Origin: Phaeosaccion multiseriatum | Taxonomy: Eukaryota > Protista > Ochrophyta, other classes | Assembly: GCA_965112735.1 (NCBI GenBank) | Contig: OZ218951.1 | Coordinates: 4,278,001 to 4,342,000 of the forward strand | DNA: 64,000 nt | Reading direction: 5' to 3' | In this document: positions 1 to 64,000 of the stretch, in pieces | How the letters are laid out: every line of letters starts with the position of its first letter | Numbering within the stretch: position 1 is the first letter of the stretch | Notes under the pieces: generated by a model | What the model was told of the DNA's origin: nothing | What the model saw: only the letters and a program-made list of their open reading frames with translations | Databases searched by the model: none | Program-made: the position numbers and the translations under genes

Positions 1-66
1 CAATGCATGGGAAAAAGTCGTCACCGATGCCAGCCTGCCCAGCGGCCTGCCGGCCTCCACCCAGGC

Positions 67-348
67 CTAATACTTTGGATTTTCCAAAGTCCACTTTGCC
101 AACCACTCCTTTTCGTTCGCTTCTGGACCCCACCACTCGTTCTTCTTGGGAAATCGTCCGTGTCTCGCCATCATTTCGGGCTTGGTCATGCCGCCGCGCT
201 TGGCCAGATTTTTGGCCCGCGACAGCTTGTGCTTCCACGTCGAACGATAGGAATAGTCCTTCTTCTTTGGCTTGGGTTGTTTGGTACTCACACCGGCTTT
301 TGTTGCTTTCGTCGCTTTGGCCACTCCCGTTGTCTTTGGCTTTGCCAT
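67..348 (-). CDS. Small basic hypothetical protein (93 aa, Lys-rich)
   Basis: ATG at 348 opens MAKPKTTGVAKATKATKAG...LENPKY*. Composition is protein-like and non-repetitive, but I recognise no domain. It lies 80 bp outside the left TIR. Confidence 0.35.
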   Translation of the reverse strand: MAKPKTTGVAKATKATKAGVSTKQPKPKKKDYSYRSTWKHKLSRAKNLAKRGGMTKPEMMARHGRFPKKNEWWGPEANEKEWLAKWTLENPKY

Positions 349-428
349 TAGGGGAGGCTGGATTTTTCTACCCTGGGTAGTTGGACTACTTCGCCATCTG
401 TGATCGCCTCTTCCCTTTTGAATTTGAC

Positions 429-660
429 CGTCAAGGGGCATCGGGTGCCGTCCGCTGGCCATCCAAAAAGTCGTTACGTTTCTGGGACGTCCCGTCGGGG
501 ACGTCCGGTGGACGTCCCTGAGAACAGTGGTGTGAGGGGGCCGTTCGAAAATACGGACGTCTTCCGTACGTCCGCATTTGTGGTGGACGTCCCGGGGACG
601 TCCACCATGTCCGGCACGCACCCCGGACGTCCACTGGCTGCGCGTGCTGGGGACGTGCAC
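429..660. repeat. Left TIR plus subterminal GGACGTCC array
   Basis: Exact GGACGTCC at 485, 499, 510, 585, 596 and 625; variants at 555, 566 and 651. Confidence 0.9.
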
Positions 661-759
661 TGGGCCTTGCCGTGCCGTGTACGTGTGTGTGGGGGGACGG
701 GGGGGACGGGGGGGACGGTGAAGGTGTGCTCGTATACCACAGGTAGGGGCGCAAGCTCG

Positions 760-2620
760 GCGTGGAATGTGCCATGACTTAGGTGTGGACTAGAAGAATT
801 GATATTAGTATGCATTTCAGTAGACTGCTTGCGAGGCGGAAGGCTCTGTCTACTACTTCCGTTCCAATGAGTGTTGCGCCTTCTGGGGGAAGGGCTGCGG
901 TACCGTTCGGACGGTCGCCGCTGCCTCTTGCTCTCCGCGGTCTTGGGGCCCGACTTGACCTTGTAATATGGCATTTCGGTGGGGTCGGTCTTGTCGAAGA
1001 AGAAGGAGTCCTGCTTGTAAAGTCGCCACCGAGTATTGACGGAATGGCTCTCCTCTTCTCGTTCCTCCACCTCCTCAGCGAAGGACAAATCCCAGTACCC
1101 GTCCAGCGTATCGCTGAGTTCGTAGTTGCTGCGGTGCCTGCTGCACTTGTTCAGATCGGCCGCGCGCAACAGTTGCCAGACCTTCCTTCTCGAGCCAGTT
1201 ATACCACGGGCGGCAGACCTCGCAGTCCCACCTGGGAAGCTCGCGCCGCTCCTCCTTGTTGCGCACCACTTCTCCTTCCCTTTCCCCATTTCTGCCGTAT
1301 TAGCCCGCTTGTGCTCCACCTCCTTCCTCCTGCTGCTGCTCGCCCATCCTCTTCCTTCCTCTCGTGTTGGGGCCGGGGCGTTTGGGGGTAGGAGAAGGGG
1401 GGGGTGTCCGGGTTTGGTTCATCATCTCCTCTGAGACGAGCCCGCCTCTCCTGTGGTTCATGCGCTTCTCCCGCGACGCCTCCCCGCTCCTCGCTGGTCT
1501 GTGTGCCTTTCTGCCTATCCCCCTAGTGCTGGTTCTCTCCCCTCTCCCTCTTCCTGGCCGGCGAAGCTCCCCTTGTGCTGAGTCTCTCCCCTCTCCCTCT
1601 TCCTGGCCGGCGAAGCTTTGGTCTTGCCCCCCTTGACCGATGCGCTCTCGTTAACGGAGGCCTCTTCGTCCTCCACGAAGTCGTCATCCTCCGTATCCGA
1701 ATCCGACTCCTCCGCCTCCTCCCCCACCGCCTGCTGCTGCAGCTCCTTTCCGCTCCCTCGTTCCTTCACCGGCGTCTCGCTTTGCTTCGGCGTCATCTCC
1801 TTTCCGACATCAACTCTGAGGGTGGTAGGTGGAGGCCTGCGTTGCCCCTCCTTCGTCCCGCCGGGTGGCCGGGCTCCGTCACCACCCCCTGTCGCTCTCC
1901 CTGTCCAACGCGGACGTCCCAGGTCTTCGCTCTCCCCGCCGTCGGTCTACTCTCCTACTCCATCTTCTTCGTCTTCAGTCGGAGACGAAGGTGTCGCGAG
2001 GGGGGCGGGGGGGGGCGACAGTACGTGGGATCTGCCCCCGGAGTTGGTGGGTGTTCGGCCCCCCCGGAGTGCACTTGGATCAGTATCGGGCAGCTCCGTG
2101 GCTCCGAATTCGTCACACGGATGATATGTGTTATAGTGGTCTTCCATGCGCGGGGTCCCTTGCGCTAGGACATCGTCGGCCTCTCCCTCCTCGTCTCCTC
2201 TCAGCTCCGCCCCCCCCCTCCTCGTCTCCACTCAGGTCCGTCCCCTCCTCCTCATCGCTCTCGCTCCGCTCTGCGTCCTCCCCGCTCGATTCCCCCTCCT
2301 CTCCATCCGAAAAAATGGTCATCGAATCTTCGGCAAAATAGGATACCCATTGGTTCTCGCTTCATCCTTGCAGGGGGGGGGGCTCGGTCGCGAGGGAGAG
2401 TGGGCTTGGAGATGGCTTCTTCGACACCTGCTCCGTCGGATCTGATAAGCGAGTTCTCCCACACACCGCCATCCCCGTATACATCAGGTCGGCGTCAGCC
2501 TCCGTCGAGTGGTTCCTGATGGTGTATATACACGCTGCCCAACGGCAGGACGAACATGTCTGCAGTGTACGCGTTAAATCAGTGCGCTCACTCGACGTCG
2601 AAAAACGTCTCTTAGCGTCC
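760..2620 (-). pseudogene. Frameshifted CtIP/Sae2/COM1-like gene (acidic disordered region plus C-terminal SAE2 domain) inside the TIR element
   Basis: About 1272-1060 reads EVVRNKEERRELPRWDCEVCRPWY, then after a frame change LNKCSRHRSNYELSDTLDGYWDLSF. This matches the CtIP C-terminal signature VVRxKxER-L-CxxC-Y / CSRHR / TPxxFW-F. The upstream D/E/S-rich pieces are split over several frames. Outer boundaries are approximate. Confidence 0.7.
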
Positions 2621-3429
2621 AAGGGGTGGGCCGGAAGGAACTACACGTACAGGTGCGCATGCGCGGGGGCGGGAGGTGCCGGGCATGGGGGGGGGGGGGG
2701 CCGGAGTTGGGTGGGTACGTCATGTTCAGCTCGTTCGTCTCCTCATTCGGTCTGTCTCACGTGCCCTTCCCTTCCCCTGACCTACTTACATCCACTGATC
2801 CGGGTTGATGTGCGAGCACATACAAGCATCGCGACTGGGTGACTCGGCGCCGATTCTGATATAGCTCTTGGTAAAACTGTGGCGTTCGCGCGAGAAGGGG
2901 GGGGGGGGGGCGGGTGGAGGTCCTTTGAGCAAGAGGCAGGTGGCTAGGTACGGAGGTGGCGTTCATGGAAGCGACATTAGGGGCGGGGAAATTATGTACT
3001 CATCCCTCAAACTCACCATCATCGTCGCTCATGGTGATGAAAGGAAGCAGGAAAAGTATGAAGGATGTAGGAATGACGGCCGAAGTGGCGGTTGAGGTTT
3101 TACTCTTAGAAACCGTTACTCTTTTTTTTTGCCCGTAATCATCAACGGCGAAAGGCACATATACAGGGACTGGATGTAAGCAGCACAAATGGAGAGGTAG
3201 GATAGAGGGCGAAGAGGGAGGGCCAGGTGATGGTGGTGGGTGATGGGAAGAGGCATGTTTGATGCGGGGAGCCGAGTAGGCAGCAGCCGATACTGCGGGG
3301 GAGGGGCGGCATGATGGACACGCGCATGAGAAAGCTGGTATACGGAGGAGAGGGGATGGGTTGGAGAGCGGGGGCGCGGCGACATGACATAGCGGGTAGG
3401 GGCAGATCGGTACGGACGGGAGGGGGGGG

Positions 3430-4640
3430 GGGGGGGGGGTAAGCAGAGGGATAAGAGGAGGAAGGGTGATGGGGGAGAGGCGAGAGTGTCATGGAGAGAA
3501 AGGTGATGAGGGAAGAGTGGATGGTCTGAGTGCGGGAGGAGGCAGGAAGCGGGAGCGATGGAGGACTTGGGACGACAGAGGGAACAGGGGCGGGTGGGCG
3601 GATTTGAGAGAAGCAGGGGCCAGGTGTGGTGGGCGACGGAGAGGGGAAGGGATGGTCGGAGAGAGAGAGGGATGGAGGGCGAAGACGATGAGTAGCATTG
3701 ACAGTGGGGAGAGGGAGGGAGAGGGTGTGTGGAGACGCGTTGTCTGCCTGCCGTCATATTCATGCAGGAGGCGAGTGTCCAAAACTGACCTCCTCCTCGC
3801 CCACCCCCGCACCCTCCCTCCCCCGCCTGTCCCTGCACTCCCTTCCCACGCTGAAACCGCAGGCCAGCCGCTGATGGCCGTCATCGACCTTGCCCGTCCC
3901 AGAGCAAGAGGTGAGCAGGCTGGACGGAGTAGCCGGGCTGGGCGAAGAGGGAGGGGAATGGGGGGGGGGGTGGGGAGGCCCAAAATTAGGTACAAGAGGA
4001 GGGAGGGTAATGATGGGAGAGTTTATGGTCTGCGGACGAGAGGGGGCAGGGAGTGCGAAAGTGAGAGGGCCTGCGATGAAAGAGGGTGCACGGGCGGGAG
4101 GGTTGTTTGGGGAGAAGTATAGCACAGGCATGGTGAATGATGGACGTACGGAGGGATGGTTGGGGAGAGAGAGCGGAGAGAGAAGGGCAGGGGGGCAAGG
4201 ACCAGCAGCATAGAGTGGAGAGAAAGGGAGTAGGAGAGTGCGCGGAGAAGCGACACCTCCCGGCCGTAATGTTTTAACAGAAGGTGCCCACGAATAACAC
4301 CTCCTCCCCACACACCCTCCCTCCCCCGTCTGTCCTTGCGCCCCAATCCACACCGAGGCCACAGACGCTGGCGGCGGACATAGACTCCACCCGTCCATGA
4401 GCAAGAGGTGAGCACATTCGACGGAATAGCTGGGCGGGATGGGGAGCGAAAGTCGAACAGGGAGGCAGCAAAAGGAGGGTGGACGGACGAGGCAGGGCTC
4501 CAAGACGAAAGAGGGCGCCTCCGGGCTGGATGGAGAAAAGGGTAGAGAGAGGGGTTCGGAGGAGGGACAGTAGAGCGACGTGTATGGAGGGTGTGTGGAT
4601 TTGAGACAAGGGACATGGGGGGGGGGGGGGGGGTAAGAAG
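3430..4640. repeat. Diverged ~500-bp tandem duplication (two copies plus a partial third) inside the TIR element
   Basis: GAGCAAGAGGTGAGCA at 3902 and 4399. Blocks 3790-3940 and 4300-4440 align, as do 3640-3740 and 4150-4250. Confidence 0.7.
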
Positions 4641-5199
4641 TGACTGACGCGGCGAAGCTGACCCAACGGCTATGACGACACAACCATAGACGAATGAGTA
4701 TCCACTAACACCCCCCCCCCCCATCCGGCTGCACAACGAACCCCGCCTCAGCAGAGCATAGCTTGGCGTGGTATGAGGAGGGAGAGGCGACAACAGAGAG
4801 GAGACGAGTGAACACCCACGGAATGAAGCAGAGAAAGTGGCGCGGAGACGTATGTCGAAATGAAGGAAGGGAGACAAGAGGCGGCTTGTCAAACCCCTGA
4901 CGTGGGTCCGACGCATTTCCAGTAGCATAACTACCGGGCCCGCAGGGCCCAGTAACACGCCACTGGCCGCCGGCTGGTAGCAGGTAGCACGTCGGCTGAA
5001 GCCGGCTCGTATTCTAGCAGATAGCACGCCGGGTGGAAGCAGCCGGCGATACTAACAGGTAGTATAGTCTCGGCCCGGTACTGTCCCAGGGACGTACACA
5101 ACCGCTGTGTATTTTTTTTTTAAAGTCAATGTATTATCCAAACCCAACCAAACACCGCGCCCGCTGTTCTCGGCTTCACGCCCCTCCGCCACCCGGCTC

Positions 5200-5445
5200 A
5201 CACGCACGTCCCTGGGACGTCCACTTGCGCCCGTGCGGGGGACGTCCACACGCGTTCTCGGCCAAAGCACGACCCGTCTAATGTACGCGCCTCGGACGGG
5301 CGCCGCTCGGACGTCCCGGGAACGTCCGAACGTCCCGGAACGTCCTTGGGTTTTTGGACGTTCCGAGTACGCCTCTTACCATGGCGTCCCAGAAACGTAA
5401 CGACTTTTTGGATGGCCAGGGGACGGCACCCGATGCCCCTTGACG
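5200..5445. repeat. Right subterminal GGACGTCC/GAACGTCC array plus TIR
   Basis: Exact GGACGTCC at 5215, 5240 and 5309; GAACGTCC three times at about 5320-5345; TIR at 5385-5445. Confidence 0.9.
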
Positions 5446-5620
5446 ACGTCACGCACGCAGCCACGGGCACAAAAGATACCTCGGGATTGGGCTTCTACGG
5501 ACTCTTTCTCTCCCCTCCTTTGGGAGCCCTTTGGCGCCCCTGGACCCATACCGAGGAACGTAGGGTGGGAACTGTGCCACCATCTGCTACCTTGCTCAAA
5601 ACCTCCCCCCTTCCCATTCA

Positions 5621-7036
5621 ATGCAGAGGACCTTCAGCACTGAGGTAGGACAGTTCTCTATCTCTTTATTCCTCAGTGGCCCTCAGCTCAGCCCCCCTCC
5701 CCTCCGGTTTTAGGCTACCCGTCTTGCCCAAGCCATCACCAGTGGCCAGAGCGTCCAAAGGGTGCAAGCGGCTGTGAGGGCCCTCGTCGCAAGGAACGGA
5801 GGAAGGAAGGCATGCTTGGACGAGCCCCTCGACGTGGACGGGAATCCCGCCTTAGTCTCAGCTTTGAAGACACGGAGGGGCGACATCATTGCTCTCTTGC
5901 TACAAGAGGGGGCGTCGCCCAACGCTCGGGAGCCTTTAGAGGGCATGACTGTGTTGAGCATTGCATCCTCTGGGCTAAATGCTGATATCGTACAACACCT
6001 TCTTTCTGCTGGTGCGGAGGTCGATGGGAGAATGAGACATTATGACGCTACGGCTCTTATGATGGCCTCCCAGGCAGGGAACGTTCTGGTGGTGCACAAG
6101 CTGCTGTCCGCTGGTGCCAGCGTGGACTTGGCTGACAGTGATGGCGCTACGGCGTTGCTCATGTCATCAATGAAGGGCCATCATGCAGTGGTGCAGCAGC
6201 TGTTATCGGCTGGCGCTAATCCTAACCACGTAGACGTGCACCGTCGCACCTGCTTGTTGGCGGCCGCAAGTAACGGACGTGACAGAGTAATAGAGCTGCT
6301 GCTCAGATCGGGGGCAGATGCTAATATGGCAAACGGCAATGAACGGTTTCCGGTTTTTATGGCGAGCCAAAGTGGTCATGGCACTGTGGTGGAGCAGCTC
6401 ATTGCAGCCGGTGCTGACCTCGGAAGGCGGAATGGGCCGGAGAGATGCACTGCGTTGATCGCAGCGTCTGCCAATGGACACCGAAGCGTTGTGCGGAAGC
6501 TGCTGAGGGCTAAGGTGGAGGTGAATGCGATGAGTGGCGATGGGGTTGGAGCGATACACTCGGCATCTCAGGAAGGCCATGCTCGCGTCGTGGAGGAGCT
6601 CATCTCAGGAGGTGCTGACGTCGAGACGCCGAATGCTCAAGGTTTTACAGCTTTGTTGCTGGCTGCTGTTCGGGGGCGTGGGGCAGTGATCCGTCTGCTG
6701 CTGTCTGCAGGGGCTGATCCTGACAGGGAGAACAGTGTCCATGTTGGAACGCCTTTGTATTTCGCAGCAGGAGAGGGCCACAGCGGGGCGGCGCTGGAGC
6801 TGCTCTCAGGAGGGGCCTCACTGGCAAAGGCCCTGACTCAGGCCCGAGGCCAGCGCGATGAAGCCAGTATTGTAGAATTCCTCCTGGCAGCGGACAGACA
6901 GCACTTTGCGTCACAAAGCGCGTTGGACCTGATGCGGGGCACTGACCTTCTCTTTAGCAAGGAAGGGAGGTTGAAGGTGTCGCAGAGAGAGGTTAGCCCT
7001 GAGGGGCTGCAGGAGGTGGCGGAGGGGATGGCATGA
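5621..7036 (+). CDS. Ankyrin-repeat protein, paralog A (2 exons: 5621-5644, 5714-7036)
   Basis: About 10 ANK repeats (e.g. GATALLMSSMKGHHAVVQQLLSAGANPN). A 24-nt first exon MQRTFSTE and a GT-AG intron join in frame; paralog B has the same structure. Confidence 0.9.
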
Positions 7037-7937
7037 TGAAAGGGGCGCCTCTCGCCTGCGGTGACGGGGGGCGGAAACTGTACTCCGTCGAGGCCCCAGC
7101 TTGGCCTGTGGGGTTTTTCAAAGGAGGTTGACTGAGTGTGTGGTGGAAGTGCGAAAGTGCGCATGACTTTTTCTCCCCCTGTCAATCTATGAGCGGCAGG
7201 AGCAGAGTTAGCTGTGATCACATCCGGTCGTGAGAACTCTTCTCTTCCACCGTCTCACCAACAAGAGGAGGGAGAGTGCGGTCCAGCACGATTGTGCCCC
7301 CTTTTCCCTCCTATACTGTAACTGTAATCCTTTGAAAGGGCTTTTATAATATATTTATTTTTTTAATTTTACTTTTTTTTTTCCCTGACTGACCCGACTG
7401 ACTGACTGAGATACTCACTGATTGACTCACTGCCTGCCTAACTGACTGACTACTGACTGGCTGGCTGGCTCGCACCAAGCCAAGCGAAATAATCGCACAT
7501 ACTCGACACGTCACCCCCTTTCGCCTCCCTTCGCACTTCAACGCCCTGCCAGCCCACCATAAGGGAAAGAAAAGCCCCCCCCCCCTCCACCCCCCGAAGG
7601 ACTGAGCTCTGCTTCGATCTCCTCTTCCATCTTCGATTCTCCGCTGCTTCCCTCCCGCCCCCCCTTTCCCCCCCAAAATCGATTCCAACGCTCCCCCTAC
7701 TGTAGCTTCATCAGCTCCGCCTCGGCACTGAATCGAATCGAATGGATTCTCTTACTCCTCCCTTCCAAGCAGCAGCTGCCTACCTGGAGGCCGCACCTAC
7801 TCGTATGCCTATCCCCCTCTCCAAGACCGTTCTACCCTCCTGTCAAAGCCCCGCCTGCTACTCTCCCCAAGTCAAAGGTCTTCCTACCCTTCTCTACCCT
7901 CCTCAAGCGAAAGCCCTTAACCCAAGCAAGCGTAGCC

Positions 7938-8045
7938 TTAACCCAAGCGAGCGTAGGGCTTCGGGGGTGCCTCGCCCTTCCCCAGGCGGCGCAGGCGCTT
8001 ACCCCGCCACAGAAACCGCACAGGCGTGCTCTTGAACCCAATCTG

Positions 8046-8094
<49 letters not shown>

Positions 8095-11000
8095 ACCCCA
8101 AAGGACCGGCGGGCAGGCAGCAGAGGGAGGGGCGTCACATCACGGGGTGCTATGCATCAGCCGGTAACGCTGAGCGGCAGGTGGGGGATGGGGGCAAAGC
8201 AAGCAAAAGAGAGACAAGGTACACACTTCAAATCCTTTCACTTCGCGCCGCCCGCCGCAACGTAACCCTCCCTCCCCCTCCCTCCCTCCCTCCCCTCTCA
8301 CCTGCTCTCTAAACTTGCGCTCGAGGTATCTCCTGTAGTTGTCGCTGAAGAGCTTGGGGTTGTTGCAGAAGATGGCAATGGACGGCGGTCGAGACGCCAC
8401 CTGGTTGCGTTGTGTGGTATTGTGTTGCGTGGGTGGGTGACGTTAAAACTCCTTACCTTACAAAGTAGGCGAGGAAGACCTTACGTACACTTACAAAGTA
8501 AGGAAGTGAGACAGGCAGAACCACGCACACGCACGCGCATGCACACGCGAACACCCACACTGATCCATAAGCACACACACGCACGCAGGCACACCCGCGC
8601 ACACACACCAACTCACTCAAGGACTCAATCACTCACCCTCTCACTCACTCACCACTCACCCCTCACTACTGACTCACTGACTCACTAACTCACTGACTCT
8701 CTCCCTCTCCCCCCCCCCCCTCTCTCACACATACGCACTCTCTCTCTTTCCCTCTCACACGCATACACACTCCCTCTCACAAATTCAGTGACTGACTGAC
8801 TGACTGACTGACTGACCGACTGACTGACTGACTGACTGACTGACCTGGTTGCAGTAGTACACTTTGCCGGCGTGTGCGCCCTTGCGCGTGGGGGGTGCCT
8901 GCCACAGCACCGCGTCTCGAAGGCACTGCCAAGTCAAGTACGTCAGAGGACGTACATACACGCACACGCACGCACGCACAGACACACACACACAAGGGGG
9001 CGAGGTGGGGGGGCCGGGGGGTGGGTGGGTGAGAGGGGGAGGGGAGGTAAACCGCTACAGTCGAGTCCGCATTGAAGTGTGGACGTGCCCGCTCTCCCGT
9101 TCTAACTCTCCTCGAGACGAAACCATCCACCCACCCATTGACTTATGTACCCACCCTACTCCTCACCTCGTTGAGCACTGACGTCTTGATGCGCCTCCTG
9201 TGCTGTGCCACCGCCTCGTCCACCATATCGAAGATCCTTTGCGTCCTCTGCCCCGTCTTGGCGGAGATGAAGACAATGTCCGCCCAGTGCGTGGGCCAAA
9301 GGATGGAGCGAACGTACTTCACGGCCTTGGGGTACGTTGACTCTGTCTTCTCCACGGCGTCCCACTGGGTTGGTGAGGGGGTTAGGTGGGTGGGTGGGTG
9401 GGTGGGTGGGTGGGGTGTGGGTGGGGTGTGGGTGGGTGGGGGGTAGGAGTAGGGCGAACGTCCTTCCTCTCTTCCTTCGTTCCCTTCTTCCTTCCTTCCC
9501 CCCTTCCCTTCCCTTCCTTCCGGTCTTCTTCCTTCCCTTCCTGCTCTTTCATCACTCGCCCACCTTGTTGCACACTACAATGCACGCCCTTCCCTCGTCC
9601 CTAATGCGCTCAGCAAGGATACGGTCCTGATCTTTGATGCCGTCCTCCACATCGATCATCAGAAGCACCACGTCCGCTCGGCGGATGGCCTGGGAGGGAG
9701 GGAGGGAGGGGCGGATGGAGGGAGGGAGGGAGGGAGAAAGAGAGAAAGAGAGAGGGGGGAGAGGGGACGAGTGGGGGCAGGAGGCAAGGACGGGCGGAGG
9801 AAGATGGGTGGGTGAGGGATAGGGGAAGGAATGCCGCTGCATCGCGGTGAGAATGGCCCCCCGCCCACCCACCCATCCACCCCCACCCATACCCATCCAC
9901 CCACATACACACCCATACAACAACACACATACACGCACACACACAAATATACACACACAAATATACACACACACGCCCGCACGCACACATGCATACACAC
10001 CTTGAAAGCCCTATTGATCATAAAGAACTCATTGCCATAGACAATCTTCTTCTTCCTGCGAATGCCCGCCGTGTCAATGAGCCTGTAACTCCTTGTGCCC
10101 CTCTCAAACAAAGCATCGATGGTGTCTCGAGTGGTGCCGCTCACGTCCGACACAATGGCTCGCTCCTCTCCGTAGAGCTGATTGAGGAGCGAGGACTTGC
10201 CCACGTTGGGCCTGCCGACAATGGCCACGTTCACGGTGTCTTCCTCCATGCCCTCGGGGCTCTCCACTTGGTACAGGTCCGGCATGATCTGTGCAAGTGT
10301 GGGTGTTGGTGATATGTGTGTGTATGTGGGCGTGTGTGGGTGTGGGTGTGTGGACGGGGGAGCAAGACAGAGGGAGAGATGGGGAGGGAAAGAGAGCGTG
10401 GAATGTGTTGGGTGTTTTGCCTCTGGTCTTGTGTCCGCGTTTTATGCTTCACCACCACCAATCCTCCACACATACACACACACACACACACATGCCTGCA
10501 GATACATGTACATGCTTCTCAACCCCCCCCCATCAGCCAGCCCCTCACTGACTTACTGAACCACTATAGTGTCGATATCGATTTCCATGTCATGACTGAT
10601 ACAAAATTAACATCGCGTTAGCGAGTCTCAAGGTATAACAGCATCATGTTCCCCAAGAATAAACATATGAAACTGCAAGTGACTAACCTCGTCCATCAGA
10701 TCTGCCAGCCCGTAACCGTGCAGGCCCGACACCGGCCAAGGCTCTCCGAGGCCAAGGGACCAAAAGTCGGCCGCTTGCAGGTCTCCCACAGTCTGAGGAA
10801 GAGGAGGGGGGGGGGAGGGAGAGGGAGGAGGAGGTGAACCAAGCAAAGAAGGGAAGAGGAAGAAAAAAAATAAGAAGAGGCATACACAGAGGCAAACACA
10901 CATACACACATGTAACACATACGTACGGCCCAGTTTGGATGGAGGGGGCGAAGAGGGCGGGGGAGGGACACACTGTTTTTCGTGTCGGGAAAGATGCATC

Positions 11001-13671
11001 AGTACCCCTCACTCACTCACTCACTCACCCACTCAGTACACTCTCACCCACTAACTTGCTCACTCGCTCACTCACTCAACTTACTCACTCACCTCTGACT
11101 CGCACTTGTTGACTGCAAGATGCACAGGCACCTTCTGCTGACGGAGGAACCTCGCAATCTGTCAATGGGGGGGGGGGGGGATGGCAGTCGATGGAAGGAT
11201 GGAAGGGTAGCATAGGAGGGTGAGGAGAAGGCACTGACTGAGGGGGATGGGACGGATGACGTCTCTCTCATCCTTCCTAATGCTGTGGACACGACAGACA
11301 CGACATGACATTCATCAGCAGCAGGCAGTAGACGGGAAGGAAGCCCAGCACCCCCATTCGCCTACCCATCTACCCACCTATGCACCCATCTACCCGCCTA
11401 CGCATCTACCTACCTACCTACCTACCCACCCACCCAAAAAGTAAAGCATACATGCAAGTAGGTCAAGTCAGTCAGTCAGTCAGTGAGGCTGTCAGTCACT
11501 CAGTGGGGTAGTCAGGCAGTATGTCAATGAAGCAGTCACCTGTTCGTCGAGGACGTTGAGCCCCCCCTGCCCGTCCACCACGAGGATGGCAGCTGACGCC
11601 TCCTCCAGCGCAATCATCGCTTGCTGCCGGATCTGAGGGAAGACACAAGGGTAGGGAAGTTGGTGATACAGGGTAGGGAAGTTGGTGATACAGGGTAGGG
11701 TAGTTGGTGTGCAGGGCAGGTGGGTGGGTGGGTGGGTGAGTGCGTGGGATGTGTGAGTGGGCACAGCGGTACAGCTCTCCCTCTCTCTGTGTGTGAGTGT
11801 GCATGTGTGTGTATGTGTGCATGTGTGTGTGTCTGTCTCTCTCCCTCTCTCACCTCGTCTGCAAAGACCTCGTCGGGATCGTCTTCGAACACAAGCCCCC
11901 CTGGGAGATTGGAGAGGAGGCAGGAGAGGAGCGGAGATAAAGGGAGTGGGGAGGAGAGGAGAAGAGAGGAGAGGGAGGAGGAGAGAGATTAAACGATGTT
12001 GTGGAAGTGTCAGACTGATCGACATGCGACCGTTGAGAAAAGAAGAGAGAAGTGAATGCGGGAGAGAGAAGAGAGAGAGAGAGAGAAGGGAAAGAGCACA
12101 GAGAGACAAGAGAGGAGAGGACAAGACAGGACGCGAGCTTACGTACGCACCGGTATCAACAATGTCAAACTCGTACTCGTTATGGTAGGCCCTCTTGTAT
12201 GTGCGGTCCCTGGTCACTCCGGGCTGATCGAACACAATGGAGCCGTCCTGGAAGCGCCTGGCCAGACGGTTCACAATGGCGCTCTGTTGGGGGATGGGGG
12301 TGAGAATGGGGAGGGGAAGGGAGGGTGGGAGAAAGGGGAGGGAAGGGGAGAGACGGGGGGAGGGGTGAGTGGGGGAGAAGCGGGAGAGGGGTAGAGTGGG
12401 GAGTTGTGGGTGGTGGAACACACAACAAACAGGGCAGCAGAGCAAGTAGAACCGGCTTGTACAGTGAACGCACGCACACACGCAAACACGCACGCACGCA
12501 CACACGCACCTTGCCCACGTTGGGCCTCCCAATGACAGCCACGACGGGGTACTTTCTCCTGTCCATAGGCCTGATGCCCCTCACTGGCTTGGGGGGGCCG
12601 AGGGACTGCGCCGAGGGGGGGGGAGGGGGGGGGGGTTGGGAGTCAGCAACAAACCAACGCGTTGCGAAAACCTATCCTACGAGCGCACAGGAGTCAAGAA
12701 CTCTCACGCAAGCCACTCATAGTCACAAACACCAGACACCTCCGCGCTCCTGTTGGGCCATTTGGATGGGGGGCCCCGCCCCCCTACCACCTGTAGCAAT
12801 CCTCCCCCTCCCCAAATACGACATGCCCCACATCATACACACATACACACACACACACACTCACGCACCCACACACCTTGAAGTCCTTGACGGGCGAGGA
12901 CCTGGCCGGGTCGGCCATCTCATCTGTGGGGACGTCGCCAATGGCCGGCGCAGGCTCGTCCTCCCAGGCCTCCATCTCGGCGCGGAGGTCTACGTATTCG
13001 TACTGCAAAGACTCGTCATCGTTGAAGGACGGCAAAGCGGCCTCGCGTGCAGCCTCGGCCGCCGCGACAGACGCCTTTGTGCCCCTCCTCCCTTTCCCCC
13101 CCTTGCCGCTTCTCCCACCGCCGCCCTCGTCGTCGTCCTCATCGTCTCCCTCCATTCCCTCTCCGTCTTCGTAGTCTTCGTACTCGTCTTCTCCGTCAAA
13201 GGTGTATTCCCCGTCCCCCCCCTCCAGGTCCTCATCACCCCAGAACCCCTCCGCTCCCTCCAAGGTGGTGGGTGCTGGAATCACCGCCTCGTCTTCGTCA
13301 TCGTCCCCATCATCATCGTGTCGGCCCTTTCGCTCGCGCCCCTGGCTAGCTCCCTGCGGTTTCTTCCCTCCTCCCTTGGTCACCACCCCCCGTGCCATTT
13401 CCAGCCTCGTCCTTCTTCGTCTCCTCATGCCTGCAAAGCCTGGCAAGCACTGGCCTTCCTCCCTCAAGATCCTGCCCCTTGCAGCTTCGTCCATCCATCC
13501 TTTCCCTCTGACGGCCGCAGTCCCTCCACTCTTGCCTTTGCATGCGGTGGAAGAAGTTGAAGTGCTCGAGGGCCTCACTCTCCCTCCAGGAGTGACAGTT
13601 ATCCATGCTTGCCCCAGACTGAGTCCGAGCGCTAGCGTACCCGCCGCCAAGCTCACCCTACAGGGAGACAT
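7938..13671 (-). CDS. der: Plastid-targeted ribosome biogenesis GTPase Der/EngA (~13 exons)
   Basis: Two G domains ([18 protein letters not shown]; [28 protein letters not shown]) and a KH-like end ([13 protein letters not shown]...[15 protein letters not shown]). Signal peptide followed by GQA-W plastid motif. Confidence 0.93.
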
Positions 13672-13821
13672 ACCGCCACAACAACCAGCGATCCTCTGAC
13701 GAAGAGAGGGGGGTGCTCTTGTGTGGTCAACAGCAGCTCAGCCCAACAGCAGTTGGTGATCCAAAATCGTTGCCATCTGAATCCGTCTCCTCCGCCGCAC
13801 TGCTATATGATCAAACGAAGT

Positions 13822-15468
13822 ATGCAGAGGGCATTTAGCAACGAGGTAAGGCCCCTTCCTCCTCTTCTCTGTGCCGATCTCCTTAGCTACACACTCACCC
13901 TCTCCCATTGATGTTGCTGCCCCTTGTGGCAGGCCGCTCGTCTTCATGAGGCCATCACAGGCGGTCAGAGCGTTAGACAGGTACAAAAAGCCGTGAGGGC
14001 CCTCGTCACTAAGAACGGAGGGCGGAGGACATGCTTGGACGAGCCTCTCGATGAGGCAGGACGCCTTCCTCTGCTCACAGCTTTGCGACACAGGAGGAAT
14101 GACATCGCTGCTCTTTTGCTGCAAGAGGGGGCCTCGCCGAATGGTGCGGACCCTTCAAGTGGCATCACTGGGTTGATATTTGCATGTTCTCTTCCAGATG
14201 CTGCTGTTGTACAACATCTGCTCTCTGCTGGGGCTGACGTCGATGGAAGAGCCAAGAATAGAATTACGGCTCTCATGCAGGCTTCCCAGCTCGGGGCCAT
14301 TGTGGTGGTGCACAAGCTTCTCTCAGCTGGTGCCAGCGTGAATTTGGCTGACAGTACCGGCCATACGGCGTTGATGAAGGCCTCGAATGGAGGCCAACAC
14401 GGAGTGGTGCAGCAGCTGCTATCAGCTGGTGCGGAGCCCAATCGGGCCACTGTAAAGGAGGGCCATACGGCGCTCATGACGGCCTCGTTTCAAGGGCATG
14501 ACAGGGTAGTCCAGCAGCTGCTTTCTGCCGGCGCCGAGATCGAACAGGCAACTCCGGAATACTCAACGGCTTTGTTTTCCGCCTCCTTCAATGGGCATCA
14601 TGCGGTGGTGCAGCGGCTACTATCGGCAGGCGCTGATCCCAACCACGCGCATTACAGAAATGCATCAGTTGGCACCCCCCTGGTGATAGCCGCACAAAAG
14701 GGACACCACAGGATCACGCAGTTGCTGCTCACCGCCGGGGCAAATGTGAATGAGGCAGCCAGCGACGTATGGTATCCGCTCTGTGCTGCAAGCCATTATG
14801 GACGTGGCATTGTGGTGGATCAGCTCATCGCAGCCGGCGCTGAACTCGAAGCGCGCATAGGTGAGCAGGGGAGAACTGCGTTGATGACAGCATCTTTTGA
14901 AGGGCACAGAAGCATTGTGCGAAAGCTGCTCAGGGCGGGTGCGGAGGTGAATACGACGAGTGACGAGGAAGTTGGAGCTGGAGCGATACACCTGGCATCT
15001 CAATGTGGTCATGCTCGTGTCGTGGAGGAGCTCATCGCAGGAGGTGCCGAAGTAGACATGCTGGACGGCGACGGGGCTACAGCTTTGGTGGCGGCTAGTC
15101 TGCATTGTCGTGAGGCAGTGATCCGTGTACTCCTGTCTGCGGGGGCTGATCCTGACAGTGCGGGCAGTAGCTACCCCGTAACGCCTTTGCTTGCTGCGGC
15201 ACAACAAGGCCACAGCGGGGCGGCGCTGGAGCTACTCTCTGGAGGAGCCTCACTGGCAAAGGCCCTGACAGTGGCCCGAGGACATGTCGATGGAGGCCCC
15301 TTTGTTGAATTCCTCCTTGCCGCGGACAGACATCTCTTTGCGTCACAAAGCGCGTTGGACCTGATGCGGGGCACTGACCGTCTCTTTGGCAAGGAAGGGA
15401 GGCTGAAGGTATCGCAGAGAGAGGTTAGCCCTGAGGTGCTGCAGGAGGTGGCGGAGGAGATGGCATGA
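13822..15468 (+). CDS. Ankyrin-repeat protein, paralog B (2 exons: 13822-13845, 13933-15468)
   Basis: About 12-13 ANK repeats. Micro-exon MQRAFSNE plus GT-AG intron. C-terminus nearly identical to paralog A. Confidence 0.9.
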
Positions 15469-16373
15469 TGAAAGGAGCGTGGGTATCTCGCCTGCGGTGT
15501 GGAGTCGGCGCTGGGAAGGTGAAGTGGTGGGGGCGTGAGCCGAGGAAGAGAGGAAGAGAAGCTGGGGTACTACTCATGAGGACCTCAGCCCCACTCCTCG
15601 GATGCGTGCAAGTAGGTCGAAGGCACCAACGCGAGTGGAGCTAAGGCCCCACCACGAAGTAGAGTGGGAGGCCAGCGGGTGAAGGGATAGGAGGGGGGGT
15701 GCTTGTATCATGTAGGATAGTGAAAGATGCGGGATCAGTGAGCGGATAATTGATGTGATCGGCGAGTACTTGCCCTACTACACGCTTGGCAACGGCTGGT
15801 GGGGTGGATCTGCTCCCAGGGGTGGATAATATGAGGAGCATAGTTTCGCCCCAAGGGCCGTGTACTTAGCTATCATAGCGATGGGGGCTTTCCTTTGTGC
15901 TCTGTTAACAAAAGCGACATTGCACACTTGCTATGAGGTAGGGCTCCCAAAGACCAGTTACTGACTTACTGTCCCTCAAGGGGGGGGCGGACATTGGACC
16001 TTTAACGTGTCGGCGTCGGTGTACGATCTTCGCTTGTCAATGACAACGTGGAGAGCTGAGCCCGAGGGTAGGTGGAAAGGGTTGGCGAATTGGGCATACA
16101 ACCAACAGGCGCACATACAGAGAGCTCTGCTGTGCGGATGAGAGGGGCCAGAGGGGGACCCAACCAAGAGTCTTTCTCTCTCTCTCCAGCCGCCCCCCCC
16201 CCCCCCCACACACACACACACACACACTTCTCAGCCCTCTCCGGCCGCGACATAACTAGTGAGTTCTCTGCCCCAACAGCCAACAGCCGTGTGTGTGCGC
16301 GTGTGCGGTGTGTGTGTGCAGCCTGTTACCCCGGAGGACGGAGGAGAGTCACCATCTTGTGTCTTCCTCACAA

Positions 16374-19300
16374 TCAATGGGCGTCAACGTCGATGCCCAA
16401 GTCTCTAGCCAACGCCTCCACCATCCGCTCCCACCTCCTTGTATCAGCTACGGCCAACTGCGAAGTCAGGTAGGCAAGGCTCACCTCCCTCCCCTCCCAG
16501 CGGCACCACGCCACCCCGCCTCCACCTCCGTCGACAAGCCCCACGCAGGAGTCGAAGAAGACGCCTCTCTGCCTCCACACAGGGGCGCCTTTCATCTTTT
16601 TCTTTTTCTTCTTGTTGTCCTTAGTGCTCTTGGGCGTCGTCCTCGTTGGGCCTCCGGCCACACCGCCGCCCCCTTGGGAATCACCTTGTTCCTGCTGTCC
16701 CTTCCAGTGCTGCTGCCGCTGCTGCTCCTTGGATGCCAAATAACCCTCCTCCTCTTGTTCCCACTCATCGGGATCGTATGCAGGCGAAGAGGGCGCCCAT
16801 TCTTCGTCCTCGACTCTCTTCACCGCAGCTTCTCGCGCTCGCCACTCCCTGCCCTCCTCCCCCTCCTCCTTCCCCTCCCCCTTCTCCTCCTCCTCCTTCT
16901 TCTCCTGTTCCCTGAGTGCAGCGACGGCAGTGGAATTGAGTGGGCGAGGATCCATGGACAGCAGCCCTTCTCTGCCGAGCCTCGCGAAGCCAAAGCTCCC
17001 CTCCCCATTCGCACTTGCCCCAAGGCCTCCGCCTGTCGGATCGCTACTTGACCCCCTTCCCAGTAGGACGTCGCGCGTTGCTTCTGTAACCAACTGCATG
17101 TATGTGTGTGTGTGTGAGTGTGCGTGTGTGTGTGTGTGGGTGGGTGTGTGTGAGTGTGTGTGTGTGTGTGCGTGTGTGTGTGTGTGTGTGGGTGTGTGCG
17201 TGCGTGTGTGCGTGTGGTCGTGTGTGTGGGCGTGAGTGTGTGTGTGTGAGAGAGGGTGTGTGTGCATGTGTGTGCACGTATGTGTGTGTTTGCACATGCG
17301 CACGGGGGAAACGGAAAGCAAGGACGGCACACGATGGATGTGACGGAGTGTGAAGGGTGAGAGCTGAGGGGCGGGTGACGGAGAGGACAAAGGACAACGA
17401 TGACAACCCAACTCGGACTACAACGGACCCAATTATCACCGCAAACGTACCCGCAGCCTCGAGGGCAGAGAACCGCCCCCCCACCCACCCACCCCTACCC
17501 CCACCCCTACCCCCACACACATATAAGCTTAATAAGCTTACGTACCGTGGCCGAGGCCAGACCATGCATAAGGGCGGACAGGTCCTCTGCGGAGGCGAGT
17601 CCGAGCTGCCCCGGTGCCTCCTTCACGCCCCAAGCGGCTCCTGCAGACTGGAGAGCGGAGTTCAGCCTCCTGCATAAGTGGGTAGCCAGGGAAGGTTGAG
17701 GGAGGGGAAGGTGGAGGGGAGGGGGAGGGGATGGGGGGAGTTGGTAGTGATTGGGAGTGGTTGGGAGTGGTTGGGGGTGATAGTGCCGAAACGGACACAA
17801 ACATACTCACTCACACACACAGAGAGAGATACACACTCATACGCACTCACACCACGGCTCACCTCGCCTTGCGATTGTCCGGCAGGGCTCCGGCGGCGGC
17901 GATGGCAAGTGCCACAGACGAAGAATCGATATCGACTTTGTCGACATTGACACCCATAATACTATAGAGGGCCGAGGAAATGGAAGAAAACAGCCCCTTC
18001 GGAGAGGAGGAGGAGCAGTAGGAGGGGGAGGGGGAGAAGAAGAGAGAAGATAACAGAGAGGACAGGATAGAGAGCCCCCCCTCGCAGCGCTCCTCCACCT
18101 CCGCGGTTTTGGAATCGGTCAAGAAGTCCGCCCTGCAGACAAAGAGCTTGACAAAGCGGTTGGAGGAGGACAGGAGCAGCTGAGGAGAGTAGCGCAGAAG
18201 CCACGTCCACACGGGCAAGTCGTACAGGAGGGGGATATTCGAGCAGCAGCTCCATCCACTCCTATCCTCCTCCTCCTTCTCCTCCTCCTCTTCCTCCTCC
18301 TCCTCCTCCACCTCCTCCTCCTCCTTCTTGTTCTTCTTCTTCTTCTTCTTCTTCTTCTTCTTCTCCTCCTTCCTCTCCTTCCACGCCGGTCCTGATGAGA
18401 GGATAGCGACGTCCCACACTCGACATCCCTCAAGCGCTCTTGTCATGGCGGCAAGCGTAGCAGCAGACGCAAGAATTGGTGATTCAGCAGCAGCGGACGC
18501 ACCAGCTGCTGTAGACGCCTTTCGAGCGCTGCTTTGCACAAGGCTGCAGAGTGAGCCACCACCTCCACCCCCACCCCCCTCACCCCCAAGTTGCTGCCCC
18601 TCTTGCAGTTGCAGGGACACACCCCTACCACCCCCGTCCTGCTCGTCTATGCTGCTGCTGCTGCTGCTGCTGCTGGTGGTGGTGGAGGAGGAGGAGGACG
18701 AGACCCTTCGAACAAACTCGCCCAACACCAGTCCGTCGGCAAAGCTACGAGGGGGCAACGGTATGACGGTGCTGGCTAAGTAGTCTGTTCTCCCCCCATA
18801 CAAGAGCCTCGCACTTTGCAGCCTCTCCATCAACAGGGCTGCTGCTCCTGTTGGGCCATCGCTATCGTCCACTTCGCTGCTGCCCGACCCCCAACCCCTC
18901 TCTCCTTCCTTCACCTCGAACCGCTGCTCCATGATGTTTTGGACAGTTACGTCTGACTGCGAGGAGGAGGACGAAGGACGGGGGGAGAGGGGTGGGGTTT
19001 GCTACCATCAGCGACCATCCGCTCCCCAAAGCTGTCATGATCCCCTCCTTTGCCTACTGAGAAGCAAGCCTGAGCGTGCAAACTCAAGCACGTACATACC
19101 AAGCACCTAAGTATGGACACGTCCTTACCTTCCCGCCCACTGCGAAGCCTGGCCAGTGCTTGTCAATGGGATCTGCCCACTCCACGAGTCCTGGGCAGAA
19201 AGTAGAGTAGTGGCAGGGGCGGGAGAAGGAGGAGGAGCAGCGGCAGCGGCAGGAGGAAGAGGAGGAGGAGAAGGATCATGAGAAGGAGGGGGGATGCATA

Positions 19301-20284
19301 AGTTGAGGAGGAGGAGGAGGAGGAGGAGGAGGAGGAGGAGGAGGAGGCAGTAGGACGTAAGAGGGACATACACACACATCCCTCACCCTCATCCACGAGT
19401 ATCCCCAGAGCAAGCGCCTCGTACAGCCCTCCGAGAGAGAGGAGCGCGAAGGGCGTGTCAAGCGTCACGGGGGAGGGCGGGGTGGACAGCCACCTGGAGA
19501 GGGGGGGACGTAGATGGCGGCAGAGGGGGCGCAGGCAGCGGCAGCACCACCATAAGCAGAGGGGCGCGGGAGGGCAGGAGGGGAGAGGGACGGGGAGAGA
19601 GGGGGGGACTGGTAGCAGCAGCAACAGCGGCAGCAGTAGGGCTAGCCAGTGGGGGGACCCCTCTTCTTTCCCACTCCACTTTCCAGAGAGTCTCTGTAGC
19701 AGAGAAATATGATGAGTGTGTACTGGTGTGGCCTGCTAACTTACTTTCCACCCCAACCTTCCCTGGTAAGTGTTCCGGCCGCCACGCTGACTGCCAGTTT
19801 GCCATCCACGTGAGCGGCGAAGGAGGACCCCACTTCATGCCCCTCGGAGTGCAGAGCTGCAAAGGCCTCGTGCGTGCGAGGGTAGTCCACTGCCACCCAG
19901 CGTAGCCGCGAGAGGAGGAGGGGCAGCGAGTGCGAGTGCGAGTGGACCGCAGGAAAGGAAAGGCGCGGGTCAAAAGTGCCCACCAAAACAGCATCCTTCC
20001 TTTCCCTCTCCCCCCCCCCAACCACACCGACCTGCTGCGTCTGGCGGTCCGCCGATGCTAAGATTCTTCGGCGCTGGGCAGGAGCCTAGAATCATGCACC
20101 GCCAAGTGCTGTAGGGAGGGCTTTGCTCGAGCAGCCGGACGACAATGCCCAAGAAGCACACCAAAATGTAGAACCTGTTCTCTCCCGACAAAGGAGCAGC
20201 AGAGGCTGTTCCACGTTTCCCTCGCTGTTGCCGGGACGACGGCCGCCCCTGCGGACCGTTCGGCCGCTCCTGCCGTGAAGACAT
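16374..20284 (-). CDS. Beta-lactamase/serine-hydrolase-fold protein with low-complexity insertions, probably catalytically altered (multi-exon)
   Basis: Spliced pieces [82 protein letters not shown] and C-terminal GGGGVAWC...SLAYLTSQ...[12 protein letters not shown] follow the class C/EstB order. N-terminal hydrophobic anchor. Some junctions are uncertain. Confidence 0.65.
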
Positions 20285-20467
20285 GCTACGCTTACGCCAT
20301 TTAAATAGATCGGATCAGGCAGCGAAGAAGGTGTTGTACCTCTGCATCCAGCCTTGGTTACAGATGACAACTCGTCACTCCTCTTCTTTTCTCAAAAGTC
20401 AATAAATACCCTCATTTTCCTCCGCGATCATTTTCTTCCATCGAGACAGCGTGTACAACCGCAGCCC

Positions 20468-21901
20468 ATGGGTAGGCAGAGGGGAAAGAAGGCCGCGGAG
20501 GCAGCATCCGCCCTGGCAGCTGAGGCCGCTGCAGCTGCAGCAGCTGCAAGAAGTAACTGGTCGCCGTTTGCGAAGGCCACGGTGGCATGGGGTTACACAG
20601 TCATGGTGTACGCAATAGTGGTTGCGGTGTGGCGGGTGTACCACGGCGAGGCCGTCTTGCTCGATGTGGTGGCCTGGAAGCGAGCCATGTTCGCCCTTGT
20701 GTTCGTGGAGGCCACGAAGTACTTGGCGACAAACGAATCGAGCATGGAGGGGTGGGCGGAGGTTCTGTACGGCATCATTTGTGTGTTCATTGGCGTGCTT
20801 GCTGCCAACACGTACAACCGCCTCATTCGCGGCAACTCACACAAGCAGACGAGCATGGAGGGCAAGGTGGTGCTTGTGACAGGGGCGAACTCGGGCATTG
20901 GGCTGGAGACGGCGAAGGAGTTGATGCGCATGGGCGCCTACGTGGTCTTCGCGTGCCGCACGGAGGAGAAGGCTCGGGAGGCCATCCTGGGGGCCATCAA
21001 GGAGCTCAAGCAGGAGATTCAAAAGGTCGGGGTGAAGAGCGGCCCCACCGACGACAGGCCTTCTGCCAAGGGAGTGGGCATCTTTATGAAGCTGGACATG
21101 TCCGACCTCGACAGTGTGCGAGCATTTGCGCAGGAGCTCAACTCGCAGCAGCACCTCAAGATTGACGTGCTCGTCCTCAACGCAGGGCTGATTGGGGGCT
21201 CCCGCCGGGAGGAGAGTGCTGCAGATGGCTTGGAGACGACCATCGGAGTGAACCACCTTGCCCACTTCCTGCTCACCAACTTGCTCCTCAACAAGATGGA
21301 GAGTAGCACCGACCCTCGCGTGGTGGTGGTATCCTCGGTGTACCACAAATACGGCAAGATAGACTGGGACGACCTCCTCATGAAGCAGAACTGGAGCGCC
21401 TTCCGCGCATACTGCAGCTCCAAGCTTATGAATGTCATGTTCGCCACAGAGCTCCAGCGCCGACTCGACCTTGGCAACAAATTCGACAACAAGGAGGGCA
21501 ACACCAGCAGCGGCAATGGGAGCAGCAACGGGAGCAGCAGCAGCGGCCGCAGCTCGGGCAGCAGGCTGTGGAAGGGCACCAACAGATGCATAGTCCACTC
21601 TGTGCACCCGGGGCTGGTCATGACAAGCATCACCAAAAACATGAACCCGGTGCTACGGTTCGGGTATTGGCTCGTCACTCCCCTCATGCTGCTGCTGCAG
21701 AAGAGGCCCAAGCAGGGGGCTTATGGGGTGGTGCACTGTACCACCAACGCGGAGCTCAGGGAGGTCGGGCACGGCGGATTGTTCTTTAGCAATCTCCTCC
21801 CCATGCCGATGCATGAGATGTGCGAAGATGAGGAGGCGTGTGCGAGGCTGTGGGACGCGTCGGCGGCGCTGGTGGGCCTCGAGGGTAAGAAAAAGTCATA
21901 A
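20468..21901 (+). CDS. Membrane-anchored short-chain dehydrogenase/reductase (retinol dehydrogenase/WWOX-like), intronless
   Basis: VTGANSGIG, VLNAG, NHLAHFLL, VVVVSS, YCSSK (YxxxK) and HPGLV motifs; N-terminal hydrophobic helices. Confidence 0.92.
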   Translation: MGRQRGKKAAEAASALAAEAAAAAAAARSNWSPFAKATVAWGYTVMVYAIVVAVWRVYHGEAVLLDVVAWKRAMFALVFVEATKYLATNESSMEGWAEVLYGIICVFIGVLAANTYNRLIRGNSHKQTSMEGKVVLVTGANSGIGLETAKELMRMGAYVVFACRTEEKAREAILGAIKELKQEIQKVGVKSGPTDDRPSAKGVGIFMKLDMSDLDSVRAFAQELNSQQHLKIDVLVLNAGLIGGSRREESAADGLETTIGVNHLAHFLLTNLLLNKMESSTDPRVVVVSSVYHKYGKIDWDDLLMKQNWSAFRAYCSSKLMNVMFATELQRRLDLGNKFDNKEGNTSSGNGSSNGSSSSGRSSGSRLWKGTNRCIVHSVHPGLVMTSITKNMNPVLRFGYWLVTPLMLLLQKRPKQGAYGVVHCTTNAELREVGHGGLFFSNLLPMPMHEMCEDEEACARLWDASAALVGLEGKKKS

Positions 21902-23196
21902 CAAGATTCGGCAAGCGGCCTATGCTTGTTGTAGCAGTTGGTGGTACAGCAGCATGTGGGGATGTACAGCAGCAAGCGCCGCAGCATCAGGAGCAGCAAG
22001 CAGCGGCAGCAGCGGCAGCAGCAGTAGCAGTAGCAGTAGCAGTAGCAGTTGGCAGCACGGCAGCACTAGCAGTTGGTGATACAGCAGCAGCATTGCGTGG
22101 GTTACGGGCGCTCAGGGACACGGGGTCGATAGAGGGTATGGTGCAATGGCTTGCACACAGCTTCCTCTGCTGGAGAGTGTGCGTGCCAGTGCTCCCTACC
22201 CTCCGTCTGAGGCGAGAAGAAGGTGGGGCCACTCTCTTCTTGCGTGTGTGAGAGTGGTGGAGGGGGTCGGGGGGGGAGGGAAGCTTGAAGAACGTAGGTC
22301 GGCTAGTCGGTCAGTTCTGTCTACATTGTTGTACCAGTCTGTCTGTCTGTCTGTCTGTCTGTCAGAGTGTGTGGAGGAGAGGTGGTTAGATACAGAGCAA
22401 TATATAGCCAACATTTACACCCCTCACCACGGTCTCTCATCCAGAGAGGCCTGTGAGAGGGGAGCGGTCGATGATAAGTGTGAGTGCGTCGAAGATACGA
22501 TAGATTGGCACTCTTGCTCGCCGCTTCTCTCTCTCTGTGCGTGCATTCGTGGGTGGGTGCGTGGGTGCGTGTGGGTGGGTGGGTGGGTGGGTGTGTTTGT
22601 ATCTCGGTAGGTTGCCTCTCCTGGTCCCAAACGGGTATGTCATGGTATGGGCCTGGCCGGGGCTTGCGGCATCGAACACGCCCGGGCGGGTTCTATAATG
22701 AAGCAGTGTGTAGGTAGGGAGGTAGGTACGTCGATGGGTAGGTAGGTAGGTAGGTATGCCTCAAAAGATTTACAGCTTTACTGTAGCACAGAAGGAGCGT
22801 AGACTAGAAAAAACCTCAAAAATTATTTGATATTAATTTTACCTTACGTGTGCAACGCCCCAACCCCGCCTGGACTGGGCCGCCGTGTGCCGACTACCCC
22901 TTCCTGCGGTACACAATTGTACCGTCCTGCCCTCTCTCTCGCACACATCGACGCCTTTGCATCACAACACACTCAACCCCTCACCGCAACCGAACCAAAA
23001 AAAATTGAGCAGCAGACAATACTAATGAAACATTCACAGGAGCGTAAGGACTCATGATTAGGACACACCGTACCTGGCTCTACTCTCATCCTCTTACTCT
23101 GCTCTGATCCTCTCCTCCTAATAGTCGTACTCTGACACTCTGCCCTGATGCTCTTCGGCTCTCGCGGTGCACGGTACCGGTGGGCTCGCCTCCCTT

Positions 23197-23255
23197 ATCC
23201 TGACACCCCTTGTCTTGACACCCCTTGTCCTGACACCCCCTGTCCTGACACCCTC
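23197..23255. repeat. 15-bp tandem repeat (TGTCCTGACACCCCT-like) x4
   Basis: Directly visible. The same core recurs at about 43510, 54792, 54816 and 61126. Confidence 0.8.
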
Positions 23256-23563
23256 CCCCTCCCCTCTGCCCTGTTCTGCTCAACTCTGCTCAGCTAACTT
23301 TGTCTCCTCCAGTCTTAACGTTACAAACTGTACATCCGACTGACGCCCAACCCAATGTTGGGAACGAATCAGTTTCACTCCACACTCCATCCCTCCCCCC
23401 CTTGGGACAAAACCGTGTTTGTCCCCAAACCCCCCAATATTCATTTCCCCTCTGACAATAACTAAACTAAGCAACAAAAACTCTGCCCACCCCGCCCAAG
23501 TCGCCACCCCGTCACCCCCACCCCGTCCCTTCCCCGCCACGGCCCTATTCCCAACCAAGGTTG

Positions 23564-26500
23564 TTAAATGTACGTCCCGGTTACCGCGAGAGCGCTTTTC
23601 TCCTTCCCGTTCCCGGTGCCGTTACGTGTCCGGCCGTGTCCGTTGGCGGGGCGTCCGTCTGACAAGTTGTAATCATCGGCGTCGTCGTAGCGCTTCCCCC
23701 ATGATGCGACTTTGGCCTCCTCCCCTGCGTCCTTGTTGTTGCCCATGAACTCGCTCTTGCTTCTTCGTTGAGCCTTCGCCGAGGGGTTGAAGGCTGAAGG
23801 TCGTGACAGAGACAAGGGAGAGAGAGACAGAGAACAGAGAGACAGAGAGGCAGAGAGAGAGAGAGAGAGAGAAGGCAGAAGGGAGCGGTTTTGGTTTTGG
23901 TGTCAAGGCGTAAGGCTTGGTGAGCGGGCGGGGAATCTCATCACCGTCAAAACAAACAAACAAACAAACAAAGATATCAAAGAACAATGTATTATCCATC
24001 CACTGCCAACCTCCACCCACAGCCACCGCAGCCACCACAGCCTCAAGTCAAACTCCCCACATCACACCACCCACACCCCCTACCCGGCGGGCGGCGAATG
24101 GGCTGCGTCCTGCGCGGTCCCGCCTGTGCTTGCGGCGACTTGTGGCCAGCGCCACCCCAGTGATGCACGGGGTTGACAGCTGTATCACTAACCGCTGTAC
24201 CACCAACCGGTGATGCGAGTGCTACTGCTGCCGGTGTGGATATCCCTGCGTTGCCATTGGCGTCGCCGCTGGAAGGGCTGAGGCCAAAGGGGTGTTGCTG
24301 GCGGTGGATGTTGTGGTTAGAGCGCTGTGTGGTTGGGGAGCCAGGTCCTCGTCCTTCGCGCACCCACTCTCCTTTGATGCGGTCCTTCGCTCAAACGAGC
24401 AGAGAGCAGACAGCAGAAGAGAGAGGAGAGGTGGATGGGAGGGAGGGAGAGTGGGTGGGTGGATAAGTGCATGGGTGAGTGAGGGGGTGGTGGATGGAGC
24501 GAGGCAACAACAACAACAACAACAACAACCCACAAAGATTACGTATGTCTGAGAGAATGGGATGGGGGACGAAAAGGCGTGTCCTGCTTCATCAACGGAC
24601 GAGGAGGATGAGCAACACGAAGGAGGCTCGGGTTTGGCTGCTTGTTTGGGGACGTGTGTCATTCCTATTACGGGTGTTATTGTGTTCTTGCCTCGACTCA
24701 CCTTGTCTCTCACGTCGCGGCAAATGACCAGCAAGGCCAACGCTGTGAAGAACAGGGGGATCGCACTAAGCGTGGCCCCCAGCGCCACCACCCACAGACC
24801 CGTGGTGCTTCTCTCGCACACCTGTGTGCAGACATAACACAGGCAGCGGGATGAGGATCCGAAGGCGGATGAAGGGAGTGAGGGAACACATAATACTTAT
24901 CGTAACGTACAACAGCACACCCCTAACACACACGCACACAAACACACGGACGCACAGACGCACCGCCTCGTTGATGATGGAGTCGAAGTAGGGGTTGACA
25001 ATGTCGCAGCTCAGGGACTCCCCCGCAGCATTACTCTCCACAATGATGCCATCGAGGTTGTTGCGAAGGGCAGTAAGGTCATCCACATGGGCAGGACACT
25101 CCCGAGTAAATTCCTCCGTGTCCACCTCATACGCCAGCAGCCGGCTCGTCTCCAAGAATATGCCGCCGACAAGCAGCTCCTCTCCCCAACTGGGGAGTGT
25201 CTCGCACGTGCTGTAGTAACGTGCCGTTTCGCGTGCCGCTTCGCCGCTCAATGCCTCGACAATGTTGCGTGTTGGGGCGATACAAAAGTCGGAAAAGTAA
25301 AGCAGGCCCACCACTGCCCCTGCCATCAGCGCCCACACTACCATCAGCATGAGTACAGTCAGTAACAAAAGCAGCGAGAGCCACAAGCAGTGGCCCCAGC
25401 TCCCGGTGTTGGGCATCTCCCCCTTCCAAAAGACACCCAAGTCGACACTCCTTGGGCGACTTTGACCAGCCACGGCTGCCGAAGGTACTGACACCCTTCC
25501 CGTGCCGGGGGCCGGCGATCGTCGAGTATGTCTGCTGGGGTCAACGAGCACCTTGCGAGAGAAGAGAAAGAGAGAGAGAGGGACGGAGAGGTGGGGGGGG
25601 GGTGAGAGAGTGAGGGAGGCAGAAGAGAGAGTGGGGGGTAGTTAATGTCAACTGAGAGAGGAGAGGCGAGAGATGGGGAGAGAGAGGGAGTGCTAGGCGA
25701 GAGAGGAAAGGAGGGAGGGTGTGCCGGGGTCATGTTAGTACCTTTCGACCGGAGCTACGGATGTAGGCGGTTCGTTGGTTGTAAGCGGTCTGTCTCCTCT
25801 TGGCATACAGCACGCTTGCAATGTACAAGAAAGCCAAAAGGACCTGAGGGAGGGAGGGACGGAGGAGTGAGTGAGTGACTGACCAAGTTGGTAATGGGTT
25901 GTTGAGTAAGTCGTGACGTAAGTTCCGTTCAGATCAGAGGGGTTTTCGAATCGTCAACTCCCTTCCTCCTTCTCTCAATCACTCACTCACTCACCCCTAA
26001 GCAGGAGATGCCCACCATGACGACATCCCTCGGCTGCTGCGTGTCATCAATGTCCTCGAGTCCGTCATTGACATTCGTCGCCCCTTTTGCCAGGTCCTCT
26101 TCCAAAAACCCATCCAAGGACTGCGCCGTCTGCTCCATCGAATATGCAAGTTTATCAAACTCTCCTGTGAACTTGGTGCACTGGGTCTGAATGCCCTCCA
26201 GCAGGGTGCGTGACTCCGCCACGGGCCCCACCATCGCCAATGCATTGGCCTGCACAGAGAGCAAGGCACCTGTGGCGGAGTAGACATTCGCTTCAAACAC
26301 TTCATACCCATTGTCCAGGATGAGGGAGCCCCATAGAGATAAGAGCCCCCCCACAAACGCCACGGCCCCGAAGACCAGCGTGAGCACCATGAGCACGCCA
26401 GGGGACAAGAAGCAGCAGAGGTATGCAATCTTGGGCCGCTGCCCCACATACTGAATATCACCACCACTCCCACCAGCACCGCCGGGCCCCCGTTGATAAG

Positions 26501-28736
26501 ACTTGCAGCATCGGATCGGCAGCACCACAAAGATGCACAGCGCACCCACGACTAAGACGGCGACGCCGGCGTAGAGAGTGTCCTTAAAGTAGACGTCAGT
26601 GGCCTCCCACTCGTTGCCCCCGCTCAGGCGCTTCCAGCCGTTCACCTCCTTCACCACCTGCGGGTTGGTTGTTTGGATTGCGTTGGGTTGGGTTGGGGTT
26701 CGGTAAGGGCCCCAAAGAACAAACGCGACGGAAGATTACATGGATGGGTGGGGGACGGGATGGCACTTGAAGGGTGAGTGCACCAACAATGGAACGCTAC
26801 GTAATACGTCGAATGTATGTATTTGAAGATGCATGGAGTGTACGATACAGCGCCTCTCCCTCCCACCTTGTTCGGCCCGTAGACGGCGGGCTCAAAGGCC
26901 AGCGACTGCACCAGCCACTCCGGGGCCAACGGGTCCAAGCAAGTCACATCCCGACTGGGGACAGAGAAAGAGCCTGGGGGTGGGAGTATCCCAGAGTGCA
27001 AGTGGTGGTGGTAGTGGGGTCGTGTTGGTGGCAGTGTGTTGGAGTGCAGCAGTAGAGCATACACACATAGGACAGGACAGGACATTACAGGTGGAGGCGA
27101 GCTCCGAGGGGTTCTCTCGCCGACTTACTCACCCGCGCACGTGTCGTCGGTTATGTCAGCAGAGGCGCAGTACTCGGGTTGGGTCTCCCTCGCCCAACAG
27201 TTGGCATCTCCAGACGCGGATACGGCGTAGATCCACGCGAAGGTGACTCTCTCCTCTCGGAGCACTCGGTTCAGCGCAGCGTTCTCGGTAGCTGACCTCG
27301 GAGCCTTGGGGGGGGGGGAGGGTGGATGGATGGCAGTGGATGGAGGGGAAGGGGATGAGAGGGGAACCCGACAAGAACGAAAGAGGGTATTCTTCTTCAC
27401 ACGACTTTCCTTACACGTGCATGTCCATCCACACACACTCACAGATGCTCGGGAATTTACAATAGTAACATGGTTAAAAAAAAAAAAAAAATGAAACTGC
27501 CACTCACCGCGAAGCTGTAGCCTTCAGGGCAGTCGGGGGTGGTGGTGAAGACGGAGGCGCTGTCCGACAGAGTCCAGTCTGTGCTGCGGTCAGAGTCGCT
27601 GGCACAGGCGTGGTGGTACGAAGGGGAGCTGAGGAGAGTGGGGTGACGGGAGGCAGAATAAGGGGGGTGGGGGAGGGGGAGGAGGAGGAGGAGGTGGAGG
27701 AGGAGGGTGGGGGAAGAGAAGGAGGGGAAAGGCGTTCGTCAGTGAAGAGCACGCCAATAAGCCAGTGGAGCCACTAGCCTAGGCTTCTAAGCAACCTCTG
27801 TGTGGTGCTGCCTGCTGCTGCTGCTCCTCTGCTACTGGTCGTGGTGCCTACTGCCCTCTGCTGCCATCCCCCCTTTCTCCCTCCCTCCCTCCCTCCCTCC
27901 CTCCTTAACTTACCCTATCCCGCATCTGCGGTCCCTCCACCTGCTGTCCTCGATCCAAGCAAAGGCACATACTTGCTCGGACTGGTCCCCACGTGGGTAG
28001 TCATCAAACCAGGACCAAATGGTCGACTTCAGCAGGCCTGCCAGGGTGGTGAGATAGAAGATGGGCGAGAGAGAAGGAGAGAGGGAAAGACGGAGAGAAG
28101 ACAGATACCAAAAAGAGAGAAAACAGAAAGAGGGAGAGCAGACAGATACGAAAAAATAGAGATAGGAGACAGATCAGAGAGAGAGAGAGTACAGAGAGAG
28201 CAGCCCCCTACTCCATCTACTGCCCTTTTACCCGCATCCATGCTGTTGAAGGAGGGCGCATGCCGCCTCTCCTCCATCTACTGTCATCCCCATCCTCCAT
28301 CCACAGCAACCCCCCTCCATCCACTGCCATCCCCTCTTACCTGCATCCATACTATCGAAGGTGGGGCTCATGCCGCACCTCATCACGGGCTGCACTTGCC
28401 CAACACTGAGAAAGTTGTCCACAAATTCGTCCTCGAAGAGCGTTACATTGTACACAAGCAGCTCAATACGGGTAGCGTCACCTGTGGATGAGGAGAGGAG
28501 GGAGCGAGTGGGGTAGTTGGTGATACGATGCAGCGGGCGACGGAAGGGGCAGTGGAGGGAGGGCGATGAGCATTTAGACACATGGCCTGCTCAGGGAACC
28601 AAACACTACCACTACAGCAACCTCCCCATCAGTAAGGGGAACTTACCCCCCACCTGATCCCCTCCATCCAGCTCCTACTACCTCCTCCTCTCCTCTCAGC
28701 TCGAACACTCTCCCGCCCCCCCCCCCTCCCTGTCTC

Positions 28737-28779
<43 letters not shown>

Positions 28780-28797
28780 CCCTCTCTCTGTCTCTCT

Positions 28798-28837
<40 letters not shown>

Positions 28838-30897
28838 TTTCTCACTCTCTCTCTCTCCATCTCTCTTCTCTCTCCCTCTCTCTTTATCTCCTCTCCTCTC
28901 CTCTTTCTTACCCTGCACTCTGGTGAACTCCGGATTGGGCTGCGGGGTGCCGTTACAGTCACTACGCTCAAAAAATTGGGCGCCAATCGTCTCCTCCACG
29001 CCTGCGCCCATATGCCCCCCGCATGTTGGATGATCCACAAAAGCCGAATTGAGCATGAATGGGTGTGAAGAATGAGTGTGAATGGGCGGGACGGCATGTT
29101 CCAGGCAGGCGTAAGGGCACAAGGGTAGCCAAGCATATGGGAGACAGGCAGGCAGTGGTTGTGACGTACCGTCGTCAAATCTGCTAAACACCAAGGTGGA
29201 GGCAACATCGGCGAAGAAGATGAGTTGTTTGCCTGTTGGAGGGGGTCGCGTCCCATAGAGGGCACACACACACGCACACACAGAGAGAGAGATGGGAGAG
29301 AGGGGGCGGAGATGGAAGACACGAATGAGCAAAGGTGCCAAGGGTAGGGGTGGAAGACTGGCGAATGAAGGCCAACATCCCCCTCCCTGTCTGTCTGCCT
29401 GTCTATCTGCCCGTCTATTTGCCTGCCTGCCCATATGCCTGCCTACCCGTATGATACCTGCCTCTACCCTAATCTGAAGGTGCACCGACCTGACTGGAGC
29501 ATATCAGCGGGTGACGGCCATGCCCCATCCTCCCCCCTGTCCCCTGGGCCGAAGACAATTTCAGCCCCGAACACATCTCTAATGGCGTCTGAGACAAGCT
29601 CGTCCTGTCCTTCCATGAAGGAATCAAGCTTTATGAACAGCACTTCATTGACGTTGGCGCTGGAGCTCAGCCACTGCTCCACCTCCTGAAACGTCTCTGA
29701 GAGAGGGAGGAGGAGGAGGGGGGGAGAGGGGGAGAGGGTAAGACAAGAGACGCACACACAAGAGATACAAAACAGAGGGCGGGACAAGAGAACGAGACAG
29801 AGACATTGGGGGAGGGAGAGAGAGACAGAGCGAGAGCGAGAGGGAGAGACGAGAGACGAGAGAGAGAGCACCTCCTCGTCTTCCTTCTCCGTTCTTTCCT
29901 GTCCTCTACAATTGTACCCTGCCGCACACCTGTGCCCATACACCTCGATCCCTACCCGACCCTCACACCCTGCCCTCCACCCCTCCACCCCTCCAACCCA
30001 CCCCCTCACTCACTCACCCACTCACTCCCTCACTCACTCACCCGTAAGCGTTTGTGCCTTATCCACGTCGCACCCCGCCCCATTCTCGCCAAAGTCCCTC
30101 AGTCCGCAGGCCTCACACACCTCCCACCCCAGCGCCCCGCACAACTCGTCTATTTCCTGGGCCGCCTCCTGACCAGCGTGGCACACATAGGTGGTGTCGG
30201 TGGTGGTGGTGGTGTTGGTTTCCGGGTCAGTGCTGCTGATGCGCAAGAGGTGGGGGTCGAGCTCTAGTCCACGGACGCCCAGGCACTCGAGCTGAGTGGT
30301 GATGCTGTGCAGCTGTTGGGCGGAAGGGAGGTGGGGGAGGGAGGGAGGGAGGGAGAGAGGGAGGGAGGTCAGAGGGACGGTCACTTCTCGTGTGCGCTGT
30401 TTAGCTCCCCCCACCAAACTCTGGCAGGGACTTTTTAGGTCGCAAATTATGTTTGTGAGCTCGCTCACGCTTCCCTCTGTGGGCTACAACCCGAACCATA
30501 CGCACCCCAAGCAGGCGTGGGGAGGGAAGCGCGGCCCTCTGCTCGCGTCCCTCACCCAAGCAGAAATCAGTGTTCCCCAAATTAAAGGACCAGGAACGTT
30601 CTCCTCAATCTCTGGTGAATGAGAGGATCGGAGGATCAAGGTCTTTCCCTCCGCTTGCCTCCTTACCTGGTTGGGAACCTTCTCGAACACGGAGCTCGTG
30701 TCGTAATTGTTGAAGCTGTTGTGGGTCGCCACAAACGTTAACTCCGAGATCGGGATATCATAGCCAAGGTAAGCCTGCAGCGAAGTGGCCCTCAGGAGCC
30801 ACGCCGGGGAGCCTGTCTGTGCGTCTACGACAGCCACCATCATCACCACGGCCAAGGACGCTGCCCGGTGCAGCAGGAGTGCTCCCATAGTTGACAT
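23564..30897 (-). CDS. Fusion protein: signal peptide + PLC-like phosphodiesterase + C-type-lectin-like domain + Tweety five-TM domain (~16 exons)
   Basis: PLC-like: ATHNSFN...PNQ|LHSITTQLECLGVRGLELDPH. Lectin-like: IWSW...CAF...RWRDRRC...HAC...FA|APRSATENAAL...AWI. Tweety: PEWLVQ, TM1-RCC, SDFCIAP, YYSTC, LSCDIVNPYFDSIINEA|VCERSTTGL. All GT-AG junctions I checked keep the frame. Confidence 0.8.
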
Positions 30898-31230
30898 TCC
30901 CCACTAAGGCGCTTGTGGTGAGCGTGGGGGCAATAAATTCTCCTTGGAAGTTGGCCAACGGCAACAACGAAGAAGAGCGTCAGCGTCGCTCCTTTCGCGG
31001 CGATCTTGCTCTCCACATGCCGCCAAGCCTAACCCGACGCTGTGATACTTCTTTTTCTCTTGTTAAAGCTTAACTTCTCTCTCCATCATCATAACTCCTG
31101 CTCGAAGGCTGGGACAGAAGAATACAGAAATACTCCCCTTTAACAGCCCACTCTCATATACTTGTTGACTTATTCTGGTTTAATTTTTTGTTTTTTGCCA
31201 CCCCATTATTGGGCCGCCTTTTGCTTTTTC

Positions 31231-33360
31231 ATGATGGGCGCTCATTCACTCCCGCATTGCTGGGTGATCGTCTCGCTACTGCTGTTGGTGGTGGTCGTTC
31301 AGCAGCAGTATGCCCAGGCGTTCAGCTGTGGGGGAGGGATGAGAATGGGGCTGGGCGGGGTGAAGGGCTCATCGATGGTAGATCGAAGAGCGACCTTGCG
31401 CGGATTGCTCAGTGCAGGCGCTGCCTCTGCAGCAGCAGCTACAGTAGTGCTTGGCACTCCAGTCTGGGCAGAGGAGGCCAAGGAAGAGGTGACAGACAAG
31501 GTGTACATTGACTTCTCCATTGGTGCCGAGGAAGCAGGGAGGGTGGTGATTGGATTGTTTGGCAAGCAGGCGAAGGACAGCGTTCGGAACTTCCTAACGG
31601 GTGAGAGAAAGCAAAGGCTTTTGAGAGACTTAAGTTCTCCGCTTCATGACCTCTAAGGCTCTCATTCCCTGCTCAGTTGTGGAAGGCTCCTATTGCTACT
31701 CAGTAGTGTGTCCTTGCTTGATTCAATAATCGGCCCTCGTGTTTGTTTGTGATCATGCACAGTGGCTGAGGGGAAGATGACAAAAGGGGGTAACAACTAC
31801 GATCAGTCATTAGTGACCATGATTGACGAAGGGACAGGACGCATTGATCTAGGTAAGTCCCTTCTTTCGACTTCTACTAGTATTTTCTACTGAATATGAA
31901 GTATCGCCCGCTTGACCCACACAGCCCAACATATTCTTTGACACATCTCTCTCTCTCACTCTCTCTCTGTCTGTCTCTCTCTGTCTGTCTCTCTCCGGCC
32001 CGGCTGCACAGGGCGAATTCCTGCCGGCAAAGACAAGTACGAGGTGCGAAAGATTGACGCCACGGGGCGGGTGAGGAGGACGCAGAGGTGCTACGGGGAG
32101 GAGCTCGTGAGCTACGACCTGCCTCTTCTCAAGCACGACAAGGCAGGGAGGGTTTCCATTGCTAGGTATGTATGTGTTGTGTTGTTGTACTGCCTTTGAC
32201 TAGGTACAGGGGAACGAATGAACGTCTCGCAGTTGGGCTGGGCTCAGGCTCTCTCCCCTCTTTGCCCTCAATGTCAAAGTAAGCAAGCACGCAAGTATGA
32301 AGGGCGGTCTGCACCTAAATTATGCCTACTCTGTCACTCTGGCGGCCTGGCAAAACCCCCTCTTTCTCTCCATTTCTCGTCCGTCCGACTCGCTGCTGCT
32401 GACGGCTCGCACATTCTCTCTCTACCCTCTGTTACATGCACAATGAATGAATAACGGATGGATCCAAGTGGGGGAGGATCCTTCGACTTTACCATCTCAA
32501 CGGCCCCCAACCCTGCTCTGGATAAAGGCAACATGATCGTGTTTGGACAAGTCATGTCAGGCATGGACGTGCTGGACAAGCTTCTTCAAGGTAAGCAAAA
32601 GCATGCATGCATGCAAGCAAGCAAGCAAGCAATGCAAGAAAGAAAGCAATAAGGGCTTTCTCCTTTCAACTCGTCCTTGATTGTCCCTGGAGCCTTTCCG
32701 TTTACTCTCTACTCGAGTCAGTGTCAGTGGTGGTGATAAGACTTGTGTGTGGTTTTCTACCCGTCCCACCCACCCGTAGACAAGCCTTCGGTGCGAAGGT
32801 TTGTTCAGATGTCGTCATGTGACCTCACCTCGATCAACGCAGCGAATGAAGAGGAGCAGGACATGGACCCACCGCACCGCCGATAAGCACACTCCCTCCC
32901 ACTCCCTCCCGCTTTTCCTCTCTCTCTTTCTTTCGTTCTTCCTTTCTGGTGTGTTTTACGTTGTTTTTATTGGTACTTCGCTTGAACGCCTCTCTCACCC
33001 TCTCTCCTCTCTCTGCGGCCCCTCTTTTCTTTCTTGTCTCTATATCCCTCTTTTGTCTCTCTCTCTTCCCCTCTGCACCCTCTCTCTCTTATTTCCCTCT
33101 TAACTCTCTGGTCTCTTCGTCTCCTCCCTCCATCTTCTTTCCCTCCCCTCTCTCTCGTTCTCTCTCTCTCTCTGTGATTCATTTGCTTACTCTTCTGATT
33201 CTTCTGCCTCCGAACGCCAGTTGCGGTGAGCAAAGAGGATCCATTGGGCTCCAAGCAATCGTTCGCCGCAGCAGGGAGGGGATTCGACCCTCGAGCCAAG
33301 TTGGCGTCGGTTAACAAGCCGCTCATCAAGGTTACCATGGCTAAGGTAGGCAAGCTCTGA
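31231..33360 (+). CDS. Thylakoid-lumen cyclophilin-type PPIase (CYP26-2-like), 5 exons
   Basis: Signal peptide AQA-F, twin-Arg RRATL plus hydrophobic stretch ending VWA. Mature part has VTDKVYIDFSIG..GRVVIGLFG, LKHDKAGRVS, IVFGQVMSGMDVL and DPRAK...KPLIKVTMAKVGKL*. Confidence 0.85.
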
Positions 33361-33630
33361 CGATGGATCACCAACAGCAGTATGTGTGGCAGTCGGGTGA
33401 AATACACCTGGCGCCTGTCGCACGCACGAGGAAGGGATCAACTAGAGCAAGTACGAGTATATTCGGTAGTAACGTCCTCCCTCAAGGGGGGATTCTGACT
33501 ACTATATTCTATATATATACATGAAGATGGAAGAGTTTTAGAGAGAAGCCCGAATTTTTTTTCGCACTTGCGCACTGCGCATTCAGAGAACTCTTAATAA
33601 TGCAATATAACCGTACGTGACCGCACACCA

Positions 33631-33862
33631 TCGGCCCCTGACATGGTTCTGAGAAAGGCCAGCCCAGAACCAGGAACAAGGCCGGCTGGCACCGGCCAGA
33701 ACCAGGAACCAGGGTGCCTCAGAACCATGTCATCGGTCCCTGACATGCTTCTGAGAGAGGCCAGCCCAGAAGCGGGAAGCAGGCCGGCTGGCGCCGGCCA
33801 GAAGCAGGAAGCAGGCCCTCTGGCGCCGGCCAGAAGCAGGAACGAAGCATGTCAGGGGCCGA
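33631..33862. mobile_element. MITE-like foldback element built of two palindromic units
   Basis: Perfect 15-bp terminal IR TCGGCCCCTGACATG (33631-33645) / CATGTCAGGGGCCGA (33848-33862). An internal ~105-bp unit is duplicated, with repeated GGCCAGAA(C/G)CAGGAA. Confidence 0.6.
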
Positions 33863-33932
33863 ATGTCATAAGCCCCGAAGGAAGGACTTTATTGACTTAA
33901 TAGGAATCACCTAAGAAACTGAAAGTGTGAAA

Positions 33933-35435
33933 GTGTGTGTGTGTGTGTGTGTGTGTGTGTAGGTGTCGCTGTGTCTCCGGGGCCCTCGAGGGGCCGGTTA
34001 CTCCCCCTCTAGGGCGGGGAGGGGGAGTGCGGGACCGGCTCCGCGGTTGAGCCGACCCAGGAAGGCGCGCTCCCGCTCCGAGAGCCACATCTGGTGGCTG
34101 CAGCTGACGAGGCGGCGTAGTCTTGTCAGGACGTGGCCCTTGGTGGTGGAGGAGCCCGTGCGGCCAGTGCGGGTGACCACGTGCTCGGCGAGTGCGTGCA
34201 GGAGCGATTGCGCCTGTGCGCCGAGTCGGCCGTGGGTCTCGATGGCGAAGGTGGAGAGGCGAACACGCTCTCGGTCGTAGGTGCCCCTGTAGTGTCGCTC
34301 CTTGCGGGTCTCGCTGTTGGCGGCTGCCGCTCCCGGTCTAATGTCCGTGCGGAGCACATTCAAGGCCGTCCTGCAGAGGTTGTTGCTCAGGGTTAGGTCA
34401 AGCATGTGCGCCGGGTGGGCAAAGGTTGGGTCGCGGGCTCCGGAGAGGGCGCCTCGGGGGAGGGTGGCGTCCATGCGGAAGGTCCGGGCGATGTTGTGCG
34501 GGGGGTTGAAGAACTCCGAGCTCTCGTGTCCGACGCGGGAAACGTAGTTCTGCTTGAACATGTCCTCGACGGAGGAGAGCACCCCGGTGTGGTAGAGAGT
34601 GCTCTGGTTGGGGCACTGGATGGCGTGAGAGGAGTCGGCGCGTGTGTTGCAGCGGGTGCAGACTAGTGCGTCGGGTTCTCCAGGGCTGTAGAGGCAGTTG
34701 ATGCCGAGGGAGCGTCGTAGGGCCCCTACCATGTCTTGGGCCGGCATGGAGACCTGTCCAGGTGAGGTGGCGATGAAGCCCATGGCCCCGTCGCTGCTCT
34801 GGCTCAGGTGCCGAGACTTGGCCTGTCGGCGAGACTCCATGCCGGTATCGGCAGCAGCAGCGTCGTCGGGGAGTCGGTCCAGTGAGGCGCGGTACTTGTC
34901 CCGGCGTTGCGGCGCTAGGCATCTCTGCAGGGCGCGCTGCGTCTGCTGCTGCGGGGCCCAGTTGCCCTGGGCGAGGCTGGTGTCGAAGGCGTCCTCGGCT
35001 CGTTGGCGGTCCGCTGCTGAGGTGAGCGCGAGGTTGACCAGGGGGAGGGGGAGATTCATCTCCAGGTCTTGTCGGGAGAGGGTCCCGTCTTCGGCGGCGG
35101 CCTGGATGGTGGTGACGATGTTTTGGACGGAGCTACTCTGGCGGAGGGCTGGGGCGAGGTCGCGTAGGTCCGCCTCTGGCCAGATGGCTCCCGGTGTGAC
35201 CACTGACTGGACCTCCTCCTGCTCACGAAGTCACTTACGCCAAAACTCCAGTACTATCTGCGCGGTGCCGCCCCCGGCCTGACGACCAACACCATTGCCT
35301 CCCCCGGCGACGCCCTCAGCCTCGCCGTCGGAGAGGCCCTACTCCAACTCCCAGGAGCGGACACCATCGGAGACATCATCGCCAGCGCACCCTCGGACCG
35401 ACTGTCGCACCTTCAGCTCGCCTCACACCAGCACA
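33933..35435 (-). mobile_element. 5'-truncated, 5'-inverted non-LTR retrotransposon of the RLE type (CRE-like)
   Basis: ORF 35203-33998 has a CxxC-H-C knuckle (CTRCNTRADSSHAIQC) and restriction-like endonuclease motifs (RMD...LDLT...ETRKERHY...FAIETHGRLG). (CA)n run at the 3' end (33933-33961). An RT-thumb-like piece LLLTKSLTPKLQYYLRG lies on the opposite strand at 35213-35435. Confidence 0.82.
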
Positions 35436-35783
35436 GATGTCAACCTGTGAGTCCCCAAATTGAACAACCAACTTACTTACGGTTGGCATTTCCGATTTTC
35501 CGCTGCGCATCGCATTTCCGATCGCATCGCCTGCACGTTTGCAGCACCTATCATGCTATGCGTCTGCTTCGCTACTACGTTCTAGCAAGTAAATAACGCC
35601 GGACTTGACCTTTGTGATCGTTGCTCCCAGATTTGCTGCGAAGAAGACGACACACTGTTGTTAGCAGCCGAGGACGAAGGGAGCCAGGCTGCTGCTGAGG
35701 ACAAAAGGACTTCCTGCTGCCTGCCGAGGAGACTAGCAAGACCGCTACTCACATACTTAGGAGGGAACGGAGGAAGGAGAGAG

Positions 35784-38700
35784 ATGCCGGCCTCAGATTT
35801 CAAGGTGTTGAGGGCCTGCGGCAAGGGCAGCTTCGCCACCGTGTTTCAAGTCAGGCGGCTTGCGGACGGGCAAACCTACGCGCTAAAGAGAGTGAGCATC
35901 GGCAACATGTCCGCCAAGGAGATCCAGGACTGCCTCAATGAGATGCGCTTCCTCGCCTCCCTACGTCATGCAAACATCGTGGGCTTTATGGAGGCCTTTG
36001 TAGACAAGGGCAACACCGAGTTGTGCACAGGTTGGTTCGTACATCAGGCGAGCGTAGCGGAGCCGTCCCTCGTCCCTCTCGCTTCTTCTCCCTACCCCAC
36101 CACCATCGTCCTCACGCTCTACCCCCCCTCCCCTCCCTCGCCACACTTCCCTATCCCGAAGCTCTGTGGCACCTAATAGTGACGGGCCAGTAGTACTGCA
36201 AATGAAGACAGACACATGCTTGACCCTGTGATCCACATGAGTTTCTCTGAAGCGCCCGAATCGCAACCCCTTTTTCTGTTCTTGCACCTCCTCCTCCTCC
36301 TCCTCCTCCTCCTCCTCCTCCTCCTCCTCCTCCTCCTCCTCCTCCTCCTCCTCCTCCTCCTCCTCCTCCTCCTCCTCCTCCTCCTCCTCCTCCTCCTCCT
36401 CCTCCTCCTCCTCCTCCTCCTCCTCCTCCTCCTCCTCCTCCTCCTCCTCCTCCTCCTCCTCGCGCTGCTACTGCCGTGCTGTTGTTGCTGCTACTGCAGT
36501 GATGGAGTTCTGCGGCAACGGCGATCTGAGAGACAAGATCAAGCGCCATCGGCAGAGCAGGCGACTCGTCGATGAGAGGCTCATATGGGGATACGTGATT
36601 CAAATGGCGCAGGCGCTGAAGACCCTACACGCCAAGGTAGGGAGGGCGGGGCGGGGATGGGGATGTTAAGGGCTATCCGACTTTTCTGTTCTGAGTCTGT
36701 AAGTAAGGGCGGCGAAGCAGTGACGCGAGCGAGCTATCCGGGAACTGACAGTGTTGGGAGCAGGCAGTCCTACTGGTGTTGTTTTGGTGTGCCATAGACG
36801 AGAGAAAGAACAGCACACGGTGCTCTCACTAAATGCGTGCATCGTGTGTGAATGTGCCCTTAAGAAAATGCACGTTCATTCTCTATCTCTGCCCCCCCCA
36901 AAACGTCTCTCTCTCCTTCTCAAGCCTCTCCCTCTCTCTCTCTTCCCCGCACTCGCTCTTTCCCCCTCTCTCCCTCCCCCCCCTCCCCGCCTCCCTCTCT
37001 CTCTCTCTCTGTCCCTCCCTTTCCCTCCTCTCCCCCCTCTCTTCCTCTCTTAGGGCATCATCCACCGAGACGTGAAGGCCGCTAACGTGTTTGTGTCAGA
37101 AGACGGCACTCTCAAGCTGGGGGACATGAACGTGTCCAAAAGGATGAAGGGGGGGCAGATGATGCAGACGCAGGTGTGGTAAGGGGGCAGGGTGGCTCGC
37201 TGGGTGGCTTCCCCCCACTACTTTTGTCACAGAGTCTGCACTCCCTTCCTGTCCGTGCTGCTTCTCTCTGTCTCTCCCTCTCCCCCTCTCTCTATCTCTC
37301 TCCCTGCGCGAACCGTAACATGCTGTCCTGCTACACCCCTTTACACTGGACGTTGCCCTGCTCTACCCCTACTCTACCTCTGCTCCACCTCTGCTCTACC
37401 TCTGCTGCACCTCTGCTCCACCCCTACTTACGTAGGTGGGCACGCCCTACTTCATGGCACCAGAAATACACGCGATGCGGAAGTACTGCTCCGCTTGCGA
37501 CATTTGGAGCCTGGGTGAGTCATGCGAGTGACTGAGAATCACTCCCTCTCACTCCCTCCCCCCCACCTCTCTCTCCCCCGCACCCTTATTCTCATCTCTC
37601 CCTCCCTCCCTCCCTCCCTCCCTCCCTCCCTCCCTCCCTCCCTCCCTCCCTCCCTCCCTCCCTCCCTCCCTCCCTCCCTCCCTCCCTCCCTCCCTCCAGG
37701 CTGTCTTGTGTATGAGTTGTGCGCTCTGCAGCCCCCCTTTCAGGTAGGGTGAGAGTGAGTCTTAAAGTGGCTCTTGAGACTGAGGCTTGGAGTGAGTGCG
37801 TCGAAGTGTGAGTTGTATAGTGAGTTATAGAGTGGGTTTGAGACTGAATCTTGGAGTGGGTAGAGTGAATATTGAGACCGAGGCTCGGAATGAGTTGATG
37901 GAGTAGAGGAGTAAGTGGAGTGAGTCCAAGAGTGAGTAAAGTGGGTTATAGTTTTGAGTCTTAATGGGAGTCTTAGAGTGAGAAGAGTGGAGACCAAGTC
38001 CCTCTTGCGTCTGTCATGGCTTGCAGTCTTTGTCTAAACGCGTTGTGGATTGCTTCTATGTGTCCGTGTGCCTGCTTGCTTGCGTGCCTCCTCTCCATCT
38101 GTGTTTGTGTGTGTGTGCGTGTGCGTGCGTGTGTGTCTGCTCAATAGGCGGAAACATTCTCGGAGCTCAGGAAGAAGGTGCTGACAGGTGTCTTCCCAAG
38201 CATTCCTCGCCAGGTGAGTGAGACAGTGAGTGAGACAGAGATTGAGATAGGTAGTGACAGAGGGGGAAGATGCTACACAGACTGAGAGAGAGAGGCTGAC
38301 AGATTCACTGACAGATCAGAGACAGTGGCAAGCATATATATATAGGTAGACAGAGAGAGAAACATAGATACGCCGAGAGAGAAATAGACAGATGGACGGA
38401 CACTGACTGATACACAAACACGCACCCACTCATACCCACGCACGCACCCACACCCCCCCACACAAACAGTACACATATGACATGTCCAACTTGGTGTCAG
38501 GCATGCTTCGCGTCAGGCCTCAAGAGCGGCCCTCTGCCGAGCAACTGTTGGCGACGCCTTCCGTGCTGAAGTACAGCAAGTACAAGCCGGGGCATCTAGA
38601 CTACACACAAGAGGACCTGCAGCCAGGTGAGGAGAGAGAGGAGAGGGAGTGGAGGGAAAGAGGGAAGAGAGAGAGAGCGAGGGAGGGAGGGAAGGAAGAG

Positions 38701-41700
38701 AGAGAGAGAGCGAGGGTGGGTGGGAGGGAGGGAGGGACAAAGGAATGCAGGAAGTTCTTCGCCCTTGCCCACCTGCCTGCCTGTTGCCTTGCGTGTCTGT
38801 CTCAATTCCTTCCTTCCTGCCTTCCTACCTTGCTGCTCTTCCACACCCCCGTCGGACGGCCATCCAACCAACACCATCAACCAAACGCACACACGCCTTT
38901 GCTTTAGGAAACGAGCTGATGGCGACAATCATGCTCCCTCGTAAGCGCAGCTTGATACAGCACCACCTCCCCAAGCCGAGCTACCCGGAAGGCGAGCAGT
39001 TGGTGATACAGCAGCAGCAGCGGCAGCGGCAGAAGCAACGGCAGCTGGTGAAACAACAGCAGCAGCAACAACTGTTGGTGAAGCATGCACAGGAGCAGCA
39101 GCAGTTGGTGAAGCGGCAGCAACAACAGCAGTTGGTGAAACAAGCGGAGCAGAGGGTGCAGGATACACCAGGAGCGGCGGTGAGCGCTTCGGCAGCACAA
39201 GAGAAGGCGAAGGAGAAGGAGGAGAAGGATAGAGCACGTATTAGGAGCGATGGTCAGGAGGAAAGAGCCAACAGCGGCAACACAAGGACCGGTGGTAGTG
39301 AGGGCACGGACGGCAGCTGCAGTAGTGGCCGCCGCAGTCGCGGTGATGGCAGGGGCGCGGGGGACGAGAAGCCGGGCGGCAAGAGGAGCAGCAGCAGCAG
39401 CAGCAGCAATAGGACCAGCAGCACTAGCAGGACCAGCAATTGTAAGACCACCCGTAGCGGCAGCGGCGGCGGTAGCGGCATCACCAGCAGCGAGCGACGG
39501 GCAGAGGTTATGATTGATCGGCAGCGCGTGTTGCGAGGGGTGCGAAGGGAGACAGCCGTTGGTAAGGCACCGGGTTTCGGGATGGATGTGGGTGGTGAGG
39601 GCAGGCAGCAGCGACAACGACATGGGCAAGGAGTCTGTCGACCGATACCGAAGAGCAGCAGCAGTGGAGGTGGAGGCTGTGAGAGTAGGGCAAGGGTGGG
39701 GCGGGAGCTTGCTGTTGCGAAGGAGGAGAGCGACGGGAGGGAGAGGCAGATGATGAGAGCCGTCGGTAAGGAGCATGGCCGAGCAGGGGTTACCAGACCG
39801 GCACCAGCAGTAGTTGGTGATACAGCAGCAACACCATCAGCAGCAGGAGTTGGTGACACAGCAGCAGCGGTGGCGGCGGCGGTAGGAGGGGTGGCAGGAG
39901 GGGGAAGGGGAGACTGTGGAGCTTCTCACGTCACTGCTACCGCTGCATCTACTGCAGACGCCACCGAGGCCGAGGGCATCGGCATCAGTAGTGGCGATGG
40001 CGAGAGGAAGGTCAGCAGGCTGCGCGCCGCTTTGCTTCCTCCTCCTCCTCCTCCTCCTCCTCCTCCTCCCAAGGGGTGCGAGCATGAGGGGGTCCCCTCC
40101 GCTGCCTCTGTCTGTCCGCCGGCACCCCATCCACCCACGGGCACTGGTAGCAGGCCCCACCCCCCACCCAAGTAAGTTACAGCGAACATGAAGAGATGAT
40201 GAGTGACTGATTGGTTGACCGACTGACTGATTAACTGTATGATTGATTGATTGTTTGACTGACTCCACTGCGAGGAGCTGGGCTGTGGGCTGGGCCGCAC
40301 TCGGATTGAGGGAGAGGAGGGAAGAAGAAGAAGCGGCTCATTATCCTTTACTTGCTTCTGAGATGGATCGTCGCGCCTCTCTTTTCGCTGCTGTATCACC
40401 AACTGCTGCATCACCACCTCCTCCAGATCGCTCCTCTCCCAGCCTCGACTGAGCCTCGCACTAGGGGGGTATGCAAAGGTCCATGCGGCAAGGATACGCT
40501 CAGCAGCCGCAGCAGCAGCTACGGCGACAGGAGTAGTTGGTGATACAGCAGCAGTCACGGCGTACCCAGAGAAGGAGAATCGGTGTCGACATAACAATCA
40601 GGCTGGTGTTGGTGGTGGTGTATCACCAACTGCTGCGGATGCGGACGCCGACCCGCACGGGGGAGGCAAGCAAGTTAAAGCGGTCAAGAGGACCGGCATC
40701 GTCGGCGCAAAGGTGCGACCCTCCCGTGCGCATGTACACTTCATTGGGTATCTACACCAATTGGGCGGCTGGGGCTCTTAACTCGTACCATTTTACACCA
40801 TGCAACACATACACCGCACCGCCATCAGTGACTGTACCCTGCCATTTGTAACTGTACCACCACTTGACTGCTCAGGCGCTGGCGAGGAGCAGACTCGCGA
40901 ACATGAACCTCATCCACCGTGCCCAGGGGGGCAGCGTGGCCCCGGGGGGGAGCCACGCGAGACTGCCGATGCCGCCCTCCCTACCCCGACAGCAGCTTGG
41001 CCCAGGGGGCTCCGATGGCGAGGGCGATGGCAGTGGACGGGAGGGGCCCTCCTCGGAGGAGTTGAAGTCGTCAGAGCTGAAGCGCCATGGCGGAGAAGCG
41101 AAGAGGTGCGTCGTGCGTGCGAGCGTGTGCGCGTGTGGGTGTGACTGGGTGTATGGGTGGGTGGATGTGTGGGTGTGTGCGTTCCCTCTTGCGCGGTTTG
41201 GCGATCACTTGTGTACGTACTTAACAAGGGTATGTGATGTATATCAGCTCGTAGAGTGTTGTTCGTCTGGAGGGGAGGAACGAGCTCAAACCCGGCCCAT
41301 CTCTGGTACGATCTCCCCTCTCCCCTCGTCCCTCTCCTCTCCTCTCCTCTCCTCTCCTCTCCTCTCCTCTCCTCTCCTCTCCTCTCCTCTCCTCTCCTCT
41401 CCTCTCCTCTCCTCTCCTCTCCTCTCCTCTCCTCTCCTCTCCTCTCCTCTCCTCTCCTCTCCTCTCCTCTCCTCTCCTCTCCTCTCCTCTCCTCTCCTCT
41501 CTCACTCCCACTCCTCTCTCGCCTCTCCTCTCTCCCTCGCTCCCCTTCTTCTTCCTTCTCCCCTCTCCCCCTCCCTTTTCTGTCCTCCGCTCCGCTCCGC
41601 TCCCCTCCCTTCTCCTCCTTGCCTTGTCCTCCCTTCACCTCCACCCGTGCGATCGTTCCCCCTCTTTCCCCTCTGTTTTGTATCTCCTTTACAGACCCGT

Positions 41701-41730
41701 TTCGAGAGGATACCCGGTGAAGCGAGCTAG
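35784..41730 (+). CDS. NIMA-related (NEK) Ser/Thr kinase with long low-complexity tail (multi-exon; 3' end uncertain)
   Basis: GKGSFATV, YALK, LNEMRFLASLRH, VMEFCGNGDL, IIHRDVKAANV, KLGDMNVSK, VGTPYFMAPE, DIWSLG|CLVYELCALQPPF and ERPSAEQLL occur in order across exons. Confidence 0.9.
36287..36461. repeat. (CCT)n microsatellite, ~58 units, intronic
   Basis: Perfect run just upstream of the NEK exon-2 acceptor. Confidence 0.95.
41332..41500. repeat. (CTCCT)n microsatellite, intronic
   Basis: Perfect pentamer run. Confidence 0.95.
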
Positions 41731-42616
41731 TGGCTCAGCAGCGGCAGTAGCAGCGGTTGGGATCGGAGGAGGAGGAGGAGGAGGAGGAGGAGGGGGCCGG
41801 GTGGGGAGCTTTGTGCTACGGAGGGGAGGGAGATGACAGAGGTGGGATGAGAGGCGTCACAGAAACCTTTCATGGCAGTTTATATGTTTACAGAGTCGAT
41901 CGATTCGATCTGATCTTCCCTCTTTCCTGCGGCTCTTCCTCCTTCACTTTCTCTCTCGAACTGGCTCGTTTCGTTCTCCTTGGAATGGACAAGAGAGGAG
42001 ACTGGGAATGGCTGCAGCACAGCATGATCGAAGCTCTCTCGTACTGTTGTTGCTGCATAGACAATGAGAGTTGGTGCCCTCGTTGGAGGCATATGGGTCA
42101 GAGACAGGGGAGCATGGCGGCGGCGGTTTCCGGCGTTCCAAGAGGTTTTAAAATTAAGAACGAGATCGCTTCTCAGCTTCTCCGTGACACAAGATAGGGC
42201 AGGAGCTCGACAGACAGGGCTCTGATCAAGGTGAAAATGGTATCGTACATTGGGAGTATTGTACTTCAGTAGTGCTTGGAAGCATTTCCTGGGGGTGGCA
42301 AAACTGAGTAGAGAAGGCGTGCATTGATCCTTGTGAGAAGGCCTGGATCGCTGTCGACCAACTCCCGCTATTCCGAGATGAACCGCGAAGATCGTTCGTT
42401 GCCTTTCCTTGCTGCGGTGAATACGGCTTTTTATCATACACTCAGAAGCGGGATTGGGTATTCCAGGTGCCCAACTCGAGAAGCCCCACCGACCGACGAG
42501 GCCCCCCCACTCGCACGCCAAAACCTCCATGTATGAGCGTTTTCACTCATTCACTCACTCACTGACAGATGTCGTCCATGGTAGGAGTGTATCATTCACT
42601 TTCGCAGCAGTACAGG

Positions 42617-48687
<6,071 letters not shown>

Positions 48688-49021
48688 GCTTGAGGCACCG
48701 ACGAAGCTGCTGCGCAAGCCTCTCCTGATGGCACGCCCCCACGAAGCTCTTACAAACTGGTTCACTGTGACACACTACCACGACGAGAGGTAAATTAAAG
48801 TTGTTTCGTACTTTTAGACGGGCTGGCTTCTTCAACGCCGGTATCTGTGAATGGAGAACCAATGATGCCACTTTGAGTCAGCCGCCGATCGCCTATTAGT
48901 TTCCCCTCGATATCCCACCTCAGCAGCCTCAGCACTTCTTGTTGAGCCCACAGCCGTTTCTTTGCTTCTCAATGTCGCAATGTGATGTGTAGAGAAGGTG
49001 TTTGCGAGACGGAATAGAAAG

Positions 49022-50048
49022 ATGTTTAACCTTCTCTTGGGTGTGGGGGTCGCACTGCTCTTTGTGTCCCTTCCGGCGTCAGAAGCGTGGTCGCTCGATG
49101 CAAAGTGTGCCTTGCAAGGGGTAAATGCGCCAATTGGGAGGAGGGCTTATCTGCGAACTTTGTCGTCATCAGCCGTAGCCATTGCGGCACTGACAACGAC
49201 GGCGCCTCGCGTGAGGGCCGCCCAGGCACCCGTGGGCGGAACAGATGCGGGAATCGAGCGGCTCCGACGAGGCAAAGTTGGCCTTGAGTTCCTCTTGAAT
49301 AATTGGAAGGAGCAGACAACCCAGTGCAACTTTGCCGGTGCGTACATATCTCTCTTTGGTGAACTGGGAGAGGATGATTCTCCTGCTCTAGCTGTCGCAT
49401 TCCATCTTTGACGCTCCTTGCCCTTGCAGAGGACGGCAATCACTGCTAACTATTACGGCTCGGACCCCCCCCCCCCCCACCAAACTCAGACGTCTCGCGA
49501 GACATTCTGGAGGCGAAGAACAAAGAGAAGCTCCTGAAGGCCGCCACCACCAACGTGCTCTTCGACAAGAGCGGTGCTAACTTGGTCATGAGTTGCAAGC
49601 GAACGGCCAAAGTCGTGCGCGAGATCACCGCGACAGGCTCCCCCTTCGATAAAGCTGACGTCATTATGAGACGGGCGGTCACAAAGGTCGACCCGGATGT
49701 CGTTGAAGAGTACCTGGTACGTCGAGGTCAAGACGGCTCGCGTCGGCGCCTTTTCCCCTTCTTGCTGACGGGGAAGGGTATTACCCGTCTGTTGCCCATC
49801 GAGCTATAACACCTGAACAATCTCTTCCTCTCTCCCTCTCGCTCTTTCTTCCCCTCTTCCCCTCCCCCCCCTCTCTCTCTCTCGCGCGCGCTGTCTTCCA
49901 GGAGAAAGTGGATAGATGGGAGGTGAGTGCCTGGCATCGGCAGGAACAATCCCCAACCTTCTTGGCTCGATATGTGACTCTGTTACAACCCCCCTCACAC
50001 CAATCACACCCCCCTACCCCCCCCCTTCGTTTTGCTCCCTCTATTGAT

Positions 50049-50092
<44 letters not shown>

Positions 50093-50292
50093 TCTCTCTC
50101 CGTACCCAGCAACTCCTGGCCTCTGTGAAAGGCTCCTCGTACATGAGCGGCACGGGAGACTTTGCAAGTATGAACAACTTTCGGGAGAGCGAGGGGCAGG
50201 AGAAGGACGGCTCACTACTGGAGCAGGCCCGCACCGACTTGACTGAAATGGACAGCGTATTGGCAAGCGTTTTGGAATACTTGGAGGGGTGA
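49022..50292 (+). CDS. Plastid/thylakoid-lumen protein of unknown function (3-4 exons)
   Basis: Signal peptide SEA-W, then RRAYLR plus an Ala-rich stretch ending VRA (Tat-like). Coherent helical coding exons at about 49490-49716 and 50110-50292. Confidence 0.7.
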
Positions 50293-51779
50293 TTGATTGA
50301 CTGACTGACTGACTGACTGACTGACTGGTGGGAGGGGGAGTGGGGTCGAATATAAGAAGGGGAAGTCATTCTATTAGGGATCGCTTTGATGGCGTCAAAA
50401 AGCACTAGACAGCATCTGAAGAACGAAGAAATAGAAGACCGATATTTTAGGAGGGCGATCGATCTAGTCAGTTCTGTTCTGCAGAGAGGCAGCCTATACA
50501 GCTCGTGTGCACCCGGCCTTCGACCAAGGGCCGCTCTAGACTTCGCAGAGACGGCTCGCGCGTGGCCCTCGGCAGCTCCTCGTCGTCCCCCCCTTCCTTC
50601 CCTATCCGCCGTCTTCTCGCAGGGTAGCTCGGCTTGGGTTGCATCTCTCTCTCGGCCTCAGCTTCTCCTCCTTGACGAGCTCGTTCTTGCCCGTGCCATG
50701 GTGGTAACCGTGGGTAGAGAGCTCCTCCTCATGAGGCACCGCCTACAGCCCTGAGCCATCCCCCGTCCAAAGAGAAAGGAGTCCCGAGAGCCTCAGAAGG
50801 AGACGAAGAAGAGAGGGGGTAACTGAGTTGTCCTCGCCAAGCTTGAGTGTCGCGGCTGTGGCTAAGCACACGCCCATGCACACACGCACACACACGCAGA
50901 CACACACACACCTCTCCTTGCCGTGCAGGAAGGATGATGCCGAGCAAGCAGCACAGCTCCCCCCCAAGCCAAGCCAAGTCCAGCTCAGCTGCACGACCTC
51001 GGTGTGCGCCTTGCCGGGCTCCCTTGCGTCCTGACACCCGCCTGCTGCCGCGCGGAGGGCCGGGGCAGAGGCGCCTCGCACTCCTCGCCCCCCCCCCCCC
51101 CGTCCAAAGCCATCTTCGAACCATAGTTCTGAAATGGCAGGAGCCGGATGAAGCGCCCAGCGTTTGGTCCTAGTCACCTCGGCTGGCGAGAAGGACCTCC
51201 TCTCGAGTCGTCACGGGGATACTCCTCCTCTGCTGCCGCCTTGCTGCTGCTGTATCACTAGCTGCTACGGCTGTGTAGGAGGCACACCGGACCCCGCCAC
51301 ATCCCCCTTCCCGCTGCTGCCTCCCATACACTCTGAAGCCCTCCCTCCCTTCCTCCCCTCTCCAGCTGAGCTTGGCCAGCGAAACCTTCCTCTTCGTAGA
51401 GGCGAAGCACCGCGTCGGGCCCTTTTGCCCCTCTGCTCCACCGCACATGTTGCTTGGTCACGTCCCCTGGCACACGTGTTGGTGGTACCATAGGTGCCAC
51501 TAAAGCAAAGCAAAGCACCACTGCCACATGGGAGGGGTCCAAGGACTACCCATCCTCCCACCCCTTCCTTACCAATCTCCCTCAAGCCCTTGTCACCCGA
51601 GCCCTCCCCTCAAGGCCGGTCCCGCCTCTCCTCCAAGGGTACTTAAAGTAAGTTACTCTAAGTACCCTGTCTCCCTAGTGGAGCTGCAGCAAGTAGTACC
51701 CCCGCCCCCCAAACCCCTTCCCCTTCCCTTTGGGCAGCAGCAGCGCAAGGCTCTTCACTCCTGCAACAGCTCACCACCA

Positions 51780-52661
51780 CTACCATTGGATTTCCTGTTC
51801 ATCAAACCAGTGCATCCCCGAGAACGAGTTTGCTGAAGCGTCCAATGTAGCCAATAAGCAGGGCGTCACCGCTCCTCGTGCAGCCGGCCGAGTACCTTGG
51901 TGGTTGTTCTGATCCGTTGCACAGTAGCCTGGATCGACACTATTGACCATGATCTTGGGGTGCTCTCGAGCCAGGACTTTTGTCAAGGCAATCAGACCCA
52001 GCTTACTCATGCCATAGCAGGTGTTGGCCCAACCTTGCTGGGCATGCACTCCGGTCTCCACGGCACGAACAAATTCATTCATGTATGTTTCCAGCTCTAC
52101 CTCCGTCAAGTCGGGCGCGGTAAACATGCCAACCTTTTCTGCCGATTTCAGGATCCCGAGGCGCCCTGCTGAGCTGGCGATGTTGATGATGCGCGGAGAT
52201 GGCGACAGCTTTAACAAGGGCAGCATGGATTTTATGACGCGGGAGGTTCCAAAGTAATTTGTTTTGATGGAGATTCCAGCTTGTTGTTCAAACGATGTGT
52301 GGGGAACCTTGCCATACAGAGTGGGGTCGTTGAAACACACCGCGGCATTGTTGACCAATACGTCAAGCCTTCCATACGTCTCTTTCACCCAGGCTGCGGC
52401 GTTGTCAATGCTCGTCGCGTCATTGAGATCGAGATGGCAAGAGTTACCAGGGCACCCAAGGTCCAGCGCTGTTTGCTCTCCGTCCGTGCGACACCCCAAG
52501 ACCGTCGTGACACCGCTGCTCACGAGGTTCTTGGCGATTTCTCTCCCAATTCCTTTGTTTGCTCCAGTCACCAAAGCGACGCGCGGCTCCAGCGACATTG
52601 ATACAGCTGAGTGAGGCACTAATACTGCGAAAAGGACAAGCAGTCGGCCACTAATCCGCAT
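51780..52661 (-). CDS. Carbonyl reductase (CBR1-like SDR) with predicted signal peptide, intronless
   Basis: VALVTGANKGIG, LDVLVNNAA, TNYFGT, IINIASSAG, YGMSK and VDPGYCATD motifs. Confidence 0.93.
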   Translation of the reverse strand: MRISGRLLVLFAVLVPHSAVSMSLEPRVALVTGANKGIGREIAKNLVSSGVTTVLGCRTDGEQTALDLGCPGNSCHLDLNDATSIDNAAAWVKETYGRLDVLVNNAAVCFNDPTLYGKVPHTSFEQQAGISIKTNYFGTSRVIKSMLPLLKLSPSPRIINIASSAGRLGILKSAEKVGMFTAPDLTEVELETYMNEFVRAVETGVHAQQGWANTCYGMSKLGLIALTKVLAREHPKIMVNSVDPGYCATDQNNHQGTRPAARGAVTPCLLATLDASANSFSGMHWFDEQEIQW

Positions 52662-53657
52662 GTTGGAGAGGATTTAGTGTAGGGTCGGCGTAGCTTTGCA
52701 CAACTGACAAATATTACATACCACCAACTCACACACACACCCTCACCTCATCATCCTCACTCTCCAATCCTCTCCCCCCCCTCGGCTCTCGATACCGCGT
52801 TTCTCCTCCCACTCCACTCCGTGAGAACAGACCTTCCGTGGCTACGCTACTGAAGTAGCGTTGACTCGTTCACTCCGGAATGTGGCGTCAGTGACCTGTC
52901 ACAACCCGCATGAGTCCTCTCGTCGCTTAGGAGGGTTCGGCTCCAGGCACGCCTAGCGGCCTTGGTTGTAGGCTGAAGGCCGCTCACTTTTCTGTCCTAC
53001 ACGGCCTTGCTAGGCGGCCTCTAGGCCACCTCCGCCACCGCGGGCGCGTGCGTGGGGCCGCCCAATGGCAGCAGGAGTGGATGTCAGGGCAGACGAGGCG
53101 GAAAGAGTCAACACGAATGAAGTTTTTACGTCTACTCCTCGCTTTCAGCCAATCCCATATATTCAAAGGCACTCTGGGCAACAATACCACAGTCCTTTCG
53201 CTCCTCGATGAGACACCTAGGACCAGCAACTTCGAGCAACTTCTCTCGAGCTGCGCAGAGCCGCCCCCTCGCGCGCCGTTCCGCGCCCTTTCCTCCCCCC
53301 CCTTCCCATGGCAGTGGCTGCGCGGGCTTCTTCACTGGGCGTGGCTTGGCCTGCGCTGCGCTGCCTCTCCCCCTCGACATGAGCTTCTCGGGTGCCTACT
53401 TGCTCTTGCTAGTGGTGGCGGTGGTGGCCGGTCTGTGGGAAGGCGCGGCGACGGCGGGTCGAGAGCTCCTCTCACGAGGCAAGTGCCTACGGCCCTGAGC
53501 CTTCTCCGCTAGTCCCCATGGAAGAAAAGAGGGCCCCGAGAGCCTCAGAAGGAGAAGAAGAAGAGAGAGGAGGGCTTACTCAGCCTCCGCTGACTGCGGC
53601 TTTTAGTGTGCAACGGAGCTTCGATAGCGGCCTCGTCCCTGTCCCGTCATGCCACCG

Positions 53658-56600
53658 TCATGGCGCTGCTTCTCTCTGTGGCCGCTGAGTGGTGGTGGTC
53701 TTGCCCTTAGTGACCGCCGTGTAGATGTTGCGAATGTTCTCAAGTTGGTGGTCCGCCTCGGCGTCCTTGTGATCCAAGAACAGCCCCCACACCTCCAGGA
53801 ACCGATCTCCAGCCATGTCCTTCCAACTCACCCCCCCCGTATCACCAACTGCACCACCACCACCACTTCCACTCCGCTCCCAAGGAAGCAGCGCAGAGGC
53901 CCCGGTGGGGACGTCGGCAATCGCAATCGCAGCGGCACGTCCCCCCCCCCTGGGCCCGCCGCCTTGCCCAGGGGGGTGGGCATTGAAGGCGTCTCCGAGC
54001 TTGAGACGGACGAGGTGCATGTAAGCAAGGCCAAGGTTCTTGAGCACCATGGCTGGGGGACTGCGTGTGTGGGGGTGGGGTGAGGGAGGGGTTTTGGATG
54101 AGGTGCGGTATGAAGGCTGACAGTAGCGGGGGCAGTAAGCAAGCAAGCAAGCCAGCACGCAACAAGCAGACAAGCAATTAAACAACAAGCAAGCAGACAA
54201 GCAAGTAAGCAAGCAAGCAAACAAACAAACAATAAGGAAGCAAGCAAGCAAGCAAGCAAGCAAGCAAACAAAGACAGCACGGAGGTACGAAGAAGAAGCA
54301 GAGAAGAGTCGACGGGAGAAGACAGGAAGAATGGGCAGCCAATCAACCAACCGATCGACCCACCTTTGGTCCGGTCTGTGCGTAACCTTCTCCAAGAAGA
54401 GAGCTGCTTGCACAATGTACATAGCTTCACGCTCTCCACGGTCCTCCTGGCGAATGGCCAAGGCCTGCATTAAGCCAGGGAGGGAGGGAGAGGGAGAGGC
54501 AGGGAGAGAGGGAGAGAAGCGAGGGAGACAAGCGAAGGAGAGAGGAGAGAGGAGAGAGAGAAAGTCTCAGAGGGTAAGAATCCTGTGATACTGTACCTGC
54601 TCCGTTCCATCTGTGTCGTAAGGTGGAAGGCTTATTCTTCCTTCAGGCGAACTAACCAAGTATCCTCTAGACACTTAGGTATTTGTCTCTTCTCTTCAGG
54701 ACACACACACGCCATACACCCGTACACCCACACTCCCCCACCCACACTCCCCTACCCGCCCACCCACGCACCCACGTACCCACGCACCCTCTGTCCTGAC
54801 ACCCACCCACCCCTCTGTCCTGACACTCACCCTCTCAAGCAGGTATGCCCCTGCATGCATGGCGTGATCGTAATACATGATGGGGAGGGTGCTCTCCCAC
54901 CCCTCGGGGCCGTACTTGTCCCCGGGGGGCAGGTCCTCAAAGTCCATGTGCTTTAGCGTGGTTTGCCACGCCCTCACCAGCCCCGAGGCATAGATATCGA
55001 GGGGAGGGGGAGAGTCACGCATGGACACTCTGCAGAGTAGGAGGAGGAGCGTTGTTGTGTATGTAGAGTGGAGGGGAGTGGAGGGGAGAATGAGGTGGCG
55101 ATGGGGGTGGGGGTGGGGGGAGGAGTGGGGTGGAGAGGAGAAGGGGGTGGAGTGGAGTGGGAGTGGAGCATAAAGGGGCTGGAATGTCGTACATTGTAGA
55201 GAAGCACACCACACCACAGCACAAAACAGCACAGCTTAGCACAGCACAGCAGCTGGCCATTCATTCAGGTTCGGCTGGAAGCGGATGGATGGGAAGGATG
55301 GAGCGCGGAGGGGTTGACTGGGGTTCGGGTAAGGGCTAACTGGTACTACGTACAGTTCCGCCATTCCCAGGGGGATGAACTCGAAGAGGCGATGCATCTC
55401 CGAGTCGGCGTAGTTCATCGTCCCCTCTCTGAAGATCAGCGACTTAGATCCGTGGGCCTCCCAGTTGGCGCGAAAGAAGTCCACCATCGTGAAACCGTCG
55501 CCACCGGAGACAGGGGAGTAGAACTCGCCAGGGAAGGTCACGGACGGGTACAGAGAGCGCTTAGACTTCCACCTATACGCACCCAAGCACACACGCACAC
55601 ACACACGCACGACAGACAGACGGACAGACAGACAACGTGAGTGAGCGAGTGACTAGCTGACTGGTTGAGCCACTAACGAAGTGCCTTATCCACTGACTGA
55701 CTGACTGATCAACCGACTGATCGACTGACTGAGTGTCTACCTGCTGTCTGCCTGCTGCCTGCCTGCCTGCTTGCTTGCCTGCCTACCCGCCTTAGTGACT
55801 GCCTAACTTAAGTGACTGCCTGACCACCGAGGGGAGGCTAGATATGAGAGACCTTCCTTCCTCTCCCTCCTCTGGGTACTCGCACACACGCAACACACAC
55901 ACGCACACACACAAGCACACACGCACACACTTACCAAGCGAAGGTCATCATAGACATGTTGAGGAGAGTCACATCACTCCGCACGTGCTCGCACACCTGC
56001 ATGTAGCGAGAGCTCGTCCACACCTGAGTGAGCGTCGTCAGAGGAGGGAGAGGCGTGGGGGGAGGAGGAAGGGATGGTAGTAGATGGGAGCGGAATCGTC
56101 CCGTGCAAGGAGGGGGAGATGAGCATGAGGACAGGCTCAAGCAGAAACGGGACATACATACATATTGCATCATATCCATGCGTTACCTTAACCTGCGTCA
56201 AGGATTACAGCAAGCTCCCTCCTCCCCCTCCCGCCCTCCCTCCCTCCCTCCCTCCCCCCCTCTCTTTCCTTTCCTCCCCCCACTCGCCTGATCGTTGTTA
56301 ATGAGCAGAATAGCCTTCGACGGCAACGGTTCCAGGAGAGCTTTGGCGTAACGGCTGAAGAATAGCGCCTCACTCTGATCCATGGCACCATACCAGGTCA
56401 AGACCTGCATACCCACAAGCGCCAATGCAAAGCCGCACACCGCGACACACGCCACTGGATACCCAACCAACCCCCCCAAGAGCAGGTAGGCCGAGAACAG
56501 CCCTGCCCCTGCAAGAACAAACACGATGATGTTGGGCTGCTGCCAGAAGCGAGCGTGCACCCCGAACAGAAGTGGGTCCTTCAAAGGCATGTTGGCGAGT

Positions 56601-58655
56601 GTGTGGAACACCAACAGGTACAGGCAGAGGGCCAGGGTCAGCGCCAGCCACACGCTGGCGCCATCGTCGTCCATGCTTCCCAACCAAGCAGCTACCACGC
56701 CTCTTGTGCCGCTGCTGCTTCTCGCTTTACCTCCGCCGCCGCTGCTGCCATTGCTGATGCTGTTGCCCTTGTCGAGAGTCCCACTGCTGCTGCTATTAAG
56801 GCCCGAGAAGGGTGCCATCACAACCCCCCCTCCTCCTCCTCCACCTCCTCCTCCTCCTCCACCTCCTCCTCGCACTTTCTTGCCCTTCGAGCCCCCTTCC
56901 TTACCTCGCTTCTTCTCTTGCGATTGCCACGCAGCGTGATTGCCCCCCCGTTCCCTCCCCTCCCCTCCTCTTACCCCCCTCGAAACTACAGCCTCCTTCT
57001 TCCACTTCCAGACGAAATGCAGGAGCGCCAGCAGCACCAAGGGCCCTGCGGTGTGCATGCTCTGTCGAGCCTGCAGGTCCTGTGCCCAGAGGGAGAGGCG
57101 CTCAAAGAGGGACTCTGAGTCGGCGTCGTCTCCTGGGAACAGTTTCAGTTTCAGTTTCAGGTCCGAGTTGAGGTTTCAGTTTCAGTCTATAGATCACGCG
57201 TGGGTATTGCGATGGGTGAGCCTCCTTCCCTTCACCCATACAGCCCCATGACCGTCAAATTAGGAGATCGAGCTACACTTACACGCACCTGAGAACAGGC
57301 GGAGGCTGCCGTAGTCTGCCCGGCGAAAGTGGTGCCAAAACCCCTGCAGCGTCGTCACCTCACCCCAAGAGCCTTGCTTCGGCTGATGGAGGGCCTGCGT
57401 CGGCGGTGAGAGAGAGCGGCGATTGGATTGGCGACGAGGGATTTGATGGCAGTGGGTGGGGACACAACAAAGCAAGCAGGAAGTAAGTAAGTCAGTAAGT
57501 AAGGAAAGGCAGGAAGTATGGATGACCGGGTGCGCTGAGTAACAGATGACGCACAAGAATCTGACAAGAGACTGGTGTTATGCTACCTATCCTACCCTAC
57601 CCTATCCTGCCCAAGAGGGAACTCCACCACTACACCAACGCGTCGTTTATGGTACACTGTCTAACCTGGAAAGGGAGGTACAGATAAGGCGTCAGACCCG
57701 CCAGGAAGCACAGGCCGAGGCTAAAAAAGCCCCACAACAAGGTGACGAAGGGATGACGTCCACCGCCGGCGCTGCTGCTGTTGCTGCTGCTGCTGCGACA
57801 AGTTTTGGTGATGAGCTGCCAAGCTACCCACCCTATAAGAGGGACCTCGTACAGCACCATTGTGTGCTGGTTTGTGAGAGCCAGACCGCACAGAAAGGCG
57901 CCAGTGGCTGCACCACACCAAGTGCGAGTAATTGAGAAGCGCAGAGTTGCCAGCAAAAGCGCAGCAGCGAATGCATTGTTCATCGCAAACACCTCCGCCG
58001 TCACAGCGTATTGCCACACCAGCGGCGAGAGGGCAAGCATGGCACCCGCCCAGCCCCCAGCCGCCAGCAGCGCCGCCCGGTGGTACAAGCTAGTCATCCC
58101 ATCGCATCCACTGCGTTCCTTCGTTCCTTCCTCCCCGTCTTCCTCCTCCGCCTTCTCCTCCCTCTTGTTCCCGAGCTTTATATTGCTCACAAGAGTCCAT
58201 ACACAGCATGCAACGAGGCCGGCACAGCCAGCATCCAGGAGAGCGGCAAAAGCATTCGCCCTGCCCGCGGGAGAAGCCAGCACACTGCTGGTGGTACTGC
58301 TGCTGGTGGTGGTCGAAGTCTTGCCCCCAGCTCCCCCATTACCGTCGCTGTCGATCCAGGCCGGTAACAAGATGGTCACCAAGTGGTTCAGCACCGTGAA
58401 GAGCGGGTAGCCAGGAGGGTGCGCGGTGCCAAGCTGGCAAGACTCCGCCAAGAGCTCTCCCGTATCACCCCCAGCTACTCCGGGAGAGAGCGTGGTCCAA
58501 TACACGGCAAGCACCAGGCTTGACACTGCCAAGGCCCCTCCCACCCAGCTCACCACCGCGACTGGAGCTTGCACGAGTGGAGAAGGACGCCGATTCAGCC
58601 CCCCTCCTCCCTTCGAGGTGATCCCTCCACCCTGCTGCTGTCGTCCTCTCTTCAT
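53658..58655 (-). CDS. TMEM260: TMEM260/DUF2723 protein O-mannosyltransferase-like (multi-exon)
   Basis: GGDTGELLAESCQLGTAHPPGYPLF, WQYAVTAEVF, GLALTNQHT, PYLYLP, RRADYGSLRL, RFWQQPN and a C-terminal KNLGLAY TPR-like segment. Confidence 0.88.
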
Positions 58656-58924
58656 TGCACGAGCGTGGCCAGTTTTGTGTCGAGATAGAAAGAGGGGAAT
58701 CAGGTGTCAACCGTCGGATCGATGGCAGTGAATGGCGAATTTTGCCCGCCTCTCCAACGTCAACATTCCATCAATACGGCGCCCAGAGCCTCTGCTTCTT
58801 GTGAGGACAGGAATAGACACCAATATACAGCCAATAGCATCAGCAGCAGCAGAAGAAGACATAGGAGTAGCCGTAGGAAGCGACTCTCTCATTATTGCCG
58901 TTGCTTTGAAAATCTGAGTCCGAG

Positions 58925-59563
58925 ATGGTGGCCACAGCCAAGGAGGTGCTGGGGCTGACGCTTCTGGAGAAGATTGCCATCTACTGCGCCGTGTTGTTTA
59001 CTTGCGTCGCGCTGAAGCTGACCTTCTCGAGGAGCCATCCGCCGCTCCAGCAACATCCACACCGCGCTCCTGGGTGGGTAGCCGTAAACTCCTCTCCGGC
59101 CAACCTCAAAGTGTCGCTGGGCAAGCTGGCCCTGGGCCTGGAAAGGGTGGGGCAGCAAGGACAGTCGCTTCAGCAGGCAGGGGCTCAGCAGCAGCAGGGG
59201 TTGGTTGCAGGGCCGCAGCAGCAGCAGCCGGGGTTTGTCGTGGGAGGGCAGCAACAACAAGTGGTGGCGAGTGGTGGCCAGCAGCCCGCGCAGGGGGTTG
59301 TCCAGAAGGTGGAGAAAGCAGCTGACGGAGCCGCCTCGAAGCTTGACGATCTCATCGTACTGATCGGCGGGGTGCAGGATGTGTACGCCGTGTTTCAAAA
59401 GCAGCTCAACGGAGGGAAGGCCCCAACAGAATCGGGAAAGGCCTCCCCTCCTGCTGCCGCCACGCAAAGGTGGGGGTATTCGGGCAAACGGGGTAGCCAG
59501 GTCGCTGCCGTAGGTCGCAAGCAAGGAAGCCAGCGCTCGTTCTTATCGCGTGGGAAGAGATAG
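58925..59563 (+). CDS. Hypothetical single-TM, Gln-rich protein
   Basis: 212-aa ORF with N-terminal hydrophobic segment IAIYCAVLFTCVALKLTF, divergent from TMEM260. No family recognised. Confidence 0.5.
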   Translation: MVATAKEVLGLTLLEKIAIYCAVLFTCVALKLTFSRSHPPLQQHPHRAPGWVAVNSSPANLKVSLGKLALGLERVGQQGQSLQQAGAQQQQGLVAGPQQQQPGFVVGGQQQQVVASGGQQPAQGVVQKVEKAADGAASKLDDLIVLIGGVQDVYAVFQKQLNGGKAPTESGKASPPAAATQRWGYSGKRGSQVAAVGRKQGSQRSFLSRGKR

Positions 59564-61198
59564 GCCATGCCGCAAGCACGGGGGGAGTGTGCGGAAGGCA
59601 AGGACAGACCTGGAACTGCACACGCCCTTTTTCTACCCCCCACAATGGTACCACTTATGACATGTAGGACAGAAGCATGCTACAAGGAGAGCCATGAAGT
59701 GTGGTGGAGGCCATTGCTGTCCACCATCGATTGGGAGTCAGCGAGAGACAGAAGAGAAGAGAGAGAGAGAGAGAGGAAGGCAGGGGAGGGCGCGCGACAC
59801 CCGTCGGTGCTCCCTGTGTGCCGTCTTCAGCAAGACTCGAAGGGGATTTGGTGGGTCACTGTTCGCTGACGGTGAGAAAGGAGGCTGGGATGACACGAAA
59901 TGGGGTGGGAAACTCTTGTCGGTCGCGCCTCATTCGACCCTGTCTCAAACAGTGGAGCACGCAGGGCACGCTGAGGATGCGTTACAGCGGCATCGACACA
60001 CACCAACCCCCCGGGAGCTTCTTCCCTCTTGTGTCTGTCTCTTCTGCGGATCTACCTAAGCGAGGGTGTATGTGAAGGAGCCGACGAGCCCTCACTGGGC
60101 TGACTTGGTTCGCGTTGCGTGCGCCCTCCTTCTTTCCTTCCTTCGTTCTCCCGCCCAATCCTCCGCTTCGATGATGTTGAAGGCGCTTCTTGTTGGCCAG
60201 TGGAGGGGGTTAGGAGGGCGGGGTGGGGTGCAGAGAGCACAAGGCATGCGTGCAAGCACCGAGGCAGGTGGGGAAACATCGCAGTCACGTGAGAAGACGC
60301 CTGCCCCATAGTGGACAGGACCAGCACTATCCAAGGCCTTGTCGGTGATGGCTACACACGTGGGGGAGCCGAGCTGAGCGGGAGTTCCTTGCAGGAGGCT
60401 CTTTCATTTCCGTTGCTTTGCCGTGCCGTCGGGTGCCTTCGAATCGTGTGAGCAGTCGCTCCGACGACGCCGACGAAGGAACTGCCGACGGAATGGCCAA
60501 TGGTCCACGGATTGTATGGAGGAGTCTTACGAGCTGTAGTGGAGGGGTGGCCGAGAGAAGGAAGGAGGGGCAGCAAGGCTCGCTGCCCCTGAGATTTCCA
60601 CGGAGGAGAGTGGCTCGAAGCGAGCAAGGAAGAAGAGCTCTACAATCCTCCCGTGAGAGCCGTGAGGGGGAAAAGGACGCGCGAACAGTCGCGCAGGAGG
60701 CATGCTCCGTGTTACGCCTCCACTGCGATCAAAATTAATTACTTAATTACCATTACACATTACGGTCTTCCTTCTTCAGACAGCAGCGGTCCGAAAGTAT
60801 GAGCGAAAACGGGGGGGGGGGGGGGTAAGGGGGAAGGTCTTGCAGAAATGCTGACAAGTAGGGAAGGAAAAAAACAATGAAAGCCGAAAGTCTATGGGGG
60901 GGATCGATAGGCATCTCAAAGAGTTACACGAAGAGCTCTAGCGCTTTTCCGAGCGTCATTTTGCTACAAGGGTCCAAAAAAATTTATTGGGGGCAATTTG
61001 GGCGATTCTTTCCCCTAGTGTAGTTCCTTCTAAAAAGAAAAGAAAGGAAATCGCCTTGACGGAATCACAAGAGCTGATGCATCAGCTCCGTAGTAGCTCG
61101 CAAGGGGGGGGATGGGCACCCACCTTGTCCTGACACCCCCTCTGCCTCGTCTCTGTGGCTCCCCTGGCGCCTCCTGTCGTTGCCCTTGGGGCTAGTCT

Positions 61199-62304
61199 CT
61201 ACTTCTCGATTTTGTCGTCGTGCTTCTTGTGCTTGTGGTGACCACCGAAGAGTGACTTGATGCCCTTGGCCGCCTCCCCAACAGTCTTCCCCACGTTCTC
61301 AGTTATGTGATGCTTAGCATCGAGCTTCTGCGCCGCCATGAAGGTAGTCGCAATGTCCTTCTTGGCTCGGTCAACCAAATGGTGTTCTTTATCCAGCTCC
61401 TTCATCTTCTCCACACCCTTGTCCATCTCCTTCTTCAGCTTGTCTGTCACGCCGTGCTCCTCATTGAACTCCTTGGCGTGGTGGATGGCGCCCTTCACAC
61501 CCACCTCAACCTTCTCCAGAATGTGATGCTCTTCGTTTAGTTCCTTTGCCTTCTCAATTGTCGCACCAATACCGTCCTTGAGCTTGTCGACAACATGATG
61601 CTCACGATCAATTTCCTTTGCCTTCTCAATCGTCGTGTCCAATGCGTCCTTCGCCTTGTCTACAAGGTGATGCTCCTCACTAAATTCCTTGGCCTTCTCG
61701 ATGGTCTCGTGCGCTGGGCCGACGGGAGGAGAATGGTTTGGGGAGGGGGAGAGGGGCGGTTGGGGTGGTTTTGTTTCAAAGAGGGTGGGGGAGAAACACG
61801 ACCAGGTGAAAGACACGTGTAAGAAAAGGAGGGAGTGAATCCATGGAGTCAAAGCAGTGAGGGGGCAGGTAGTAGTGAGTGGGAGCAGAAGGGCCAGACC
61901 CAGAGGAAGAAGAATAGCTTTGACTGAATCTTCCATTTCGAGTGCACGAGTACTCCTAACTTCTACTGACCTGCTCCGCCAACGCTCTTCGCGGCTTCTC
62001 CCACTCCGTCTGACTGCTGAGTAGCTGCCACAGCCCCGATTCCCAAGGCTACAGCCATCAGCGGTCCGGCCGCAACGAGACCGACGGCCGCTCCGGCAGC
62101 TCCCGCTCCCATCACTTCCTCTTTTGACGGACCCCTTCCTTCATCACTCTTATCCACCTTCTGCATCTTCGTAGGGGGAGACATCTTCTCCTCCAGGGCC
62201 TTCTTTAGCAGCCGCTCGACAAACGAGTTGGCTGCTAGGGCGGAGGTGACGGAAATGAGCAGCAGGAGCAGCAGGCACGTGGAGCCTCTGGTAACCAAAA
62301 TCAT
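61199..62304 (-). CDS. LEA-like 22-aa repeat protein with Gly-zipper segment and possible signal peptide (2 exons)
   Basis: GAAGAAVGLVAAGPLMAVALG followed by about six TIEKAKE.xEEHHxVDKxK repeats. Intron at about 61969-61715. Confidence 0.75.
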
Positions 62305-62596
62305 GCAAAGCTTGGCCTCTTTTGGTGTGGAGTGCAATGCGATGGGATTCCCTCTCTTTCCCTCCTTCTGAGTTCTGAAAATTTCTCATCGCATCTGGTA
62401 GTCGCTTGTCATCTGTGACTCCGTATCCGCGCAGCCCACACAGGCAGGCCCCACCTGCCCTTTTGGAGCAGGAATCTGCAGCGTACGCCACCCAACGTAG
62501 CAGCCAGAAGGAAAACAGCCACAGTACATACCAAAGCACCGACAGAAGCAGCAACAGCAGCAGCAACAGCAGCGCAGCAGCGTTACAGGCCACGGA

Positions 62597-63828
62597 ATGT
62601 CACTCGAGAAGCTCTCCCTGTACACCGCCTTGGTTGTAACCGGCGTGGTCATCCAGCTCGCGTATGACACCAGTGTTGGGCCGCTGGAGCAGGCTCTGTT
62701 TGCCTATCATCCCATTTGCATGACCTTGGGGTGAGAAGCAAGTAAAATGTCCGCCCTCTTGAGCATGAACGTGTCTTTCTGCCCTTCTCCGTCCCCCTCC
62801 TTTCCTCTTCGACACCTGACAACTCCCCGTCTCCCTCGGCCCTGACCTGACACCCCTCTAGGACTGTGCTCATGGCGACAGCCTCTATCCTGGCCACGCG
62901 CTCTCGGCACCGGGTGGACACGGTAGCCTCCAAGAGGCTCCGTGTGGTGTGGCATGTTGCGCTCAACGGCGCCGCTGTCCTCTTGGCGGGTGGCGGCTTC
63001 TACAGCATCTGGGAGAATAAGAATATACGAGGGAAGCCGCACTATACCACCTGGCACTCCTGGGTTGGTATAGGAATGGGAGCTCTTTGGTTCCTGTCTG
63101 CCTCACAAGGGAGCTTCAAGCTGGCCGCAAGCGGGGGCAAGGGCCTCAAGGTACGCTCCTGAATGAGCCAAGGGTGCCGAACGCGAAAGGGTGGTGCTGA
63201 GGATAGTCTCTCTCAATGTGAAGTCTTGGTTTGCTGCTGGTTATGACTCGTGGGATGAGAAAGAACATGACGGCCCTGTGACCCTCCCCTCTACTTTTGT
63301 GCCCTCCCTCTCTCTCTCTCCCTCTCCCTCTTCTCTCTCCATTCCCCCTCCCTCCCTCGCTCGCTCCGTCTCTGTCTCTCTCTCCGTCTATGTCTCTTCG
63401 CCTCTTTCTCTGTCTCTTTTGTCTCCTTTGCTGTCTCTGTCTCCCTCCTCCCTCCCTCCCTCCCTCGCTCCCTCCCCCTCTCCCCCCCCCCCCTCTCTTC
63501 TCTCTCTCTCTCGCTCCTCCTCTCCCAGTGGTTGTGGGTTTCCATGATTCACCGCTTCTTGGGCCTCTTTGGCTTTCTCACCGGGCTCGTCGCCGTGGGT
63601 CTCGGCTTTCAAAGCAATTGGGCGCGCAAGAATATGGGCGAGGGTTTGATTCAGGCCCTCACTCTGCTTCTGGTGTTGCTCGGCGCGGTCATAGCTCTGT
63701 CACCGCTGATAGAGGGGAGGGGGAAGTCGCGAGGAGGAGCAGCAGGGGGCCAGGGGCAAGGGGCGGGTGAAGTCGTCGCAAGCGGCTCATCGTCATCTTC
63801 GAATAAGGAGGGAAAGAAAAAAGCTTAG
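62597..63828 (+). CDS. Cytochrome b561 family transmembrane reductase (3 exons)
   Basis: Four heme-ligand His in the expected contexts: FAYHPICM, VVWHVALN, TTWHSWVG and MIHRFLG. Confidence 0.88.
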
Positions 63829-64000
63829 TGAGTGAGTGAGTGAGTGACTGACTGGGTGAGTGTGTGTGTTTGTACGTGAGGGTACGTGTGTGTGTGTGTG
63901 TGTGTGCGTGTGTGTGTGCGTTGCATGTGTGTGCGTGGGTGTGCGTGCGTGCGTGCATGATTGAGTGAGTAGTGAGTGAGGTGGTGTTCACACGTTAGAG

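Follow-up and report, generated by a model that had tools for sequence, protein, structure and literature searches.

Pack-TYPE transposons (Pack-MULE and Pack-CACTA) and the transduplication of gene fragments have been described in land plants, where the elements have MULE or CACTA ends and target-site duplications (TSDs) of 9-11 bp or 3 bp (PMC8903248, PMC6379663). The element at positions 429-5445 of the window, the 64,000-nucleotide stretch of Phaeosaccion multiseriatum DNA analyzed here, resembles them in being non-autonomous, in having terminal inverted repeats (TIRs) and a TSD without a transposase, and in carrying a truncated, degenerate fragment of a cellular gene that has an intact relative elsewhere. 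However, it resides in an algal-type genome, its TSD is 2 bp, and its TIRs are 61 nt long. The fragment belongs to a CtIP/Sae2-type gene, and no CtIP fragment was found as Pack-type cargo in the literature searched. Our analysis gives good grounds for reading the window element as a Pack-type capture of a CtIP gene fragment that is now decaying, and not as a repair gene serving the transposon.

The locus is a genuine TIR transposon of about 5 kb, of the cut-and-paste kind and non-autonomous. The 61-bp TIRs of the preliminary description are borne out: the left arm (429-489, plus strand) pairs with the right arm (5385-5445, minus strand) at 60 of 61 positions (98%), and the dinucleotide AC flanks the element at 427-428 and again at 5446-5447. 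A genome search with the left 272 nt returned three further full copies, four in total, and these three are flanked by TT, CA, and CC. Because each of the four copies is bounded by its own matching dinucleotide, the TSD is 2 bp; the chance of four such matches is about (1/16)^4. The four copies are spread over three contigs at unrelated sites, and the outermost 25 nt are identical in all eight of their termini. When this 25-nt terminus was searched against the whole genome with up to three mismatches, 11 exact or near-exact occurrences were obtained, representing the four copies and three solo ends. It is highly improbable that the inverted repeats and copies instead reflect segmental duplication or rearrangement, with the CtIP piece an ordinary dispersed pseudogene. 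Although a >10-kb four-copy repeat and the old copy L062 also contain the interior with no TIRs around it, such an origin is contradicted by the four copies on three contigs with their sharp, identical ends, their own 2-bp duplications, and their unrelated flanks, as well as by subterminal motif arrays of the kind typical of TIR elements.

These arrays consist of the palindrome GGACGTCC, of which the window contains 11 where 1.5 would be expected; nine of these 11 lie at 485-632 and 5215-5316. The left cluster (485-632) comprises six palindromes, and the right cluster (5203-5340) contains GGACGTCC together with near-variants. Across the whole genome, the paired motif is nearly restricted to the family of the window element. 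The palindromes of the left cluster are probably transposase-binding sites. CACTA-type elements have a short TSD and arrays of subterminal short repeats, and the window element, with its 2-bp TSD and subterminal arrays, is in these respects similar to CMC (CACTA/Mirage/Chapaev) and other short-TSD TIR superfamilies. Its termini begin with CGTCAAGG and not with CACTA, and the assembly contains no transposase associated with them.

As first described, the element shows no transposase: a Pfam search of 17 open reading frames of 429-5445 returned no transposase family. The TIR search that had been proposed for finding other copies and an autonomous partner succeeded on the first count only, since genome searches with the left 272 nt, the 25-nt terminus, and the paired GGACGTCC motif returned only the family of the window element, and no autonomous partner with matching termini was found in the assembly. 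As a separate observation, the old copy L062 adjoins a multi-ORF gene that may encode a transposase; neither Pfam nor an ESM Atlas feature search gave a match for it.

Three motifs of the SAE2/CtIP C-terminal domain (Pfam PF08573), CxxC, CSRHR, and GYWDLSF, are encoded in canonical order on the minus strand at 1077-1272; the motifs originally read at this locus (CxxC, CSRHR, and T-x-x-G-Y-W-x-x-x-F) are all present between 1272 and 1080. The first half of the domain (1180-1272, minus strand) runs from EVVRNKEERRELPRWD-CEVC, with the cysteine codons at 1224-1222 and 1215-1213, to WLEKEG; within it, EVVRNKEERR..WDCEVC lies at 1272-1213 and WDCEVC itself at 1230-1213. This half matches profile positions 6-39 with 14.3 bits and is 57% identical in amino acids to residues 499-529 of the intact CtIP-like gene of this genome. 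The second half (1077-1172, minus strand) extends from LLRAADLNK-CSRHR (CSRHR at 1145-1131) to T-L-D-GYWDLSF (1109-1080, with GYWDLSF at 1100-1080), matches profile positions 78-105 with 19.4 bits, and shows 62% identity to residues 532-563. The SAE2 profile gives borderline scores on both pieces: searched separately, each falls below the gathering cut-off of 19.8 bits (19.4 bits on the ORF at 474-1319 and 14.3 bits on the ORF at 1075-1269), whereas the six-frame genome scan gave 20.7 bits and the intact paralogue scores 32.8 bits. Compared with the CtIP/Sae2/Ctp1/Com1 family, the fragment is alike in having CxxC, CSRHR, and GYW-x-x-SF in canonical order. However, it is frameshifted, is preceded by a stop, lacks the N-terminal coiled-coil/tetramerisation region, and continues after the domain into a tail unrelated to the intact paralogue.

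No open reading frame passes through the domain. Compared with the intact gene, the C9 CtIP pseudogene, and L062, the window copy carries a 1-nt insertion at 1173-1179, between the two halves, at the frameshift originally placed near 1170. The same insertion is present in the four L058-L061 copies, five copies in all. Its presence in four other copies excludes an assembly error as the source of the frameshift near 1172-1180, and no indel is seen at this site in the contigs of public runs. The second break, first placed near 1272, is, as judged by collinear alignment with the intact gene and the C9 pseudogene, the point at which an internal deletion has removed about 140 codons present in the intact gene. 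An in-frame TAA stop lies beside this junction, just upstream of the domain (1300-1302, minus strand). Positions 1267-1512 (minus strand) represent an upstream part of the captured fragment, corresponding to approximately residues 300-357 of the intact gene and matching the C9 pseudogene at 78-81%. The CtIP stretch in the window is a pseudogene fragment and not a gene.

The intact CtIP-like gene lies on another contig (C1:597316-599058, equivalent to L055:3317-5059). It encodes 580 amino acids, including an N-terminal coiled-coil-like region, and is most likely the working CtIP of the cell. The protein has no exact entry in the protein collection, and a PDB sequence search returned only low-complexity noise. 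Five matches to PF08573 were obtained in the six-frame scan of the genome. One of them, C5:2016812, was rejected as low-complexity noise without the motifs, and the C9 match was rejected as a gene because it is a pseudogene. The scan revealed no intact, element-type CtIP copy; intact element copies evolving apart from the host CtIP, as had been envisaged, are thus absent from this genome, which has a single intact CtIP-like gene. When the 580-aa protein was used in tblastn, the window was matched only at residues 499-563, and the C9 pseudogene, serving as a bridge, carried collinearity back to approximately residue 300 and no further, leaving the window fragment without the N-terminal coiled-coil oligomerisation region. 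At the other end, homology to the donor-type coding sequence stops inside it, after DLSFA, 17 codons before the donor-type stop.

At the nucleotide level, the window element and the intact gene share 75% identity over 216 nt at the C-terminus. In plants, certain captured fragments have been suggested to act through antisense or small RNA. By analogy with Pack-type elements (PMC8903248; bioRxiv 10.1101/777037), a fragment transcribed from the window element might act in this way against the host CtIP-like gene. We regard this as very unlikely: the 75% identity on which it would draw leaves few perfect 21-24-mers, none of the public runs with the stretch is recorded as RNA, and nothing in the sequence favors such a role.

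Decay is evident across the copies and relics. Of the four TIR-bounded copies, only that in the window retains the SAE2 domain, and there a frameshift interrupts it. The other three (C3, C11, and C2b), which are the youngest and 98-99% alike, have perfect termini and have lost the SAE2 core, with 35 bp in place of window positions 967-1263; neither an SAE2 match nor a tblastn match was obtained in them. L062, from which both the TIRs and the GGACGTCC motif are absent, has lost CxxC and bears its own 17-nt deletion; in the L058 family, a CTG repeat stands in place of everything after CSRH; and the remaining TIR-less relics are each broken differently. Differences by codon position are flat, both between the window and L062 (16/15/20) and between the window and the intact gene (16/14/23), the slight third-position excess in the latter comparison (23 versus 14-16) not being significant. 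Against the L058 family, its closest copies, the window copy shows four changes in the domain frame, all four non-synonymous and one of them replacing a cysteine of CxxC with serine. Neutral evolution of all copies had been set beforehand as the mark of passive Pack-type capture, and the copies bear this mark in their flat codon positions, their non-synonymous changes, and the loss of the domain in the youngest of them.

The same comparisons bear on whether an ancestral autonomous element encoded a working CtIP C-terminal-domain protein of which only dead derivatives survive, its proposed role being to bias excision-site repair or to modulate MRN. The fragment is common to the window, the L058-L061 family, and L062, which have diverged from one another, the window copy keeps every diagnostic motif at approximately 27% nucleotide divergence from the intact gene, and one could add the slight third-position excess and the candidate transposase gene beside L062, blank in Pfam and the Atlas. 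Nevertheless, the assembly contains neither an intact copy nor an autonomous partner; the termini have only 11 occurrences, the paired motif is confined to the window family, and L062 is devoid of TIRs and of GGACGTCC. Moreover, the fragment has no N-terminal oligomerisation region and breaks off within a donor-type coding sequence, the element copies differ about equally at the three codon positions, every change separating the closest copies is non-synonymous, and a word search among proteins of 155-490 aa found no relatives of the element-type C-terminus. We consider such an ancestral gene unlikely. That an extinct autonomous transposon had a CtIP C-terminal-domain accessory acting on its own excision-site repair, with the window as its best-preserved fossil, is quite unlikely. 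Two further observations weigh against passive capture. The fragment has long traveled with the surrounding sequence, since three or more repeat lineages that have diverged to 65-95% identity contain it. In addition, the part of the interior most alike in the window and the L058 family is a 160-bp block with the first half of the domain (95% versus 75-85% elsewhere), which may be attributed to gene conversion or a mosaic origin.

The preliminary description of a transposon with CtIP cargo, therefore, stands in part: there is a TIR family, one member carries a CtIP/Sae2 C-terminal domain, and no transposase is present. The accessory role assigned to CtIP in steering excision-site repair does not hold, given the frameshift in the only domain copy, the dropping of the domain by the youngest copies, the differing lesions of the relics, the missing N-terminal part, and the intact CtIP-like gene elsewhere. 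Under passive capture, an ancestor of the window copy probably took in a portion of the 3′ half of a gene of CtIP/Sae2 type, without the N-terminal coiled coil and ending 17 codons before the donor-type stop. From then on the fragment has decayed as a pseudogene, acquiring the internal deletion, the stop, and the 1-nt frameshift inside the SAE2 domain, and the most recently transposing lineage has lost the whole SAE2 core. The element itself is, or formerly was, probably moved in trans by a transposase reading its termini and the GGACGTCC repeats, a movement in which the CtIP piece plays no part. As matters stand, the locus adds to the cases in which a DNA transposon captures and spreads part of a host gene, in this instance beyond the land plants and with cargo of an unusual kind. 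It also documents a small orphan TIR family (61-nt TIR, 2-bp TSD, and GGACGTCC arrays) that annotators would otherwise overlook, and SAE2-domain matches at this locus and its relics should be read as pseudogenes and not as additional CtIP genes. An intact element-borne CtIP in a relative, if found, would greatly raise the importance of the family; nothing here points that way.

Three further stretches of the interior were distinguished. An element-specific tail (885-1076, minus strand) is read in frame after the CtIP domain, where alignment to the intact gene ends; nothing in that gene corresponds to it, and it is also present in L062 and partly in the C3/C11/C2b subfamily. The purine-rich, non-coding part at 2701-5100, whose ORFs match no Pfam family, contains poly-G tracts and degenerate direct repeats approximately 500 bp apart. 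Between them, a low-complexity stretch (1513-2700, minus strand), acidic and Ser-rich and interrupted by several stops and changes of frame, matches no Pfam family, is 79-85% identical to the other copies, and includes a 49-bp tandem duplication at 1520-1617.

The element is delimited by terminal inverted repeat (TIR) arms at 429–489 and 5385–5445, 61 nt each and 98% complementary, as the preliminary description had claimed, and the TIR search for other copies recovered three further full copies in the genome assembly (67 Mb, 22 contigs), at C2:4262097–4267192 (C2b, inverted relative to the window copy), C11:487077–492192, and C3:1906350–1911472. The outer 25 nt are identical across all eight termini of the four full copies, and the dinucleotide repeats AC, TT, CA, and CC border the copies, one each; the remaining flanks are unrelated. 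Because each copy has its own dinucleotide and unrelated flanks around common termini, the element is a cut-and-paste TIR type with a 2-bp target-site duplication. Six more truncated ends of the family are present in the genome, as well as an additional fragment at C4:3076240. The C2b copy lies only 11 kb away from the window copy in opposite orientation, a spacing that fits local hopping of cut-and-paste elements. The C3, C11, and C2b copies also carry a 305-nt insert, which the window copy lacks at position 4319, whose ORF (L019 about 4380–4469 in the C3 copy, with equivalents in L017 and L018) starts MEPISMEYVETAHQAADILT, has no Pfam match, and by eye resembles the C-terminal end of a copia-type pol.

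The CtIP/Sae2-like domain of the window copy lies on the minus strand in two frames, the first part (1272–1180) reading EVVRNKEERRELPRWDCEVC...WLEKEG and the second (1172–1077) reading LLRAADLNKCSRHR...TLDGYWDLSFA. All the CtIP/Sae2 motifs listed earlier are present. With the Pfam SAE2 model (PF08573), the six-frame genome scan gave 20.7 bits at the window domain, and the two pieces taken separately scored 14.3 and 19.4 bits against a cut-off of 19.8. A TAA stop in the domain's frame occurs at 1300–1302 (minus strand), and a 1-nt insertion at 1173–1179 (minus strand) lies between EKEG and CSRHR. The frameshift suspected near 1170 is real: the insertion recurs in four TIR-less copies of the element interior (L058–L061) and must therefore be inherited rather than introduced by assembly. 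Contigs of public runs, none of them on record as RNA, have no indel there.

An intact, single-exon CtIP/Sae2-like gene of 580 aa is located at C1:597316–599058 (L055 3317–5059), with a coiled-coil-like N terminus, a C-terminal SAE2 domain that scores 32.8 bits and, between the two, a long low-complexity poly-E/poly-Q region. It is the sole intact SAE2-domain gene found in the genome and probably the organism's working CtIP. Another SAE2 match, at C9:1358741–1359646 (L056 4242–5147), is a pseudogene of its C-terminal half (residues about 273–580), with stops and frame changes; the upstream part of this pseudogene is nearer to the element fragment than the C1 gene is. A match on C5 was rejected, as it does not have the motifs. 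The window copy shares 75% nucleotide identity with the C1 gene over 216 nt and 57 to 62% amino acid identity with residues 499–563, and collinearity can be traced through the C9 pseudogene as far upstream as residue 300 or so. Relative to the C1 gene, ~140 codons are missing directly upstream of EVVRNK, homology stops immediately past DLSFA, 17 codons short of the C1 stop, and the element tail beyond is unrelated to the gene. The N-terminal coiled coil has no counterpart in the window by tblastn. Given this partial homology, internal deletion, early end, and missing coiled coil, the cargo is a gene fragment and not a gene.

The TIR-less copies L058–L061 belong to a repeat of more than 10 kb, a lower bound on its length, whose four copies are 94 to 97% alike (L058, C7:3661500–3671499) and hold an internally deleted piece of the element interior (L058 4624–6850). 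Here, the first Cys of CxxC is replaced by Ser and everything beyond CSRH by a CTG repeat. The end of an L058 ORF (1109–1603, minus strand) resembles an OTU-type protease by eye only, and Pfam returned no match. An older copy, L062 (C1:3.806 Mb), is about 65% identical and has neither TIRs nor the palindrome GGACGTCC; it is in frame at the insertion site of the window copy, but it no longer has CxxC and bears a 17-nt deletion not seen in the others. In the C2b, C11, and C3 copies, 35 bp replaces window 967–1263, the whole SAE2 core, and neither the six-frame scan nor tblastn detected an SAE2 match. As these TIR-bounded copies, 98 to 99% mutually identical, are the most recently multiplied, the element can move without the CtIP piece in cis.

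Codon-position differences are flat, both against L062 (16/15/20) and against the C1 gene (16/14/23), and all four domain-frame changes between the window copy and the L058 family are non-synonymous. The intact element-borne CtIP copies that had been sought did not appear: a protein-level genome scan with the element-type C terminus gave no further copy, and a word search of a large protein collection gave no relatives within its length limits. The most probable reading is that a non-autonomous TIR element took up a portion of a CtIP-type gene, which it has carried ever since as a decaying passenger. The element would have acquired the piece from a presumed donor at a presumed past date. Plants offer well-described cases of TIR elements that take up gene fragments, with Pack-type transduplication as the named parallel (PMC8903248, PMC6379663), and the window element resembles Pack-type elements in being non-autonomous and holding a host-gene piece. 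The preliminary proposal of CtIP as an accessory gene is not supported, as the cargo is only a fragment, frameshifted, and absent from the most recently multiplied copies. In full-text literature searches that paired CtIP or Sae2 with transposon terms, no paper among the matches listed contained CtIP or Sae2. Two observations leave a small probability for an extinct autonomous ancestor that made use of a CtIP-like protein, a reading we regard as improbable: the window copy retains all CtIP motifs although it diverges from the C1 gene by about 27%, and a 160-bp block (1128–1287) has 95% identity to the L058 family versus 75 to 85% in adjoining blocks. Since that block contains the shared frameshift, we tentatively attribute its conservation to gene conversion or mosaic origin.

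The passenger-bearing element itself has no visible transposase, as first noted: its ORFs match no transposase family in Pfam, and the autonomous partner looked for did not emerge; no transposase can be tied to the element's ends. The window contains 11 sites of the palindrome GGACGTCC versus 1.5 expected, nine of them directly internal to the two element ends. Across the genome, paired GGACGTCC (two within 30 nt) is found at 24 sites, 23 of which fall in members or fragments of the family; the control gives five sites. These arrays are putative transposase-binding sites, and a transposase acting in trans may recognize them together with the termini and move the element. The 2-bp duplication and subterminal arrays are reminiscent of CMC-type elements, a possible superfamily placement. 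In L062, four long ORFs in a row (5953–8932; C1:3807452–3810431, minus strand) run convergent with the old CtIP-bearing interior and have no Pfam or Atlas match; they are probably one multi-exon gene, which could be a candidate transposase. A second, inverted copy of this run, 91 to 95% identical, lies at C1:3701905–3705611.

The window element is flanked by two divergent genes and lies upstream of both. About 80 bp separate it from the start codon (ATG) of a gene for a small basic protein without a Pfam family (67–350, minus strand), and about 300 bp from an ankyrin-repeat ORF (5762–7036, plus strand), so that its insertion may disturb a promoter region that the two share.

Follow-up and report, generated by a model that had tools for sequence, protein, structure and literature searches.

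The role of Tweety proteins is debated: the name chloride channels, given to them at first, did not agree with the structures, and more recent work points to a part in transferring lipids and remodelling membranes (PMC8361169, PMC12328215, PMC11405016). The architecture seen in TTYH structures is lipid-facing (PMC8361169), lipid transfer has been described for TTYH2 and APOE (PMC12328215), and Prom1 and Ttyh1 are connected with membrane remodelling (PMC11405016). The Tweety proteins treated in PMC8273234 and PMC8361169 are stand-alone proteins.

Bacterial proteins of the Rv2075c type, for example those from Mycobacterium asiaticum (P0031), Alcanivorax (L073) and Oleispira (L021), are soluble or exported, and they either end after a module of PLC-like barrel and C-type-lectin-like segment or run into a ricin-type lectin, a PPC domain or other sugar-binding domains. 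Rv2075c itself is, to our knowledge, uncharacterised. Plant PLC-like phosphodiesterases of the At5g67130 type are extracellular PLC-X-like barrels with the motifs THNSF and GVRGL.LD; we know of no lectin-like segment in these proteins. The protein predicted here would have the THNSF/GVRGL.LD barrel on the outer membrane face in common with the plant proteins, which carry a GPI anchor instead of a multi-pass domain.

We analysed a 64-kb stretch of DNA (the window), in which a module of the Rv2075c type is followed by a Tweety domain. The best explanation overall, to which we assign a probability of about 0.6, is one fusion gene whose product joins a surface enzyme to Tweety and may capture and cleave lipids. 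The architecture appears to be new and its component domains are known; its function is predicted. Neither full-text searches of the literature nor the precomputed Pfam domains, with a Tweety domain in 0 of the 43 family matches listed, both far from exhaustive for eukaryotes, yielded a combination of PLC-like, lectin and Tweety domains. Within this material, in which eukaryotes are thinly covered, the statement of the earlier note that no description of the architecture is known still stands.

Gene model and N-terminal half

All strings and junctions that the earlier note had quoted were found where it had placed them, on the minus strand. Fourteen exons with GT-AG borders (30897-24702, Table 1) stay in phase with one another and give 1,000 open codons; their total is exactly 3000 nt, and in-frame stops are absent from every exon. 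All 13 introns are of the GT..AG type with sizes of 142-430 nt, and GC3 of the exons ranges from 0.65 to 0.83. The four runs that contain the locus are genomic DNA from one sample. Since their contigs reproduce positions 24950-27657 with zero differences, the junction between the two halves is not an assembly chimera; one genomic contig spans it without differences. Downstream of exon 14 a coding-like codon signal was seen at about 24400-24100 and 23800-23564. The model would correspond to a single nuclear gene of a stramenopile-type alga, encoding a protein of about 1,050-1,150 residues with the predicted order cleavable signal peptide, ectodomain of approximately 480 residues, linker of 35 residues, five-helix Tweety domain and cytoplasmic tail.

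Table 1. Exons of the predicted gene and other features at the locus (TM, hydrophobic segment)
Feature	Position	Strand	Remarks
Exon 1	30897-30667	-	Start ATG at 30897, hydrophobic signal, ..THNSF..PNQ
Exon 2	30312-30042	-	SITTQLE-GVRGLELD, GVRGLELDPH, YVCHAG; PLC-like barrel
Exon 3	29696-29490	-	Barrel strand/helix EVEQWL..NEVLFIKLD
Exon 4	29232-29170	-	Short mid-barrel exon
Exon 5	29001-28912	-	Short mid-barrel exon
Exon 6	28481-28341	-	Short mid-barrel exon
Exon 7	28037-27914	-	IWSW..P....CAF....RW.D..C; start of C-type-lectin-like segment
Exon 8	27628-27508	-	Lectin-like segment, continued
Exon 9	27304-27133	-	Ends ..DDTCA + G; bacterial-type module closes
TAA two codons into unspliced intron 9	27127-27125	-	May terminate a soluble isoform or a distinct gene upstream
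Alternative start, in-frame ATG at 27085 and 37 codons before the exon 10 acceptor	27085-26974	-	Intron-like codon usage
Exon 10	26973-26867	-	Linker, SFSVP..YGPNK; 107 nt, 35 full codons
Exon 11	26657-25995	-	VVKEV..; TM1 and TM2 with a positive loop between them, then a long outer region of helices and TM3 up to its middle
Exon 12	25843-25742	-	Second half of TM3 and basic loop
Exon 13	25551-24964	-	Inner loop, TM4, conserved DFCIAP...YYSTCE, outer helices
Exon 14	24821-24702	-	TM5
Predicted cytoplasmic C-terminal tail	24701-23564	-	ORF ends at 23564

The 64-kb window was scanned in all six frames, as 1,966 pieces, with two family HMMs based on 12 and 55 bacterial proteins. Only four significant matches were obtained in the whole window, and these fell on exons 1, 2, 3 and 7 in the correct order, which exceeds chance. 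Exon 1 matched with E 5e-10 in the 12-protein HMM and 2.6e-9 in the 55-protein HMM (positions 17-82), exon 2 with 1.5e-5 and 4.4e-5 (positions 81-120), exon 3 with 6e-6 and 1e-8 (positions 130-202), and exon 7 with 6.5e-4 and 7e-5 (positions 300-337). The region of exon 3 had played no part in choosing the bacterial relatives. Exons 4-6, too short or too divergent, gave no significant family-HMM score singly; their splice phases fit, and their codon log-likelihood ratio (LLR) was 0.38-0.42. Exons 8 and 9 followed in the order of the HMM, yet with matches that were weak and singly non-significant. They read HACxS..DWTLS..CPEGYSFAAPRSATENAALN..FAWIY, and by eye this resembles AC...W.V....C...F.VPRNG..N..L....VWLNY of the relatives.

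Searches with Pfam support the same assignment for the bacterial relatives. PI-PLC-X was found in L073 (26.7 bits) and L087 (24.0 bits; cut-off 23.1), and Lectin_C in L073 (29.1 bits) and L021 (25.5 bits; cut-off 22.6). In L073 and L021 the Lectin_C match covers the segment that corresponds to exon 7 of the window. The precomputed Pfam table gives PF26178/PF26146 for relatives, among them a Mycobacterium 'C-type lectin domain-containing protein'; PF26178 was absent from our Pfam scan results even for the bacterial relatives. The exons of the window, taken singly (20-90 residues), had no match to PI-PLC-X, Lectin_C or PF26178 at E up to 10. By the exon-by-exon profile matches and the Pfam matches of the relatives, the N-terminal half is an Rv2075c-type PLC-like barrel with a C-type-lectin-like module, as the earlier note had proposed. 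Rv2075c has been reviewed as a putative lectin (PMC6334816).

The order of motifs is shared with the Rv2075c-type proteins throughout: signal peptide, W..AL.LQ..L, THNS[FY]N, PNQ, QL..GVR.LELD.H and VCH, followed by E[IV]..WL...VL..L.D, WSW..P....CA....RW.D..C, AC...W.[VL]S, C....F..PR.G.EN..L and VW. In exon 1, residues 3-26 form the hydrophobic part of the signal peptide. THNSF, GVRGLELD and VCHAG align with the family consensus atHNSfn, lGVRslELD and vvCHa. From what is known of PI-PLC, we take the His of HNS[FY], the Arg, Glu and Asp of GVRxLELD and the His of xCH to be catalytic residues. THNSF and GVRGLELD are thus retained as claimed before, but the second His is likelier that of the conserved VCH than that of the DPH quoted earlier.

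C-terminal half

Exon 13 matched the Pfam Tweety family (PF04906) with E 1.8e-5 and 24.1 bits, which for this single exon is below the curated cut-off of 31.8; no single exon of the window attained a Pfam curated cut-off. A relative was found with exon 11, for which a search of 1.84 billion representative proteins gave a sole match, P0001 (39% identity, E 3.8e-4), Phaeothamnion confervicola CAM9175414.1 on contig CAXNAC020000328.1. The Phaeothamnion gene continues with Tweety-type exons, and a single exon of it reached 36.7 bits against Pfam Tweety, above the same cut-off. With a two-sequence profile (A2), the seven best PDB matches were all TTYH2, TTYH3 or TTYH1 (E 2.2e-7 to 0.018). In the match with E 2.2e-7, the profile aligned TM4 and the DFCxAP...YYxxC block with residues 239-303 of TTYH2.

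Five hydrophobic segments are distributed over exons 11-14, and TM3 is divided by the join of exons 11 and 12 (..VVMVGISCLG / VLLAFLYIASVLYA..). Atlas features for exon 11 indicate Tweety/Prominin. AlphaFold2 applied to exon 11 alone showed long helices after TM2, but with a pLDDT of 46 the model was unusable. Animal TTYH1-3 (PDB 7P54, 7P5C, 7P5J, 7RTT, 9G6X) have the same five-segment spacing as the window protein, and both have a cysteine-rich basic stretch after TM1; outside TM4, sequence identity between them is undetectable. The Pfam match, the TTYH structures as best matches and the five hydrophobic segments support the Tweety identity that had been suggested for this half.

We predict from the sequence that the N-terminus of the Tweety domain is outside and the C-terminus inside. 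The topology argued for in the earlier note is consistent with the N-terminal signal peptide, the five hydrophobic segments and the basic loop after TM1, in which five K/R stand against one D/E. In TTYHs the outer N-terminus is short, about 40 residues, and is not known to include a signal peptide, whereas about 510 residues would precede TM1 in the window protein, made up of the signal peptide, the enzyme with its lectin-like segment, and the linker.

Probable join between the halves

We consider it likely, judging from the sequence, that both halves are spliced into one chain from a single fusion gene. Exon 10 has a GC3 of 0.83 and a codon LLR of +0.388, which is above all 1,831 intron windows (maximum 0.23). 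It bridges phase 1 after exon 9 to phase 0 into exon 11, and since it is 107 nt long, the frame between these exons is exactly restored. Both introns flanking it are of normal size and have consensus sites. The linker exon had no detectable homology, and its end, YGPNK, resembles YSPNG of Phaeothamnion, located directly before the exon-11 equivalent. Phaeothamnion, which has no intron at the position of the exon 10/11 border, reads YSPNG-VVADLHRWGRLSG across it without interruption. The Phaeothamnion contig stops five codons upstream of the exon-11 equivalent, short of any enzyme region, and among the relatives found there was no full-length one with both halves.

The same region could be read as two adjacent genes, a gene for a secreted PLC-lectin protein ending with ..DDTCAGE-stop and a Tweety gene starting at ATG 27085 (MSCPVLCVYALLLHS..) or in an unseen upstream exon. 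In line with this, a stop lies two codons beyond the exon 9 donor, exon 10 is preceded by an in-frame ATG that would open a hydrophobic N-terminus, and homology to the bacterial module stops at exon 9; the Tweety proteins of PMC8273234 and PMC8361169 stand alone. However, at -0.525 bits/codon the stretch of 37 codons that begins with ATG 27085 lies below every exon window and is intron-like, and the coding signal begins at the predicted exon 10 acceptor. Two genes would be separated by just 37 nt, while the neighbouring genes are about 0.3-1.6 kb away, and neither exon 10 nor exon 11 ahead of TM1 contains another Met. Together with the normal introns and the restored frame, this makes two genes improbable; the finding would then reduce to two ordinary neighbours. 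Codon statistics, the phases at the splice sites, the sizes of the introns and one relative across the exon 10/11 border therefore support the one-gene proposal of the earlier note, all in silico, the runs holding the locus being genomic DNA.

The stop at 27127-27125 could also have a function within one gene: retention of intron 9 or polyadenylation in it would yield a soluble, secreted PLC-lectin in addition to the full fusion. The position of this stop two codons past the donor would fit such a second product, as would the coincidence of the module boundary with the end of exon 9. Donors of the GTGAGTAA type often yield such stops by chance, however, and we regard two products as quite improbable.

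Proposed role of a fusion protein

With the two halves in one chain, the enzyme and the Tweety extracellular helices would share the outer face. In animals, Tweety proteins form dimers whose outer cavity is exposed to lipid, and they have a role in lipid transfer (PMC12328215). The ectodomain is predicted to consist of a PI-PLC-X-like TIM-barrel phosphodiesterase of the bacterial Rv2075c/PF26178 type, with the His, Arg-Glu-Asp and His motifs, and the C-type-lectin-like segment behind it. The Tweety part would hold or present phospho- or glyco-inositol lipids, or else GPI anchors, from the outer leaflet or a carrier; with the lectin-like segment aiding binding of the glycan head group, the PLC-like barrel would cleave the phosphodiester bond. 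Given the fusion, we put this mechanism forward tentatively, at somewhat less than even odds; substrate, activity and cooperation of the halves are what we infer here. The mechanism of capture, cleavage and extraction put forward in the earlier note is likewise hypothetical. It is doubtful that the outer cavity of Tweety itself captures inositol- or glyco-phospholipids or GPI anchors for cleavage by the attached, lectin-guided PLC-like enzyme, which would make the protein a 'Rosetta stone' for Tweety. If this were true, presenting lipids would have been the original function of Tweety/prominin-type proteins in eukaryotes as a whole.

Alternatively, the gene may be one and its Tweety part merely a dimerising five-helix anchor, with the surface enzyme acting independently and handing over no lipid. 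External substrates of such an enzyme may be dissolved or prey phospholipids, used for scavenging of phosphate or inositol, or it may release GPI-anchored proteins. In the bacterial relatives, which are exported or secreted enzymes, the module is paired with ricin-type lectins, PPC or F5/8-type domains; because it is combined with such other carbohydrate-binding parts, the module can be seen as a portable unit. The lack of detectable homology in the linker exon is also in agreement with an anchor. One helix or a GPI anchor would suffice, though, so that a conserved five-helix family with large outer helices would seem uneconomical for this purpose, and the animal TTYHs, if they are a guide, are linked to the binding of lipids and their transfer (PMC8361169, PMC12328215). 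Overall, we judge a mere anchor to be rather unlikely.

Should the surface enzyme indeed be fused to Tweety, evolution would provide independent evidence that Tweety handles lipids, and the Tweety scaffold, with an enzyme attached as read-out, would lend itself to a tractable assay. Separately, the locus shows that a bacterial-type, Rv2075c-like module was taken up into an intron-rich eukaryotic gene. Compared with the bacterial Rv2075c-type proteins, the copy in the window is interrupted by eight introns and would continue into the five-helix membrane domain.

A 14-exon gene model on the minus strand

The surrounding sequence is eukaryotic and intron-bearing, with a GC content of about 0.55–0.60. 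A rebuild from the raw sequence, checked exon by exon with a script, gave a gene of 14 exons, which total 3000 nt or 1,000 codons (the C-terminal tail not counted). All 13 introns follow the GT..AG rule and have sizes of 142–430 nt, phases agree across the splice sites, and no exon (0 of 14) contains an in-frame stop. GC3 of the exons lies between 0.65 and 0.83. A coding-like signal in two stretches after exon 14 probably represents a cytoplasmic tail. The sequence strings quoted in the earlier note were all recovered at their junctions in this rebuild, and an exact database look-up of the exon-1 ORF product returned no record. In stramenopile bipartite plastid signals an aromatic residue is expected after signal cleavage. 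Plastid targeting was rejected, since the residue after the likely cleavage site (between VDA and QT) is non-aromatic.

Table. Coordinates of the gene model and of neighbouring features in the window, and of the related gene in Phaeothamnion
Feature	Position	Strand	Remarks
Exons 1–14	30897–24702	minus	1–9 PLC/lectin-like, 10 linker, 11–14 Tweety
(GA)n/(GAGA)n repeat	28700–28900	minus	intron 5
T-run	27470–27500	minus	intron 8
Rival ATG	27085	minus	
Exon 10	26973–26867	minus	107 nt
(TGT)n repeat	24505–24530	minus	after exon 14
Putative tail	~24400–24100 and ~23800–23564	minus	stop at 23564
Cyclophilin-like ORF	31162–31656	plus	
Short-chain dehydrogenase/reductase-like ORF	20354–21901	plus	515 residues
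Low-complexity ORFs	16300–19700	both	
Phaeothamnion Tweety-like gene, contig CAXNAC020000328.1	1–2330		TM3–TM5 exons up to ~2330

The PLC-like barrel and the lectin-like segment

Single exons of the PLC and lectin part gave no match in Pfam and NCBIfam because they are too short. A phmmer search of exon 2 against PDB returned nothing relevant, and no relative was confirmed when genomes were scanned with this exon. Homologue searches with exons 2 and 11, limited by a length window and a 5-mer word filter, gave no hits, a blank that carries no information under these filters. Bacterial and archaeal genomes were searched for HNS[FY] and GVRx[LIVMF]ELD at the spacing seen in exons 1 and 2. This resulted in more than 120 loci, far above the few expected by chance (hand estimate), and 12 loci have the extended pattern of the window, THNS[FY]N...PNQ..S[IV]..QL..GVR.LELD.H. 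A first HMM was based on these 12 loci (L005, L008, L019, L021, L038, L042, L053, L055, L073, L085, L087, L104). Like a wider HMM from 55 proteins, it was run over the entire 64-kb window, translated into 1,966 six-frame pieces. Four matches of the 12-locus HMM were significant, with E values of 5e-10 for exon 1, 6e-6 for exon 3, 1.5e-5 for exon 2 and 6.5e-4 for exon 7. They are all minus-strand matches and keep the profile order; exons 3 and 7 had not been used in selecting the 12 relatives. The same exons were found by the wider HMM (E 2.6e-9, 1e-8, 4.4e-5, 7e-5). Exons 8 and 9 are in profile order but weak taken singly, and by eye they fit the block AC...W.VS....C....F.VPRNG..N..L.....VWLNY of the bacterial relatives.

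THNSF, GVRGLELD and VCH are all kept in the window protein. We take them to supply, as in PI-PLC enzymes, the first catalytic His, a cluster of Arg and acidic residues, and a second His, and their retention makes an active enzyme plausible, as judged from sequence.

Among the bacterial relatives, Pfam PI-PLC-X exceeds its curated cut-off in L073 and L087, and Lectin_C in L073 and L021. Relatives in a large protein collection carry PF26178/PF26146 (precomputed domains) and include a 484-residue Mycobacterium "C-type lectin domain-containing protein", which bears out the earlier assignment of this half to the Rv2075c type. Rv2075c is listed as a putative lectin in a review (PMC6334816). By motif, the bacterial and archaeal loci (L002–L121) fall into two groups. 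The larger one, with GTHNSYH...Y.H.PL..QL..GVR.FELD, stems mainly from Myxococcota, Acidimicrobiia and marine archaea. The smaller one (THNS[FY]N..PNQ) is the one resembling the algal protein, and its members are fused to ricin-type lectins, PPC, beta/gamma-crystallin or inhibitor I36 domains.

The Tweety domain and its probable connection to the upstream exons

Exons 11–14 encode five hydrophobic segments; intron 11 splits TM3, and the loop after TM1 is basic. Exon 13 matched Pfam Tweety with an E value of 1.8e-5 and 24.1 bits, which for this fragment query is below the cut-off of 31.8. When exon 13 was combined with the corresponding Phaeothamnion exon in a two-row profile, the best seven matches among solved structures were the animal homologues TTYH2, TTYH3 and TTYH1 (E 2.2e-7 to 0.018), the alignment spanning TM4 and the DFCxAP..YYxxC motif. 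Both results support the Tweety call made from the sequence alone. Atlas features of exons 11 and 13 both point to Tweety/Prominin. For the first half of the domain no sequence match was detected among solved structures, and the AlphaFold2 model of exon 11 alone (two-row alignment) was unusable with a pLDDT of 46. Two metagenome scans (alignments A1, A2) returned no confirmed relative. Tweety homologues were reported in diatoms (PMC8273234).

The only relative found with exon 11 in a protein-representative search was P0001 (CAM9175414.1) from the ochrophyte alga Phaeothamnion confervicola. One exon of this gene reaches 36.7 bits against Pfam Tweety, over the cut-off. The deposited product (155 aa, "partial") is the first exon only of a multi-exon gene, and the exons with TM3–TM5 are absent from it. 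Downstream lie genes matching Pfam Glyco_transf_61 and, weakly, FUT8_N_cat.

Four sequencing runs from one sample hold the locus. They represent genomic DNA, since introns are present in the assembled contigs with uniform coverage. The "joints" reported by these contigs are 20–24-letter repeat artefacts; they and the loose ends are due to the simple repeats in introns 5 and 8 and after exon 14. The contigs reproduce positions 24950–27657 with zero differences, which excludes an assembly chimera at the junction.

We estimate a probability of about three in four that both halves form one fusion gene. Two separate adjacent genes are a rather unlikely arrangement, in spite of a stop two codons beyond the exon 9 donor, the end of the bacterial-type module at exon 9, and the start of the Phaeothamnion sequence five codons ahead of the join, at a contig edge. 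Codon usage of exon 10 is exon-like with +0.388 bits per codon (other exons 0.28–0.60, each left out of training in turn), while all 1,831 intron windows of this length score below 0.23. The stretch of 37 codons that begins at the rival ATG and ends at the exon 10 acceptor scores −0.525 bits per codon, which is intron-like and under every exon window. Neither exon 10 nor the part of exon 11 ahead of TM1 contains a methionine. The length of exon 10 takes phase 1 at the exit of exon 9 exactly to phase 0 at the entry of exon 11; skipping of exon 10 was rejected, as it would shift the frame. Two genes would be only 37 nt apart, compared to about 0.3–1.6 kb to the flanking genes. At the window's junction between YGPNK and VVKEVNGWKRLSG, the Phaeothamnion sequence runs on without interruption as YSPNG-VVADLHRWGRLSG; exon 10 is therefore part of the Tweety unit and itself requires an upstream exon. 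The one-gene claim of the earlier note is thus favoured by codon usage, phases, spacing and the Phaeothamnion reading, and weakened by the stop and the module end at exon 9. Besides the fusion, the gene may also produce a soluble isoform.

Putative function, novelty and neighbouring ORFs

Both halves belong to known families, and what would be new is their combination in one architecture. This combination did not turn up in full-text literature searches; a catalogued or uncatalogued eukaryotic example may exist. The A4 profile search (first row 820 aa, which brought fusions as long as about 1,435 aa within reach) gave 43 family matches with precomputed domains, none with Tweety, among 8,000 candidates scored, so that eukaryotic fusions may be missed. 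The view that the architecture is undescribed holds for the literature searched and the 43 family members, within a limited eukaryotic coverage.

With a signal peptide and an N-out TM1, the enzyme, the lectin-like segment and the outer Tweety helices would share one extracytoplasmic face. Most economically, the protein would be a phosphodiesterase tethered to the surface, with GPI anchors, or inositol or glyco-phospholipids of the outer leaflet or borne by a carrier, as candidate substrates. In this reading the Tweety part would present the substrate beyond mere anchoring. Given the fusion, we put the reading at somewhat less than even odds; a function of the Tweety part as an anchor only is its main functional rival. 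Animal TTYHs are lipid-facing dimers in lipid transfer and not channels (PMC8361169, PMC12328215), and Ttyh1 remodels membranes, as prominin does (PMC11405016).

The short-chain dehydrogenase/reductase-like ORF (signature ..VVLVTGANSGIGLETAKEL.., hydrophobic N-terminal part) is convergent with the 3′ end of the 14-exon gene and, unlike it, intronless. The ORF with a cyclophilin-like start (..KVYIDFSIGAEEAGRVVIGLFG..) has a leader with a twin-arginine-like RRATLRGLL and is divergent from the start of the gene, leaving about 0.3–0.4 kb for a shared promoter region. The long ORFs with (CA)n/(TH)n-type and poly-Ser, poly-Glu and poly-Lys low-complexity runs are probably microsatellite-driven and not genes.
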